A program made the position numbers and the translations under genes. A stretch of DNA of 62,657 nucleotides, counting the filler, from Choristocarpus tenellus KU-1152 (taxonomy: Eukaryota; Protista; Phaeophyceae), in assembly GCA_964200185.2 (NCBI GenBank). It is 10 parts of 10 records of this genome, joined end to end, with 100 filler letters (N's around TTAATTAATTAA, not from the genome) between each part and the next. Parts side by side here need not be neighbours in the genome. Positions count along the whole stretch, not along the records: positions 25,207 to 40,788 come from CAXNAD020000969.1; 9 more parts are not named here. One strand, written 5' to 3'. The notes beneath the pieces are model-generated. The model saw only the letters and a program-made list of their open reading frames with translations, did not search any database and had not been told where the DNA came from. Shown piece by piece: positions 1 to 62,657 of this stretch. How positions within the stretch are numbered: the stretch's first letter is position 1; each line of letters opens with the position of its first letter.

Positions 1-29
1 AAACCACCCCCCCCCCCCAAGATACTTTG
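1..29. mobile_element. MITE family A, terminal fragment
   Basis: Poly-C tract followed by AAGATACTTTG, the same terminus as the other family A copies. Confidence 0.6.
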
Positions 30-189
30 ACCCCATCATCATGATGCTTGTCAGGTGGAATGCAAAGGACAGCATTTTGTTCTGGGGCCTAGACACATAT
101 AATAGGGAGTACCTGGTTCCACTTATCTGAACCCTTCCACCTGCTTGTGAAGACCCTCAGGGTAATGCGCAATATCCCGCCTGGTGGCT

Positions 190-363
190 CAAAGTATCTG
201 AGGGGGGAGTGACAGCTGTCCATTTGTAGTCAGTTTCTTTATGTCGCAATTTTTATGTGATTTGGTTGCATACGTCGGTTGGATAATGTAAGTACACATT
301 TCCTGGTCATGGCCCAAATGGACACCCTGATGTAGATCCCCCACCCCCCACCCCAGATATTTG
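190..363. mobile_element. MITE-like element, family A (~170 bp), full copy
   Basis: TIRs CAAAGTATCTG...CAGATATTTG; internal GTCCATTTG/CCAAATGGAC motifs; homologous in reverse orientation to copies at 9713, 10024 and 60615. Confidence 0.75.
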
Positions 364-1500
364 GATCTGGTGCCAAAAGTGACTGTTGAATTAACCACTA
401 TCTGCCTTGTCTGTGCAGAAACAAAATACCCAGGAGTAATAACGTACCATCAAACAATAAGATCCTTGATCCTTGAGCTATTATTGTTAGTCAATCCTGC
501 CTGGGACAAGTTTTCTTCAGTCTTCTTGGTGGGGAAGGTAAAAAAATACACGAGATAATCTACATTTTATTTTGATCACTGAAACACTATCATGCATAAG
601 AATATAAAAATGAAACAAAATCTCCTCAGAAATACACTGAAGTATATAATGCGTCAAAAAAACACTGTCGGCATGCTTTCCCAGCAACGTCCCAGCGTGC
701 ATGAGAGGAAAACACTTCAAACAAGGGATTTCCAAGCGGTGTTAGGACTTCAAACGTATGGTATTGAGAATCTGCCATACACTCGCGGACCTTTCATACG
801 TAGTATATATGTACATGTATTGGATATCTCACCTTGATTGGTTAGAGGTGAGCTCAACCTTTCGAGACAGGCTCTGACCCCTTCATCTCGTATTCCAATC
901 CCCAGTTTATTTTCCTCATCATCTTCAGCATCATGAGAGAAGGGGAATTTCCTACAGATGGATACACATCCTACTAATCGTGATCTAGGTAGTCACTATG
1001 ACTACAAATTCTATTTCGTATTCCTGTTGTTGTAATGTTCTAAAGTAGAAAAATAAGTGGTGACTAATCGAGATCTGCAAAATAACATTGCCCCCCCCAT
1101 CATTTTCCAATTTGAATCATTATTGACCAACCCAGCACATCGTCCTCTTCTGTAGCATTGTGACCATCTTGACGCCGATGACAGATTGGTTGATGAAAAA
1201 CTTGCAGTGAATCAATACCAGCCACATCATAGAGGTATTTATGTATAGATAGGCAACATAACCAGCACCACGTTGACTCCTAATCATTGAAGTAAACATA
1301 GAATTGACAGAGTTGTCAGAGTAGTATCACTGTGCAATAAGCCCATGGCGGCATGTATTGACATGAAGTATGGAATACATCCGGTCATACGTAAACTTAT
1401 CGACGTAACCTCTAACATCATACCGATCCGCTAATCCGCGATATCTGATTGGGGTGAATCTCTGGTTTGACCTCAAAATCCGGGGGTGCTCATTCTTGAC

Positions 1501-1699
1501 TGAATCTACTTCCCTACTCCTATTCACAAAGTATCAAGCTTCAGATTTGTAACAATACTGACGAAAATATTTACATCAACATTATAACTACCCCAAGTTT
1601 TGGTTGAATCTACTTCCCTACTCCTAGTTTCAAACTTCAGATTTGTAATAATACTGATGGAAATATTTACATCAACATTATTACTAGTCCAAGTTTTGG
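1501..1699. repeat. Two-copy ~100-bp tandem duplication
   Basis: TGAATCTACTTCCCTACTCCTA...CTTCAGATTTGTAA...ATTTACATCAACATTA...CCAAGTTTTGG occurs twice, starting at 1501 and 1605. Confidence 0.85.
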
Positions 1700-1985
1700 G
1701 CGCCTCGGTAATCAAGCAGAAAGTTTTCTGGATGAGTTGGCTACGCACCCAGTGGGGGGGAGAGGGATGGGAGGCTACACCAGGAAAGGACCGATCAGAT
1801 CCCGTTTACGACAGATAGTGTCTGTCACAACACAAGTGGCTCTATCGAGACGTGCCATGCGCTCTAAGTTGGAGACACCAGGGAGATGGGCAAGGAGGGG
1901 CGTGTCAGAATTTTAGGATGCTTCCCTAGCTCCTCACCCTATGGTGTAGGGCTAAGCTAGGTTGGAGGCATAAGAGGGTGTAGCA
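1695..1985 (+). mobile_element. 5'-truncated 3' end of a CRE-like (restriction-like endonuclease) non-LTR retrotransposon
   Basis: Translates FGRLGNQAESFLDELATH...RLRQIVSVTTQVALSRR, resembling the C-terminus of RLE-type LINEs; second copy at 60770-61070. Confidence 0.65.
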
Positions 1986-1989
1986 TAGA

Positions 1990-2340
1990 CAGTCAAATAG
2001 TAAATATATTATAGAAAGAGATCTTCCACATTTATGACAACTGTTGCTTTTACATGAATTCTTATGATATTGAGTTGACTTTTCCCCTCACACATATACA
2101 AAATGTTGGGCATTACAATATAATAGGCCAATAATCAGAGTAGTAGATAATAAGACCCTGTCTGTCAAATCGAGCCAATGGAACGCACATTTGTCCAAAA
2201 ACCTCCTCTATACCCTCTTCTTGATATTGTTCTTATGATATACTAATTTACAGGGATATGAGAAACAAAGCGAAATAGTTGTAGTCTTTTCCCGACATAT
2301 CTATAAAAAGTCAGAGGGCAAAATAACGTATGCCAATGAC
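1990..2340. repeat. AT-rich dispersed repeat, family C
   Basis: CACATTTATGACAACTGTTGCTTTT...GACATATCTATAAAAAGTCAGAGGGCA shared with 39130-40640 and 61140-61280. Confidence 0.6.
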
Positions 2341-2960
2341 TAAATGTAGCCCATGTTATTATAATACCACTAGCCACATCCTAACAATTAATCTGAGATT
2401 ATCACCAGAGAACGTGTAGCTTGAAAGCTGCAGTCGAGGGAGAGAGTATTCGAGTCTGTGAGTGGAGGAAGGATCACATAGGCTTGGGGAAGTAACACAC
2501 CACATTATCGTGACAACACTTCCTCAAGGGCACATGTGCCTATGTAGGTCAAAAGGGTGTGTCATGTGTAAACCATATATTAATACATACATATGAATCA
2601 ATATGTGACTTATTGAGAACAATACAGGTTGTCTGGATCGAAGACAATGGCAACAACAGTTCACAAGATTAAAATTATCTTGATGCAAGTTAGAACACCA
2701 CAAAAAAAAACACCTCATGAACGAGATTCAAAGTAGTACTCATGCTTGTTGCACGCTGCAGTTGATCCAAACAGACGTAACATTTGTGACAATGAAAAAC
2801 AGCAGCAGCAGAGGAAGCCTTTTCAAAAAAACTAAAACCTTAACACAAAATAGATTTAGGATAGTTTTCTAGGTACGATACTTGATTCAAATCCTCTAAT
2901 CCATCACATGACGCACACCCTTCCCACCCTCATTAACAAATAAGGCCGTTTCGACATCCA

Positions 2961-5900
2961 TCATGATAACTGATTCTGCTTCCCAAAGCACATTTCTCGA
3001 ATACGCAATGCATGATGCAGGGACGCCTTGGCAGCTTCCTGCTCGTCCTGAGCAGAAACCCCAGGGCCCAAAAGATTCTTCCTGCTATCCAACAGCTCCT
3101 GCTCCTCAATAGCTGGCTCACAGTCCTCGGCTCCAACCTTTACCTCCCCCTCATTCTGATTGTTCAGATTACATTCATTCCGAGCAGCAATCAACCAAGA
3201 GAGACTTTGACTAAGATCCTGATACAGAGCAGCTATCTCCGGTGTGGCAGCACTGCCACAGATACCTTCTATGCAAGAAAGCGCCAGACATAGGTGTTTT
3301 GCTCTCTTCCTCAGCAAACATACCACACGCAGGCTACAAATATTATTTCCTCTATTTTTCCCTCTACCCACCCTGCTTTCGCTATCACCTCCACACTCCC
3401 TGTCCGATGGAAGAAGTCCCTTACACACACTGGCCATGAGCTGGTGCGCTTGGAGTAATAGCCGGTGGCGAGGGTGAAGCCAACCTTTTCCCCCAGATTG
3501 CTCCAACACACCCTCCAACGTCCTGTAGCCAAGCTCCAAGGCCTCTGGGCTAGGGAATGGACGTTTTGACAGCACTGCAGCCGCAACCCTAATGTTCTGT
3601 TCAGCTACCTCTGAGCAAGACATAAGTCGGGCCTTGGCCACAACATACCCACCTTCTTCTTCCTTCCAACAGAGGGAACACCTTGCTGTACATGTCCTCT
3701 CATCCACAACAGATTTTTCATTCCCAGCATTATCTTCACCTCGGAAGGACTGGAACCCTTTGCTAGCCCCCCCATCCCCCCCCAGGACCACCACAGCACC
3801 CTTGCAGTCACCTGACAGGCACCTGAGGCCATCAATAGCAAGGTCGGCAGCAGCACAAGTAACATTCACAGATTGATTCATAGTGGCCTTCACATCCTCT
3901 GTGTTTTGCATGGGATGGTCAAGAAGAGCTTGGCCACCAAGGAGTCCTGCTGTCATTTCGGCGTGAGTGAGCCCTTGAGCCTCTCTGTCTTCAACATCTT
4001 CACTGTAAGAACATTGCTGGCTCTGAGGAACACTTCCTAACCCCTCACATGCAGGCACACCACCAGTGCATAATGGAGTGTCACCATCAAACAAGGCAGC
4101 ATTACAGCTGCTGGCAGTGGACTTAACTGCAGTTCCCCTGCCACCATCAGAGGCTAACATAGCAAAGGAGAGGGCGTCCACCTCCTCGCAGCGTTGGCAC
4201 ATACACCTGAAAAAGTAAGCACGCTCAAGGAGCATCCTACGCACTGAGGTTGGCTGATAAAGATCAATGTATGAGTATGCCAATTCAGCACCAGTTGTTA
4301 CTGTCCTAGTAGCCCTGAACACCAACCGGGGGGGCTGGGGTGAAGGAGCTCCATCACCCATCAACCGGAAGGCATGGTGGCAATTGGGAATGCACGAGTG
4401 ATTGACCATGGACGCCAGCGGGAACAGGCCGAGACCAAGCACAATCTTGTCGTTGTCATGTATGGCATGGGCATTACACTGAACCGTGAAGAACAATGAT
4501 GTCAAATGGCGGCGAGAGAGCCCTGAGTCTGGAGGGAGTATTGTGACTACCCATGGCAGGAGAAGGAAGAGCAGTGAAGTGAAAAAAAAGTGTCAGATTT
4601 TGCATTTGTGAGTGGCAACTAGTTCATTCAGAAAATCTAAGAAATCCAGAAAAATCGAACAGATGGTTTTGGGGTATGTACACTATGTGACAATGCAAAG
4701 CAATAGGGAAGCTTCTCATCCCCATGCAGGACAATATTATCTACATTTTGACCTTCAAATATAGGCAACTCCAACATTTGTTTATGGCTGCCTGGCAGGA
4801 AGGCAAAGTACATTTCATGTTTTTCATCATTTCTGGGCTGTGTTGATGTTTTTAGAACAGTGGAGGTGTCTAATGGTTGTTGACAGGATCAAACCTATCA
4901 CCAGTTTAAACATCTTCAATACATGTGAATGTGCCGCAACAAATTTTCAAGACTATTGAATCTACTACAGCAGGAAAACAAAAGCATCAAAACATCACCT
5001 GAGAGCTTGGACAACTGACACAACCAGAGTAACAAAATCAAGCTTCAACCCGAACAAAACTTGAGTCAAGGAAACGAAGTAAACTTTTCTCCGTATGTGT
5101 GGTCGCTACGTTGCGTTGGATTCATTTACAAATGGAATCCTTATCACTGGAGGAAGGGCAGTCATATGCAGCTGACTGACCAGAGCCATCACAGCCTTCG
5201 CCCTACTCTGAAGTAAATAAAGTTGTTGGAAGCCAACACGTAGCCCCTCAAAATATACATACATGTATACGCAGACGTCCTTAGAACCAGGCGGTTGCCA
5301 GATATATCAAGGAGCAAACAAAAAAGATCTGGATATGTTTGAAATGCTAAGAAAGAGATGAACTTCGAGAAATGTCTTCTGTATCATTACTCCAGATACC
5401 TTAGACGATAAAATCGACTTGAAGCAAATCGCAAAGGATTTTACAGTTGTACTATGATATGAGGCTGTACTACCGCTTCGCTAAGAACTTCCATCAATGG
5501 GCAATGCCCCTTCTGGGATATTATATCATTCACAGACCTCTAGCGAAAAGTGGTAAACTGCCGGTCATGGTTGCAGTACCCCCTCCACGCATCAGAGAAC
5601 CAGAAATACATGCTTGGAGTTGACTCTGAAGATTTGCTCTCAGATACTGATATACTTGACTCACCAAGTGCGCGCGCGACTTGCTTGACAGCATCCCGCA
5701 CGGGAACGGGCGCGTCCTTGGCGTGACTCTCGAGAGTGGTGATTTGACTGAATCTGCAATTGCCACAACTCATTACAACAGAATCTGACATAAATGTCAT
5801 CGTGGCATCCTCCTCTTGCCCTTTCCCACACGAAGTACTAGGTCCTTTTTTCTCCGCGGCTAGGCAGGCCGCTATTCGCAATAGAAGGCGAAGGGTGGTG

Positions 5901-6629
5901 GTGCTCTCCCCCTCAGCCATGGCAAGCTTGTCCAGACTTGACAGTGACTGGCACTCTCCCCCATCCAAATGGGCTGTCGCGTCCTGCAGAGCACAACGAC
6001 GGCTGCAGTAGCAGGCCTTGTTGCAGCTTCCACATGAGTAGCAAGCATCATATACACATGAAGCAAAGCAGAGATGACACCTAACCTGGGGATTGCAGTA
6101 GTGAGGATTGTTAAAAATACCTTATCCATAGTCAGTTCAGCAATACTGACACCAACGATTCAATCCACTACTATGCTCACGTTACAAAGCGGCACATGAG
6201 CTCATACACACTAGACGTGAATACCTTGAGGTATTCGTCCGCCACCACCGCAGCGTATGGAAGGGACTCCAGTAGAAGAGCCCCACCTACCTGAGGGGAG
6301 GTAGGACAAGAATTGACACCAAATAACATTTTTTGCTGGCATTTGCGGTGCTCTTAGGGCCAGAGTGGATGTCATCATTCTCTACGGACTGAAAGAGATA
6401 GCATTGCTAGCTGGGTATTGCCACTCTCCCACGGATGAAGGGGGTGATATTCTCCTGTGCGGACTGTGTTAGTGCATTGGAAGGGCTAGCGATTGTCTAG
6501 GTTCACACGCCACCAGAGCAACACACCTCTCAGCTCACGATCTGCCACTACATGTCGCCCGTTTGTCGAGGACCTCACAAGTCGTATCGGGAATGAGGAG
6601 CAATCGTCAGCTACACCGATCGCCTCCAT
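2961..6629 (-). CDS. SET and MYND domain (SMYD-type) protein lysine methyltransferase, 4 exons: 6629-6527, 6286-6225, 6085-5665, 4546-2961 (~723 aa)
   Basis: Phase-consistent GT-AG splicing gives SET-N (GRHVVADRELR..LLLESLPYA), MYND finger (CHLCF..CGSCNKACYCSRRC..H), SET-C (GLFPLASMVNHSCIPNC..ELAYSYID) and post-SET (YFFRCMCQRC). Confidence 0.9.
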
Positions 6630-9600
6630 TTCTTTTTTCACTCTCCAAGTTCACCCTTTCATCCCCCACAACCTTGCCCTTTCGTTTTTGTCTTTGGTCT
6701 GTTCGTCTGTTTGTCAATTTGTTTGTTTTTCGAATTTTACGTTTATCTCGATATTTTCGCAGTTCTTTTTCTGAGGATATATCAATAGTATATCAATGAG
6801 TTTTAAGATGCGAAATACTACTGTACTTCTCCATCCACCATCAGTAAGAAAGTACCAACGAAGTTCTTCGCTTTGTTCAGGTCACTGAGTACACTGTCGT
6901 TCCCAGCTATATATTTTTTGTGGAATGGATAACTATTCTGACATATAGAGAAAATAACTGGGTAGCTCCTCCCAGCCACTCATCATCTATTCCGGGGTGA
7001 TAATATCATCATTATATATGGAAAAAGAGAACGATGTACGTCTATGACCATCATTAGTTACTATCATATTGAGGTATTAGAACATGATATTGTATGTATA
7101 TATATAGGACGTGGAGGTTCCCTCCTATCACCTCCGACGGTAATATTGGAAAGGAAAAAATATAGTGAATGATCCGCACATATCGCAGGACGTGGAGTTT
7201 CTTTCACTTTGCGTTCTTCTCTAGGTGAGAACCTTTTCTTTGATCACACGTCGAAATATGACTTCGTTGATTGCGATGGTTGAGTGGTAAATTTTGGTAG
7301 TAACACCTTCCACTCCCCTTCGCCTACCACTTCACTAGTACCTTTCACCATTACTTGAAGGCGTAATACCTGCAAAGAACAGTAAGTGGAGGTTATATAC
7401 TATTCTTGATTTACTGTTTGTCCAATATTAATGCACTTGGTATGATACAATGATGTGATATAATTGACTGTTGTGTATCTCTAAAGTACTTTGGAAGGCG
7501 TCTGTTTCTTGTTATGAAATATAGATGTTAATGCCGTCTGTTCATACATACACGAGTGCTAGAGGTCTAAAACACCACTAATGTAAGGCAAGGAAGTCTT
7601 CATTATTACTGCAACTACTCCGTGCCCTGATAGGTTCCAATATCTCTTGACGTAGAGAGGTGGTGGTTTTGTATTATCAGGGGTCCATCCACAAAGCGGA
7701 CAATGTAGTTTGGTCCAACCAGTCAAGGCTATTCACAGCGAGTGAGCCCGATTCCTTGTCACCAGCCGTGGCTCCTTTTGTTGAAAATGAATGTGCCTGT
7801 GCCAATAGTAGGGAAAGGTTCATCCTGCTGACCTATGAGTATTCTCACCTCGTCCTTTGACAACCATATAATCTAAATGGGACAGATACCTTACACAGTA
7901 GAGCAGGTGTAGCACTTCATCAATGAGGTACTTCCAGTGTTCTGAGAGTCAACATACTCCACAAGGTCCAATACCCGCAAATCTTTGGAAGATTTATTTT
8001 CTAAAACCTTTAAAGGTTTTGGCACCTGTCCTTGTTGAAGTCTTCCACACTAAGGTGATAGTCTGTAATGAGTTTCCTTGACACCTGATGTTGTAGCCGG
8101 TTCTTGATTACTCCAAGCAGGAGAGGACATGATTCAAGCTCGAAGTCTTCTACAAAGCTATTGCTCTCCTCTTTGTCTGACTCCAGCAATGGTCCAATAA
8201 ATCAAGGTTACCTACCAAGGGGAAGCATGCTGCGCTCCCTCTGCCTTAACTTACACAACCTCGACATGGACTCTGTCTACTCGCGCTCACTCTTTATCAC
8301 CTCCATTTAGTCGTGTCCAAACAAAGGCTGCGCTGCACCAATAGCCATCTAGTTTCTCTCGTTTCACTGTTCCAGTGCATTCTTCCCCACAACACGGCTG
8401 GAATGGAGTAGGTCCCTGATGTCCCATCAACTCATCAACACTGCTTGCCTAACCACCATTACACGCCGAGAAAAATGCACAAAACCCTACGGGGTGCTTG
8501 CTTGTCGTAACATTTGTAAAGACAGATCAAAAATTCCCGAGCTAAACAACTTGATTTCTTTCCTGCAACGTCAAAAGCTCACAATTAATATCATTATAGC
8601 TATAATGATTATATAACGGCGGTTGACTCTGTGAAAATAGGCTATTATCAACTAAATTACATTCAACTAGAAGATCCAACTACCTCCGTAACTATGCTTC
8701 AGGGGTACATCTAACTATACCTCGTATAGCTAATTAGAAACCAACAAAGGAGATGTAAAATAGGGTAAAAGAAATACTGCCTATTATAGTAATGGTCAAA
8801 TTGTGCTGGTGTCCAAATATAGCGAAGCACCTGTTGTGTAGTAAGGCATCTGTTTATTCTTTTCGAATTTGTACAACCAAATGGTTGTTGGATTGTAGGA
8901 AGAACTTTTTACCAGCACCATAGATTCTCATCTCATATCAATTGTGTTCTCGTGTATATAGCTTCTACCTTCCCCACGACAACAACTACTGCAAATAATA
9001 ACAATTTGCTTGTCGTCGTTGGGAGTTGTGCATATGGTACAAGGACATACCACAATGCTGTTCTGCCTACAGACACTTATCAGTACTGTTGTTGAAATTA
9101 CATTATACTGAATCACCCTTACTGGCTCAATGTGTTTTCAGACTATTCTATTGGTTGGTGTGTGTCAATGCTACTTTCAGTGTCACACCCACCCTACTCT
9201 GTACGTTCTATAATATCAACAATCAATATCAGGTCGTACGTTGTTGTGAGCCAATGACAGGATGCATTCACCACACCAACTCCCCAACCCTCTCTTGGTC
9301 TCTTTAGTTAGTATTTAGCTTGGAATAACTCTGCTAGTCGTTATATTGCAGCAATATTCGATGAAGCGAACCGCTGAATAATATTCTCTAAACAAAAAAA
9401 TAATGGAAACACAATAGTTATTCTAAATTGGTGCTCATTTCCTCTGGCTACATTAAATATGTATACACACTACCATACTCGTACTGCCACTAGCACTAGT
9501 ACTACTACTAGTACGCTGGTGCTGGTGTTAGTGGTGCTGGTGTTGGTGCGGGTGCTTCTACAAGTTCCGCATTAAGGGCAGGGGAGGACTTCTTCATTGT

Positions 9601-9712
9601 CGGATTTCAAGACACTATCTACACTGTCATAACAATAGTATTAGAAGTAATACGAAGAGTGAATGGGGCATTGCGTTGGACTGGTTCCCATAATACAGCT
9701 TGTCTTCCGACC

Positions 9713-9875
9713 TAAAGTATCTGGGGGGAGGGGGAGGTCTAGACCAAGGTGTCCATTTGGCCCAAAATCAGGAAAAGTGAATTTACATTATCCATCCGAC
9801 ATATGCAACCAAATCACCCAAAAGTCGCGACATGAAAAACGTGACCCCAAATGGACAGCTGCCACCCCCCCCCCC
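9713..9875. mobile_element. MITE family A copy, truncated at the contig end
   Basis: TAAAGTATCTGGGG...GTGTCCATTTGG...CCAAATGGACAGC followed by poly-C. Confidence 0.75.
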
Positions 9876-9975
9876 NNNNNNNNNNNNNNNNNNNNNNNNN
9901 NNNNNNNNNNNNNNNNNNNTTAATTAATTAANNNNNNNNNNNNNNNNNNNNNNNNNNNNNNNNNNNNNNNNNNNN
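9876..9975. other. Artificial contig spacer (N44-TTAATTAATTAA-N44)
   Basis: The same 100-bp spacer, with stops in all six frames, recurs at 15922, 20363, 25107, 40789, 43609, 47941, 56684 and 59404. Confidence 0.98.
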
Positions 9976-10023
9976 CCAAAAAAAAAAAACACGTCAAAGA
10001 AACGCCCGGTTATTATTCAAGAA

Positions 10024-10191
10024 GGGGGGGGGGGGGGGGGGGGGTCTACACCAGGGTGTTCATTTTGGTCATAACCAAGATAAGTGCACCTACATTATTC
10101 ATCCGAAGCATGCAACCAAATTACCCCCAAATCGCAACATCAAGAAAATTGGCCCCAATTGGACAGCCGCCACCCTCCCTCAGATACTTTG
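10024..10191. mobile_element. MITE family A copy
   Basis: Poly-G, then TCTACACCAGGGTG...GGACAGCCGCCACCCTCCCTCAGATACTTTG. Confidence 0.75.
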
Positions 10192-11619
10192 CGCCTCAGT
10201 CAATTGCTGCTGTCGTTGTGGAAGACCTTCAACATGCCTTTGTTTCGAACTCTCAAGGTGATGTCCCTGTGACTATATCTACTGTTCATGCCATAGTATC
10301 TTAGAGGGAGGGTCACGTGTCCATCGGGGGCATTATATTATAACCTTGTAGCGATTTTAATGCAACATGTAAGATATGAGGGTAATTTTCTTTCTGGAAG
10401 CACCTTTCTTTTCCACTCCCCTGCCTGAACCAAATTCAAAGAAAAATCACGTGCAAAACGGGCATCAAAACTGGGGAGTTTTCCAATACCTCATCAAGTC
10501 CAGAATGGACGACCTAGGGTAATCTCCCCCCCCCCTCTAGGATAGTATGGGTCTTGCTGACCTGATACAGGATCTGACTCCACCAAAAAGAGTAGTAGTG
10601 ATGAAAGTTTGAATCCGTTTTCAAGGCGAACTCATCGATGACTTCTCTACTGGGATGTTAATGTTATTTCCCTTACATTTTGCACAAATTATTGTCAATC
10701 GCACCCAAATAGATATTTTGAATGATCCATACATATTATGGGTGGTGAGGGCTTTATTCCTTTTTGTCGAGCACAGAATGGACATCCCCATGCACCTCGT
10801 TTTTCATCTCCTAACATGCTTTCACCATGCCTTGAAAAAGAGAAATTGATGTGAATACTCAGAATGGTCATTAATTGGTTTGGATCCTTTTGTCTTAAGC
10901 AGGAAATTGTTGAGATCCCTCCATCCTCTCAATGGTTTGCCCCCTGAAGTAAATAAGATATTATTGGACTTGGGCTCACCCGGTGGGGGGAGATAGTATT
11001 CCTCATAGGCAGGCGTATAATTTCTGCTCTACGAACGTCCAAAACATTGGAACTGGAAGACAACGAGACCTCATCACTCCAGATCTCCAGATGTTAGGGT
11101 TACTAGCAATAATGCATGAAGACGAGAAGGTAATTCCTTTTGCCTCAAAATGGAATAGGCAGCGTGCAGATTCCTCAAAGTGGAAGTGGATCACCCGTTC
11201 CAGACAAGAACAGGATACACGACCTATTGCTTTCAGGAAACTGAGGCAATAAATCAAGGTAATGGTCCACCCTAAAAGGTAACTATTGATCCAATTCCTT
11301 AAAGCCCTTCGACTAAGTGCAGTGAGCCAAAGTAAACGAAAAGTACACAGGTTTATGCCGTTTTGCACTTTAAGTCGGTTTGTCAATCTTTGCAATTCAC
11401 CCATATTTCTATGAATGAAGTGCTAGACTTGACTTGAGAGTGTTGATTTCTCAATTAATTGAAAATTTTCGACATAATTCAGAAAACATCCTATACGCAT
11501 TTCAAAAAAAGGTCGAATCTCGCACATATTTGTCAGCATCATTACAATGCAACTCTGTCTGAGTACCTCTCATTTATGGTAAAAATAAATATGTAGTCCC
11601 ATCATGGATATGATTTCGG

Positions 11620-11885
11620 GGTAGTTGCAACCCTGTGGAGGATAAGCTTTCAAGGGACTCCTTCAAATTGGCCACATGAACATTTATGGGATACCACTAG
11701 GAGCAATCTTTGGGGTTCCAACCCTGTAGAGGACTACCTTTAAAGGAACTCCAAATTGGGGACAGGAACAAACATTTATGGGATACCCAGAAAATTATTT
11801 TTAACATGACATTGTTCCGTTATGAACCAATTTGAGGTTCCAACCCAGTAGACGAAACCCTTTCAAGGGACTTCCTCAAAATGGC
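11620..11885. repeat. Three degenerate ~95-120-bp tandem units
   Basis: CAACCC(T/A)GT..A..A...CTTT(C/A)AAGG(G/A)ACT....CAAA..GG recurs at ~11628, ~11719 and ~11841; CATTTATGGGATACC occurs twice. Confidence 0.6.
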
Positions 11886-12329
11886 TATGTGAATGTGCTT
11901 GAGATACTGAGATGACTCATTTTCTTTTCTCCCATGGGACTGTCTCCCATCTTATGCTGGCCAGCCATTTGTCTTTGTTTCTCGTGTTCAGACAGAGCCC
12001 ATACTGGGGGAGGGGGGGGGGTGATATAACGGACAGGTCCCGTTGGGACCTGATCTGAGTCGAACCCATTTCCGCGCTGTATTACAAACATCTTTCTTTG
12101 TCATTGGCAATGTTATAATCAACATCAATCACAGGTATTTCCTGAGAATAGACAGACCACTTGCTGTTGATGGTCAAAGATATATGATGTCATCAACCAG
12201 ATCCGAGATTCAACTCAGGTTCATCCCAAGATTTGATGATGGTGGAACGTTTGCTCAAGAAACCCCCCTCTGACAACTGGTGACGAAAAACACCCCTCAG
12301 GACTAATTGGATCCTGCCTCATGACACTA

Positions 12330-12830
12330 CGTTGTGTTTGGTGTTTGGAAATCTGGGGTGATTTGTGTAAATATAAAATCATACGTTCAACTTCAACTCT
12401 TCATGCACATGTGCCTCCTGACATTCTCATTGCACATCCATATGAATTTGTCGATAGGTTCTTTATGAACTCGAACAAAACAGGTCAAGTACTGATTGGA
12501 AAGAGTACTACCTATATACACATACCACCTCAAGTTAGACAGTTCACACACAAAAGAATTGGACAGTTGGACTACTACAACACGTACTGGACATTGATCT
12601 GTCAGAAAAAAAGTTTGACCAGCAGACACGATCTGGGCTTGTTCGAGAATTATCAACCCGGTCTGGTCGGCAGATGTGAACCAGTACAATACCCAGTGGA
12701 CATGGTCTGGACATGTTAGACCCGATCCAGCCTTGACACGGACAGGGACACGACAGATGATTGGCACTAGTCGAGCCGGCAGACAAGACCATTCTATTTG
12801 CACTCCCGTAAAAAGTCTACTTTTTCTCTT
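12330..12830. repeat. Dispersed repeat family D; inverted homolog at 48230-48860
   Basis: TGGACATGGTC(T/C)(G/A)GACATGTTAGA, AGAAAAAAAGTTTG and GGTGATTTGTG blocks match the reverse complement of 48230-48860. Confidence 0.5.
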
Positions 12831-13264
12831 TTTGCTGAGGGAAAAAGTCTCAGTTATTTTATGTCACCAAAAAAAAAAAATCTAGAAATTAATAACCGCG
12901 TTATGTGTCAGTCACCCTTCATGATGTATCACTAGATAAACTCTCACAATCTATTGACACTACCATGTGGTGGATTGGAAAGATAACGAGGATCCTGGCA
13001 TTCCACAGGTGAACCAAAGCCTGCCCTCATCATCTATCAGCGCAGGGTGTTGCATTCATTGCAAAAATCAGGACCCTTGCATTCCACAGGGGAGTCCTAG
13101 CGGTTACACTATGGTGCCTAGAAGTTGAGAGGTCAGTTTGGAGATTGACTCATAGAGATTGTAATAATCTCAAGCTGATTGTGTCCAATGAAGCAACAGA
13201 TTCTCCCATATACTAGTGGGTGGGTACTGTGTGTGGCACCCCATGGTCTCAGATTCACACAATT

Positions 13265-13498
13265 CAAAGATTGCCTAGTATCTTAGAGGGTACGAGTTTT
13301 TCCCTGGTTGTCCATTTGGGGCTTGACTGCCCACAGGTTTTTAATGACATTTTACTTACTCCAAAATAGTTCGGAGTAGGTAGAATGTGTACGTTATGGA
13401 AAGGAGTGTCCGGAAAAAGGACATTGACATCTCCAAACAAAAATGATACCAAGAATTCGGTCGCCAAATGGACGCTGCTCTACCCTCTAAGATACTTG
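13265..13498. mobile_element. MITE-like element, family B (~230-280 bp)
   Basis: TIR AGTATCTTAGAGGGTA...TACCCTCTAAGATACT; homologs at 14101, 31959, 36133, 43381 and 47429. Confidence 0.8.
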
Positions 13499-14100
13499 AA
13501 CTCAAACTTCCAGCGAGATATAATTGATCCCCCACAGAGGTATTACCATTGGGTTTCTGAGGGCTTAGGGACAGGCTTTATCATGGGGATGTGAAGACTC
13601 AGAGAGAACGCAAGCAATGAGAAGTCGAATGCACAAAAGGTACAGAAGACAGAGGCTTCCCCATTCACAATTGAAGCATTCTAATGTGTTATGCATCACC
13701 CAAGGTTATTGTGGCACAGATCTACCATGTGGTATCTAAGAAAACAATTATGGCATAATATGTACAGTGCAATACAGTCGAGCTTTCATATTTAACTACT
13801 TGTATTCATACTTGAAAGAACAGCAATTGTTCCACACCCAAGTTTTACCACTCTAGAAGTACTACTATGCATACTAGAATAATAGTAGTATGCTTTGTAT
13901 GCCCACTGACATCTCTCACATATTGTTTGTCTTGGGTGAGGAAGACGAGACTACTAAAGCATCTCTATTACTTTTGACAAAGACCTTTGTATACAACAAA
14001 AGAAATGATAATACAGCTGCAATTCTAGGCTATTACCACGGTAGAAACTCCAAAAAGGTCTACAGGCGAGGAAAAAATTCGAGCAGCTTGTCAAGCAAGT

Positions 14101-14350
14101 CAAATAATTTAAGAGGGTAGGGTCACATCCACTCGGGGTCCAAAATCCAACGTTGCGATTTTGATGAATTTCGTCCATCATATCTGATAGGAAGTGACAT
14201 TATCCTTGTTCCAGACCCTTTCATAGTCGTATACATTTTATGTAACTGTGCTCACACAGAAAACTGAGAAAGAGCATAAAAAAACGTGGGAAGCCAAGCC
14301 CTGAACGAATGGACAAACAGGGCAAAACCCCTACCCTCTTCAATGCTCTG
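14101..14350. mobile_element. MITE family B, diverged copy
   Basis: AAGAGGGTAGGG...GATTTTGATG...GGAAGTGACA...AAGCCAAGCCC...CAGGGCAAAACCCCTACCCTCT. Confidence 0.7.
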
Positions 14351-17300
14351 GGTCAGGCCCCACCACCCACCTGGCCACACCCCATGGTATCTCCAGCATT
14401 GAGTCCATTCTCAATCTAAGTTGCAACACACAGTAAAACATTTAACGTAAGCCACGTGTACTCTGAAACACGCCTTTTTTCAAAAGACATAATTATCATA
14501 ATGAGGAAAATAGGTTACACATCATGCATAGTACACCTCCCTGACTATCCTTGGTTGACCAATGCAGTGTAGAAATAATATTGCATGGAGATTACAAATA
14601 TAACTTGAGGCTGAACAGGATCCATTGCAGAGTATCATACTGCCTAGGAGGGGGGCCAATCAAGGACTTTTTGAACTTGGTGCAACACACACCGAGCCCA
14701 TGACCCAAAATGAGGTTGTCTCCTCGTAGGAGAGTGACCATGGGAGAAGGCTAGGTGTGAAGATACTCTTGGGCAAAAGCACCTTCCACAGTGCTCAAGG
14801 TGCATGTATCAGAAGGCAGTCATAGGGAGCCTTGAAATCCAACATCTAAGACGATGCCACTCATACAGTTGCAGTACCAAAATATCTTAATCTTCAACTT
14901 GTGCATGGAGTGAAGGCTTGAGTACCAGACGAATCAACAGTTACACATTTTCTAGTTACACTGAATCTTCACAGCAAACATTAACGTATGTAGTCACGAT
15001 AACTCTTTGAGCAGCAGGACAGCATTACAAAAAAATGATGGGATTTAAGCAAAGGACATCAAGATGTCTGAGGTGGAACAAAATCAACAGTTGCTAAGGT
15101 TCATGTGGGTTGCTGCTGCCTTGGATCACACTCCACCTCTTAACAGTTACAAGTCAGTAACGAATCGGTAAAACTTGTGTGCCTGCAACAGTAAAGAGTC
15201 AACTGATGGACAAAGGTGGGTGCACCAAGTAACCATTTGAGGCACAATTATCTCTAGAGTGGGGTGCAGGTGTCAAAGAGCAGCCTCGCCAACTGGATGG
15301 TGCAAACCACATCAAACTACATCAAAATACGTTTTAAAAACAAAACCAAACAGCAACATTGCACACACAACAATCAGACATACCCATCCTCACACTGCAC
15401 TACTTGAGAGGGGCAAGGGGCAACACTATACAGTAACACATCGCCTGGCAAGACTTACAAACCCCTAATGTATTCCAGCTCATGACTTTCTTGTGGGGAC
15501 CTCAAGACCCCTCCAGGAAGGTTCGTACACCTTAGAAAGAGCAAAAATGATCTACTATACAAATGTAGTAACCTTTATCAACCTTATTGGGTGAGAGAGT
15601 CTACCTTTGTGTGTTGTGTGTAAGTACCACCATTACGGGACGCTATGGTGGAGGTTAAAAAAAATTGGACCTGTATCTTTCACAGCAATAATTGAGTCAA
15701 CCCACAACGCTAGTTATTATCCCTTATATTTCCCAACTGTCAAATCCAATACCACAAACAGATCAGAATGCCTATTACCAATTATGCCTATGTGTAGTCA
15801 ATGAAGAAAAACGCCTACCACAACTACTCTATCAAAACCCTAAAGGCACAGTCCGTTTTCTCTCTCCACAATCCAATTGATTCTAATTTAGGACACTCTG
15901 AGCACTCCCCCCCCCCCCCCCNNNNNNNNNNNNNNNNNNNNNNNNNNNNNNNNNNNNNNNNNNNNTTAATTAATTAANNNNNNNNNNNNNNNNNNNNNNN
16001 NNNNNNNNNNNNNNNNNNNNNGAGCTGCGCGCTTGCCCGGCACGGCGCTCTTCCGATGGGGGGGGGGGGGAGAGTGATCTGGGATTGGCAGGAGAAGGTG
16101 GGATAGAAAATGTGTTGCTGTGGTAGAGTTGTAAGCTGTTTATGGTTAGATTGGAGGGGAGGAATCTATGGGTTTGGCTATTGACTTTCTCTCTCACACC
16201 TCAAACCTGCTGTTTTCTGGTATGATCAATATTTTGTGGCACTAAACTAGTACATTTTTTTAGGTTTAGAGTTTGTTTAATGAAATGTTTTGGCTGTGTG
16301 AAATGAATGATGAGTGTTGCTATGTTGAGTTCAGAAATACCCAAATACCCAAAGGTAGTTCGTGATATGTGCTGACTGTTGTATTTCAGCTTGTTATATC
16401 TCTCTTTGAAAGAAGTGTCTTGTCTGTGGCTTGGATTTGATAGAGTAAGTACCCTCTGTTTCTTAAGAGCGTGGGGGGATAGGATTGATTTGAAGTTCGA
16501 CCAGCTAGCGTACGAAATGGGAGACAGTGGAAAGAAGTAATACTTATTTGGAGAGTACTACAGGGAAGTGAAGAAATAGTAATACTGCACTCTGTTTAGC
16601 TAGCCCCTGTAGTTGTGTTCTTTTTATGTAGTGTTTATGGTGCAGTTCTGACAGTGATGGCATTTGTTGCCTTTAGTATTATTGTTCATGTTAATTATTT
16701 TTCCTGGTGAAGCATAATGCTGTAAGATCATGTTCTAATTTCCACAAAAAAAATTATGGTGTTAAATATGTCGTTCTGAAAACCGTTTTCTTTTTTACTG
16801 TTTTTTGTTCCTGGTATGAGATGTAATATTACTGAAATTTCTTTGTTCTTGTTCAATTTTTTTCACATTTTTCTGATTGGGTATTTTTTTAACAACTTCT
16901 GATGTAACTTTCTATGTATTTTTTTTTCTTGTATTATGGCCTGTGTACTTGGGAACTGAAGCTCTAATTGATATTTAGAATTATGCTTACCCTGAAAAAC
17001 TGAGGGATAGGTTGGGGGTTGGGATGGTGACCAACCTGGAGTTTAAACTTGTTGCTGGTGATTTTTTTAATATTTGTTAATGTACTCTACCCTTTATTGT
17101 GATTACTCGTGGGGGGAGAATGGAATGAGAGAGTGAACTTGGCAGTTCTATCAAGCTTGTCAAATTGAATTGGCTGAGGGTGTAAGTGAATTGGGCTCAT
17201 AGTGAGATTGCCTAAAGAACTTGTATCTATGAGTGTGTATGTGGGTGTGCTGGAAATGGATTTTATAGCGTAACAGCTATATGTGTTTTTGGTGTAAGGG

Positions 17301-20048
17301 TTGAGGTTATACATGGTGACATGAATGAATGTTTGTGTTGGAATTTCTTGTGTGTAAGAGTGTGAAGTATATGCTGTGTTTCCTATCCGGTATTACGTTT
17401 GACTGTGATAAGGTAGGATTATAGCATCATTCAGGAACAATCTGGTAGGTTGTTTCTATTGCTCTTGACTGCCTTAAGTTTGTATCATGATGCTGTCAAG
17501 ACGTAGTGTAGCATATTGTTTTTATTGCTTCTGACTGCGATCAGTCAGTGCTACGATGAATACTTCAAATGATATTACCCAACATCATATCAGGTATCAT
17601 CATTCAGAAATAGCTGGGGGTGCGCTATGAGTGTGAGTATGTAGGCATGCTAGTGTTGGAGAATGCAGTCTTTTATATGTTGGTAATACCGCTCGAGTGT
17701 CCTATGTATAAACATGTTATCATTCAAGCTTAGAAAAAAACACTTTGCACCAGCACACTCACACTGTTTTAGTATGTCTTTGATATATTTTTTTTTTTTC
17801 TTGCTCTTGTGAATGTTCTGTTGTCCATTGCATTGAGCCCTTGGTGGGAGTTCTTTGTGCAAGCATGAGAATGGCAACAAAATTTCCGCTTGTTGTGTTG
17901 GTTGGTTGGTTGTTTGGTTGAGTGTTTCATGGCAGCATGTTGATATGTAGAATGTTCACCAGAGTTGCAGAAAGCAAAATAAGGGGGGGAGCTGTTGAGT
18001 TTTGAAGGGCCTCTCTGACTTTCTTTTGGCACGTGTTTTTTGGAGTACTTGCAGTTCACAGGAGGGTGTTGCATCTTGGTTGTGCGAGTGCATTTATTCA
18101 GTTTGCAGAAGCAGTGCATCCTAATATTATTTAATATGGCTCTTTTTTCTTTTGGAATGTCTCTAATTTCTTGTACCAAAGTTCAAGTAAAAAAAAAAAC
18201 TTGCATAGCTCTAAGTCACCAAAGCACACCTTCCTCTTGGTTCTACGTTGACTCCCAACAAACTGTACTGTTGTATCAGAATAGTGGTTGGTGCTATACT
18301 AACTCTAACCCTAGCTAGCTCCTAATGGTACCGTAAACACTCAAAACACTCAAAATCAGAGATCATGGGATCATATCCTGTTTGGACTGCTATACCGACT
18401 CCCCATCCAAGAAGGATTGATATTTAATGCCGAGGATAGTGTCTAGTGAAAGACTCAATAGAAACTAGAAGATTGAGGGGGCTACTTGGGAAGAGTGTGC
18501 GATTAGTTGGGAATGAATGCTTACGGATTACACTGCCAAGGTTTTTGGAAACCTCAGAACGATTTTTTTTGTGTGCCATTGAGGTACCACTGTTCCACTG
18601 GGGAAGATAGTTGTGCAACTGTCTGCCGCAGTGGAATAGTGGAATCTAAGTGTTTGATAGTTGTGAGTGCAGAAAGTACCTTGTACTGGTTAGATTTGGT
18701 TGGTGTAGTCGCAGGGTAGTAGTAGTAGTATTGAGGTATGTCTTGAGGTCATTATTACAGCAGAATAGTAGTTCCATGTGTGAAGCATTTCAGTTGCCTT
18801 GCCTGTAGTTTTTTCAATGCTTGTCAGTTTTACACTTCTGTGCAGAAAAATAGAAGCAATATATATTTAGAGAGTTTTTTTTAATACTCCTCCACCTCCC
18901 CCTTCTCACCATTAGTGTGTAACAAGAGTGTGTTTATAAAATAGAGTACACTGCAGAAAATGAAAGTTGATATTTTTGTGTACCCTTTCCTCAAAAGTGG
19001 AGTCCAAATGCATCGCTGCCTATTTTAGTCTTATTTTTCCAAGAGCTAATGTGGACAATTTTTCATAGTTTATCTTACCCTATTTTTTTTTAACCACTCA
19101 GTACCCCTGTTGGCGGCTGTCTGACTCAGTTCTCTGTTTACTTGGCAAACTGTGTTACCACAACATGGTGGGTATAATTTTTTTTTGTAGGTGTGATTCC
19201 TGACCCCATTGTAATAAAACTTTTGTCAAAGATCTTCCTCCCGGTGCACCTACCTTGAACTTGGAGGTCAACTCCTTGCTTCCTTCATTGTTTTTTTTAA
19301 TTAAAGAATGGATAATCAGAACCAATTTCTTGAAAATGTTTTTTGTTCTCTTGCACCAAACGCTGTTTGCTCAATCGCATTACATCATTGCAAAGAAAAA
19401 TTCTAACTGAACCTGGCCCTGGGAAATGAACTTTTATTTTTTCATCTTTGCAGCTCGGTCCCTCTCCAGCAGTGAATCGGCCGGTAAAACTCCTGTTGCA
19501 GACATTGTGGTGGATGGGTATTCGACTGAGGTGGCGAAGGAACCTCTCCCTCCAGGTGGGCGCATAATTCTACATGGCCCATTGTATGTATTGGAGTGTG
19601 TTAACTGTTTAAAAATCAGTATGTGGGACTGTTAGAAACATTTGAGATATTTATATTTATATTTATATTGTGTGTGTGTAAGTATAAGTAAACAAGAAAA
19701 AAAAGTATTTGATGTGTGTGTTAGTGTGTTAGTGTGGAGGTAGTTGTTCATGCAGTCTAGAGGTATTTCTTAGGTTGGAGATAGGACATGATACACTCGT
19801 GTGCACATAAAGGAATGGAATAGTGAGTACTGTACAAGGTAGCAAGATGGTTTGTAATTCAAAAGGGATCCAAACCTGCCTGACTCTCTATTATTGTGAT
19901 TTCTGAGTCATGTTGGGAGATGTTTGAGAGTAGTGGACATGTTTTATGATATGGTATTGATGAGGAGGTGGGGGTAGGAAAAAGGAGGGGGAGCGATAGA
20001 TATGAGGGGGTGTAAGATTGCAGGGAGGACTGGGAGCATTGCTATCGG

Positions 20049-20232
20049 TAGTGCTGTTTTATGTGTGCCAGGAAGGCGTCGGTTTGTGTTTGGAGTACGG
20101 TGTCAATTGTTTGTCTTTTGTTGGGTTGGTGGTGCCATTGTAGTGCTGTTTTTTGTGTGCCAGGAAGGCTTCGGTTTGTGTTTGGAGTCCGATGGCAATT
20201 GTTGTGCTTTTTGTTGGGTTGGTGGTGCCATT
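20049..20232. repeat. Two-copy ~92-bp tandem repeat
   Basis: TAGTGCTGTTTT.TGTGTGCCAGGAAGGC.TCGGTTTGTGTTTGGAGT...TTTTGTTGGGTTGGTGGTGCCATT occurs twice. Confidence 0.85.
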
Positions 20233-20941
20233 AGTATCATACTTGTCTGGGCAAAGAGTAAGGGATCGGTCCTATGCTTGTTGCTCATGTCACATCTTGC
20301 ACTCTGCTGGTGGTGATTGGAGACAGTTTGCCTTTGATTTGCAAAGGGGTACTAGATCCGGGNNNNNNNNNNNNNNNNNNNNNNNNNNNNNNNNNNNNNN
20401 NNNNNNTTAATTAATTAANNNNNNNNNNNNNNNNNNNNNNNNNNNNNNNNNNNNNNNNNNNNCCCCCCCTCAAATCTCCTGCTGAACCAGCCTCTCGGGG
20501 CTTGCTCGACGAAATTTTGTCAACTCAATCTTGGTCCAACATTTTTGGCGGTATGATCACAGATAGGAATAGTACATGTACACAGACAACCACGGTAGTG
20601 CTTGCCATGTGGACTTGGATAATAAAAAATAGAACTTCATCGAAAAAATATGTATCGCCGCCGAGACTTGAACCTGCAGAATACTTGCAGGGAACACGCG
20701 CCTTTAAAACATCCAGGTATTAATAATAATAATAATAATAATAATAATGACAAAAACAAAATATTAACAATAGTATTAATAATAATATAGTAATAATAAA
20801 AGCAATAGTACGAACAACAACAATAATAAAAACAAAAAATTGGAGCATACTACTGAGAGAAAAGAAACCAATCATACACACACACTGATAATAAAAAAAA
20901 CACCCCACTCCCCCCCCAAAACAACCAACCAATCAACAAAC

Positions 20942-23900
20942 CTGAAGATGACCATGACCTTGTCCAGCAACACCTCGACGTCATCATCTGTCATTCCCTT
21001 CTCCCCCCGAAGCTTGGAGTCCAGGAACTTGGCCACCAGTTCAGCCGGTCGGTTCTGCCTGGTATTTTTTTAATTTTTACAAGGGTATAAATAAATAATT
21101 ATAATTAATGAAAGAAATATATATATATATATATTACACAAGGAAAAAAGGTAGTCTTTGGGCTCATACCCATTATTATACCACAAACATAACAGGAAAA
21201 AAAATCATCAAAAAAAAAAAAAAAACTCTTTTCTTCAGACCGCCTTACACGAACAGCAGGAACAATCCTAGCAGGTTGAAGAACGTTTCTTTACCAATAT
21301 ATATATTTGTATATATATATATGTCTTGTATTTTTGTAAGATCTCTGGATATACAAAAAGGCTGCAGTAAAAATCCTTCAACACGTGCACAACCTCGGAG
21401 CGTTTATGAACACAACACAGTACAACAAAGTACCCTTTTTTTATTATCATTTTCAATAGCTCAACAGCAGGTACGACCCTAACCCTAGACCGACCCCACG
21501 AGAAATAAACATTAGAAAAAATAAAATATATTTATTGGTTCATGCACCCGGTTCCCGCTCAAAAGGGTTAGGGGAGACGAAGTGAGAAAAATATGTTGTA
21601 CACTTTTTTCTTTTTTGGGGGGGGGGATTAAACATTCCATCCATCAAAAATGAAATTCTAAAAGAAAAAACACCCTGTTGAGAAAGGAGACGGAAATTTT
21701 CGACTTGATTCTCTTAACGAAATTTTGAAAAGGCAGATACGAAACCAACCAATGACTAGCAAAATAAAAATATAAATAAAAATATATAACGTGTAAAAAT
21801 ATGATCAGTCCATCATCATCATTACAATCACATTACAATCAAAACTACTACATTACACTAAAATATAATATAAAACAAAAATGTACATAAAAGTACAAAA
21901 TTTGTAAAAATATGATCAGTCCATCATCATCACTACAATCACAACTACTACATTACACTAAAATATAATATAAAACAAAAATGTACATAAAAGTATAAAA
22001 TTTGTAAAAATATGATCAGTCCATCATCATCACTACAATCACAACTATTACATTACACTAAAATATAACATAAAATATAAATATAAAAATAAGTATTAAA
22101 TTTGTAAAAATATGATCAGTTCATCATCATTAAATCACAACTAACAAATTACACTAAAATATAATATAAAACATTAAAAAAAATTCAGTGTTTTTTTCAC
22201 CAAACAGATAACATATTTTTTTCTAAAAACACATTCTTAGGGTTAGGATCAGTCTGCAAAATATATTCATCTTTTTTTGCCTTGACCTTTGAAAATTCAA
22301 CAATATTTACTCAATACAATTAAAATATGTTCATCTTACCAAAATAGGTATTTATAAAAATAAAAAAATCTCTTTTTTTTGCAGACGACATCTCAAACCC
22401 TTCCACTTCACACAATAAATTTTCATCTTTTTGACACAGGTGATGAGAAAGGTGGGAGGGGTTAAGGGATAGGGTTAGGGTAACAATTACAGACAATCGA
22501 GGGTGTACCTTGAACGACGAAGCGAATTGGTTGACAGATAGTGCAGTACAAACGCAGACGGTGGAGGGTGTACCTTAAATAACAAACCAGATAAGTTGAT
22601 GGATATCGGTATGACTAAGGACAATCAAAGGTACATACCAAGGATAACAAAGGGTACATACTAAGCACAATCAAGGATACATACTAAGCCAAACCAAGGG
22701 TATATACCAGGGACAACAAAGGGTACATACTAAGCAAAATCAAGGGTACATATCAAGGACAACAAAAGGTACATACTAAGCACAATCAAGGACAAGGGTA
22801 CATACCAAGCATAATCAAGGGTACACACCAAGGACAAACCAAATAGGTTAAGGGACAGGGTCATGGGAAATAGACAAATGAGGGTATACCTCAGGGTGCC
22901 AAAATACGCAGTCCAAAAATCTTCACAAAAAACGATTTTGAGGGCAAAATTGGGGGCATTTCTAGCCAACCAGATATTGGATATTTCAGCGTATCAGTAT
23001 GACACCATAAGGTAATACCATCAATGCACTATATACCGATGTCAGTACACAAATAATTAAATACTTCATACCACCATTGGCTTCATCCACAGTAGTTATT
23101 ACTTTGTCACACAATTCCATCCAAAAAAGCAAAAAAGCACCGAAAAAATGTCCCTCTTGGTATCATACCCCGATACACCTTGCATTAAGGAACCTCTCCC
23201 ATGCCTCATTGAGCTTGTACTTGTACCCCTCATTGTTGTCCATCGATGAGGTCAACACCTCGTCCAGACGCGACTTGAGCTTGAGCAAATTAGGCACCAT
23301 CTCCTTGTCGTTATCCTTCAAACATACAAACACATACACAAACACAAACACAAACACACACACAAACACATACACATACACATACACAAACACATACACA
23401 AACATACACACAAACACACACATACACACAAACACATACACAAACATACACACACACACACATACACAAACACACACACAAACATACACACAAACACACA
23501 CACAAACATACACACACACACACACAAACACATACACAAACACATACACAAACACACACACAAACATACACACAAACACACACACAAACATACACACACA
23601 CACACACAAACACATATACAAACACAAACATACACACAAACACACAAATACACACACACAAACAAACATACACACACAGATTAGAGAGAGATAGAGAGAG
23701 AGAGAGTGTGATTTGATTGGTGTTGTGTATGCACGCTGGTCACTCACTAGCGCTTGAAAAAAAAAAAAAAAAAACACACCTCGGAAAAACCACTCTGTAT
23801 AACACTCGCAGAACACTCCAGAACACTCCATAACACATCTTTTGTTTTTTGCACAACATACCCTAACACTTCAGTGTTGTACACATCAAGGCGCTGGCCA

Positions 23901-24802
23901 GACAATGACCATGACATTAGCAAATTACCCAGGCAACACTCTGGGCAGTAGACACCACAGAGCAACTAACCCCTGAATGATGTCCAGACAGCCCGCTTTG
24001 TACAGCTAAACAGTCCGGGTATTGTCACAGATAACAGGGGTTTTTGGTCAAATACAGCCCAAAATATTAGGGAAGCTTATCACTACGGTAGAGTGTTGCA
24101 TTGATGCCTACTCTGGACACAACAAAATCATCACTACTAGGGCTCTGTAGCACCCTGGAGCCCCCAAGGCACCTCCATTTCGCAGTACAAGCAACACAGC
24201 CTAGCTTAGGATTGGGTAAGTGGAGCAAATGTTTTATTAGTAAGTACATCATGTATCCGAACCCTAAGTACCAATACTACATGGAGTAATGATTAATAAC
24301 ATCATCATTTCCATCAACTTTCCATAAACCAAGGATCTGGAAAAGGGGTAGATACACTAATATACTGTTTCTCTCTCTCTCTCTCTCTCTCTCAGTTGTA
24401 CCTCTGACCACAGGTTCAAGAAGTTCGGAATCAGGTCCAATAATACAATCCTAGGTAACGGCAAAGTCCAACTCTACTACAGTTGTAGGGGACATATGCT
24501 ATTGGGCACCACAGACCATCTCTGTAGCACTCCATATGCTCAGGTTACCTCCATAGACCACACTGCGTGTTCGTGAGCAATGCCCAGCTTGAGGTATAAA
24601 ATTCTACGAGGAATGCATCCTATTGGTTGATGTGACACAGAAGCCATCTCATTGGTGGAGATATTGCTGTTCAACAAGTCATCAACACAATGCCAAAGTA
24701 CGCCCGTGCCACAACGCCCTTCTACACCATATCAACACCCACCTTGTCTTGTACAATATCCAATCCTCGCTCCTGGGTGTATGCAGTCACTGCTGCAGAA
24801 AG
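20942..24802 (-). CDS. CUL4: Cullin (cullin-4-like), internal exons only: 24802-24743, 23315-23179, 21058-20942
   Basis: Spliced peptide [41 protein letters not shown]...[51 protein letters not shown] matches the cullin repeat/CH-domain junction. The PAEL.AK..DSKLR and DK.MV motifs are CUL4-like; phases are consistent. Confidence 0.85.
21790..22172. repeat. Intronic minisatellite, ~100-bp unit x4
   Basis: GTAAAAATATGATCAGT(C/T)CATCATCAT at ~21793, 21904, 22004 and 22104. Confidence 0.9.
22490..22850. repeat. Intronic minisatellite, ~21-bp degenerate units
   Basis: AAGGGTACATAC(C/T)AAG(G/C)ACAA(T/C)C repeated more than 10 times. Confidence 0.85.
23320..23678. repeat. Compound (CA/CAAA/CATA)n microsatellite
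   Basis: Directly visible; explains the spurious VC/HT-rich ORFs. Confidence 0.95.
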
Positions 24803-25010
24803 CTGATACAATAAGATAAAATATTATACGATAAAATATTATATATACATATTATAGAAGGAACACAACAACACCAAAACAGAGGTGAAAGAGGAACGAG
24901 GTAAGAGAATGGGTGATTTGCATCATTGGTGTACAAAAAAAAAATGGTGCAATTGAAAGTGCGATATATAATTGTTAATACAAACAACACTCATGGTGAT
25001 ATCAAAGACA

Positions 25011-25069
<59 letters not shown>

Positions 25070-25299
25070 GACACAGACAATAGTTTCATTCTTATTCTCA
25101 TTTCATNNNNNNNNNNNNNNNNNNNNNNNNNNNNNNNNNNNNNNNNNNNNTTAATTAATTAANNNNNNNNNNNNNNNNNNNNNNNNNNNNNNNNNNNNNN
25201 NNNNNNGCCGTCTCTTCATTCTTAAATTGTTTCTTCTACAGAATCTTCTTTTACACATGAATAAAAAGCATATTCTTATCAATCCCCTATGCCCGAAGA

Positions 25300-26210
25300 A
25301 CACTACAAGGATGGAGCAGTCCTTACAGAAAGGCACAAGGAGGGTTGTGTGTTGGATGAGACATGGAAGATCGAAGAAGTTTTAGGGGGGCGAGTAAATG
25401 ACCCGATCTTTGCTAGGATGTACGTGGATGACAGTGTGCTTGTAGATATCCAATAGTTTGATGATGGGAAGAGATTATACAGTTGGCAAACGAGTTCCTT
25501 AATGTTCGACCATATTCGACTGTTAGGATCTAGGAAAGGAGGGGAACCCCCCATCTGTTTTTTATCTCAAGTATTAAACTTCTTTTGATTTTAGAGACGA
25601 AACAGTGTTTAGCAATGTTAGGAAGGGAGGGAGAACTAATGAAGTTAGGGCTAGGATTATTTTTCCTCTTCCTAGGAAGAGCGTCAGAATGATGGGTGTT
25701 TGATGTGGGAGGGGGGTAGACGGGGACGCTGCGGTGAGGAGAAGAGACGTGGTATGGAGGAAAGGAGTAGCCAGGTTGGAGTGGAGGGATAGACACAAGG
25801 CAGATAAGATAGAGTTGACATTACATGGTCAAAAAGGAGACCATGGTAAGAAGGAAGCGGTATAAACGAGGTACAAAGTGGAAGAGCAGTGGAGTGAGGA
25901 AAGCATGGAGGGTTTTGAGGTGATAGTAGCAAACATGGAGTATGCTTCCCAGAACTACCACCTGATGCCCTGTTAATGACATAGAGGGATGTCGAGGAGT
26001 GGAAGGTAATCATAAGGGGCCAGGGAAAGTGTGTCCTGAGGAGGATAGCAAGGGAACTCAAGTTGAGACCGGAGGAATACGCCCTACATGCGGACAGGAT
26101 GGGGGGAGCAACTAGGATGGCAACATTGGGGGCACTGGAGAGTGATACAGAGGGAAGGGAGAAGGAAGTCGGCGGCGCTTATGGCTACGTTAGGGCCAAC
26201 CAAAGAGATC
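25300..26210 (+). mobile_element. Decayed DIRS/Ngaro-like tyrosine-recombinase retrotransposon (RT fragment + YR fragment)
   Basis: RT motif DPIFARMYVDDSVLVD..DHIRLLG (~25400-25530). YR motifs GLGLFFLFLGRASE (~25628), SKGD (~25830) and EYALHADRMGGAT...IQREGRRKSAA..YVRAN (~26075-26200). Interrupted by stops and frameshifts. Confidence 0.75.
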
Positions 26211-26489
26211 CAGTTTGAGTATCGACGGGTTTGGCAGAGAGTTGGAAGGATTAGGTCCAGCACAGGATATGCAACCATGGACTACATATAGATATCACCT
26301 CAAAGGAGGTCAAGTTCAGGCGGGGTAGATCTTCTAGTTCAAAGTTATGGTATTGAAGTGGATGATGGGGTGTTCTTAGATGAATGTGGAGTGGTATTGA
26401 GTGGTGTGGTGTGGTGGAGAACGGGTGGTGTAGTGGAAAGCGATGGAAAGTGTTCTGGAGGAAGGTGCAGTGTCATAGAGTGTGGTTGT

Positions 26490-26690
26490 GGAACAGATTC
26501 GCAGAAATTGACTGCATTGGTGGTGGGTGACTGGAAACCAGTAGCAAAGATTGGTCACACTGGTTGGTTACTGGATACGCAGAATGTGACCGCAATGGGG
26601 TGTGACTGGAAACCTGTGGCAAAGAGTGGTTGCTACGGTTGGTCACTGGTTTCACGGAGTTTGGTCGCTGTGGGTGGTGACTGGAGATGT
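26490..26690. repeat. Degenerate 75-bp tandem repeat (~2.5 copies)
   Basis: GTGACTGGA at ~26527, 26602 and 26677, with similar intervening sequence. Confidence 0.6.
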
Positions 26691-28945
26691 GCATTTTGGT
26701 AATATAGTCGGTGGGGTAACAAGTATAGTGGAGGGAGGGAGGGGAAAAGTGGGGTTATAGTGAGAGAGGAGGAGGAGAGTGGAAGGAATATCAAGACAAA
26801 GCTAATTGATGAACCCAGAAGATGTGAGCAAAGCAAAAAAAGAAAGATATACCACCGACATGGCATTTATGATTCTATCAAGTTCAGCGGTAGTTTGTTG
26901 TGTCATTTATACATGTTATTAGTCAATAGTCGCGGCACTCACATCCTCACGACCACTAGGCACAAACTTCCTGCCGTGCGCTTCCTTCTGTTTTGTTGTT
27001 CGTGATGTTGTGTAGATATTCCTATGCGCGTTATGTGCGATACACATGTACTACCATATATTACGCCAGTGACATGTATAACATATCCTGTACCCTCGGC
27101 AATATTGACACATACATATACAACTGCTACCGGTAGGACCACAGCAGTATGCAATGGACCACACGCAAAAGTAACACAAAATATTCCATAGGTTTGTAGT
27201 GATCGATCCAAATATATAAAATCGTTTTTTGTGTTGTGGATTGGTATATCTATTCGATCATATCACAGCCAAAGCACCAACCAACACCTCAGAGAAACCA
27301 GTCATGCCCTTCAAAAATTCGATCCCTTCTTTACGACTACTACTACCGCTGCTTTATGGTGCAGAGCCGATTAGAGACGGCACAAAATGTAGCCAACAGA
27401 TTCCGTGGGAGGCACAAGCACACAGAGTATTAATGCCAATAGTGATAATGTGTATCCTAAGATGTGTTGCTCCTTTGCTTGTGATATCTGATTATATCCT
27501 CGCCTAGCCCTGGAGTGTTATTAAAGGGCTCCGCATAGGTATACTTATGGTAGGGTTACTACTACTTAATACTGCAAGGTACATTGAGCAACTTCCTTAT
27601 TGTTAACACTGTTTTCATGAGTTCAAGTCGCGTAGTGCTACCACTACTTCGAGTAAGTGAAACGCGGACAGTTCATGTGGGAGAACAGGGAGGAAAAGGC
27701 TAATGCACTTCGCACAGCAATCAACGTGGAAAATACGCAGAAGATGCCGATCCCACGTAACAATTGCCGAAAAAATTTAATCACTTTGGGGAATTTGGAT
27801 TTTAATGTCGAAGAATTAGGTCTTAAAATTAACTAAGTTTCATGTTCTACGTTGTTCATTTCTAAAATTTCTTGAGAGCACTTTTCCTCTAAACTTTTAG
27901 AGGTTCCTCCATGTAATATCACAAGATTAAGCAGTCGCTGCAACATTATGTATGGATACAAAAATGATCTTGCTGCTAAGCATTCTCGAGGTCTCCCATG
28001 CTCGTAGTTGATCTATCTGAACCCATTCATCTCGAGGTTGACATCAGCCAATTCTCGTTCTGTGTTCCTTCAAGCCCAGTGCAGCCGCATCAACGCTTGC
28101 TTAATCGCAGTTCCGCCACTCTTGAGTTATCGATGCCACCATAAATCTTTTACTCCTGTTAGTATCACTTTTTAAAAAGATTGTTGAGGACATCACAACC
28201 ATGAAAGAAAATTGCAAACCTTTTTTATAAGTTGTTTTGTGCAAGTTTTTTGGCTTGCTTTACTGTTGGTATTGTTTCACAGATTGCCACAACACTTACT
28301 TATAAATACTCTGGTAAAAACTGCTGAGCACTATCCGTGCTCTTTTGCACAAAGAGCTGTTGCACTAAGAGTTTTAGCGAACTTCCGCACACATCAACCC
28401 TAACCTATAAAGAAGAGATGTTGCAAGCTCCCAAGACAAAATAATACCTGGAGTTGAACCGATGGTGACAGGGAGCACGGCAAAAATGCGCCCTACAAGC
28501 ACATCCGCAACATAAATCTACAATAGATGGGATGCACTAGGCGTACTAATACTGAGCAGCAGCACTGAAACTCCAAAGCAGGGAAAGATACCCAATTTGG
28601 TGATATACCGTGATCAATCTAAGTTTACTTTCCTACAAAGCCATTAAATATCTTCCTGCAAAATGGCACCTGGCATATGGCAGGATATAGCAATTAAGTA
28701 GCCAAAGAAGTGACAACTGCTGAATATCTTTACAAACCACCAGTATCATTTTTCAAATACATAGGTTACAGCAACTTTTATTATACATATTCCCATCCAG
28801 CACATTGTAACACCAGCCCCCATAATCGCATCATAGACTTGATGCCATGAGAAGTGTTCAGCACAAAATCATTCAAGAATGCACAAACCACGCTCTCAGA
28901 TACATGCACTAACCAGAACTACACACAAATACTATTGTATACTTA

Positions 28946-31900
28946 TTAATAGTCATCGTAGTAATAGTAACCATCATCATCATAGTAATAGTAACCATCG
29001 TCATCATAGTAATAGTAACCATCGTCATCATAGTAATAGTAACCGACGTCACTCAGGCAGTCCTGGTCATCACTGGAGATACAGGATGGCTGCGCACGGC
29101 GAAATTATAGAAGGAAGGATGGTTAAACATTTCAACCGTGTTTTGTTGTCCATGGTACAATGTCAAAGCTACAATTTGCGACAAGAACACAGAGGATGGT
29201 CTAACTGTCACATAGAATCTTACTGAACTCGCTTGAACTGGCACAAACCACAATGAAAGATTGTGGAGTGTCGTGATATGGAACAATATATATATATATA
29301 TATATACAGTGTGTGTACATACACAAGCACTGCATCCTAGAATTACGTGAAGCGTGAGGATGATCTAGAGAGAACACAGAAGAGGTCATGTATTAGAAAA
29401 AAGATTAAAAGAATCATCACTTTCTGAACAAACAAACAAATTTAGTACCAACTCTAATGCGGATTGGTGCCTTCTCAATCATACCATATGGAACAATTGT
29501 CAGTAAGGAAAATTATAGTGTATTCAACTATTCCTCTAGAGGACTAGTTAGAAAACCAACTACTTACAAAGATAGTCCATAGACTCACCGAAATAGTTCC
29601 TGAACCTGGAGAAGGTGTAGTAACCACCACAGGAGGTGTTGTCACTGGGGCAGGTGTAGGCGTCACCACAGGGGGGACTGTCAATGGAGCAGGTGTTGGA
29701 GCCACCACAGGGGGGACTGTCACTGGGGCAGGTGTAGGAGCCACTACAGGAGATGTTGTCACTGGGGCAGGAGTAGGAAGCACCGCAGGGGCAGGAGTCA
29801 CGGCAGGGGGTGTTGGGGCGCCCTGGGGTGTGCCTACAATAACGCCCTCTGTGGTGGCGAGATAGTACGTCTTGTCGGTGCCATATATTTCAGTCCTGCC
29901 ACCAGCAATGCTAGAGACATCCACCTAGAAATGTTGATAAGAAAAAGAGAGTCAAAATCGTTTTTGACAGCTTTAGACGCGATTGCATGCGAATGGAGCA
30001 ATAGAATGGGGAGTTTGTTATAACTACAGAACAGGAAATTTGGTTTCAACAAAGACAACAAAAAACATGATCCAAAAACGTGAATTACTGGTGTATATCC
30101 ATCAATCCGTTGGCAATTGATTGTTTTCCCCTCAACTCTCGATCACTCTGCATATAACTCCAACCACTTGATCTTCGTCCTATGTTTTTTCTTCCTGCTT
30201 CTCTTACTTCTTGCATGAACACAACGAAAAATACATTACCAATCAAACCCTTTACTATTACACCAAGTGTCAATATCACAGAACGCAAACCAATGTTTGA
30301 CACAATTTCGTGGTGATAGTTATGCCTTGCATGTTCAAAATTTCAGGGAGCATTTCTCACCGTCATTGTGCTGGGAACAGTGAGAGGAATATACCCACTT
30401 GTTCCTGAAGCCGCATCAAGCCGTACACTCGTCACCACACCTGCGAAGGTTGAATACGTGTACCAAAGTCGGTAAGCAGCTCGCATATGGATGAGCAAAG
30501 CATATCAGCAGTGGTTACTAAATCCTCTCAATATATCAGGCGACTAATATTATCCCCAGTCTAACTGGTTCAGGAAATAGAGTGAAACGGCTGCCAACTC
30601 ATTGGAGATGACTGAAACACCAGACCGAGGAGATACGAGTACGTAAACTATATCTGAGGATGCAAATTCGTCCTGCAATGATCCTCACCCTTGGGAACTT
30701 TGTACCACCCTGCAACGCCGTAAGTACATTCTCATGCAGCACACAATGACGATTAATGACAACATTTGCCAACCGCTCACTAATCTACAGACAGTGAACC
30801 ATATAATCATTTCAGGATATTAGACAAACCACTTTCAAGTGAAAAATGCAACATCAAAAACTTGCCTGTGTCATCCTTGTCGGCCTTGAGTAGAGGCGCT
30901 GAATTATCCAATGCCTCATGGAGATTGAATTCATCGCAGAGATGGTCAAACTTAAGAGTCTGGTGTTCCGTACACCGGACAAAACATGGAAGTGGGCAGC
31001 ATACGAGATCAGGTCATAGACGAAAGTGGTGAATGAAGGTTACTTTTTTTCCTGTGCATCTGTCGAATAGAATTTTGAGTGAAGCATTGAAGGATAGAAT
31101 CAAAGCCCAAACCATCAATCTACGACCCTACAACCACAGCACTAACCCATGAACATCATTTTCAACATTGTTATCTTAGAATGTCAACCAGTTGACGGAA
31201 TTTTGGTCTCGGTGCTGTCTAAGATCCTGTGGAGACAGTGGTCCACGTGAGTCAGGCAATTTAGAGGCTTCAAGCCTGCATCAAGAGTGTACAGTGAGAA
31301 ACCAGGACACATTGAATACTTCGATCATGTTTACGATCGAACAGCAGAGGATATTGTACGTATGATAGTCTCAAGTAAGAACATAGAGTGTGAATGGTAC
31401 AGTTTTGCGATACAAAGCACTAATATCTTACCACAAGAAAAAGGTGTGTTCAGAGAGTTGTCTACATGCTATCTGCAGATTATGCAATACAAGGTTGTAA
31501 CCAGTGTTTCCAATGTCTTTGACCTTGTATGTTATGTGAATATGATCTGTATGCTTGCCTTGATTGGAAAGTCAATGAAGGATGTGAGCTCAGACATCAT
31601 CTCCTCCATCCAGTACTGCAGGAGAGACTTGTTGGTTCCATCAATCTCAGTAGTGGGAACCACATTCGCCTGAAGGTATCATTCAAAAGACAAAGCAAAT
31701 TGATCAAAAACATCATTGAAGAAACAGCCAATAATTGCGATCCGCACATGAAAAAAAAATGAAAATTGATCTCAAATGCCGGTGCTCACGCACCTGGTGG
31801 AACATATACTTGTCACGGAAACCGCTCAGAATCTGCCTTGTGGTAGCCTCCTTTTCCCATGCAATCAGATTCGCCATGCTGCCAAAGGACTGAATATCTG

Positions 31901-34900
31901 TACAAAGAGAGCAAGTCTGCAGCTCCCCCGTGGAAGGGATATAGATGGAGTAAGGAGTCAAAGTTACTTAGAGGATACGGCCGCGTCCATTTGGGGACCA
32001 AAATCCAATGTTACGATTTTGATGTAATTTTGGGTATCGTGTTTGTTAGGAAGTGTCAATATCCTTGTTCCGAAACATTTTGGAGTAGGAAAATGTCACA
32101 AAAAAAACATCGGAAGCCAAGCCCCAGATGGACAAACAGGGCAAAACTCATACCCTCTAAGACAATTTCACTCAAGCTGCTAGTCCAGTAGAGTAATGAT
32201 GAGCTTAGTCCATTAAGCTGTAGCTGTGTGGGAAAGGAAGTCATCGCTACATGAAGATATTATGCATGACACAAATAATATGTACTGGGTTGGTTGAAAG
32301 AAAACTTTTTTTGATGGTACTAAAAACAGCGACAAGAAAAAAATTGGTGACATAAACGAAAGGACTGCATGTGCAGGTGGGGCATTTTGGTTGTAGACAA
32401 TGAAACGCACCCCCTTGTCTTGACTTGGGTCCAGGTTGGAGCATCCACACACTTTTCGTCTGATCCACTCATTCTCCTGAACAAGGCACTGTCTTACCCA
32501 TAGTAGGAAATGGAGGTTGCACAGTCAAACAAGGGTGAAAGATGTATGTGAAGCTGCCGAGCAAACATCACCCACTGCAGTGCAAGAAAAATAATTGATA
32601 TATATGCTGCACTCCAAATCAGTTTCAATGAGCTCGTTCACTACAACTTACGAGAATGTCTTGCACGTTTTAGAGCATTGATAGTCAAATGTTAGTTGCA
32701 AAACTACTTTTTTCATCCTTCTCAACAAATCCAGGATTTGCCGAAAATGTCAACCTGTGAAATGTGCTGTTGAAGGTCGGTAGTATAAGGAAGGCAGAGA
32801 CATGAGATCCTGAACTGTAAGCACAAGTCAAGGTCCAATCCTCACACTACACCACTTACATCCGCCGTGACGCAATTAAAGTAGATGAAAGTAGCAAACC
32901 GTGGGACAATTGTCATTCCAGCGAAACCTGGAGCACAAGAATGCAATCCCACGACCAGAAAGGCGTGTATTAGTACAGAAATATATGTAGAAGTGTGGGC
33001 TTGGTCACTTCAACATCCCCTGCAGCACAGGAGTTTGGAAGAATATGCTCGATATTCGGTTCGAAGTGGTGCAGCAAAGGGTTTACAACTGTCATCCTGA
33101 GAAGAAACAGTTGTGTTCACTAACGAATATCGTAGATACACACCAAAAACTGTGAAATAGAAACCCACCGTTTGTGACCACAGTTGTGGTAAGAGGGTGG
33201 TAACGATTGACAGCAACAAGGGAGACAGTGCCGATACCAACAAAGGTGTTATCTCCAGGGTAGCATGTCATCAGCTGATCGGCACCACTCCTGTGAAGTA
33301 GGAATGTGAACTCGAACTTTAGGACCAGCAGAAGGGTCGACAAGCTCCAATAAATAGGTTGTGAGACACACAAATATCTTCAAACTTTGTGGATTGCAAA
33401 TAATATATGTGGAGGAGCTTGGCAAACAAATGCAGGAGTTTCCGATTTTCAATACAACTAAATGTCCATTCACACAGTCTTGGTACAGTAACCGAACAGC
33501 TCAGGATTACCAAACAATGTCAGGACGAAGTATACAAACAAACCAAAATATGGTCTATATACTCACGCCAGGCAATACTTGTTGAACAGGCCAGTGATAC
33601 CAGGAGACACCATCGAGTACCAGTTAAAATTTTCGTTTGTGTAGTACCAGTCCATCGCTTTAGCAAGTGCAATGTTCCCTGGACAGCAGCAACCAACGCA
33701 CAGGATTGGAGAGAAATGAAGTTTTACTTCTTACTCCATGAATCATTTTCCTACTTTTTCGCGTGCTTAGTGAGGAATCTTGTGCATAAGTGTACAGGCT
33801 GACATGCAATGTGGAAATGACTGCATTTTGATGTTGGATTATTCTTGGTATCATGGTTCATCAAACGAAGCGATTCTATCCCTGTTCTCTTCCAACTAGG
33901 GTTTTCCTCTGTCCCAAACAAAATGCTCACCTTCATCTTCAATCTGGCAGTCTGAGGCACCAAGATTGTCACGTGAAAGGTGGCTCATGGTGTGGGATTG
34001 CCAATAGAATTTATCCTTCACTGTCGTCAATGTTGCTGTCATGAGATCGTCAGAGCTCCAGAGTCCAGCTGCAAAGTCTGCAGCCATTCCCGGCACAGCC
34101 CCCGAGAGCCAGGTTGTGCCATGGATAGGGGAAATACCTGCACAGATCCCCAATAAATAGCTATTGTAAGTAGGGAGCGGTTACAGGACAAAGAGTGACA
34201 TGTTCTCATACCAGACACACCCAGGACTTATCAAGCTAAGAATCCGATATCCATCTGTCTTTTTGTGTTCTAGGCAATTTCTATTTATGACAATTATTGC
34301 GAAATTTATACCTTGCACCAACAGGAGTAAGACCAATCTAACTAGAGGGAGGTGCAAAGCATTTCTATCATAAGAGTTGGTCTTCCTGAGGTGCGGCATT
34401 TTCAAGGTGGTGGAGGTATGGAAAGGTAAGTAATTGTAAACGGTAAAAGAATATCTTTAGGTGTTCCAGCACAGATCCTCATTGGGGAAACTCGTTGTAC
34501 AGCTAACATGAAGCTTCCTTTTGCAGTTCTAATATTGGGAACAACAGTAACCCACGGATGTTATGGACGGATGTAGGACTTGGACACTTCGAAAAATGCT
34601 CATTAAACTATTGCTCTGGCCTGGAGCACATTGGATGGGAAGAGATTTGATTGCATGCCATATCTTCATGCTTACGGCCTGTACGTGTATTGATTAAGCA
34701 CTATTATGGAACAATATCCATCCTCACCCGTTCCTTGAACTTGGTCACCCTTTGTCAGAAGCCCAGCATCAGAATCTGGGAAGCTCAGCGTGTAAGGAGA
34801 GTTAACCTGTTCAGACATTGAATAGGTTAGCACTGAGATGAACAATTTAATGTACTCTGCATGAATATCTCCAGGTAAAAGTTCCATACAAAAGGAAATT

Positions 34901-37900
34901 CAAGACAATTTTTCTATAATTGTGTACACTGGGGCATGGTCACATATGTAACACTTTTGTGCCGTTGGATACAGGTTTTTTCCTTACGACCCTTTATTTT
35001 TGCGGGTTACAAATCCTATCTGCAGTTTTCAACATATTTATTATGTCCAATAAATACTTCATTCTACTTTCACACCATCTTTTCTGCTTGCCCATCCAAG
35101 AGTCCTTTGAAATATAGGTTCAAATGTAAGATATATAAATTCTATGTAGTACCTCAAGTCTTCGGTATCCGTAGGTTTTGCCAAGAATTCGTGTTTCACT
35201 CACTTTTTCAAGGACCCCATTTCCGTTGTAGGCAAATTCAACGATTACATCAGACCCATATTGTGCGTTCATAGCGTCTTGGAATGCACCAAACTGCTCG
35301 AAGTCTGACCCTGTCATTCGAACTTCCTGTAGTCGAGTTGGCCATTTATCCATGAGTCAGTGTACTTGAAAATGTTGTTTGGCTATTGATTATTGTGTGG
35401 TTTGATTTTGTGGTTAAGAACAACATACTTAAGAATACAGTATAATGCGAAAGAGGGAAGATAGAAGGCAGTGAAGAAGTTGGCCACAGAATGAAAAAAA
35501 GAGAAATTTTGATAAATTTTATTGGTAGGTATGGCATCACTCTGAGCAAGATCCCAAGCTTACAGTGCCCTCATTGTTTCCACCGTCGTACACCCATTGG
35601 CCTGTGCCAAGGTAAAGATCATCCACCACTGGACCCAAGTAGAAGCGTCTTTCACCCTATGAATATGATTCAGATTTTGACAGGGAAGAAAGGACAATAG
35701 CAACAAAGCATTAGCCGTTTTGATATGTACGAATACAGTAAGTTTAGGTCTAAATCCAGTGTCTTGAAGAGTGATGTTTTTTTTTCCTTGCACCATGATT
35801 GCAAAGTCTGCATTACCTGGAATACTCCTTTGGTTCCCCACTCCGTGACAAAATGTGACCAAGCCCAGGAGCCCATATCAAACCAAGCCATGGTGAAGAA
35901 GATATACAGCTCTTCCAAGCCATCCATCCCGATCCACTCTACCATAGCGGCAGAAGGGAAGTTTTGGGCACTCAACAACGGTGTACCAGCAGCATTCGCA
36001 TATCTGAGATAGCAACATGATTTATTGGTAAGTATTTCGTCACGTCAATATGTTTCGGTCCCAAGCACTACAAGAATTAGTCACATATATATCCAAGTTT
36101 GAGGAAAGTAAAGAAACTATAATGTAGAGATTGAAAGTATCTTAGAGGGTAGGAGTTTTGCCCTGTTTGTCCGTTTGAGGCTTGGCTTCCCATGGGTTTT
36201 TTAGGACATTTTCCTACTCCAATTTTTTTCGTTAGTAGGTAAAATGTGTGCGTTATGAAAAGGTGTCCAGAACATGGATATTGGCACTTCCTAACAAACA
36301 TGAAGGTCAAAATTACATCGAAATCGCAGCGATGGATTTTGGCCCCCAAATGGACGCGGCTCTACCCTCTAAGATACTTTGAGAGATTTCATGGTGTAAT
36401 ACCTTGTTATCCATCCATGCAGTACACTAGTATATAAATTACAAAACTATAGGACCCGAGGTCGATTAGATAAGGTGATCATAACAAGGAAATAGTGTGG
36501 AGGAAAGTACAAGAACAAGTTGCCTACTGCTCCCAGAAGAAAACTTAACTATTTGACAGTGGGGCAAAAGAGAAGTCAGGGCAATAAGTTGAGGACTCAC
36601 GAGCTGAGAATGGTGGCTGTTCCATTGTCAAATGTTGTTGCGTACTGGTGAAGGGGACGAGTGAACATGTTGTTCTTCTGGGGATCAGTGGCCATGCCGT
36701 CCTTAACTACCGTAGAAATCGAGTCCCCTGCAGCTGTTTATCACGGGTTAACAAGAACAAAATCATGTTCACCACAGAACCAATCAACAACGTGAGAATG
36801 AGTTCTCAGTTGAAATGGAGTAACACTATTTCATGCATTAACCAACATTTTGCTGCACACTATTTCGTCAAGTCGAAGCACCAACCCCTTGCAAAATGTG
36901 TTCCACATCTTTGCATTTTTGATCCAAGAAGTGAACCTCCATTACGGATCCGTGAAAGCGACCAGTACCTTCCATAATCAGTACCAATCAATTCAACACC
37001 ACTGGAATTCTTCAGGCAACAGGTATACACTACGATCAACCCGTGGAATGGTTTTGTTTCGTTGGCAACAAATGCAGCAATTCTCTATTGGAACTTCATT
37101 CGATACCATTCTTTGCGAACTATAGTACAAAGCTGTTGCCTAACAATGCTGCACTCTATAGCGAGAGGTTACATGAACGTCTCGCGCATGGATGTTTCGA
37201 CAGAAATGATCGGCCTTTTATCACGTACGTGTAAGCTTCACCAGCGGAGGGACTGGTACCTCTGTCGACCACAATGGGGGTGCGAACGTCTGACTGATCC
37301 TCATCCTAATGTTTGCTTCCACATCATTAGCTGCATCGGAGCTTTCGAACCATACAAGCCGGACCTGAAACGTTTCCACAATTCATCGGTTTCTCTGTCT
37401 TTAATCGCGCCTCTGCAAGGCAGAACAAGGAGAAAAATAATGGAAGCTTCACGATGTCTTCCAGCATTATGTAGCGACAAGAGTTCTGCTGTCTGTTGGC
37501 CAAGCCAAGCTGGTTGCATGAGGAATGAAAACTACAGCTTTGACAGGAAGGTTCCACAAAATATCACGTTTAAAAAGTTATCTTCGTTGCCACAAGTGAA
37601 AGACGGTGTAACACAAATTTTCGCTATTGAAGAGGCCTTACCAACCTACGTTAGTGAAAACAGACTTCAAGGTCGTCCGTGTTGAGTTGCGAAACCGGAT
37701 TATCGGAACATTGAATGGTGTTGTCAAATACCTCTGTTCTCCAAGGTCTAAATTGCCCTAAAACAAACCTTGAATGCTCGGGCATAATCCTGAAGCTCCG
37801 TTTTCTGCGAAGCAGTCGGAGTTATTCCGATGTAGATCACATCGCACTTGCCTGTACCATCATTGTTATTCAGTGGCAAGGTATCTGTGGGAGCCACGAT

Positions 37901-38459
37901 CACGTTCTTCACAGAAGAGCAACAGGTTGACGGTGTGAGAGATATGCAGGTTACGGAAAGGGCAGGGTCAGGGCAGCAACATCAAAAATCATCACTTACT
38001 TAAATATCGCACCAGCGACTGGTTGACCACATCAACAACCCACACATATGTGAGTGGACTTCAACTACACAAACCTGGGCAGCAGACCAGAAGCCCTTGT
38101 ACCACTCAGAGATGATGTATGCGTCACCCACACCTGGTGTACTGGCATCCTGGTTGGGTGTGTGGAGGTCTCAAGATTTAGCAAATAAAAACGGATCCCA
38201 GTTACATGAGCCAAACTATCTTGAACCCTTCACTGTACAACAGGATTGAGCTCATCTTCGATATACTGTATCCCTTCCAAAGTATAAGTAGAAACTAGAT
38301 TTTCAGAGTGTGGAGGAAGAGAAAAAAGTTATGTTTTGTCATAAACCCTCTCACCAAAACGGCTGAGGTGAGAATGCATGGCTGCATATCCACAGAGACT
38401 TGGCCCATAACTGGTGAGAGAAGGGTAAGAGCACATGCTGCCAATGAGAGGCGAACCAT
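28946..38459 (-). CDS. Secreted Agd3-like (CE18-type) polysaccharide de-N-acetylase with Pro/Thr linker and Tyr/Asp tail (2544 nt, 847 aa); 20 exons: 38459-38355, 38149-38075, 37906-37769, 37364-37229, 36733-36601, 36003-35817, 35656-35564, 35326-35204, 34806-34728, 34137-33931, 33678-33567, 33290-33169, 32927-32860, 32488-32411, 31916-31794, 31669-31559, 30959-30866, 30440-30361, 29924-29589, 29089-28946
   Basis: All 19 introns are phase-consistent (17 GT-AG, 2 GC-AG) and the CDS has no internal stop. Signal peptide MVRLSLAACALTLLSPVMG. Motifs appear in Agd3 order: EWGTKGVFQGERRFYLGPVVDDLYL, EFAYNGNG, FYWQSHTMSH, PGITGLFN, GDNT, TNGFAG..IVPRFATFIYFNC, DKYMFHQAN, SLLQYW, PLTVP, EIYGTD. Confidence 0.85.
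28949..29044 (-). repeat. Coding 24-bp tandem repeat x4 encoding GYYYYDDD
   Basis: GGTTACTATTACTA(T/C)GATGA(C/T)GAT units on the - strand; variation between units is mostly synonymous. Confidence 0.85.
31959..32169. mobile_element. MITE family B, in intron 14 of the Agd3-like gene
   Basis: CAAAGTTACTTAGAGGATA...CAAAACTCATACCCTCTAAGA. Confidence 0.8.
36133..36381. mobile_element. MITE family B, in intron 5 of the Agd3-like gene
   Basis: Near-perfect TIRs AAAGTATCTTAGAGGGTAG...CTACCCTCTAAGATACTTTG; AGAGATT occurs on both flanks. Confidence 0.85.
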
Positions 38460-39129
38460 CTTTAGGTGGGACTCCTTCACTGTGGCAAGCCCTGAAGAGT
38501 CACGAAGGTTTATTAAGGGAATTGGCGAACGAACTGGATGATTACTTTCGAGAGTGCACAATACTGATTAGGGTCCAAATATCCATGATCGTGAGAACGA
38601 GTGGACATGATTTTTTTTTTACTTGTGTCAAATGTTTAGAATAGTCGCAGAAATACTCTTGTGGATTGCTGTGACTTGCAGTCACACTTGCGTCAAATCC
38701 CTTCAGGACAAGTACGAAATAGAACGATCTATCTAATATATTATTATCCCAAAATGCCTCTGACATAAAATCACACTTTATCCTATATTGTGTATATTAT
38801 TATGTCGTCTAACATATTATCCTAATAAAAAAGGAACATGTGAAATCTTCCAACTTTTCGAAATCTTGTCCGTGCAACTTGAAGAGATCACCCTCTACAT
38901 CTATATCAAAAACTGATGAGCAGAAATATATATTAGTCGTAGGAATATATAGTCGTGTCCTTTACCCTCTCCCCAAACCTTACCCCAATCCTCAAAAATG
39001 GGCAAACCAAAATGAAACGTGAGGGAGTAAAACAGAAAAAAAAGTGGACATAAATTCTGATTACATCATAATATCTACAGAGTAGTATGGGGGTAGAGTG
39101 GAACAACGACAGTTTCTGGAAATAAACAA

Positions 39130-40640
39130 TGGTACCTACGAAGACTAAAAAATATTTTTTTTGTTGTAGTATTGTAAGTGGGAAATATAGAATTACCCAA
39201 GGATATTTTTTCTGCAAAATAAACGTAATAGATATTATACTACATTTACCACGACTACTGCTACTGTTGCTGATACAAGGATCCTTCCAACATCGGTTTG
39301 GTTTTTCGTTGACACATCTGGAAAATGTGGGTAGGGAAAATATTATTCTTATTCCTTTTACAAATATTATGAGTATATTCTCGCGAATATATTTTGCCGA
39401 CTGTCTCAGTCCTATGTTCATCATATTAAGAGTGAGTATTATTACCTTCCTCCCATGGTCAGAGGTTTTATTAATACATCGTACCACTTCTCACATTACT
39501 TGTTACTACCTACTGTGCGATTATGTTATGTACTAACTCCGTTCATGTCCTTCTCTCGTATATATGGTACACATACATGTATGTACGTATATATTATGGT
39601 GCATCACCTTCCTCCCATATAGTCAGAGGTATTATTGATAAATCGCACCACTTCTCACATTATTTGCTACTAAGATATACCTTCTGTGCGACTATCGAAT
39701 GTACTTGCAAACAACAGATGTACTTAGTTCATGTCCTCCTTCTCGTATATGTGCATGTGTATATTACTATGCCGATTTACATCTTGAACATGTCATGGAA
39801 GGAAGATTATCATACACATATTTTGCCGTTGAAGAACATTAATAATTTTTATTAAGTGGACGTATTAGTAAGGATTACCATCAACTAAAATCGATCATAG
39901 AAAAATGTTTCTCACATTTGCGACAACTGTTGCTTTTTCAGGGGTTGTTCTAATATTTGACTGGCTTTTCATTGGTTTTTCCCCTAACACCTATCTGTAA
40001 AATGTAAGAGGGTATAATAATAAAAATATCATCAACTTCAGTACGGGGACTATGTCTACCAATAATGGTTAGAGTCGTAACGTTACACTACTTCTAACAC
40101 TGTTTTTATTTTATTATTATGACCTCTGACATTTTATGGATGTGTCAGGTGTGAAACAAATGAAAACTATCACAATGCAATATATCCCCCCTGACACATC
40201 TGCAAAATGTCAGAGGGCATAATAATAAAATACAATGTTTGATAGTGGTGAAGTAACTGATAGATTAGTGGTTTCCACACTTACAGTGTTTTATAGTCTT
40301 CTCACGTTTAGGATATTATATTTCTTTAGGGCTAATAACGACATATGAATTTTATTATTATGCCCTCTCTAATATTTTGCCGATGTGTCAGGGGGGAAAC
40401 CAATGAAAACTATACGTATGTCGTTATTAGCTCTAAAGAAATAAAATCATATGTATTTTATTATTATGCCCTCTGACATTTTGCAGATGTGTCAGGGGGG
40501 AAACCAATGAAAACTATATATTATATATATGTGTCAGGGAACATATGTATTGTTTTCATTGGTTTTCCCCCTGACACATCTGCAAAATGTCAGAGGGCAT
40601 AAATACTTTATTGAAAACTATACATATGTCAGTATATGTG
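39130..40640. repeat. Cluster of family C AT-rich repeats in direct and inverted orientation
   Basis: CCCCTGACACATCTGCAAAATGTCAGAGGGCATAA and its reverse complement recur at ~40120, 40190, 40360, 40465 and 40568, with degenerate copies at 39310 and 39980. Confidence 0.85.
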
Positions 40641-40914
40641 GAAAGCATGTTTGTCTGTTGCTACACTGTTACTACTGCTGTATGTCATATACAGTCATAC
40701 CGTTGTACCGATTGAGGTTCCCAGTCAAGCATCCATGATTCCTCTGGCGGACCTTCCGTCAGAATGAAACCATGGAATCTCTTCACGTNNNNNNNNNNNN
40801 NNNNNNNNNNNNNNNNNNNNNNNNNNNNNNNNTTAATTAATTAANNNNNNNNNNNNNNNNNNNNNNNNNNNNNNNNNNNNNNNNNNNNGTTGGGGGGGTG
40901 AGGTGGGTGGGGTA

Positions 40915-41147
40915 AAAGTAAAGGAATGTGTTGTAGTGAAGGAACGTGTTATAGAAAAGGGATATTACAGTAAAGAGATGTTATAGAAAAGGGATATTAG
41001 AGTAAAGGGATGTTATAGAAAAGGGATATTAGAGTAAAAGGATGTTATAGAAAAGGGATATTAGAGTAAAGGGATGTTACAGTAAAGGGATGTTACAGAA
41101 AAGGGACATTATATAGTAAAGGGATGTTACAGTAAAGGGATGTTATA
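40915..41147. repeat. 16-bp minisatellite (~14 units)
   Basis: GGGAT(G/A)TTA(T/C/G)AG(A/T)AAA repeated. Confidence 0.9.
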
Positions 41148-41355
41148 TTGGGTATACGGGTAACACATACAGACAACCCTCACCATGAAAACGTATTTCT
41201 CAATTATCGCTATTATCATTATTATTATTATTATTACTATATTACTGTCATTTTGATTATTATTTTTGGCAAAGTATTGAGTACAGAGAAAGAAAGAAAT
41301 AGTACAAAAAATTAAAAATACAAAAAAAGTAATTGTAAAATAAACACCAAAACAC

Positions 41356-41388
<33 letters not shown>

Positions 41389-41396
41389 AAAGGAAG

Positions 41397-42310
41397 AGTA
41401 TGGCATGGAAGGCATATTATAGCGAGCATCGGTGAAAGGGGTGTACCTCTTCTTGATATTTGTATGATCATGTAGTTAGTACAAACAATAGTTGCGCCAT
41501 GATGACTACCTCCTCCCCTCTGCTCAATCACAGCCAAGGACTATTTTTAACGGGATGAATTCCAATAGACACGAGCAGTGGGCGGCATGGAGAAATAATA
41601 ATCTTTAAAAAAAAATAAAATAAAAAAAACACACACACACACACACACAAGAAAAATAATAAAATAAAACAATTAAATGACACATCCGCAATATAGGGTA
41701 CAACACAGTACCTTTATCTTTACAAAAAAAAGAAGACTATTAGCATGGATTAAACGGTCCAAGTATTTTCTCTGACTATGATGTATTTTTTTTAATCTCA
41801 ATTTCTTATTTCAACTCGGGTGGTAGGTAACTTAAAAAATAATAATATGAGTATAGGAGTATAGGAGTGTATGAGTATAGGGGGATGAACTCCCGAAGAG
41901 TCTTAGATGGTGGGTCATTTTAATTCTTTTTTTTGTAGCTGTGTGAACCGTTTAATCCATGCTAATAGTCTTCTTTTTTTTGTAAAGATAAAGGTACTGT
42001 GTTGTACCCTATATTGCGGATGTGTCATTTAATTGTTTTATTTTATTATTTTTCTTGTGTGTGTGTGTGCGTGTGTGCGTGTTTTTTTTGTTTGTTTTTT
42101 TAAGATTATTATTTCTCCATGCCGCCCACTGCTCGTGTCTATTGGAATTCATCCCATTAAAAGTAGTCCTTGGCTGTGATTGAGCAGAGGGGAGAAGGTA
42201 GTCATCATGGCGCAACTATTGTTTGTACTAACTACATGATCATATAAATATCAAGAAGAGGTACACCCCTTTCACCGATGCTCGCTATAATATGCCTTCC
42301 ATGCCACACT
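41397..42310. mobile_element. Foldback / long-TIR element: ~362-bp inverted arms (41397-41758, 41947-42310) around a ~190-bp spacer
   Basis: Arms are near-identical reverse complements (TGGCATGGAAGGCAT...GGATTAAACGGT / ACCGTTTAATCC...ATGCCTTCCATGCCA) with scattered substitutions. Confidence 0.85.
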
Positions 42311-42327
42311 TAACTAAAATAAACACC

Positions 42328-42376
<49 letters not shown>

Positions 42377-43380
42377 AACAAAATTGTTCTGTATATTGTT
42401 ACTGCTCTTCATTCTAATAAAACATTAGAGATGTAGAGATCGAAAACTCAATTATTACTGACGGTTTGATTTCTCAACAAAAGCCGTTGTGAGGGGGCTA
42501 TAGCCCGACATGTAGGTAGTAAAGGTAGTAGATGTCGAACCTTTTCTAGTCAGTCACTACTCTTGTCAACAGAGAGGACCAAGCAGAAGAAAACACTCTT
42601 GAAGGAGGATAGAAGAACAGACATGGAGATGTAGATAACACAGACAAAATAAAAAGATTGAAGACCGGTCTGTCTCTTACAGACACGCTTAGGGTTAGGT
42701 TAGGTTAACATATTCCAAATAATAGTCACAAAAAAAAATACAACACTACTCTTTCGAGTATAATCTTCCAATGAGTATGAAAACGTTTTCATACAAAAAT
42801 TTACGAATGCACTCCCTCTCTGTCCCATAATTCTGTTCCTTTACGCATGTACCTCTTCGGGATGACCTCCGATTTCAAAAATGGATTTTTGTGTTGGATT
42901 CCTCAGGGTTTTTTTTTTTACATAAGATGAGTTACATTTGAAAAAAAACATCCCAATCTGTCCCGTGTTGAAACATAGGCTACTAGTCCTTCGTGCTATT
43001 GATATTATACTCCGGAGTATGTTATGCATACATATTTTGTCCACCAAATATAGTTGAAACAGTTTGCGCCATTAAACAGTGAAAACATCAGTCAGCTACA
43101 GCATTCTTGTAAGGACATCATCATACCAAGGGTCAGAGGGTGAGTGAAAATTAAAATACATACGCATCACAAGGTCTTGTGGAAATAAAACCCCTTGCTG
43201 TAAATCACAAACATCGCCTAATAAAAGTTCGAGAGGATGAACATCCTACCCAGACAAAGACGAAGAAAAGCAGAGCACCAATACTCCGCCAAACACAACA
43301 TTTCGCTACATCGACCTTGAACTCAAAAATGTTACAGTTACAACTTTCGAACGAACTGAAAACGCCTTCCTAAATATATT

Positions 43381-43608
43381 CAAAGTATCTTAGAGGGTAG
43401 AGCTGCGTCCGTTTGGGGCCCGAAATTCAATGTTGGTATTTTGATGTAATTTTGGCTATCGTGTTTTGTTAGGAAGTGTCAATATCCTATCCTTGTTCTG
43501 GACACACCTTTCCATAACGTATACACTTTACCTAGTCCAAAACAAACATTTCGGAGTAAGGCAAAATGTCATTTAAAAAAAAAAACATAGCAAGCCAAGC
43601 CCCCCCCC
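43381..43608. mobile_element. MITE family B, truncated at the contig end
   Basis: Begins CAAAGTATCTTAGAGGGTAGAGCTGCGTCCG; internal blocks shared with the other B copies. Confidence 0.8.
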
Positions 43609-44111
43609 NNNNNNNNNNNNNNNNNNNNNNNNNNNNNNNNNNNNNNNNNNNNTTAATTAATTAANNNNNNNNNNNNNNNNNNNNNNNNNNNNNNNNNNNN
43701 NNNNNNNNCAAAACCCAAGAGTGAGACCAAAACAAACAAAAAAAAAGAAAAAAAAAAAAAGGGGAAAAACGGCCGCCCCCCCCCCCCCCCCCCCCCCAGT
43801 AGTATATACTATGCTGGGATTATTGAGATGATATGCACACATGGAGCTCCCTCTCTCTCTCTCTCTCTCGACTTGCTCTGAAGTACTTGGTACACCTTTG
43901 TCTCTGACTGGGCAATCAAATTTTATTGATGGTGTTAGCACCATCAATAGTTATAGACTTGATTTGATGGGAACATTTGCAGTATTCCGGGTCAACATGG
44001 ATGAGGCAAGGTTAAGTCTACACCTGCCTGAAGTGGCAAAGAGGCCAGAGACCGATGCCATCAAGAACCAGCATAAAAGACTGCATTGGAATCTGAATTG
44101 GGACAAGTTAC

Positions 44112-47100
44112 CTGCTTGCCGTTGGTCATAGAACAACTTGATGTAGCCCACTCCACAGGCTCAGTCTCCTCCTCTTCACCTCTTATGGTACAGGTCAGGA
44201 GTGAAAACAGAATTATGCACAAAAAATGGGGAAATATATACTCAACTATAACTCCTAATCTCAGTATATATAAGGTTTATGTATGTGTATGTGTGTGGGT
44301 GTGGGTGGTAACTTTTCACCTGAAGTTATAGAGTTTAACACGGTAAAACAAGGAGTACATGAATGCCAACGCATCATTTTTGCGAGTCTTCTAAGCTGAT
44401 ACCTGATGATCTTGAGCTCTTCCGGTGAAGCCCTTTGCGATGTCTCCGCATTTGCAATGATCATCTCCATGCTTGAGGGTGAGTTTACCATGGCCCACAT
44501 ACCACTTGTGCTCATGTCTATGTGCACCAGGGCACCGGAGGTCTGAGCAAGATGGTAGAAGCAGTAGAGTTGTGTCAGCAAGATGGGTTAGGATACAATT
44601 CTTGATGGTATATATCTGAGTGCCTGACTAATATGGTCATATGGGTGGCAGATATAGACTTGAAGTGCTGCCAAGGGCAGTGGGAAGTCACCTTTGGAAA
44701 GGAGTCCTTGCCCAGTATTGCTGTCAAGACAATGATTACATACACCACATTACATATCTCTCTCAAAGAATCCTGCAGCAACATGTGTGGATCTTTTCCA
44801 TGTGATCTAGGTATGCTTCCCCACGCAGACATATCTGGATAGTAGGTCAACCTACTTTTTCATCCAAACCTTGGAAGTCTTAGAGAGGATTGAAGTTCCA
44901 CCAAAATTGGAATTGAGAGAGTCAGTCCTGAGTCTCATACCCATGAGGACTCAGTTTTAGAGTCAGGTCTGAACTACTTCAAAGCATGTTTATTAGCTTG
45001 AGAATTTGCAACCCACCAGTTTGACAGGTGGCTCCATAGCCTTCCAGTCCTGCTCCACACCGCCCCTGGCGCAGAGAGAGCCATCACCCATGCCAATTAA
45101 CAGGTTGGCACCATTGGGGGAAAAGCGGACACAAGTGACAGGTATGTCTCTGTCTAGCTCTTCCAACTCCTTTCATATAAGAAACAGGATGTGAGGATAG
45201 GTGAGGGGAGAAAAAGAGTATTGCTTGGGTCCAGGGCTCAATCGATGTTTGCATCACTTACAAGGGACACCTCTAAATTGGAGTGTTGTCTACTACTATC
45301 CGAACTCTTGGGTGCTGGGGGCTGCTAAGTTATTGAGTAGGGAGTCTAGCAGCTATATTCTTTGTGTGTATATATATATATTCAGGAGTTGCTAGATTGC
45401 AAAAGGTCCTTCTATGGCGTTTTTATTGACATTGGGCGGCAAAAAAATATTTTAGATGAGGAGTCAGGACTACAGTGGCAATAGGCAGAGTGGAAAGCAA
45501 GTATATACAACAGTATTTAGAGAAACTTGTGAGGCTATCCTAGCAAGAGCCTGACACCTGGTGAGAATGGACTATAATAGCAATGAAAGGAGGTTAATGC
45601 CTCTTGCTTTCCCCCTCGTTCTCGATGCATGATATCAGTCGAAGACATGTCACACCCCAAGATTGCTGATCGTGTATACTTGCCCGACCTCAATTAATTA
45701 TGCTGTCCCTGCTTTCCTTTTGGAATATAATATCTCAAATGCCGTGTGTTGCATCAAAATTTAACTGCCTGCCTTTTCAACATGAGGCATATAATAAAAA
45801 TAAGATACGAAACAGAGGTCATCGTATCGCAGAGACTATGCATTTTTTTTTTTTTCTCGAGTCATGCTGATGTCGAGGCGTGTATTTTGGTATCATTATT
45901 GTTCTGACACCTTTTCGATGAGCAGAACAGAAGGATCTTCCTCAGAGTACTTCAAGACCGTGACTCCTCCCCTGACAAGCCCGACAGCAACGAAAGATCC
46001 ATCAGGTGAGTACGATACACATAATACTTCAGACCTGAGAAAAGAGGTAGGGAGCGTAAGAGTGTCAGGGGGCGCTTCAATCCCATAGCGTTGGCTTTGC
46101 CAAAGATCTTGGCATCTAAGTGAACCGGGATTGGACAGGGAGGAATGGACATTGTGGAGTACGAAACATTGTGCATTCTGGAGTGTCAAATTGGCAAGTG
46201 TGTGTGTCACTCTTTACGTCTTAAATTTGAAAATTGTTCTTTGCACTACACCGCATATTCTTTTTTTTTTCTTTATATAAATATATATATTTATATATGT
46301 ATATTTATTTATTTATTTTTTCAATGTTTTGCACTCCCGGTGTGTGTACAGACTCGTGTAATATTGTTCAGGCTAGGTCATCGGAGTAGGTCAGAAACTT
46401 GCCAAAGGTTGATATCAAAAAAAGGCTGGGATCCTTCCACCGATGATCTATTTAGGACTGATTTATTGGGTGTGACTGCTCAGGACTGGAGGCTGGAGAC
46501 TCATTTAAACGTTCAGTCCAGTCCAGTAAAACAAGCCCGGAAAATCCCCCTGAAATCAATAGAGTGGAGAAATGAAGTATCTTGTTCCTTGAGCAGGATG
46601 TTGCCTCTCAAACCAGGTCAATAATTAACAACCTAGAGCTTAAGCCCATAGCTAAGCTCATACATAGTAGTCAAAAACGAACTCCTGACCAAAGTACAGG
46701 CAATATCTGAATGTCCTTTGTTGAAGCAGAAGGATATCTCTATCTTTGCAGGAACGGTTTTAATATCTCTCCAGGGTCATTTGTGGTAAGGACCTCAAGA
46801 AAAATCTCACTCTACCCAGCTCTCCGCCCCAACTTCGCTCCAAATTCCCTTGATTTCAGGGTTTCTTCAGGAAACAAAAGTTTCTATGCTGCCCATACCT
46901 CATACTCCTTAAAAAAGACAAGGGTAGACGAATCCAAACGATCAGATGACAGCTCCAAAGAGTCAACTTAATCATGGCCGTAACTTTTACTAATGTCTAT
47001 GACCAGTTTGAAAACGTGAGACACCTGAGACTTTCTCAGCATCTCTTACATCCCCTTAGGGTAAGATTGTTCGTGTGCCGACAAAGCTGCTTCCTTGTTC

Positions 47101-47243
47101 GACTGACCATCGCTTGAAGATAGATTTGCAAGGGCGGGCAAGAGAGTAGAAGCTCACCCCAACTTGAGGCTCCGCAGGACTCGTTTCTCAGAAGTCGACC
47201 ATTCACGAACTGTTCCATCGTCCCCTGCTGTCATGAATTGCTC
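44112..47243 (-). CDS. EML/EMAP-like WD40-repeat protein, internal exons: 47243-47158, 46034-45911, 45169-45017, 44542-44403, 44181-44112
   Basis: Phase-consistent splicing gives EQFMTAGDDGTVREW..LKLG-SEVLCVSYSPDGSFVAVG..-PVTCVRFSPNG..-GALVHIDMS..-VEWATSSC, following the EML TAPE-domain WD40 pattern. Confidence 0.75.
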
Positions 47244-47428
47244 CTGAGATTGTCCAAGGATGAAGCAGTGGTGGGAGGACTAGTGAGTGCAGCCTATGCT
47301 CCAGAACGTTTTCTATCATGTGCTTCAGAACATCAATTATAACTGATTTTAAATGTGTAGAATAATTGAGGCCTCTTTGACAACAACTACTCAGGCCATA
47401 TATGCCATCGAAATTTCCTACAATCACC

Positions 47429-47709
47429 CAAAGCATTTTAGAGTGTAGGGCTGTGTCCGTTCGGGGACACAAACCCAATGCTCCGATTTTGATGAATCTT
47501 GGCTATCCGATTTGTTTGTTGGCAAGTGCCAATGTCCTAGCTCTGGATACTCCTTTCTAAGTCGTATACATTTTACCTACTCCAAAATGTTTCAGAGTAG
47601 GTAACTGTGTCCATACAGAAAACCGAAAAGGGGCATAAACAAAACCCCGTGGGAAGTCAAGCCCTGAACAGACAACCAGGGCATAACTCCTACCCTCTTG
47701 AATGCTTTG
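47429..47709. mobile_element. MITE family B, diverged copy
   Basis: CAAAGCATTTTAGAGTGTAG...CTACCCTCTTGAATGCTTTG. Confidence 0.75.
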
Positions 47710-47777
47710 GATCCAAATGACAATTTAGAGGCGCTCAAGGAATTTTTTTTTTGTGTCTAGCGATTGTTTTCGCTTGC

Positions 47778-47933
47778 ACCAATACTGACACGGTGTTGAC
47801 CAGCAGACTCAAACCAACCAACTACTGTTACCAATACTGACACGGTGTTGACCAGCAGACTCAAACCAACCAACTACTGTTACCAATACTGACACGGTGT
47901 TGACCAGCAGACTCAAACCAACCAACTACTGTT
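47778..47933. repeat. Perfect 52-bp tandem repeat x3 at the contig end
   Basis: ACCAATACTGACACGGTGTTGACCAGCAGACTCAAACCAACCAACTACTGTT at 47778, 47830 and 47882. Confidence 0.95.
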
Positions 47934-48229
47934 GCAGCGTNNNNNNNNNNNNNNNNNNNNNNNNNNNNNNNNNNNNNNNNNNNNTTAATTAATTAANNNN
48001 NNNNNNNNNNNNNNNNNNNNNNNNNNNNNNNNNNNNNNNNCATGGTTCACATACATGTATGCACGCAGGAGCAGTTTCCAAAGCCTACCCACAACCTCAA
48101 AGGAAAAAACAGACAGAGCAGTTTGAATGGATTGAACTTACTAGTACAAACGCCTCACAGTCTGCGTCTTTGTCAAAAACCAAACACTGCCAGGATTGTA
48201 CACCTGACCAGGTAACTGCGACAGGGCCG

Positions 48230-48860
48230 GACTGTGCGCTGGTCCGATGAAAACGTTTTCTGACAAGAGTCAGTCCAGGTTCTTCAGGAATTTTATCCAG
48301 GTCTTTTCACTGTGACGGAAAATTATAATGGTTCTGTTCAGCAGGCGGACCGGTCCCAGAACTATTGAACATGTCCCAGTTCATGCCCACTATGTGTTGA
48401 ACTGGTCCATGTCTGCCGCCTGGACTGGGTCTAGCATTTTCTAACATGTCTGGACCATGTCCAATGGGTAATTTTACTGGTCTGAGTCCGCAGGCATAAG
48501 TCAGACCAACTTCTTTCTGGCGTGTCTGGACCATGTCCACTGTATGTCGTACCAGCCCATGATGAAAAATGTGTGCATGTCAAAGGTTTAGTTATACCCT
48601 ACTGTGTGAATATAGATGGTACTCCTTCAAGTCTTCTCTGAACTTTCTTGGTTGAAAATCATCATGAGTATCTCTACCTACCTGCCACGAGAAAGTCAGG
48701 AGGCATACATGAAAAAATAATTTTCTTTGTACGCATTCACTATTATTCAAATTTGAACCTTCAACAATGAACGTCAAAATACATCATAAAAGTCACAAAT
48801 CACCTCTCACCCTCCCAAACACACAACACACACAACAGTATATTTGTGTTCTATTTTGAA
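48230..48860. repeat. Dispersed repeat family D (inverted relative to 12330-12830)
   Basis: TCTAACATGTCTGGACCATGTCCA, repeated TCTGGACCATGTCCA and CACAAATCACC blocks. Confidence 0.5.
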
Positions 48861-49276
48861 TATTTGATAGCCTCAAAAAAATGGTAAAACAGAAAAATAT
48901 AGAAATATCAATAAATATATATATATATAATATAGTCCTTACATAGATAAAAATCCTCTAACATGGCTGAGTCTATGGCTGTCACTGCTCAACATGATGG
49001 GATCCGCTGGCTGGCCATGTGAAACAAAGTTCAAACATGGCCGAGTCCATGGCCACTGGCCTGCCCGTGTACAACCAAGTTTGGACACATGACTGAGTCC
49101 ATGACCATTAACCATTTCAACATGGCTGGGACGCAGGCTGGGTCGTGGCCATATGACCAAGAGTGGATATGCTAACTGCGCGGCCCAGCAAAAAGCTCTG
49201 ATTTTAGCACGACCAGTCTGCAAGTTGGTCCCACTAAAATGACATTCACCAGGGTCAGGCCAGGGCTTGAAAGAGG

Positions 49277-49358
49277 TGTTAATATGGTCAGCCCTTAGTG
49301 TGTTAACATGGTCAGCCCATAGTGTGTTAATATGGTCAGTCCATAGTGTGTTAATATG
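49277..49358. repeat. 24-bp tandem repeat (~3.5 copies)
   Basis: GTGTTAA(T/C)ATGGTCAG(C/T)CC(T/A)TAGT. Confidence 0.9.
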
Positions 49359-49649
49359 CAGATGGACAACGCCTCCCCCTGTTTACTGCTAGTACAGTGC
49401 AAAGCCCTGAAGCTCTTGGTGTGAGTCCATTCCACAGTACCTCCAATCGCAATGGTGGCACTATGTCTGAACATGGCAATGTGGTATTGACAAGTCCCGA
49501 AAGGTTTGGATAATGGGGAAAAAACGTATATTCAAGTTGAAGTATGATAATGCTCAGTGAAACGGCGTGTTTCACTGTATAAAATGAGTACCAACGACTC
49601 GAACAACCCTGAAGATGTACACAAGAGCAACAGTCAAAGTTGATCTCAT

Positions 49650-49846
49650 TATTATTAATACCTATCACTAACACTATTAATTAGTCTGGCTATTATTAAA
49701 ACCTATCACTTGCACTATTAATTAGTCTCACTATTATCAATACTTATTGCTTACACTATTAATTAGTCTAACAATAATAAATACCTATCACCTGCACTAT
49801 TAATTAGTCTCACTATTATTAATACCTATCACTTACACTATTAATT
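49650..49846. repeat. ~40-bp AT-rich tandem repeat x5
   Basis: Consensus TATTATTAATACCTATCACTTACACTATTAATTAGTCT. Confidence 0.9.
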
Positions 49847-50727
49847 GCATGAAAGAGCACTGTTCACTGTACCTTTATGTGGTATTTGGGGGAAAGGTAT
49901 ATGGGCAAAGACTGGGGCTTCAATAGAGATGACAAAGATATTTGCATTGCTGTACACTTACATCTGCAATCCTGGGGGATGAGTACAGGACATGGGGTCA
50001 GGATCAGATTTGGGGTTTGTTCGGTGCTAGGGAATAGAGCTCTTGTCTTTTTTGGACATGACCGGAGTGGTTGGAATATTCTTTTTAGTAAGTGGTGGGA
50101 ATTACACCTTTTTTTATCCATGTTGTGCTTGTGAAATATGCGATGGTGATCATATGGTGATGCCAGCATACCGCATGGTCTCAGGAAGCGAGGCAGCAGT
50201 GACACCACCTCAACAAGAAAAGCTGTTTTAATATTCGTCATCCACAATCCACGCATGCAGTGATCCCTTCACTGAGTGGAGACAGTCACCAAAAACAAAT
50301 TCCTGTGTAGGCATACAGTCTCCCCCTCCCCCTCCCTAGCAACATCATGAGTCCACCTCTGCATCTACTGCCAGGTTCAGATGAGGTGAAGGCCCTGAAT
50401 ATACGAGGAGCAAGAAAAACTGCCAACACCAGGATATGAGCATAAGGTTAAGAATGAAGGAGTATCCCGATTGTAGGGAAAAAATATTCCTTTAGCTCAA
50501 CGAAAAATGCACACAATTTAGATAGTAAGGTATTGGTTTCATACAGAGCCTAAGGCATACTGGAAATGACACCTCCCAATGTGCAGGGGTCAAGGATAAG
50601 AGGGAAGGTTCATGGACAACCCATACAACACATGTCACTCTGTCCATCCACTATCAAGACCTTATGCTTATTAAAGATGCAAAGGTAACACACATCATAC
50701 ATCATACATCATACACCATACACCTAC

Positions 50728-51660
50728 CTAGCATCGTTTACAATGGCCGCCTGATTCCTGATCTGCTGTTGCATGTCATTGACAAGATCCTCCTCATATC
50801 CTAGGAGCTCTGGTGCACAGACCTCATTCCTCCATGCAGACCTTAGCAAATGGATAAGAGAAGGGAAGTAGGCTGGAGCAGGAAGGAGAACATAGCACAT
50901 TCTGTTTGTCTGCAAGGAGTATACTATGTGCTTTCAAGTAGTGGATGTAATGTTTGACAGTGAGAAGAGTGTAATGAGAAGGGGAAGTGAGGAGGGAGTA
51001 AGGTCTTTTTTCTAGTCGTGACTCTAGTTAATGGTGGTGATGAGAGAGGTGATGGGTGGAGAGGGGAAGATGGGGGTAAAGAGGGCATTCATTGGATGCT
51101 AAAGAGGAAATTGTGTTGGGACGAATTAGGTCATGGCCTATGCTCACACATGGACCATGGATGCTGTAGAAGTAAAAAAGATTACTTCCCAGTGCACTCT
51201 GTCTTTAATGGAGGGTTGAGGGAACTAAAAACAGTTTCCACCTCTATAGACCCTCTACCCGACACAGAATCATTCGGCGTTTACATGTCCACAAGTCACA
51301 GGTTGAACTCTTATTGACATGGTGAGTTTATCTTGCTAAACAAATGATATACTCACATCATGATCATCCTATCCAATTGCATCCTTATAACCACCACTGA
51401 GCATTATACATACTGCGCAGTGTCTTGGACTGAAAACAAGCAGTGGGAGTGAGACTCATGCAGTAAACTCTTACGAAATTGGTGGGAAGAGGGGGGGGGG
51501 GGTATGTGATGCGTGGGAGTAATGTAGTTGAAGAAAACCAGCCTCTACCTTAGCCGTTCCACATCCTCGTTGACGTCTTCCTCCTCTACTCCATCGAGCT
51601 CCTGAGATCAACAAAGGAGAGTGGGGGGTAGCAACACACGAAATCCACATATGAAGCCAT
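50728..51660 (-). CDS. SLD5: GINS complex subunit Sld5-like, 5' exons 51601-51549 and 50841-50728 (candidate start exon 51660-51649 uncertain; downstream exons not found in this contig)
   Basis: ELDGVEEEDVNEDVERLR-SAWRNEVCAPELLGYEEDLVNDMQQQIRNQ matches the Sld5/GINS4 N-terminal W.NE..APELL.Y motif; phase-2 junction is consistent. Confidence 0.8.
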
Positions 51661-53190
51661 CGTGAACAGGGCGAGGGAACAAAATGCGTTTGTTTCGAAA
51701 AATCTTCACACACAATTTTGGTCAAGAGAGGTGAGGTGTTACGCAGTTGTCCTGTAGGTTTTCCTCTATTTGATTTTAGGCTATCCAATGAAATCGACAT
51801 CATACATGTAAAAATTAAGGTGACGATGGCATTGCTGACGTTGGAAAGGATGAAAGATGTCATTTCGTGGGTAACGATCATCCAGCATTGAGACAGGTTC
51901 CACCGTAAATAAAATTGGCCATCACCGTGTGATCGATAAGCATTTTGGGCACAAGATCCATAGCAAGGTGAACACGAGTGACTCTTGTGACCTATTCTAA
52001 TAACTAAAGCCGAAAAGGCTATTTTCTCTCTCAGTTACAACGGGAGAGGAGAGAAAACTGGTTAAAAGTAGAGCAGTGATAAGATTTATCTGTTGTTAGA
52101 CCTGAACAGTCGCACCTTGGCATTGGGAGTTTCATTCTGACTGAAGTCGTCCATTACTGCTGACATAAGACAAACCACCACTCACAAAAGATGATAAACC
52201 TTCACAGCACACACTACTAGTACTTCTAACGTTTAGGATACCTCAGTTGGGAGGTGTACTCAAACTTTGGAAAAAACGCCTCATATTGTTATAGAGAATA
52301 ATGCGCGCCTTCGCGCAGGTTGACGATCCACCCTTTTCGTCTCAACGTTTCACCAACAAACTCACATTATCAAAATACCTCAATTTATTTTGTCATCGAA
52401 ATTACCATGCATCTTCGCTCTGTTCTCTTCCTTGTTCCCTCAGCAATCTCCCCTCTGTCGAAAAATATAGTTGGAAAACCACCTGGTGTGTCCTCTATGG
52501 TCTCCAAGGAGCGGTCTCCTTGCTATGGGCACTTGGTATGCATGTTGAAGATCCCTCCTCCAACCCCCCACCTACGAACCAAATTTACGTACCCAAGGAC
52601 ATTTTTTTCTATGCAAGTCATTCATACACACCCTTGTTCTTTCGCTTCTCACCTTCTCTTTGGTTGCGGCCCCATGCTTCCTGCTGGGTTGTCCGAGATA
52701 GCCGACCGAGTCATGGCCCCCTTGGGGCCGGAAGTGTAGAAGGTGAGCAAACCCCACGCAACTCTTTGTCTGAGGTTGAGGCATGACTCAGGGACTGGGA
52801 AACAAGACTTTCCTATGGTTGGATTGGAATTACCATTTTAAGAGCGCTTGGATGCGAATAATCTTAGCCCACTGATGATGCTACAGCCACGTATCATGGA
52901 TTAGTCCATTTGCACTGCAACATATCCTCCATATCCGAAAAAGAAGGTGAAGGCGTTGACCCCTCATCTGCACTTTCACCTTTCACTCTGAGGCTCTCTG
53001 CGATAGACAGGTAGATGGCTAGGTCACCCTTCACACATTGCATTACGCCCTTGACCGGATGCTAACCAAAAATATCGACCACTCTTGTCCATACGTTACG
53101 CCCTCTCTTGTTCTCCCATGTTTTCACCTGGAAAAATGCTTCATCCTCTCGTGATCTGTTACGATTCACCTTAGCTCCCTTTTTGTTAGC

Positions 53191-56093
53191 ATGGGGACCA
53201 CCGAGCCTAGCGGTGACCAGAAACTGATCCCGCCGAGGAAAAACACAATGCTAGGCATTGCAGCCCTACCCACTCAGGTTCTTCAATACGCGCAAAATGT
53301 GAGGGGAGGGGAAAGTAAGGGCGGCAACAATGCGAACAACAACCGATTGATGCTGGACATGGTGGAAGATGTCTGTTCTTCGATTGGCTCGGGGATTTCG
53401 ACTTTGATGCCAGTGGCGCATGTTGTGCGTTGCCTGTTTGGCCTGTCCCTTCTTTTCTACGGAGTGACATTTCAGACACTTGCATTCCACATCATTGTGT
53501 TCCGCCTTGCAGGATATAAACGGGTGAGTTTAAGGCGCTTTTCTGTGGAATGATGCATGTTTCGGTTGGGGGAGAGCGGGGGCTGTATTTTGAGCAGTTC
53601 ACCTTGTGTACGTATATATTATACACCGTGAAAGTATGGTTCGTCCATGCGCAGTGGCTCAGTTACTCTCTTTTTCACGCTCTTCCTCTGGTCAACATGG
53701 ATGCATCAACAATCTAACCAACAAGAACCCTTAGCCACAGAGAATGAATGAACCCACCCCCAATGTCTTACTGAGGTAGAATGGCCCAAGAGTAGAAGTA
53801 ATAATGACTGATTTAACTTCTCCCGCTACTTCTATTGATACCTCATACCCACAGTCATCGATGTGGTACATCGTATTGGTATTGGTATTGGAAGGTACTG
53901 TTCTTTCGACACTCTCATGAAAATAAGAACAATTTTGAGCAGACAATGTGCACTGAGCGCGTTTAACCAATGCCTCGTGCCGGGTAAGGTCAGGAAAGTG
54001 CCTTACCATCAATTGAGAAGTGCTTACATCTACTCAACCAATCAAGACCTCAACTGAAGGTTTTTGTTACCTAAAGTAGTTTTTCGGTAGTAATTTGTGG
54101 CACTGGTAGCACAGTGGGACAATGGTTGTGATCGCATGCTAACACAACCAAATTGAATAAGGCAAAGGGGTGCTTCTATCCTGTGCAGGTTGCCTTTCAA
54201 ACTTGTGACAACCTTCACCTAATAGCACCCTGCGCTTTGACCCCGGAGGGAGATACAAACGTTAATTGACACAGGTTGGTGATGTTGGTGAAGATTGGTC
54301 AATAAATCACAGATTGAATCGAGCCATCCCAACCAAATAACCTCCACCGTAACCCACCTAACCACCCAACCCCAACATATTGCGTTGGCTGTGCGTGGCA
54401 ACTAGTTGGTGAATTCTGTCAAAAACCTGGGCAAGTACTACACAGATGCAAGGAAATCAATAAAGGAGGCCACCAAGGGGGTGGAGACTGTGAGCGAGAG
54501 GGTGGCTAAAGGGGACCGCCTTAAGGCAAGGAAATAGTAATTTTTTTTGTTTGAAATAGGTGTGGGGGAGCTCATCCTATGGGCCACCACTCTTCCAATC
54601 AACATTTTTTTTTTCAAAGTAAACTGTGTTGGGGTTAGGGATAGGGATAGGGTTAGGGTTAGCGTGAGCTCGTCTATGTCTGCATAATATGATTTTTGTG
54701 GTGAGATTTTATCTTTATGCGCATGGGGCCTAGAAATATCCTAGAAATATTGTTCAACCAAAATTCTGTCCTTGTAGTAGTATCTTGTCCCCAGACACTC
54801 AATCAGCACGGTGAAAATGGTGATGTTTTGAATTTTGATGATGGAAGAGCTGGAGTCACAAGGACAAAATTCTCAACAGAACCAATAAGGGATGCCTGCA
54901 GCACACTCTTTTGTTTTCTTTCAATTTAGTATCTTCGAAGGACAATCAAACACTAAAATTCCACCTTGGTTCTGTTGAGGGGCAAAGACTAGTCACTGTG
55001 TATTCTGCATTACAGTGTTCGTGATTTGCAGAAGTGTACTACCATTATTATTATTATTATTATTATTATGAACTGGGTTGAGTCTCGTGCAAGTGTCTTT
55101 GAGTGTGTCTTTATTGATACCTCACAGCAGTGATCGAACTCTGTCACAGGCACTCACAGCAGTGGCGTTGGAAAGTAAACTCTGAGGTAAAGTAGAGTAA
55201 CGTTTTTTCTGTTTCATTACTGCAGGACAGTTTCTTACTGGTTGTATTTTTTTTTGTCAATAATGCCTTCAATTATAGTACTCCAGGATACCTATCATAC
55301 AATGCCCCCCCCCCCCTTTTTTTATTGCTGTTTTTTCTTTTTAGGAGGCTAGGCTTCAGATGGTCTTAGCAAAGACAAAGATGTTGGAGGATGGTGTGAT
55401 CAGTGAGGAGGAAGTCGCAAACTTCTTGGAGAATTATGGGTACAGAAGAAACATGGACTGGTTGCCTCGTGGGGAGGAGAGGAGTGCTTGCTTTTTGTGT
55501 GATATATGCCGTGTGCATGTGAATGTGGATGTGTATAACCTACTGCTATTTATTTATTTATTTATGAACTGTACATATCCTGGTGTGGTGAAAGGAGAAA
55601 CACCCTATTTTTTATTATCGTTTTCTTTATTGTTTTGTTATTATTAATATTTTGTGTTCTTTTGGTTCCTTCATTGTCCAAATGATTTGTATTCCCTCCC
55701 CCCCCCCCCGCCCCCCGGATCACCTCAACCAGAAGACAAGTTTCAGAATACATAGCAGTATTGTAATGAAGGGGGTGGGGTGTGTTCCTAGGTTGCAAAT
55801 GGAGAATTTTGTGTTGAGATTTTTGTTCAGAATTGACCACTGTTGGAGAAAAAAAATGTCAATAAAAGGTATGGATCAATTCCCCGTTCCGCGTGCCCCC
55901 CATCCACCTCAATATCAGGTTAGTCTCTTGAAATTGTCTTCTTTGACCATGTAAAAGGACTCACATTTGGAACTCACTGCCTTGCCTCTGTAACTGTTTT
56001 ATTGCCTTAACTTGTTCCAGAAAGGATCTAGATCTAATTGCTGAGGAGCAGTCAAACTTCACCGCTGCCCGGAACTCAGTTCTTGCTCTACGG
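53191..56093 (+). CDS. Uncharacterised membrane/coiled-coil protein, partial; exons 53191-53523, 54406-54525, 55345-55439, 56021-56093
   Basis: Phase-consistent exons (one GC donor at 54526). Hydrophobic segment VVRCLFGLSLLFYGVTFQTLAFHIIVF, then a charged helical region and DGVISEEEV. Start and 3' end uncertain. Confidence 0.6.
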
Positions 56094-56783
56094 GTGTGTG
56101 TGTGTGTTGTGTGTGTGTGTGTGAATGCATAGGCACGATTTTCCTCTGGATATACAATTCCCATACTTGAGCACAACCGAGGTGCTTCCTCAGTACCTTT
56201 CATTATATCATTACATTACCTCCCACTGTTACGACGAGAACCTGGGTTTTTCCTCAAGAGTTTTTTTTTTTGGAGGTACCTTTTTTTTTTTCACTTGGGA
56301 CGGATGTGAAATCATCACAAGGTGACCCCTTTGTCAAAGAACACCACCCCCGAATAGATGCACATTGTGTGTATTGTATGTATTGTGTGCTATTGTAGGT
56401 ACTGTGTGGAGAGCTGACTGCTCTAGTATGTCGAACAACACGTGTGGGGGGGGGGCAAGCATGATTGTGACGTTATCATTGTATGTTGAACCAAGCAGCA
56501 ACCTTCCTGTTCATTCCCACTCAGGTGATAACCCCACGACCTTCACCAGCTCAGTAGTTAAATCGTGTATCTGCTGTAGGTGCATATGTCAGTACCATGT
56601 CTGTATATTGTGTGCTTACACAACCATAGGTTCACCTGCCAATTGCTGCTTGCCCCCCCCCCCCCGCCCAACCCACCCCCCCCNNNNNNNNNNNNNNNNN
56701 NNNNNNNNNNNNNNNNNNNNNNNNNNNTTAATTAATTAANNNNNNNNNNNNNNNNNNNNNNNNNNNNNNNNNNNNNNNNNNNN

Positions 56784-59377
56784 CCCCCCTCCACAGAAAC
56801 TCTAGGCCACCCACCACCACATGCACGTCTGCCTTGGGGGGCCCACACGGCAAGTGTAGCATCTGCCCTTGACCAAGTCCAGATGAAGACCCTCATGCAC
56901 ACAGTGGATTTCCTGATACACAAGGTAACTGCCCCAAGGCTGGAGGGGGATACCAACAGTAGGGGTCATCAGAGTGTCTGAACTCTTCCACATGATCTAT
57001 GGCCTCTTACTAGCAAGTGACGGGAAGTTCTCGAGGGAGGAAAGTTTTGCCCGGATGACATCATGGAATATCCAAGAGCTAGTTGCATGGCTACTAGAAC
57101 GATCCCAGAGGACCAGCAGACATAGGGCGGCCCCTGGAGAGGACCCCAAATCCCGCCAGGAACGCTTTGCAGCTCTGGGTCACCACCACCGAGTAATTTC
57201 CAAGGGAGTGAGCGTGCTCCTAGCACAACCCAGAGCCCCGGGGACGGAGGAGACTTTCAATGTACTGGTTCCTAAACACCTGAGTAAGAACCAAGACGAG
57301 CTTAGGCAGGCCATCATGGACGCAAAAGACAGGGTACAAGGGAATGCAAGATCTGAGGAAGGTACTGCCCCCCTGAAGGGGAGTACATCCCCACCTCCTT
57401 TCGAAAAGCCTTCATGAGGGCTAACAGCAACTCAGCACCAGGCCCTGATGGGATGCGCCCTAGCTACATCAGATCAACCACCATGACAGATGTTGGTCAC
57501 GAAGAAGTGGAAGAGGTGTTTGCACAATTATGGGAACTAGCCTACACCTCCCCGGACTCTCTACCCCTAGAGTTCTGGACACTTCACACAAACTCCAGAC
57601 TGTCTGCAATTGGGAAGAAGTGTCGCCCGGTTGCCTGCGGGTCTTTTTTCAGGAGGACATATGCTTCAGCTTTCTGCACAGACTGATGCCCCTACCTGGA
57701 GGAATTTTCCTTGAAGTAGGACAATTTGGCGTCGGGGTCCCAAATGGAGTAGAACGTGCACTCCTGGATATCCACCTAAGGAATGAGTGTGGAGAATGGG
57801 TCATCAGTTTAGACGGAAGGAATGCTTTCAACAGCGTACGTTGCGCAGCTGTCATCCAGGCCCTCCCAGAGGCTCTACCAGGACTCCTACCTTATGTCTC
57901 CAAGGTATATGGGAACACCCTCAATCTTCTTTTCCCCCTGGATGAGGGTGGGATGAAGATCCTACCATCAAGATCTGGGGCCCAACAGGGAGACTTGCTG
58001 GGCCCCCTCTTATATTGCATGGCAACACACAAGGCCTTGCGACAGGTCCAATCAGCTTTTGGACCCCAAGGGATATCCTCCCGAAGCTACCTGGACAACA
58101 CATCCATATCAGTTAGAGAGATAGGCCCTAGCACTATAGCTGCTTTCGAGCAGTTAAAAACTGACCTCTATGAGGTAGGCATTGACCTCAATATGGACAA
58201 TAGCTTCGCCGCACCTCCCCAGGGCCACCAACCCATGCCCTCGGAACTGGAGCTTCTCTCTGCAGCGGGAACCAACCTCACCCCGAACCCCAGTGGTTTT
58301 GTCACTTTAGGGGCTCTGGTGGGAATAGATGGTTTCATTCAAGCTCACATGACTGAGGTGATCGAGAGCTCTGGGACACGAGCTTTGGCCACACGCCCCA
58401 GTGAGATGGAGGACAAGCAGGCGGTCTGGCTCCTCAACTCAACTACTGGTCCCTCTCCTCCCGGCTAGGCTATGACACTAGAGAGGATAATGGAGGTGGA
58501 AGACCGAACAGAAGATACATATTTTTTTTAAGGAGGGTGCAACAATGGGTCTCTCCGCCTAGAGACCCACCAACAAGTACACACAGATGCCTACAAGTGC
58601 GAGGGGTCTGGGCTTATCCTCTATGAAACACTGCCAACATGCGGCTTTTGTAGGATCACTGGTAGCTACTCTCCCCACCATCCTCATAAGGCAGCAAAGG
58701 CCTCATGGCGAGTCCTTCTCGCAAGCTATCTGCACGAGCCCCACCATTCAGGCCTTAGGAACATCCATTCACTCCCTCCTAGCCGCAGGTGTCCCCCCAG
58801 AAGACCTTGTCAAAATCATTGGCCAAGATCGGGTAACCTGGGGGGGAACAACACCCCCTGCACCTGCCCCAGAGGTACATATTCTAGCTGCCCATGACGC
58901 CGGGATCGCATGGAGGGCTCAACACGAGATCACACGCGTCCTGAACAAGATCCTTTTTTACTCTTTGAGGACACAACTAGTTGGCCTTCCAAATGAGGCA
59001 CAACAAGAGAGGGAAAGCTCCTCATTGGCTCTAGTGCGCCACTGGAGCCAGTGTGGACAAGGGGCAAATGCGTGGACCTCAACTCAACCTCTGGAACCAG
59101 CATGCCAGATCCCCCCTCTGGAATTCAAGCTCACAGTCAGCAGATCCCTTGGGAGGGGAGAATGCCCTGTCCAACAGGTGTCCAGTGGCAGGGTGCAGGA
59201 GGCAAAAGGTTGATACCAGACATGCCCGGACCTGCCCCAGGGGGACAGGTACAATGGCACACTCCAATGGTGAAAGGCCAGCACCAACTATGCAAGGGGA
59301 TGGATATCCCTTGCACTATGGAGGATGGTAGCCCTTTCACAGTGGACAGGAATATCCGCATGGATCTGGTGTTGGGT
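56784..59377 (+). mobile_element. Decayed CRE-like non-LTR retrotransposon (RT, CCHC knuckle, start of RLE)
   Basis: Across frameshifts: SAPGPDG, RPVACG..FRR, QFGVGVPNGVE, LDGRNAFNSV, GAQQGD.LGPLLY, YLDN (degenerate YLDD), MP...GLGL, CP..GC...HARTC..H, RMDLV. Interrupted by a family A MITE at 59378. Confidence 0.85.
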
Positions 59378-59403
59378 CAAAGTATCTGGGGGGGGGGGGG
59401 GGG
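59378..59403. mobile_element. MITE family A terminus inserted in the CRE-like element
   Basis: CAAAGTATCTG followed by poly-G at the contig end. Confidence 0.65.
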
Positions 59404-60614
59404 NNNNNNNNNNNNNNNNNNNNNNNNNNNNNNNNNNNNNNNNNNNNTTAATTAATTAANNNNNNNNNNNNNNNNNNNNNNNNNNNNNNNNNNNNNNNNN
59501 NNNAGCGTCGTTTTGAGATCATTGGATTTGAGTTGTACATCCTGGAAGGTGAGCATTGAGGGGCGCCTGTAACAAAAACCGTCCTTCGAAACCCTTCTCT
59601 GCCAAGGTGACAACCCTCTTCACAAAGAATAAATTTCTTCATTTGAATGTCTCAATGAATGGCCACACAGTTTCTACCAATCACCATCTGCTTGAGAAAA
59701 ATATATCACAGACATACCACTACCTGTCTCACTTCAACCAAAGTCTGACTGAGTAAGACATCCCTTCAGACACATCAGACCAAACCCACTGGTGTCTTGT
59801 TTCACTATGAAAAACACTTGCCTCTAACCGTGTTTATCACAGCAAAATCAAACACACTTTCACATCGAATACTGTCTGACTGAATGACTACATGTCATCA
59901 GACCTGCCGGAACAAATTCATCAGTGCTTTGTTGCGCTATGATCTCCTTCGTCACAAACCAGGCACATCACAATAATACACAACTCATACGAAATCAGGT
60001 TTCAACAAGTTATGAGCCTCACAAGATTCCCCCAGTACACAGAAGCAGCTGGGGTAGAAAAGGGAGCCAGATATAGCTCTACAGTAGTGGTTTAGAAATC
60101 TCCGGAACTTGTTTGCACTGTGAGCTCCAGGGGTTTTGCACTATTGATTGTTGCTTCAAAGGTCGCCTGGGTTGGGAAGGCCCTCAGATTTCAAACCATG
60201 GTATTGCAAGGAACAACAAAAGATGATGCTGCATCCAAAATCCCAATTTTGAACCTTCTGGCTATGACCCCTGCATTCTGTTGCAGTAAAATGTGCTCTC
60301 GTGAGAGCTGATACAAGCACATATATACCAAGTGTCAGTGTCATCATGTGCGGTTCGATGTAGCCAGAAGGACAAAAAAAACTTGTGTATTATTTCCATA
60401 GACTATGTGGAGTCAAGTAGAGGTACTCGTGTGTAATCTAACTTGGCATGATACTGATTGACTAGAGGGAGCGTCCCACCATGTATGGCAAACAATGATT
60501 GAAGCGACGAATTCAGTGCTGTCTCAAATCCATCGCTATCTTATACCTCAGCGACAAGCCTCATACTACCCGAGCTCTCGACATGCTTAGGCGTTACCAT
60601 TTAACCTACTGACC

Positions 60615-60750
60615 CAAAGTATCTGGGAAGGGGGGGGGGGTCTACACCAGGGTGTCCATTTGGATCAAAATAANNNNNNNNNNCCCAAAAATCGCGACAT
60701 GAAAAAATTGTCCCCAAATGGACAGCCACCACCCCCTCCTAGATTCTTTG
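60615..60750. mobile_element. MITE family A copy (internal N gap)
   Basis: CAAAGTATCTGGG...GGTGTCCATTTGG...CCAAATGGACAGCCACC..AGATTCTTTG. Confidence 0.75.
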
Positions 60751-60769
60751 AGTAACTATGAGGGTTCTT

Positions 60770-61070
60770 TTCACCCTTGTTTTATCTTCAACACATTTGG
60801 AGCGGAAAGATTTGGGCACCTCTGTAAGCAAGGAGGAAGTTTTCTAGATGAGTTGACTACACACGCAGTAGGGGGGAGAAGGGCGGGAGGTTACAGCAGG
60901 AAAGGAGCTGTCAAATCCCGCTCACGACAGATAGTTTCTGTCACAACCCAAGTACGTGTCATGCATTTTAACCTGGAGACACCAGGGAGATGCGCAAGGA
61001 GGGGACTGCCAAATTCTTGGGATCCTTCCCTAGATCCTCTCTCGCCTGGTGGTATAGACCTAAGCTAGGT
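60770..61070 (+). mobile_element. CRE-like retrotransposon 3' fragment
   Basis: ERFGHLCKQGGSFLDELTTH...RQIVSVTTQV; clear nucleotide homology to 1695-1985 through CTAAGCTAGGTTG. Confidence 0.65.
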
Positions 61071-61139
61071 TGTAGTCATACCACCAGTGTACACTTAACA
61101 TTGCAATTACGAACTTTGATGGGAGTGGTGTATCCGTAG

Positions 61140-61280
61140 TAGTCAAATAGTGGATAGATTTTGTGAGATACCTTTGACATTTACGACTATTACTTTTTTG
61201 AATAGGTCGTTATGATATTGAATTGACTTTTTGTCTGACACATCTTAAAAAATTTGAGAGGTAATAATATTATATAATAT
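61140..61280. repeat. Family C AT-rich repeat copy
   Basis: AGTCAAATAGT...ACATTTACGAC...GATATTGAATTGACTTTT...GACACATC, homologous to 1990-2120. Confidence 0.55.
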
Positions 61281-62657
61281 TTCTAGTTTTGTTTCCATCT
61301 GAACTAATGAGTCATTAAGTAAGTGTTCAGGTGTTGAGATTTTATTGCCTCTCAATGTTGTAAGAACTCCTCGTTAATCTCCTCTCATCCCCCGCACCTG
61401 TCGTGTGCCTGGTAGGAGAAGGAAAGAGAAACACCAAAGCGGAGATGAGCGAGTTCGAAGATATCGCGGTCAGTGCTTCACCATAACTCGAGTTTCTTCA
61501 GACTAGATGGCGTTCGGTGCCGAATGAAAGTGATTGTTCAAAAATCAATGTTGTTGTCGGAAAGATGAACTGGGAAATGGTGCTGTCGTGGACATCAACT
61601 TGTTTGAGTTGTCAGGAAGGTGCTGCTGGTCCATGGCCTCTTCTTTAGAAAAACCACAATTGCTATCGAAGATGCCAGACTCTTAGCATGCATTTGAGTT
61701 AAAACACTGGTGTAGCGTTGAACGGTGTTGGAGGGCACTCTTATGAGAATCTACGCCTATTTCAGTAAGCGCCTTCGTACATACGTCTCTGATCTCGCCA
61801 ATTCGCAGTATGCATACACGTGGCACTCAAATATACCGGGCACATTTCCCTCTCTGTACTCTGTAGAAGATATTTTCCCAGGCAGTTTGCAATCGTGTGC
61901 GATAGATACAGATTTGAGCACTCATTGATTACACTTGGTATTGGTGGTAGTAGCCGTTCCTGATTTGGTGGTATCTCCCTTGAGTAATGTAAATCTTCCA
62001 TTGGTTGCCCAATCTGCAGGTGGAAAAGGGGTAGAACGCCGTGTGGGTGCAGGGTGCGATGGAAACTACAGAGGTTACCAACGGAGGGGTTACCAACAGA
62101 GGAAGTCAAATGCTATCCATAACCTCGGATCTCAGCCGAGTAAGTGCCAGGGATAACAGTGACATCTCCAGGAATGGAGGGTTTGGTGATGTTGGCGGGA
62201 GCAAGAGCAGAGGTCAAACCGACGGTGTACTCGAAGGTATAGAAGAGGGGGAGGATGGGGAAGATCACTGTACCAACCAACAGCCCAACCCGACTCACCC
62301 ACAAAGGATTCCCTCAACTCCAACCCTGGTGGAGTCGTCAACAACTCCAACCGGATCGATCGTATCAGAAGTGGCGCTTCCGACTCCCGTTCCGGTGACG
62401 TCAGCGCATGGCGAGGGTTTCGTCATTCGCGTCCTTATCGCTCGCACCCACAGTTCCTTCTTGCATCTTCGGGTTCACCCCTCCACAACAGCAGGGCAGG
62501 TCTGTCGGAAGATAGGCGACCGACTCCGACTTCCACCAGAGGAAACTGCACAGCACGTTCTGGTCGTAGTTTATGCCCGCTGCAGCGATGAAGAGGATGA
62601 CCATACTTGGGGGGGGGGGGGGGGGGCAGCGGTGGAGCGAGGTGGAAAGGGTCGTGA

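Follow-up and report, generated by a model that had tools for sequence, protein, structure and literature searches.

A predicted secreted Agd3-like (CE18) polysaccharide deacetylase encoded by an intron-rich gene of the brown alga Choristocarpus tenellus

The described system closest to the gene reported here is Agd3 of Aspergillus fumigatus, in which a CE18 deacetylase domain is combined with a CBM87 module (6NWZ; PMC7229062). In the roles assigned to its catalytic motifs (PMC7229062), D377 is the base, D378, H510, and H514 are metal ligands, R613 positions the base, and H668 is catalytic; two tryptophans of the CBM (W292 and W344) are important for substrate binding. Bacterial Agd3 homologues occur in operons with GH114 genes (PMC7229062). 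Surveys of carbohydrate-active enzymes in brown algae have recorded an unexplained expansion of GH114, the alpha-1,4-galactosaminidase family, one of the GH families with the most genes and the strongest amplification in these organisms, and they mention no deacetylase (PMC11468063; bioRxiv 10.1101/2024.02.19.579948). The text-form supplementary files of PMC11468063 contain no CE18, GH135, GH114, CBM87, or CE4 entries. Our literature search of brown algae found no paper on CE18 or Agd3 and none on a GAG pathway, in agreement with an earlier note on this DNA, which knew of no GAG-type pathway described for brown algae or their relatives. Nor did it find galactosamine polymers reported from these organisms, papers on monosaccharide composition included.

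The window (the whole stretch of DNA analyzed, 62,657 nucleotides) includes the entire 15,582-bp contig CAXNAD020000969.1 of C. tenellus, so that the genome the earlier note had called alga-like is that of a brown alga. The gene runs on the minus strand (38459..28946) and was rebuilt from the window alone as 20 exons, listed below. P0001 is GenBank CAM9244706.1, an unnamed 721-aa product of the same gene, and the other P numbers denote relatives.

38355..38459, minus strand: exon 1, aa 1-35; start codon (first ATG of the open frame), signal-peptide-like N-terminus (38459-38400), and start of the mature protein; GTGAGA donor
38075..38149, minus strand: exon 2, aa 36-60, 75 nt, phase 0; splice sites found; identity of 13/18 to 14/25 to P0075, P0077, and P0079
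37769..37906, minus strand: exon 3, aa 61-106, 138 nt; tblastn E of 3e-10 to P0031, with matches to five further relatives
37229..37364, minus strand: exon 4, aa 107-152, 136 nt; upstream part (37364-37305) matches relatives
36601..36733, minus strand: exon 5, aa 152-196, CBM87-like domain; exact map of P0001
35817..36003, minus strand: exon 6, aa 196-258, end of the CBM87-like domain, with the Trp aligned to Agd3 W344; P0001 map and 6NWZ alignment
35564..35656, minus strand: exon 7, aa 259-289, motif 1 VVDD (35629-35618); aligns with Agd3 D377/D378
35204..35326, minus strand: exon 8, aa 290-330; this piece alone matches Pfam Agd3_CE positions 20-68 (E of 3e-5); exact P0001 map
34728..34806, minus strand: exon 9, aa 331-357; P0001 map
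33931..34137, minus strand: exon 10, aa 357-426, motif 2 SHTMSH (33997-33980); aligns with Agd3 H510/H514
33567..33678, minus strand: exon 11, aa 426-463; P0001 map
33169..33290, minus strand: exon 12, aa 463-504; P0001 map
32860..32927, minus strand: exon 13, aa 504-526, motif 3 PRFAT (32904-32890); aligns with Agd3 R613; this piece alone matches Pfam (E of 2e-5)
32411..32488, minus strand: exon 14, aa 527-552, Cys-rich insert; P0001 map, gap in the Agd3 sequence alignment
31794..31916, minus strand: exon 15, aa 553-593, ending in YMFHQ; aligns with Agd3 H668; this piece alone matches Pfam
31559..31669, minus strand: exon 16, aa 594-630, followed by a GC-AG intron; P0001 map
30866..30959, minus strand: exon 17, aa 631-662, followed by a GC-AG intron; P0001 map
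30361..30440, minus strand: exon 18, aa 662-688, C-terminal beta-sandwich; P0001 map and structure comparison
29589..29924, minus strand: exon 19, aa 689-800, rest of the beta-sandwich and the Pro/Thr/Val-rich linker after it; P0001 map
28946..29089, minus strand: exon 20, aa 801-847 and stop, Cys-x-x-D-D-x-D-C-L element, then an acidic tail; P0001 map

The joined exons (2544 nt) give 847 codons and a lone terminal stop, so the uninterrupted 847-aa coding sequence over 20 exons that the earlier note had proposed is intact. Exons have a GC content of 50% versus 40% for introns, which are 124 to 599 nt long; their borders are GT-AG in 17 of 19 cases and GC-AG in the other 2. The earlier note had called the gene hidden. 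This is true in that its public product is unnamed and N-terminally truncated, but the gene was already called in the GenBank assembly, where it is the sole called gene on the contig. CAM9244706.1 begins at an internal ATG of exon 4 (37304) and from there to the end of exon 20 is 100% identical to the rebuilt product; exons 1 to 3 and part of exon 4 are missing from the GenBank model. Each of exons 1 to 4 aligns colinearly with the N-termini of relatives, exon 1 with those of P0075, P0077, P0078, P0079, and P0031. The annotated Discosporangium orthologue gene has exons 2 to 4 of the same lengths as in Choristocarpus (75, 138, and 136 nt), and the Scytosiphon gene also has matching 75-nt and 138-nt exons (2 and 3). 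Because of these N-termini and conserved exon sizes, sequence comparison supports the longer 847-codon model over the 721-aa one, and the 20-exon model corrects the truncated public model. The restored N-terminus is hydrophobic (9-residue Kyte-Doolittle means of 1.6 to 2.5) and precedes the conserved V-D-x-Q-P-C-I-L start of the family; it thus has the character of the signal peptide that had been claimed.

Membership of the CE18/Agd3 family is supported by profile, sequence, and predicted-fold comparisons, which used exon pieces, the database protein P0001, and the full-length orthologue P0075 in place of the joined 847-aa product. The Pfam profile Agd3_CE (PF25115) scores 169.1 bits on P0001 against a curated cut-off of 27.6, over profile positions 4-363 of 366, and three separate exon pieces match it colinearly. 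Exon 10, with the His motif, had no Pfam or PDB match when searched alone; in a whole-library search the same piece found 71 relatives. The sequence match to 6NWZ has an E value of 3e-33 and aligns all four catalytic residue groups, with 26-28% of residues identical between Agd3 and the algal proteins. Aligning a predicted structure with Agd3, a check that the earlier note had suggested, gave a close correspondence: the P0001 model (pLDDT of 81) matches 6NWZ with a Foldseek E of 6e-33 and a VIA Z of 42.9 (rmsd of 3.1 A over 520 aligned residues), and the P0075 model reaches a Z of 43.8 (2.6 A over 600 residues), with model residues 24-715 aligned to Agd3 142-784. The Agd3/CE18 likeness first read from the sequence therefore stands, as does the order of its four motifs, which begin at aa 268 (VVDD), 404 (SHTMSH), 512 (PRFAT), and 589 (YMFHQAN). 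VVDD (aa 268-271) aligns with QIDD of Agd3 and is invariant in a 36-sequence family alignment, SHTMSH aligns with SHTFTH, and both of its histidines are at least 90% conserved there. PRFAT aligns with PRWAT, its Arg being conserved in the family, and the YMFHQAN heptapeptide, which spans the exon 15/16 junction (31808..31664), is identical to and aligned with that of Agd3. The catalytic columns of the alignment are all invariant or at least 90% conserved.

The algal protein has the same three-domain order as Agd3, namely an alpha/beta/alpha domain, a distorted (beta/alpha)7 deacetylase domain, and a beta-sandwich; it shares the aligned Asp-Asp, His-x3-His, late Arg, and His, and it is secreted by prediction. 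Unlike Agd3, it has no long Ser/Thr-rich N-terminal region, the fold starting directly after the signal peptide, and it carries the Cys-rich insert of exon 14 and a C-terminal Pro/Thr linker with an acidic Tyr/Asp repeat tail. The N-terminal domain also differs: the Pfam CBM87_Agd3 profile (PF25116) found no match in P0075 or P0001 at an E of 0.01 or better, although in the P0075 model the fold nonetheless aligns from Agd3 residue 142. Of the CBM87 tryptophan pair, the W344 equivalent is kept, while W292 aligns to a His. At the gene level, too, the algal locus departs from the fungal one, as it belongs to a multigene family, has 19 introns, and lies outside any gene cluster on its contig.

Other described systems are less alike. 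Bacterial Agd3 homologues with GH114, such as that at a Silvanigrellaceae MAG locus, have the CE domain and catalytic motifs of the algal protein but, unlike it, match Pfam CBM87 strongly, adjoin GH114 genes, and branch with fungal and Physarum sequences, a long way from the algal clade; the GH114 link is a gene pairing in bacteria, whereas in brown algae it is genome co-occurrence and one fusion to a GH114-associated domain. The N-deacetylase domain of the human heparan sulfate N-deacetylase/N-sulfotransferase NDST1 is the second-best structural match (Z of about 22, over the N-terminal and deacetylase domains), but the algal proteins are only 13-14% identical to it, have no sulfotransferase domain, and had no match to Pfam HSNSD-CE at an E of 0.01 or better. 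CE4 (NodB-type) deacetylases and PelA share the general metal-dependent deacetylase fold and motif order. CE4 structures reach a Z of only 11-15 against the algal models, well below Agd3, and the late Arg of the algal protein is as in Agd3. CE4 membership is not supported, as no CE4 Pfam family matched and CE4 structures were not the best match.

The gene belongs to a family with paralogues or orthologues in at least 10 brown algal taxa, some bearing WSC or extensin modules. Its nearest relatives are all brown algal (59-68% identical), while fungal and fungal-like relatives are 28-30% identical, and intron positions are common to Choristocarpus, Discosporangium, and Scytosiphon, that is, across orders; this bears out the view that the gene is a resident and not a contaminant. 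In a phylogeny with fungal and bacterial homologues, of the kind the earlier note had proposed, the window gene falls in the brown-algal clade and clusters with other Choristocarpus and Discosporangium copies with 99-100% support. A branch of 2.76 changes per site separates this clade from the fungal, Physarum, and bacterial Agd3 relatives. Our first scan of bacterial genomes returned no relative; a second scan, for which a fungal sequence headed the profile, returned one MAG. Intronless relatives, 48-50% identical, lie on phaeovirus-like giant-virus contigs in IMG/VR that also encode VLTF3, a D5-type helicase-primase, and a hybrid histidine kinase. In the tree, viral and algal members share one clade, without a resolved deep order. 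We infer that the family was intron-bearing before the Choristocarpus/Discosporangium and Scytosiphon lineages split and is shared with phaeovirus-like giant viruses; an ancient host-virus exchange, in either direction, is likely for the family as a whole and not for this locus. No paper discussing this brown-algal/giant-virus family was found. Neither the giant-virus relatives nor the size of the family had been foreseen in the earlier note.

Judged from its retained residues, the enzyme is apparently catalytically active. If it works as Agd3 does, a divalent metal would be bound by Asp271, His405, and His409, with Asp270 as the base, held in place by Arg513, and His592 as the acid. Through the secretory pathway the protein would reach the extracellular matrix, where it would take acetyl groups off a polysaccharide and where the Pro/Thr-rich linker and acidic tail may tether it. 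As the substrate we tentatively propose, at a little under an even chance, an alga-made polymer of the GAG/Pel type containing alpha-1,4-GalNAc, which the loss of acetyl groups would make cationic and adhesive. A GAG/Pel-like amino-sugar polymer in brown algae is plausible because GH114 is amplified in these organisms and Ectocarpus has Sph3-like GH135 genes. The Ectocarpus Spherulin4/GH135-like gene bears introns; the Spherulin4 relatives found are confined to Ectocarpus species, three EukProt models, and metagenome proteins, with none from Choristocarpus. In one EukProt protein (P0080), placed with Ectocarpales copies by the tree, Agd3_CE is joined to a GH114-associated domain, and on one metagenome scaffold a Spherulin4 gene lies 4 kb from an Agd3 relative, with a 1122-aa neighbor that had no Pfam or Atlas match. 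On the 15.6-kb contig, which has no other called gene, no partner from a GAG-type cluster (uge3, gtb3, agd3, ega3, sph3) lies beside the gene, and the flanking ORFs of the window had no Pfam match. The Hyaloscypha Agd3 relative is likewise outside any GAG cluster. Overall, we consider this reading of the region, as an intact, nuclear 20-exon gene of C. tenellus for a secreted Agd3-like enzyme, quite probable.

The same type of enzyme may instead have another substrate, removing O-acetyl groups from fucose-containing sulfated polysaccharides or another brown-algal matrix glycan or de-N-acetylating a GlcNAc glycan, a reading that we regard as possible if rather doubtful. O-acetylated fucoidan in particular is a serious rival, fucoidans being reported to carry sulfate and acetyl groups at random (PMC13380512). 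Acetylxylan esterases, which belong to the related CE4 fold, are found among the structural matches at a Z of 11-13, NDST1 as second structural match acts on GlcNAc, and WSC modules occur on many paralogues, WSC-domain orthogroups having expanded as brown algae diversified (bioRxiv 10.1101/2024.02.19.579948). The long branch to characterized Agd3, together with only 26-28% identity to it, means that specificity may have shifted. Nevertheless, the protein retains the full set of four Agd3-specific motifs, late Arg and YMFHQAN among them, Agd3 is by far the best structural match (Z of 43 versus 22 for the next), and GH114 and GH135-like genes co-occur in brown algae. Because the protein appears to be secreted and such polymers are known as products of fungi and bacteria (PMC7229062), it could also act on foreign GAG/Pel-type biofilm matrices of epiphytic fungi or bacteria, in defense or surface conditioning. 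This is unlikely, since deacetylation activates rather than destroys GAG adhesion in fungi (PMC7229062), which would make the enzyme a poor weapon against biofilms, and since the family is large, widely kept in brown algae, and often fused to wall-associated modules, so that an endogenous matrix role fits better.

Two further readings concern the origin of the gene. A viral origin, be it as a piece of an integrated phaeovirus-like element or by recent capture from one, is suggested by the intronless relatives on contigs with VLTF3 and D5-type helicase-primase and by the clade that viral and algal sequences share, but it is very improbable given 19 introns at positions common to Discosporangium and Scytosiphon, the strongly supported grouping with Choristocarpus and Discosporangium copies, and a 15.6-kb contig on which no viral hallmark gene was seen. 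We give just as little credence to a fungal or bacterial contaminant, a pseudogene, or a catalytically dead binding protein. The contig is short and has one called gene, but the nearest relatives are brown algal, exon structure is conserved among brown algal taxa, the 847 codons contain no internal stop versus 35 and 56 in the alternative frames of the same joined exons, and all predicted catalytic residues are retained.

For the preferred reading, an Agd3-like enzyme acting on the alga's own GAG/Pel-type polymer, the context is a brown algal matrix described as alginate, fucoidan, and cellulose. The multi-copy, conserved CE18 family adds a second enzyme type of the fungal and bacterial GalNAc exopolysaccharide toolkit to brown algae, and the GH135-like gene would bring the number to three, having so far been seen in Ectocarpales-type sequences alone. 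With this family CE18, until now described in fungi and in bacteria, gains members in a stramenopile lineage and giant viruses. Ectocarpus relatives already bear the automatic UniRef name "Agd3 deacetylase domain-containing protein." The family also gives a concrete reason to seek galactosamine polymers in brown algal walls, adhesives, and exudates. More speculatively, brown algae and their phaeovirus-like giant viruses might share an unrecognized GAG/Pel-like system, in which a GalNAc-rich polymer with a role in adhesion or wall architecture would be partly deacetylated by the multigene CE18 family and trimmed by GH114 and GH135-like enzymes, and in which the viral copy would remodel the host surface; we hold this to be possible but doubtful.

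The C-terminal end of the protein is repetitive in both of its parts. The linker in exon 19 is coded by a 39-nt repeat (4.7 copies, 29606-29789) and is disordered in the predicted model, and in the tail, encoded in exon 20, a 24-nt repeat (28952-29051) gives rise to four 8-residue units that are acidic and rich in Tyr and Asp. In Discosporangium, the paralogue P0076 likewise has acidic repeats after a similar Cys/Asp element.

The gene lies on the minus strand of a contig that the window includes whole (positions 25207-40788 are the entire CAXNAD020000969.1 of GCA_964200185.2, 15,582 bases, 0 N) and that belongs to Choristocarpus tenellus, placed in the Phaeophyceae by NCBI taxonomy. One exon piece (window 33899-34180, minus strand), used as query against the whole protein library, returned GenBank CAM9244706.1 (P0001 below), an "unnamed protein product [Choristocarpus tenellus]" of 721 aa that is the sole gene called on its contig (15,582 bp). 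P0001 maps at 100% identity to the minus strand of the window, where its 17 exons, bounded by canonical splice sites, span 37304 to 28946. An earlier note had called the gene hidden, which holds only in part: it is already in GenBank and its relatives are auto-named in UniRef, but the GenBank product is unnamed and truncated. The GenBank CDS starts from a Met inside exon 4 (37304 versus 38459), and the leader peptide is missing. We enumerated GT/AG combinations from the ATG at 38459, keeping those that were open and in frame; among the combinations adding 126 codons, one had all-canonical sites (donors GTGAGA, GTTTGT, and GTTTGT).

Exons of the canonical 5' extension (splice-site enumeration)
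38459-38355, minus strand, exon 1
38149-38075, minus strand, exon 2
37906-37769, minus strand, exon 3
37364, minus strand, position to which exon 4 is lengthened

The longer 5' end is supported, at the level of sequence, by three lines of evidence. tblastn with relatives matches exon 3 (E 3e-10 for the relative P0031, with five others matching too) and exon 4 in its upstream portion. The N-termini of full-length relatives run from a hydrophobic leader through V-D-L-Q-P-C-I-L to D-A-Y-x-x-S-x-[WF]-Y-K-G-[FY]-W, a pattern that matches window exons 1 and 2. Finally, exon sizes agree with those in exact splice maps of the annotated orthologues in Discosporangium mesarthrocarpum (P0075 on locus L009) and Scytosiphon promiscuus (P0079 on locus L010).

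Exon sizes of the window gene and two relatives (nt)
Window gene: 105, 75, 138, 136, 133, 187, 93, 123, 79, 207, 112, 122, 68, 78 ...
Discosporangium mesarthrocarpum: 117, 75, 138, 136, 133, 187, 96, 120, 73, 213, 112, 125, 68, 81 ...
Scytosiphon promiscuus, sizes in common with the window gene: 75, 138, 79, 68, 78

Together, these lines indicate that the GenBank model is truncated and that the 20-exon model is the better one, so that the public gene model CAM9244706.1 is corrected here. Intron positions common to the orthologues also show that the gene already had introns when the brown algal lineages concerned split.

Rebuilt from the window, the 20 exons join into 2544 nt, or 847 codons with a single stop at the end, exactly as the earlier note had proposed, and its four catalytic motifs occur in order at aa 268, 404, 512, and 589. 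The remaining two frames of the joined exons contain 35 and 56 stops, and GC content is 0.50 in exons versus 0.40 in introns. Of the 19 introns (124 to 599 nt), 17 are GT-AG and 2 are GC-AG; the latter are the consecutive introns 16 and 17 (31558-31557 and 30865-30864 regions), both also in the GenBank model. The joined 847-aa product served for stop counts and coordinates, while search and fold queries were exon pieces, P0001, and P0075. The window gene is real, intact, and resident; contamination by another organism and pseudogene status were both rejected for this locus.

The product is very probably a CE18-type metal-dependent carbohydrate deacetylase, apparently secreted, and the gene is a further member of the existing Agd3/CE18 kind rather than a new kind. 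P0001 scores 169 bits (E 2e-49) against Pfam Agd3_CE (PF25115), with the profile covered almost end to end, and three exon pieces each match it alone, colinearly. Among PDB sequences, P0001 has one strong match only, to Aspergillus fumigatus Agd3 (6NWZ; E 3e-33, query 50-580). With chain positions converted to Agd3 numbering, the Asp-Asp of the window protein aligns with D377/D378, its His-x3-His with H510/H514, the Arg of PRFAT with R613, and the His of YMFHQAN with H668; in Agd3, D377/D378 are the base and a metal ligand and H510/H514 are metal ligands (PMC7229062). Across a 36-sequence family alignment, each catalytic column is either invariant or conserved to 90% or more. The Agd3/CE18 likeness first read from sequence is thus borne out by profile, PDB match, and all four catalytic residue groups.

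Structure prediction, a check the earlier note had named, agrees. The AlphaFold2 model of P0001 (pLDDT 81, pTM 0.80; residues 605-721 disordered) matches 6NWZ with a Foldseek E of 6e-33 and a VIA Z of 42.9 (rmsd 3.1 Å, 520 residues), its residues 1-589 corresponding to Agd3 249-794. In Agd3 the CBM87 domain spans 141-364, so approximately its first half is missing from the GenBank product. The model of P0075 (pLDDT 87, pTM 0.89), whose exon plan is that of the window gene, aligns from its own residue 24 with Agd3 142-784 (Z 43.8, rmsd 2.6 Å, 600 residues), and its three-domain architecture is therefore complete, starting directly behind the leader peptide. From these models, the additional 5' exons of the window gene would encode the N-terminal part of this architecture. 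Runner-up structures were the human NDST1 N-deacetylase domain (Z about 22) and, below it, CE4 enzymes and PelA (Z 11 to 15).

The window protein nevertheless differs from Agd3. Identity is 26 to 28%, the N-terminal domain on the algal side gives no match to the Pfam CBM87 profile, and Agd3 W344 has an equivalent whereas W292 aligns to His. The long N-terminal Ser/Thr-rich region of Agd3 is absent, and the C-terminus, unlike that of Agd3, carries a Pro/Thr/Val-rich linker, a Cys/Asp element, and four acidic Tyr/Asp repeats.

Coding tandem repeats near the C-terminus
29606-29789, 39-nt repeat, x4.7, encoding the Pro/Thr/Val-rich linker
28952-29051, 24-nt repeat, x4.2, encoding the four acidic Tyr/Asp-rich octapeptides at the C-terminus

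A similar Cys/Asp element, again with acidic repeats, occurs in a Discosporangium paralogue, so the last exon is no artefact. One might guess that the Tyr/Asp tail serves cross-linking or cation binding in the wall.

P0001 as the query found 50 proteins, with at least three copies in Choristocarpus, two in Discosporangium, and many each in Scytosiphon, Pylaiella, and several Ectocarpus species; there are also members from Sphacelaria and Hapterophycus. Three Undaria pinnatifida members (P0083, P0086, and P0088) are consecutive models on HiC_scaffold_7 (g02457-g02459) and form one clade, suggesting a local tandem expansion. Many Ectocarpales members bear WSC (PF01822) or extensin-like modules. 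NCBI lists the Ectocarpus siliculosus entries as "conserved unknown protein," and UniRef auto-names some of them "Agd3 deacetylase domain-containing protein." Relatives with the fungal-type domain set (CBM87, Agd3_CE, Agd3_C) are 28 to 30% identical, and a Physarum relative 23%. The exon-piece search gave 71 matches, many of them exon-size fragments, as intron-rich genes called on short contigs yield such pieces. Our literature search found no paper tying Agd3, CE18, or galactosaminogalactan (GAG) to brown algae or phaeoviruses.

Intronless relatives, 48 to 50% identical, occur on three IMG/VR contigs. On one (3300031695_000013, L004:4588-20697), a 763-aa Agd3_CE gene neighbors genes for a CHASE-domain hybrid histidine kinase, a poxvirus-type VLTF3 late transcription factor, a D5-type helicase-primase, and a SWIB/MT-A70 protein; a second contig, L003, is syntenic. 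Phaeoviruses such as EsV-1 are marked by hybrid histidine kinases, so these contigs look like phaeovirus-like Nucleocytoviricota. Two quick maximum-likelihood trees (LG+C20, SH-aLRT support), including the fungal and bacterial homologs proposed in the earlier note, unite algal, viral, and intronless metagenome sequences in one clade; the branch that sets it apart from fungi, Physarum, and a bacterial MAG measures 2.76 changes per site. The window gene sits within a Choristocarpus and Discosporangium clade (support 99 to 100%), and a recent viral origin was rejected for this locus. The trees do not resolve the deep order of the algal/viral clade, viral branch included; host-virus exchange, in either direction, is likely. 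CE18 is thereby extended to brown algae and giant viruses.

As to substrate, our leading idea, held tentatively in view of the GH114 and GH135 context, is a GAG/Pel-like GalNAc polymer that the alga itself would make. GH114, the family of the alpha-1,4-galactosaminidase Ega3, is among the most populated GH families of brown algae, each genome holding about 5 such genes (PMC11468063), and the Phaeoexplorer preprint lists it among markedly amplified families; CE18 or a deacetylase is mentioned in neither text. One EukProt member of the CE18 family, grouping with Ectocarpales copies, has Agd3_CE fused to the GH114-associated domain PF14741, and a Silvanigrellaceae MAG (L008:2799-9448) carries a tandem duplicate of a two-gene unit, CBM87+CE18 deacetylase then GH114 hydrolase, which is the classical deacetylase/GH114 pairing. 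A transglutaminase-elicitor-like gene lies upstream of this unit. On an intronless metagenome scaffold (L002), a Spherulin4 (PF12138) gene at 4804-5709 lies 4 kb from an Agd3_CE gene at 10001-11524; Spherulin4 is the Pfam family to which the fungal GAG hydrolase Sph3 (GH135) belongs. Nearby are an HNH homing endonuclease and numerous ORFs that match nothing, and either a giant virus or a protist could be the source. In Ectocarpus sp. 12, an intron-bearing homologue of the L002 Spherulin4 protein, 63% identical to it, adjoins a TM231 gene (L006:8888-13956). Relatives of this Ectocarpus protein in a protein search were confined to Ectocarpus species, three EukProt models, and metagenome proteins; the literature search found no paper mentioning a Spherulin4/GH135-like family in brown algae.

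A shifted specificity is a serious rival, if a somewhat less likely one: the long branch between the algal clade and fungi, Physarum, and the bacterial MAG speaks for it, as does the divergence of the CBM, and fucoidans are documented to be acetylated (PMC13380512). The enzyme might instead act on foreign biofilms, but this has a lower probability. The CE18 family is a concrete second element, alongside the unexplained GH114 expansion, in the case that brown algae may have an amino-sugar polymer not recognised so far.

The flank past the 3' end of the gene, including 25700-26700, has strong GC skew and short ORFs.

Features of the 3' flank
25289-25456, plus strand, short ORF
26063-26218, plus strand, short ORF
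26496-26685, 75-nt tandem repeat

None of its ORFs has a Pfam match. One contains a YVDD motif, and another resembles the C-terminal motif of tyrosine recombinases; the flank may be a decayed DIRS/Crypton-type element.

What the first reader, a model, noticed from the sequence alone, without database searches (positions are those of the whole stretch)
28946..29924. Pro/Thr stalk plus a terminal (GYYYYDDD)x4 Tyr/Asp tail: candidate wall-anchoring or cross-linking module
Seen: after the catalytic domain comes a (PTPAPVT..PVV)-type linker. A separate last exon then encodes PSCISSDDQDCLSDV-GYYYYDDD-GYYYYDDD-GYYYYDDD-GYYYYDDY*. Differences between the 24-bp units are mostly synonymous (GAC/GAT, TAT/TAC), which hints at protein-level constraint. 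There is no transmembrane segment or hydrophobic GPI signal. Inference: Tyr runs flanked by Asp suit oxidative di-tyrosine or halotyrosine cross-linking (peroxidases/haloperoxidases), tyrosine sulfation, Ca2+ binding, or electrostatic binding to the enzyme's own cationic product. It may be an undescribed tag for tethering secreted enzymes to the extracellular matrix.
Basis: partly seen in the sequence, partly recalled or inferred. Interest (0 to 1): 0.8.

Follow-up and report, generated by a model that had tools for sequence, protein, structure and literature searches.

The report
Acidic tyrosine tail on algal deacetylase
A secreted sugar-modifying enzyme of an early-branching brown alga ends in a flexible stalk and a small, separately encoded, strongly acidic tyrosine-rich tip that probably holds the enzyme in the cell wall; a related alga keeps the tip but with a different repeat, so the striking tyrosine run itself is not the conserved part.

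Summary
The piece is a contig of the brown alga Choristocarpus tenellus carrying a 20-exon gene for a secreted Agd3/CE18-type carbohydrate deacetylase with all catalytic residues intact. A run that behaves as RNA confirms the 29589/29089 junction (depth 950 against 14 unspliced) and nine other introns. The last exon codes a 15-residue two-cysteine head plus four Gly-Tyr4-Asp3 units (15 Asp, 17 Tyr, no basic residue). Discosporangium mesarthrocarpum (same order, other family) has a homologous phase-0 last exon after its own stalk. Its head is conserved (9/15 identical, 6 of these with changed synonymous codons), but the repeat is a different 11-mer with one Tyr. So the cysteine head, acidity and Gly-Tyr...Asp-Asp are conserved; the Tyr run is not. 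Other family members carry other tails, many acidic, or none. Best reading: a swappable polyanionic, aromatic wall-retention module in the slot where such enzymes carry binding modules (42%). Covalent tyrosine cross-linking, a folded beta-meander that binds proteins, sulfation and near-neutral repeat growth are rivals. No function was tested. No matching family was found.

The parts
38355..38459 (-). Exon 1: start codon and signal-peptide-like N-terminus (basic residue, hydrophobic core, likely cleavage near residue 19-20); missing from the public 721-aa model
   Evidence: Hydropathy 2.3 over 11 residues; collinear with the N-termini of P0078 and P0079; GT donor, phase fits. Not covered by the read check.
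35817..38149 (-). Exons 2-6 (38149-38075, 37906-37769, 37364-37229, 36733-36601, 36003-35817): N-terminal region, position of the CBM87 domain of Agd3
   Evidence: AG/GT sites and phases; tblastn of homologues; P0001 covers it from mid exon 4; Pfam CBM87 only E 0.062 on P0078.
30866..35656 (-). Exons 7-17: Agd3/CE18 deacetylase domain with Asp144-Asp145, His279/His283, Arg387, Met464/His466 (P0001 numbering); two GC-AG introns after exons 16 and 17
   Evidence: Pfam Agd3_CE 169 bits, E 1.9e-49; 6NWZ E 3e-33; Foldseek E 1e-31; introns below 34200 seen in X3.
29835..30440 (-). Exon 18 (30440-30361) and first 30 codons of exon 19: beta-rich C-terminal end of the enzyme core
   Evidence: Strands 527-584 in the AlphaFold model; aligned to 6NWZ up to residue 580.
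29589..29834 (-). Pro/Thr/Val stalk, 82 residues (27 Pro, 17 Thr, 16 Val), 13-residue unit
   Evidence: pLDDT under 50 from residue 605.
29090..29588 (-). Last intron, phase 0, GT..AG, 499 nt
   Evidence: Skipped in X3 at depth 950.
29045..29089 (-). Head of the last exon, 15 residues with Cys-x7-Cys and four Asp; conserved in Discosporangium
   Evidence: 9/15 identical, 6 of the 9 with different synonymous codons; pairwise E 6e-5.
28949..29044 (-). Four 24-nt units coding Gly-Tyr4-Asp3 (last residue Tyr instead of Asp), followed by the stop at 28948-28946
28379..28945 (-). 3' untranslated region (at least to 28379), AATAAA at 28782
   Evidence: X3 contig 28379-29006, depth 679. Contigs cannot fix the true RNA end.

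Best explanation
The gene makes a secreted, roughly 847-residue Agd3/CE18-type metal-dependent N-acetylhexosamine deacetylase (family and catalytic residues shown; activity and substrate inferred from Agd3). An extended Pro/Thr stalk, probably glycosylated (inferred), holds away from the enzyme a 47-residue tip encoded by its own exon (shown). The tip has a small disulfide-closed acidic head (Cys pair conserved, bond inferred) and a polyanionic repeat with exposed tyrosines. It most likely works as a non-covalent retention module: the carboxylates pair with free amines of the deacetylated polymer or bridge through Ca2+ to alginate, and the tyrosines add stacking or cation-pi contacts (inferred). 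It fills the slot that other family members fill with WSC domains, other acidic tails or Cys/Lys-rich tails. Selection keeps the head, the charge and Gly-Tyr near Asp-Asp, while the repeat unit turns over.
For: Junction and expression. Enzyme identity (motifs as defined in PMC7229062). Homologous last exon in Discosporangium with the same phase-0 boundary after a stalk, conserved head and a new acidic repeat with no Lys or Arg; its units differ 7 synonymous to 3 non-synonymous, P 0.001-0.006. 13 of 20 family tails of 40 or more residues end with net charge -0.15 per residue or lower, this one the lowest at -0.35. Several paralogues carry WSC domains. Brown algae hold about five GH114 genes, a family with alpha-1,4-galactosaminidase activity (PMC11468063), and a close relative of the enzyme lies near a Spherulin4 gene; both fit a galactosaminogalactan-like substrate. 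The wall has cation-bridged alginate and calcium (PMC12223506).
Against: No binding data. My paper searches returned no report of a deacetylated galactosamine polymer in brown algae. The enzyme cores are themselves acidic (-0.04 to -0.115), so acidity may be a general trait of these secreted proteins. Most of the 13 acidic tails are related Ectocarpales sequences, not independent cases. One C. tenellus paralogue has no tail and another a basic one. Only two species define the module, and orthology between P0001 and the Discosporangium pair is not resolved in the tree. An anionic tip would be repelled by alginate and fucans without Ca2+.
Confidence: 0.42

Rival explanations
1. The tip is a covalent anchor: wall peroxidases or vanadium haloperoxidases oxidise or halogenate the tyrosines and couple them to each other or to phlorotannins, fixing the enzyme in the wall.
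For: 17 Tyr in 32 terminal residues; haloperoxidases were acquired early in brown algae and a bacterial-type gene is listed for C. tenellus (10.1101/2024.02.19.579948); halogenated polyphenolics occur in the wall (PMC12223506). Discosporangium keeps five Tyr.
Against: The Tyr run is not conserved. Known cross-linking wall and adhesive proteins rich in Tyr tend to be Lys-rich (PMC4220933; extensin motifs from my own knowledge), whereas this tip has no basic residue. No paper held all the relevant terms.
Confidence: 0.18
2. The tip is a nearly neutral low-complexity end: a short old last exon whose 3' part expands by slippage in each lineage, limited only by the need to stay soluble and acidic.
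For: Units 1 and 2 are identical and the array has only three differences; the unit is wholly different in Discosporangium; tails vary freely across the family and can be absent; no other protein with this tail was found.
Against: The head is conserved while its synonymous sites have changed; the Discosporangium repeat shows a significant synonymous excess; both lineages arrived at Gly-Tyr followed within a few residues by Asp-Asp; Tyr codons alternate TAC/TAT, so this is not a simple trinucleotide run.
Confidence: 0.17
3. The repeat folds into a single-layer antiparallel beta-meander (each Tyr4 a strand, each Asp3-Gly a turn) whose tyrosine faces bind proline-rich chains, such as neighbouring stalks, or stack into oligomers, as the OCRE domain does with proline-rich motifs.
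For: Single-sequence AlphaFold gives five strands over residues 684-719 with pLDDT about 72-75 in the repeats. Weak in-register matches to the OCRE domains of RBM5 and RBM10 (E 3.6-8.5); OCRE is an acidic, period-8, Tyr-rich sheet that binds proline-rich motifs (PMC5127646).
Against: pTM 0.35; the same region is under 50 in the full-length model; fold searches give only generic meanders (best Z 5.6); Pfam OCRE does not hit. The Pro-rich Discosporangium unit is unlikely to form this sheet. OCRE needs basic residues beside the proline motif, and the stalk has none.
Confidence: 0.13
4. The tip is a multi-site tyrosine-sulfation tag that raises its negative charge and serves as a recognition or sorting signal.
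For: In both species each Tyr has several Asp close by, Gly or Pro nearby and no basic residue, the context preferred by tyrosylprotein sulfotransferases (my own knowledge). This is the one feature both repeats share exactly.
Against: No report of such an enzyme or of sulfotyrosine in brown algae turned up; I could not test the proteome for it. It is compatible with the best explanation as a modifier rather than a separate function.
Confidence: 0.1

Closest known systems
Agd3 of Aspergillus fumigatus (CE18, PDB 6NWZ, PMC7229062)
   Same: Secreted; same catalytic domain and four catalytic motifs; alignment spans residues 50-580; Foldseek TM 0.61 over 600 columns.
   Different: 26% identity; algal Cys-rich insertion in the catalytic domain; CBM87 not detected above threshold; Pro/Thr stalk and acidic Tyr tip added; no GAG cluster genes in this piece; activity untested.
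Modular secreted carbohydrate-active enzymes with catalytic domain, Pro/Thr linker and small terminal binding module (for example fungal cellulases with CBM1; from my own knowledge)
   Same: Same three-part layout; terminal module small, aromatic, with cysteines, on its own exon.
   Different: The tip matches no CBM or Pfam family, is a low-complexity polyanionic repeat, and its unit is not conserved between two genera.
OCRE domain of RBM5/RBM10 (PMC5127646)
   Same: Period of eight residues, runs of Tyr, acidic surface, predicted beta-meander.
   Different: Four perfect units against five imperfect ones; Gly one place earlier; extracellular against nuclear; E-values not significant; no Pfam or fold match. 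A resemblance, at most convergent.
YG / choline-binding repeats of streptococcal glucansucrases and autolysins (from my own knowledge)
   Same: Gly, aromatic run, Asp-x-x-Gly turn; aromatic-plus-acidic binding of sugars or cationic amines.
   Different: Those repeats are about 20 residues and form a solenoid; no Pfam hit, only insignificant Foldseek rows.
Tyr-rich diatom wall proteins (cingulins, AC3362; PMC4220933)
   Same: Stramenopile, secreted, Tyr-rich, part of a wall matrix.
   Different: They are Lys-rich structural proteins of silica walls; this is a Lys-free tip on an enzyme; no sequence link shown.

Membership tests
CE18 / Agd3 deacetylase | Agd3_CE domain above curated cut-off | tested here: met
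   169.1 bits against 27.6, profile 4-363 of 366
CE18 / Agd3 deacetylase | CM1 Asp-Asp, CM2 HxxxH, CM3 Arg, CM4 Met-x-His | tested here: met
   D144, D145, H279, H283, R387, M464, H466 aligned to 6NWZ and conserved in the family
CE18 / Agd3 deacetylase | N-terminal CBM87 domain | tested here: inconclusive
   Pfam CBM87 E 0.062 on P0078; sequence and fold alignments to 6NWZ extend into this region
CE18 / Agd3 deacetylase | Metal-dependent deacetylation of alpha-1,4-GalNAc polymers | not testable with these tools
   Needs an assay
Fungal GAG gene cluster | Linkage to gtb3, ega3, sph3, uge3 | tested here: not met
   No other intact gene found in the 15.6-kb piece; neighbours of algal homologues are paralogues or unrelated
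OCRE domain | Five imperfect octamer repeats matching the OCRE profile | tested here: not met
   Four units; no Pfam hit at E up to 10; phmmer E 3.6-8.5
OCRE domain | Twisted antiparallel beta-sheet fold | tested here: inconclusive
   Meander in single-sequence model, pTM 0.35; not in full-length model; OCRE not among listed fold matches
Choline-binding / YG repeats | About 20-residue repeat matching the cell-wall-binding profiles | tested here: not met
   Period 8; no Pfam hit
GPI-anchored or membrane-tailed enzyme | Hydrophobic C-terminal segment | tested here: not met
   Best 11-residue hydropathy -0.26 in the last 48 residues; spliced form dominates about 70 to 1
Tyrosine-sulfated proteins | Tyr in acidic, non-basic context in a secreted protein | tested here: met
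   Both species; a sequence context only
Tyrosine-sulfated proteins | Host sulfotransferase present and site modified | not testable with these tools
   No proteome search possible; literature blank

The most novel reading that the evidence does not exclude
Early-branching brown algae have an undescribed exon-borne tethering module (cysteine loop plus acidic Tyr repeat, folding as a small beta-meander in C. tenellus) that docks a CE18 deacetylase on a cationic, galactosaminogalactan-like wall polymer not yet recognised in brown algae, made by a multigene family that giant viruses have also picked up.
Probability: 0.2. Interest if true: 0.75.

Novelty: new variant of a known kind. Interest (0 to 1): 0.45.

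Why it matters
If the tip retains the enzyme in the wall, it is a 47-residue, genetically encodable tag for binding cationic or calcium-bridged marine polysaccharides, and a case where a module keeps its chemistry while its repeat unit is replaced. The wider point may matter more: brown algae carry a multigene family of intact Agd3-like deacetylases, which I found mentioned only as one row of a supplementary table. With their GH114 genes this predicts an amino-sugar polymer missing from current wall models, and that is directly testable.

Tried and rejected
Read-through of the last intron to a hydrophobic end: rejected as the main product (13.9 against 950; not conserved in Discosporangium). 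GPI or membrane anchor: rejected. Synonymous-change argument within the window's four units: not significant. Searches with the tail alone found nothing: word search, region search among 397-1262-residue proteins (only itself), Pfam, Atlas, motif scans of 118 proteins and 17 loci (only P0001 and P0080). Single-exon PDB searches missed Agd3. Metagenome scans with single exons gave one short hit. No Rfam match. Canonical EF-hand, thrombospondin type 3 and LDL-receptor A motifs were considered by eye and rejected on spacing. Fold matches of the tail model (phage spikes, CPAP TCP, polo boxes) are generic. I did not search with my own joined 20-exon model; searches were by exon or with the public entry P0001.

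Full report
Observation. The feature lies on the minus strand as the last two exons of a spliced gene. Exon 29924-29589 codes the end of the enzyme core and an 82-residue stalk (27 Pro, 17 Thr, 16 Val). Exon 29089-28946 codes a 15-residue head with two cysteines and four Gly-Tyr4-Asp3 units, the last ending in Tyr. Three public runs hold the stretch, none recorded as RNA. X1 and X2 cover it evenly like DNA. X3 skips ten introns at GT-AG or GC-AG sites, including 29588-29090 at depth 950, while the unspliced form has depth 13.9 and a 3' UTR contig runs on to 28379. All runs are from one study, and contigs break inside the repeat, so the copy number rests on the assembly. There is no hydrophobic C-terminal segment.

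Identity of the gene. Four separate exons gave collinear sub-threshold hits to Pfam Agd3_CE. Family scans and exon searches left the relatives open, so I used the large search once, with one catalytic exon. It returned a 721-residue protein identical over that exon, P0001, which is CAM9244706.1 of the brown alga Choristocarpus tenellus on a 15,582-bp contig, the length of this piece. P0001 matches Agd3_CE at 169 bits, Agd3 (6NWZ) at E 3e-33, and its model matches 6NWZ at E 1e-31. The residues that PMC7229062 shows essential are all present: D144, D145, H279, H283, R387, M464, H466. Reading exon by exon, I find 20 exons and 847 codons, starting with a signal-peptide-like exon at 38459 that the public model lacks and that lines up with homologues. 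Exons above 34200 were not checked with reads.

What is conserved in the tail. The family search gave 47 proteins, nearly all from brown algae or related marine contigs. Only one other has a related end: P0080 of Discosporangium mesarthrocarpum, same order, different family. After its own Pro/Ser/Val stalk comes a phase-0 intron and a separate last exon (L002 12939-13151). Its head matches the window's at 9 of 15 residues, both cysteines included, and 6 of those 9 use different synonymous codons (pairwise E 6e-5), which points to purifying selection. The repeat behind it is different: five copies of an 11-residue unit with three Asp, three Pro or Gln pairs around Gly, and one Tyr. Its units differ by 7 synonymous and 3 non-synonymous changes (P 0.001-0.006), whereas the window's 2 to 1 is not significant (P 0.05-0.14). 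What both share is a cysteine head, no basic residue, high Asp content, and Gly-Tyr followed shortly by Asp-Asp. The Tyr4 run is particular to C. tenellus. The second Discosporangium paralogue is cut by its contig end inside the stalk. The tree places the five Discosporangiales sequences outside a supported group of 29 others but does not resolve orthology among them; a subset of 35 sequences was used and the outgroup branch is long.

The rest of the family. C-termini vary freely: a basic Cys/Lys tail on another last exon and an apparently tail-less copy in C. tenellus itself, Pro/Thr/Ala stalks, Glu/Ala-rich acidic tails, and N-terminal WSC domains elsewhere. Thirteen of 20 longer tails end strongly acidic, this one most so, but many are close relatives and the cores are acidic too. 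No other protein with the window's tail was found; these searches are weak for such sequence.

Structure of the tip. In the full-length model residues 605-721 are below pLDDT 50. Folded alone, the last exon forms a five-stranded meander, each Tyr run a strand, pLDDT about 72-75, pTM 0.35. Fold searches give only generic sheets. Weak in-register similarity to OCRE domains (PMC5127646) is a lead, not membership. The proline-rich Discosporangium unit is unlikely to share this fold, so it can at most be a local refinement.

Mechanism. Shown: a spliced, expressed gene for an intact CE18-type enzyme with stalk and exon-borne acidic tip under partial constraint. Inferred: secretion, deacetylation of an N-acetylhexosamine polymer giving free amines, and retention by the tip through charge pairing with that product or calcium bridging to alginate, helped by tyrosine contacts (42%). 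Indirect support for the substrate comes from GH114 genes in brown algae (PMC11468063) and a Spherulin4 gene near a close relative; against it, my searches returned no report of such a polymer in brown algae. Rivals are covalent tyrosine cross-linking (18%; haloperoxidases are available, but the Tyr run is not conserved), near-neutral repeat growth (17%), a protein-binding meander (13%) and sulfation as the main role (10%).

Comparison and verdict. The enzyme is a new member of CE18 by domain and catalytic motifs; CBM87 is inconclusive and activity untested. The layout is the familiar catalytic domain, linker and terminal module. The tip belongs to no family I could test: it fails OCRE and choline-binding repeat criteria and has no membrane anchor. 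It is a new variant of a known kind, known from two species, with no functional data. Interest 0.45. The side findings, a little-noted Agd3-like family across brown algae and its presence in giant-virus contigs, may deserve their own follow-up.

Noticed in passing
window 38459-37305 (minus): The public model CAM9244706.1 starts at an internal Met; three more exons and part of a fourth, including a signal-peptide-like start, lie upstream and match homologues, giving 847 residues.
   Followed up: partly
family-wide: Brown algae hold a multigene family of Agd3-like deacetylases with intact motifs, in tandem arrays in Ectocarpus and apparently Undaria and Pylaiella, often fused to WSC domains. CE18 appears once in the held part of the Phaeoexplorer CAZyme table and not in the wall-gene paper.
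   Followed up: partly
L010-L013, L015-L017: Intronless Agd3-like genes of the brown-algal type (48-50% identical) sit in giant-virus contigs beside VLTF3, D5, A22 and a hybrid histidine kinase; P0088 nests inside the brown algal part of the tree. Direction of transfer not tested.
   Followed up: partly
L009 4804-14229; also L018, L019: Gene-dense marine contigs with a Spherulin4 (Sph3-like) gene 4 kb from an Agd3-like gene that has GT-AG introns, one holding HNH endonuclease ORFs, and its own Pro/Thr stalk running off the contig end. Viral or cellular origin not established.
   Followed up: partly
L004 9796-9963: C. tenellus paralogue P0002 has no stalk and a different last exon coding a basic Cys/Lys-rich tail (8 Cys, 14 Lys/Arg); no Pfam match. 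Paralogue P0079 appears to stop right after the core at L005 14530.
   Followed up: partly
window 36134-36380 and 31955-32173: Two intronic copies of a MITE-like element of about 250 bp; the first has perfect 19-bp terminal inverted repeats. Summed contig depth is about 1e6 against 20 for single-copy DNA, so it is very abundant; copies also lie in L004.
   Followed up: partly
window 39966-40602: Cluster of palindromic AT-rich repeats of about 60 bp, also present upstream of both paralogues (L004, L005); probably another dispersed repeat family.
   Followed up: no
window 31558 and 30865: Two consecutive introns use GC donors, both supported by X3.
   Followed up: yes
window 25207-26700: Strand-skewed stretch with broken ORFs and a 75-bp tandem repeat at 26496-26685; by eye a decayed retroelement, no Pfam hit.
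   Followed up: no
P0001 model: After Agd3 the next fold matches are human heparan sulfate N-deacetylase/N-sulfotransferase 1 (E 1e-8), so an N-acetylglucosamine substrate is not excluded.
   Followed up: no
P0060, P0095, P0093-P0099, P0107, P0116: A second acidic Glu/Ala-rich C-terminal tail type, without Tyr, recurs in Ectocarpales and Sphacelaria homologues.
   Followed up: no
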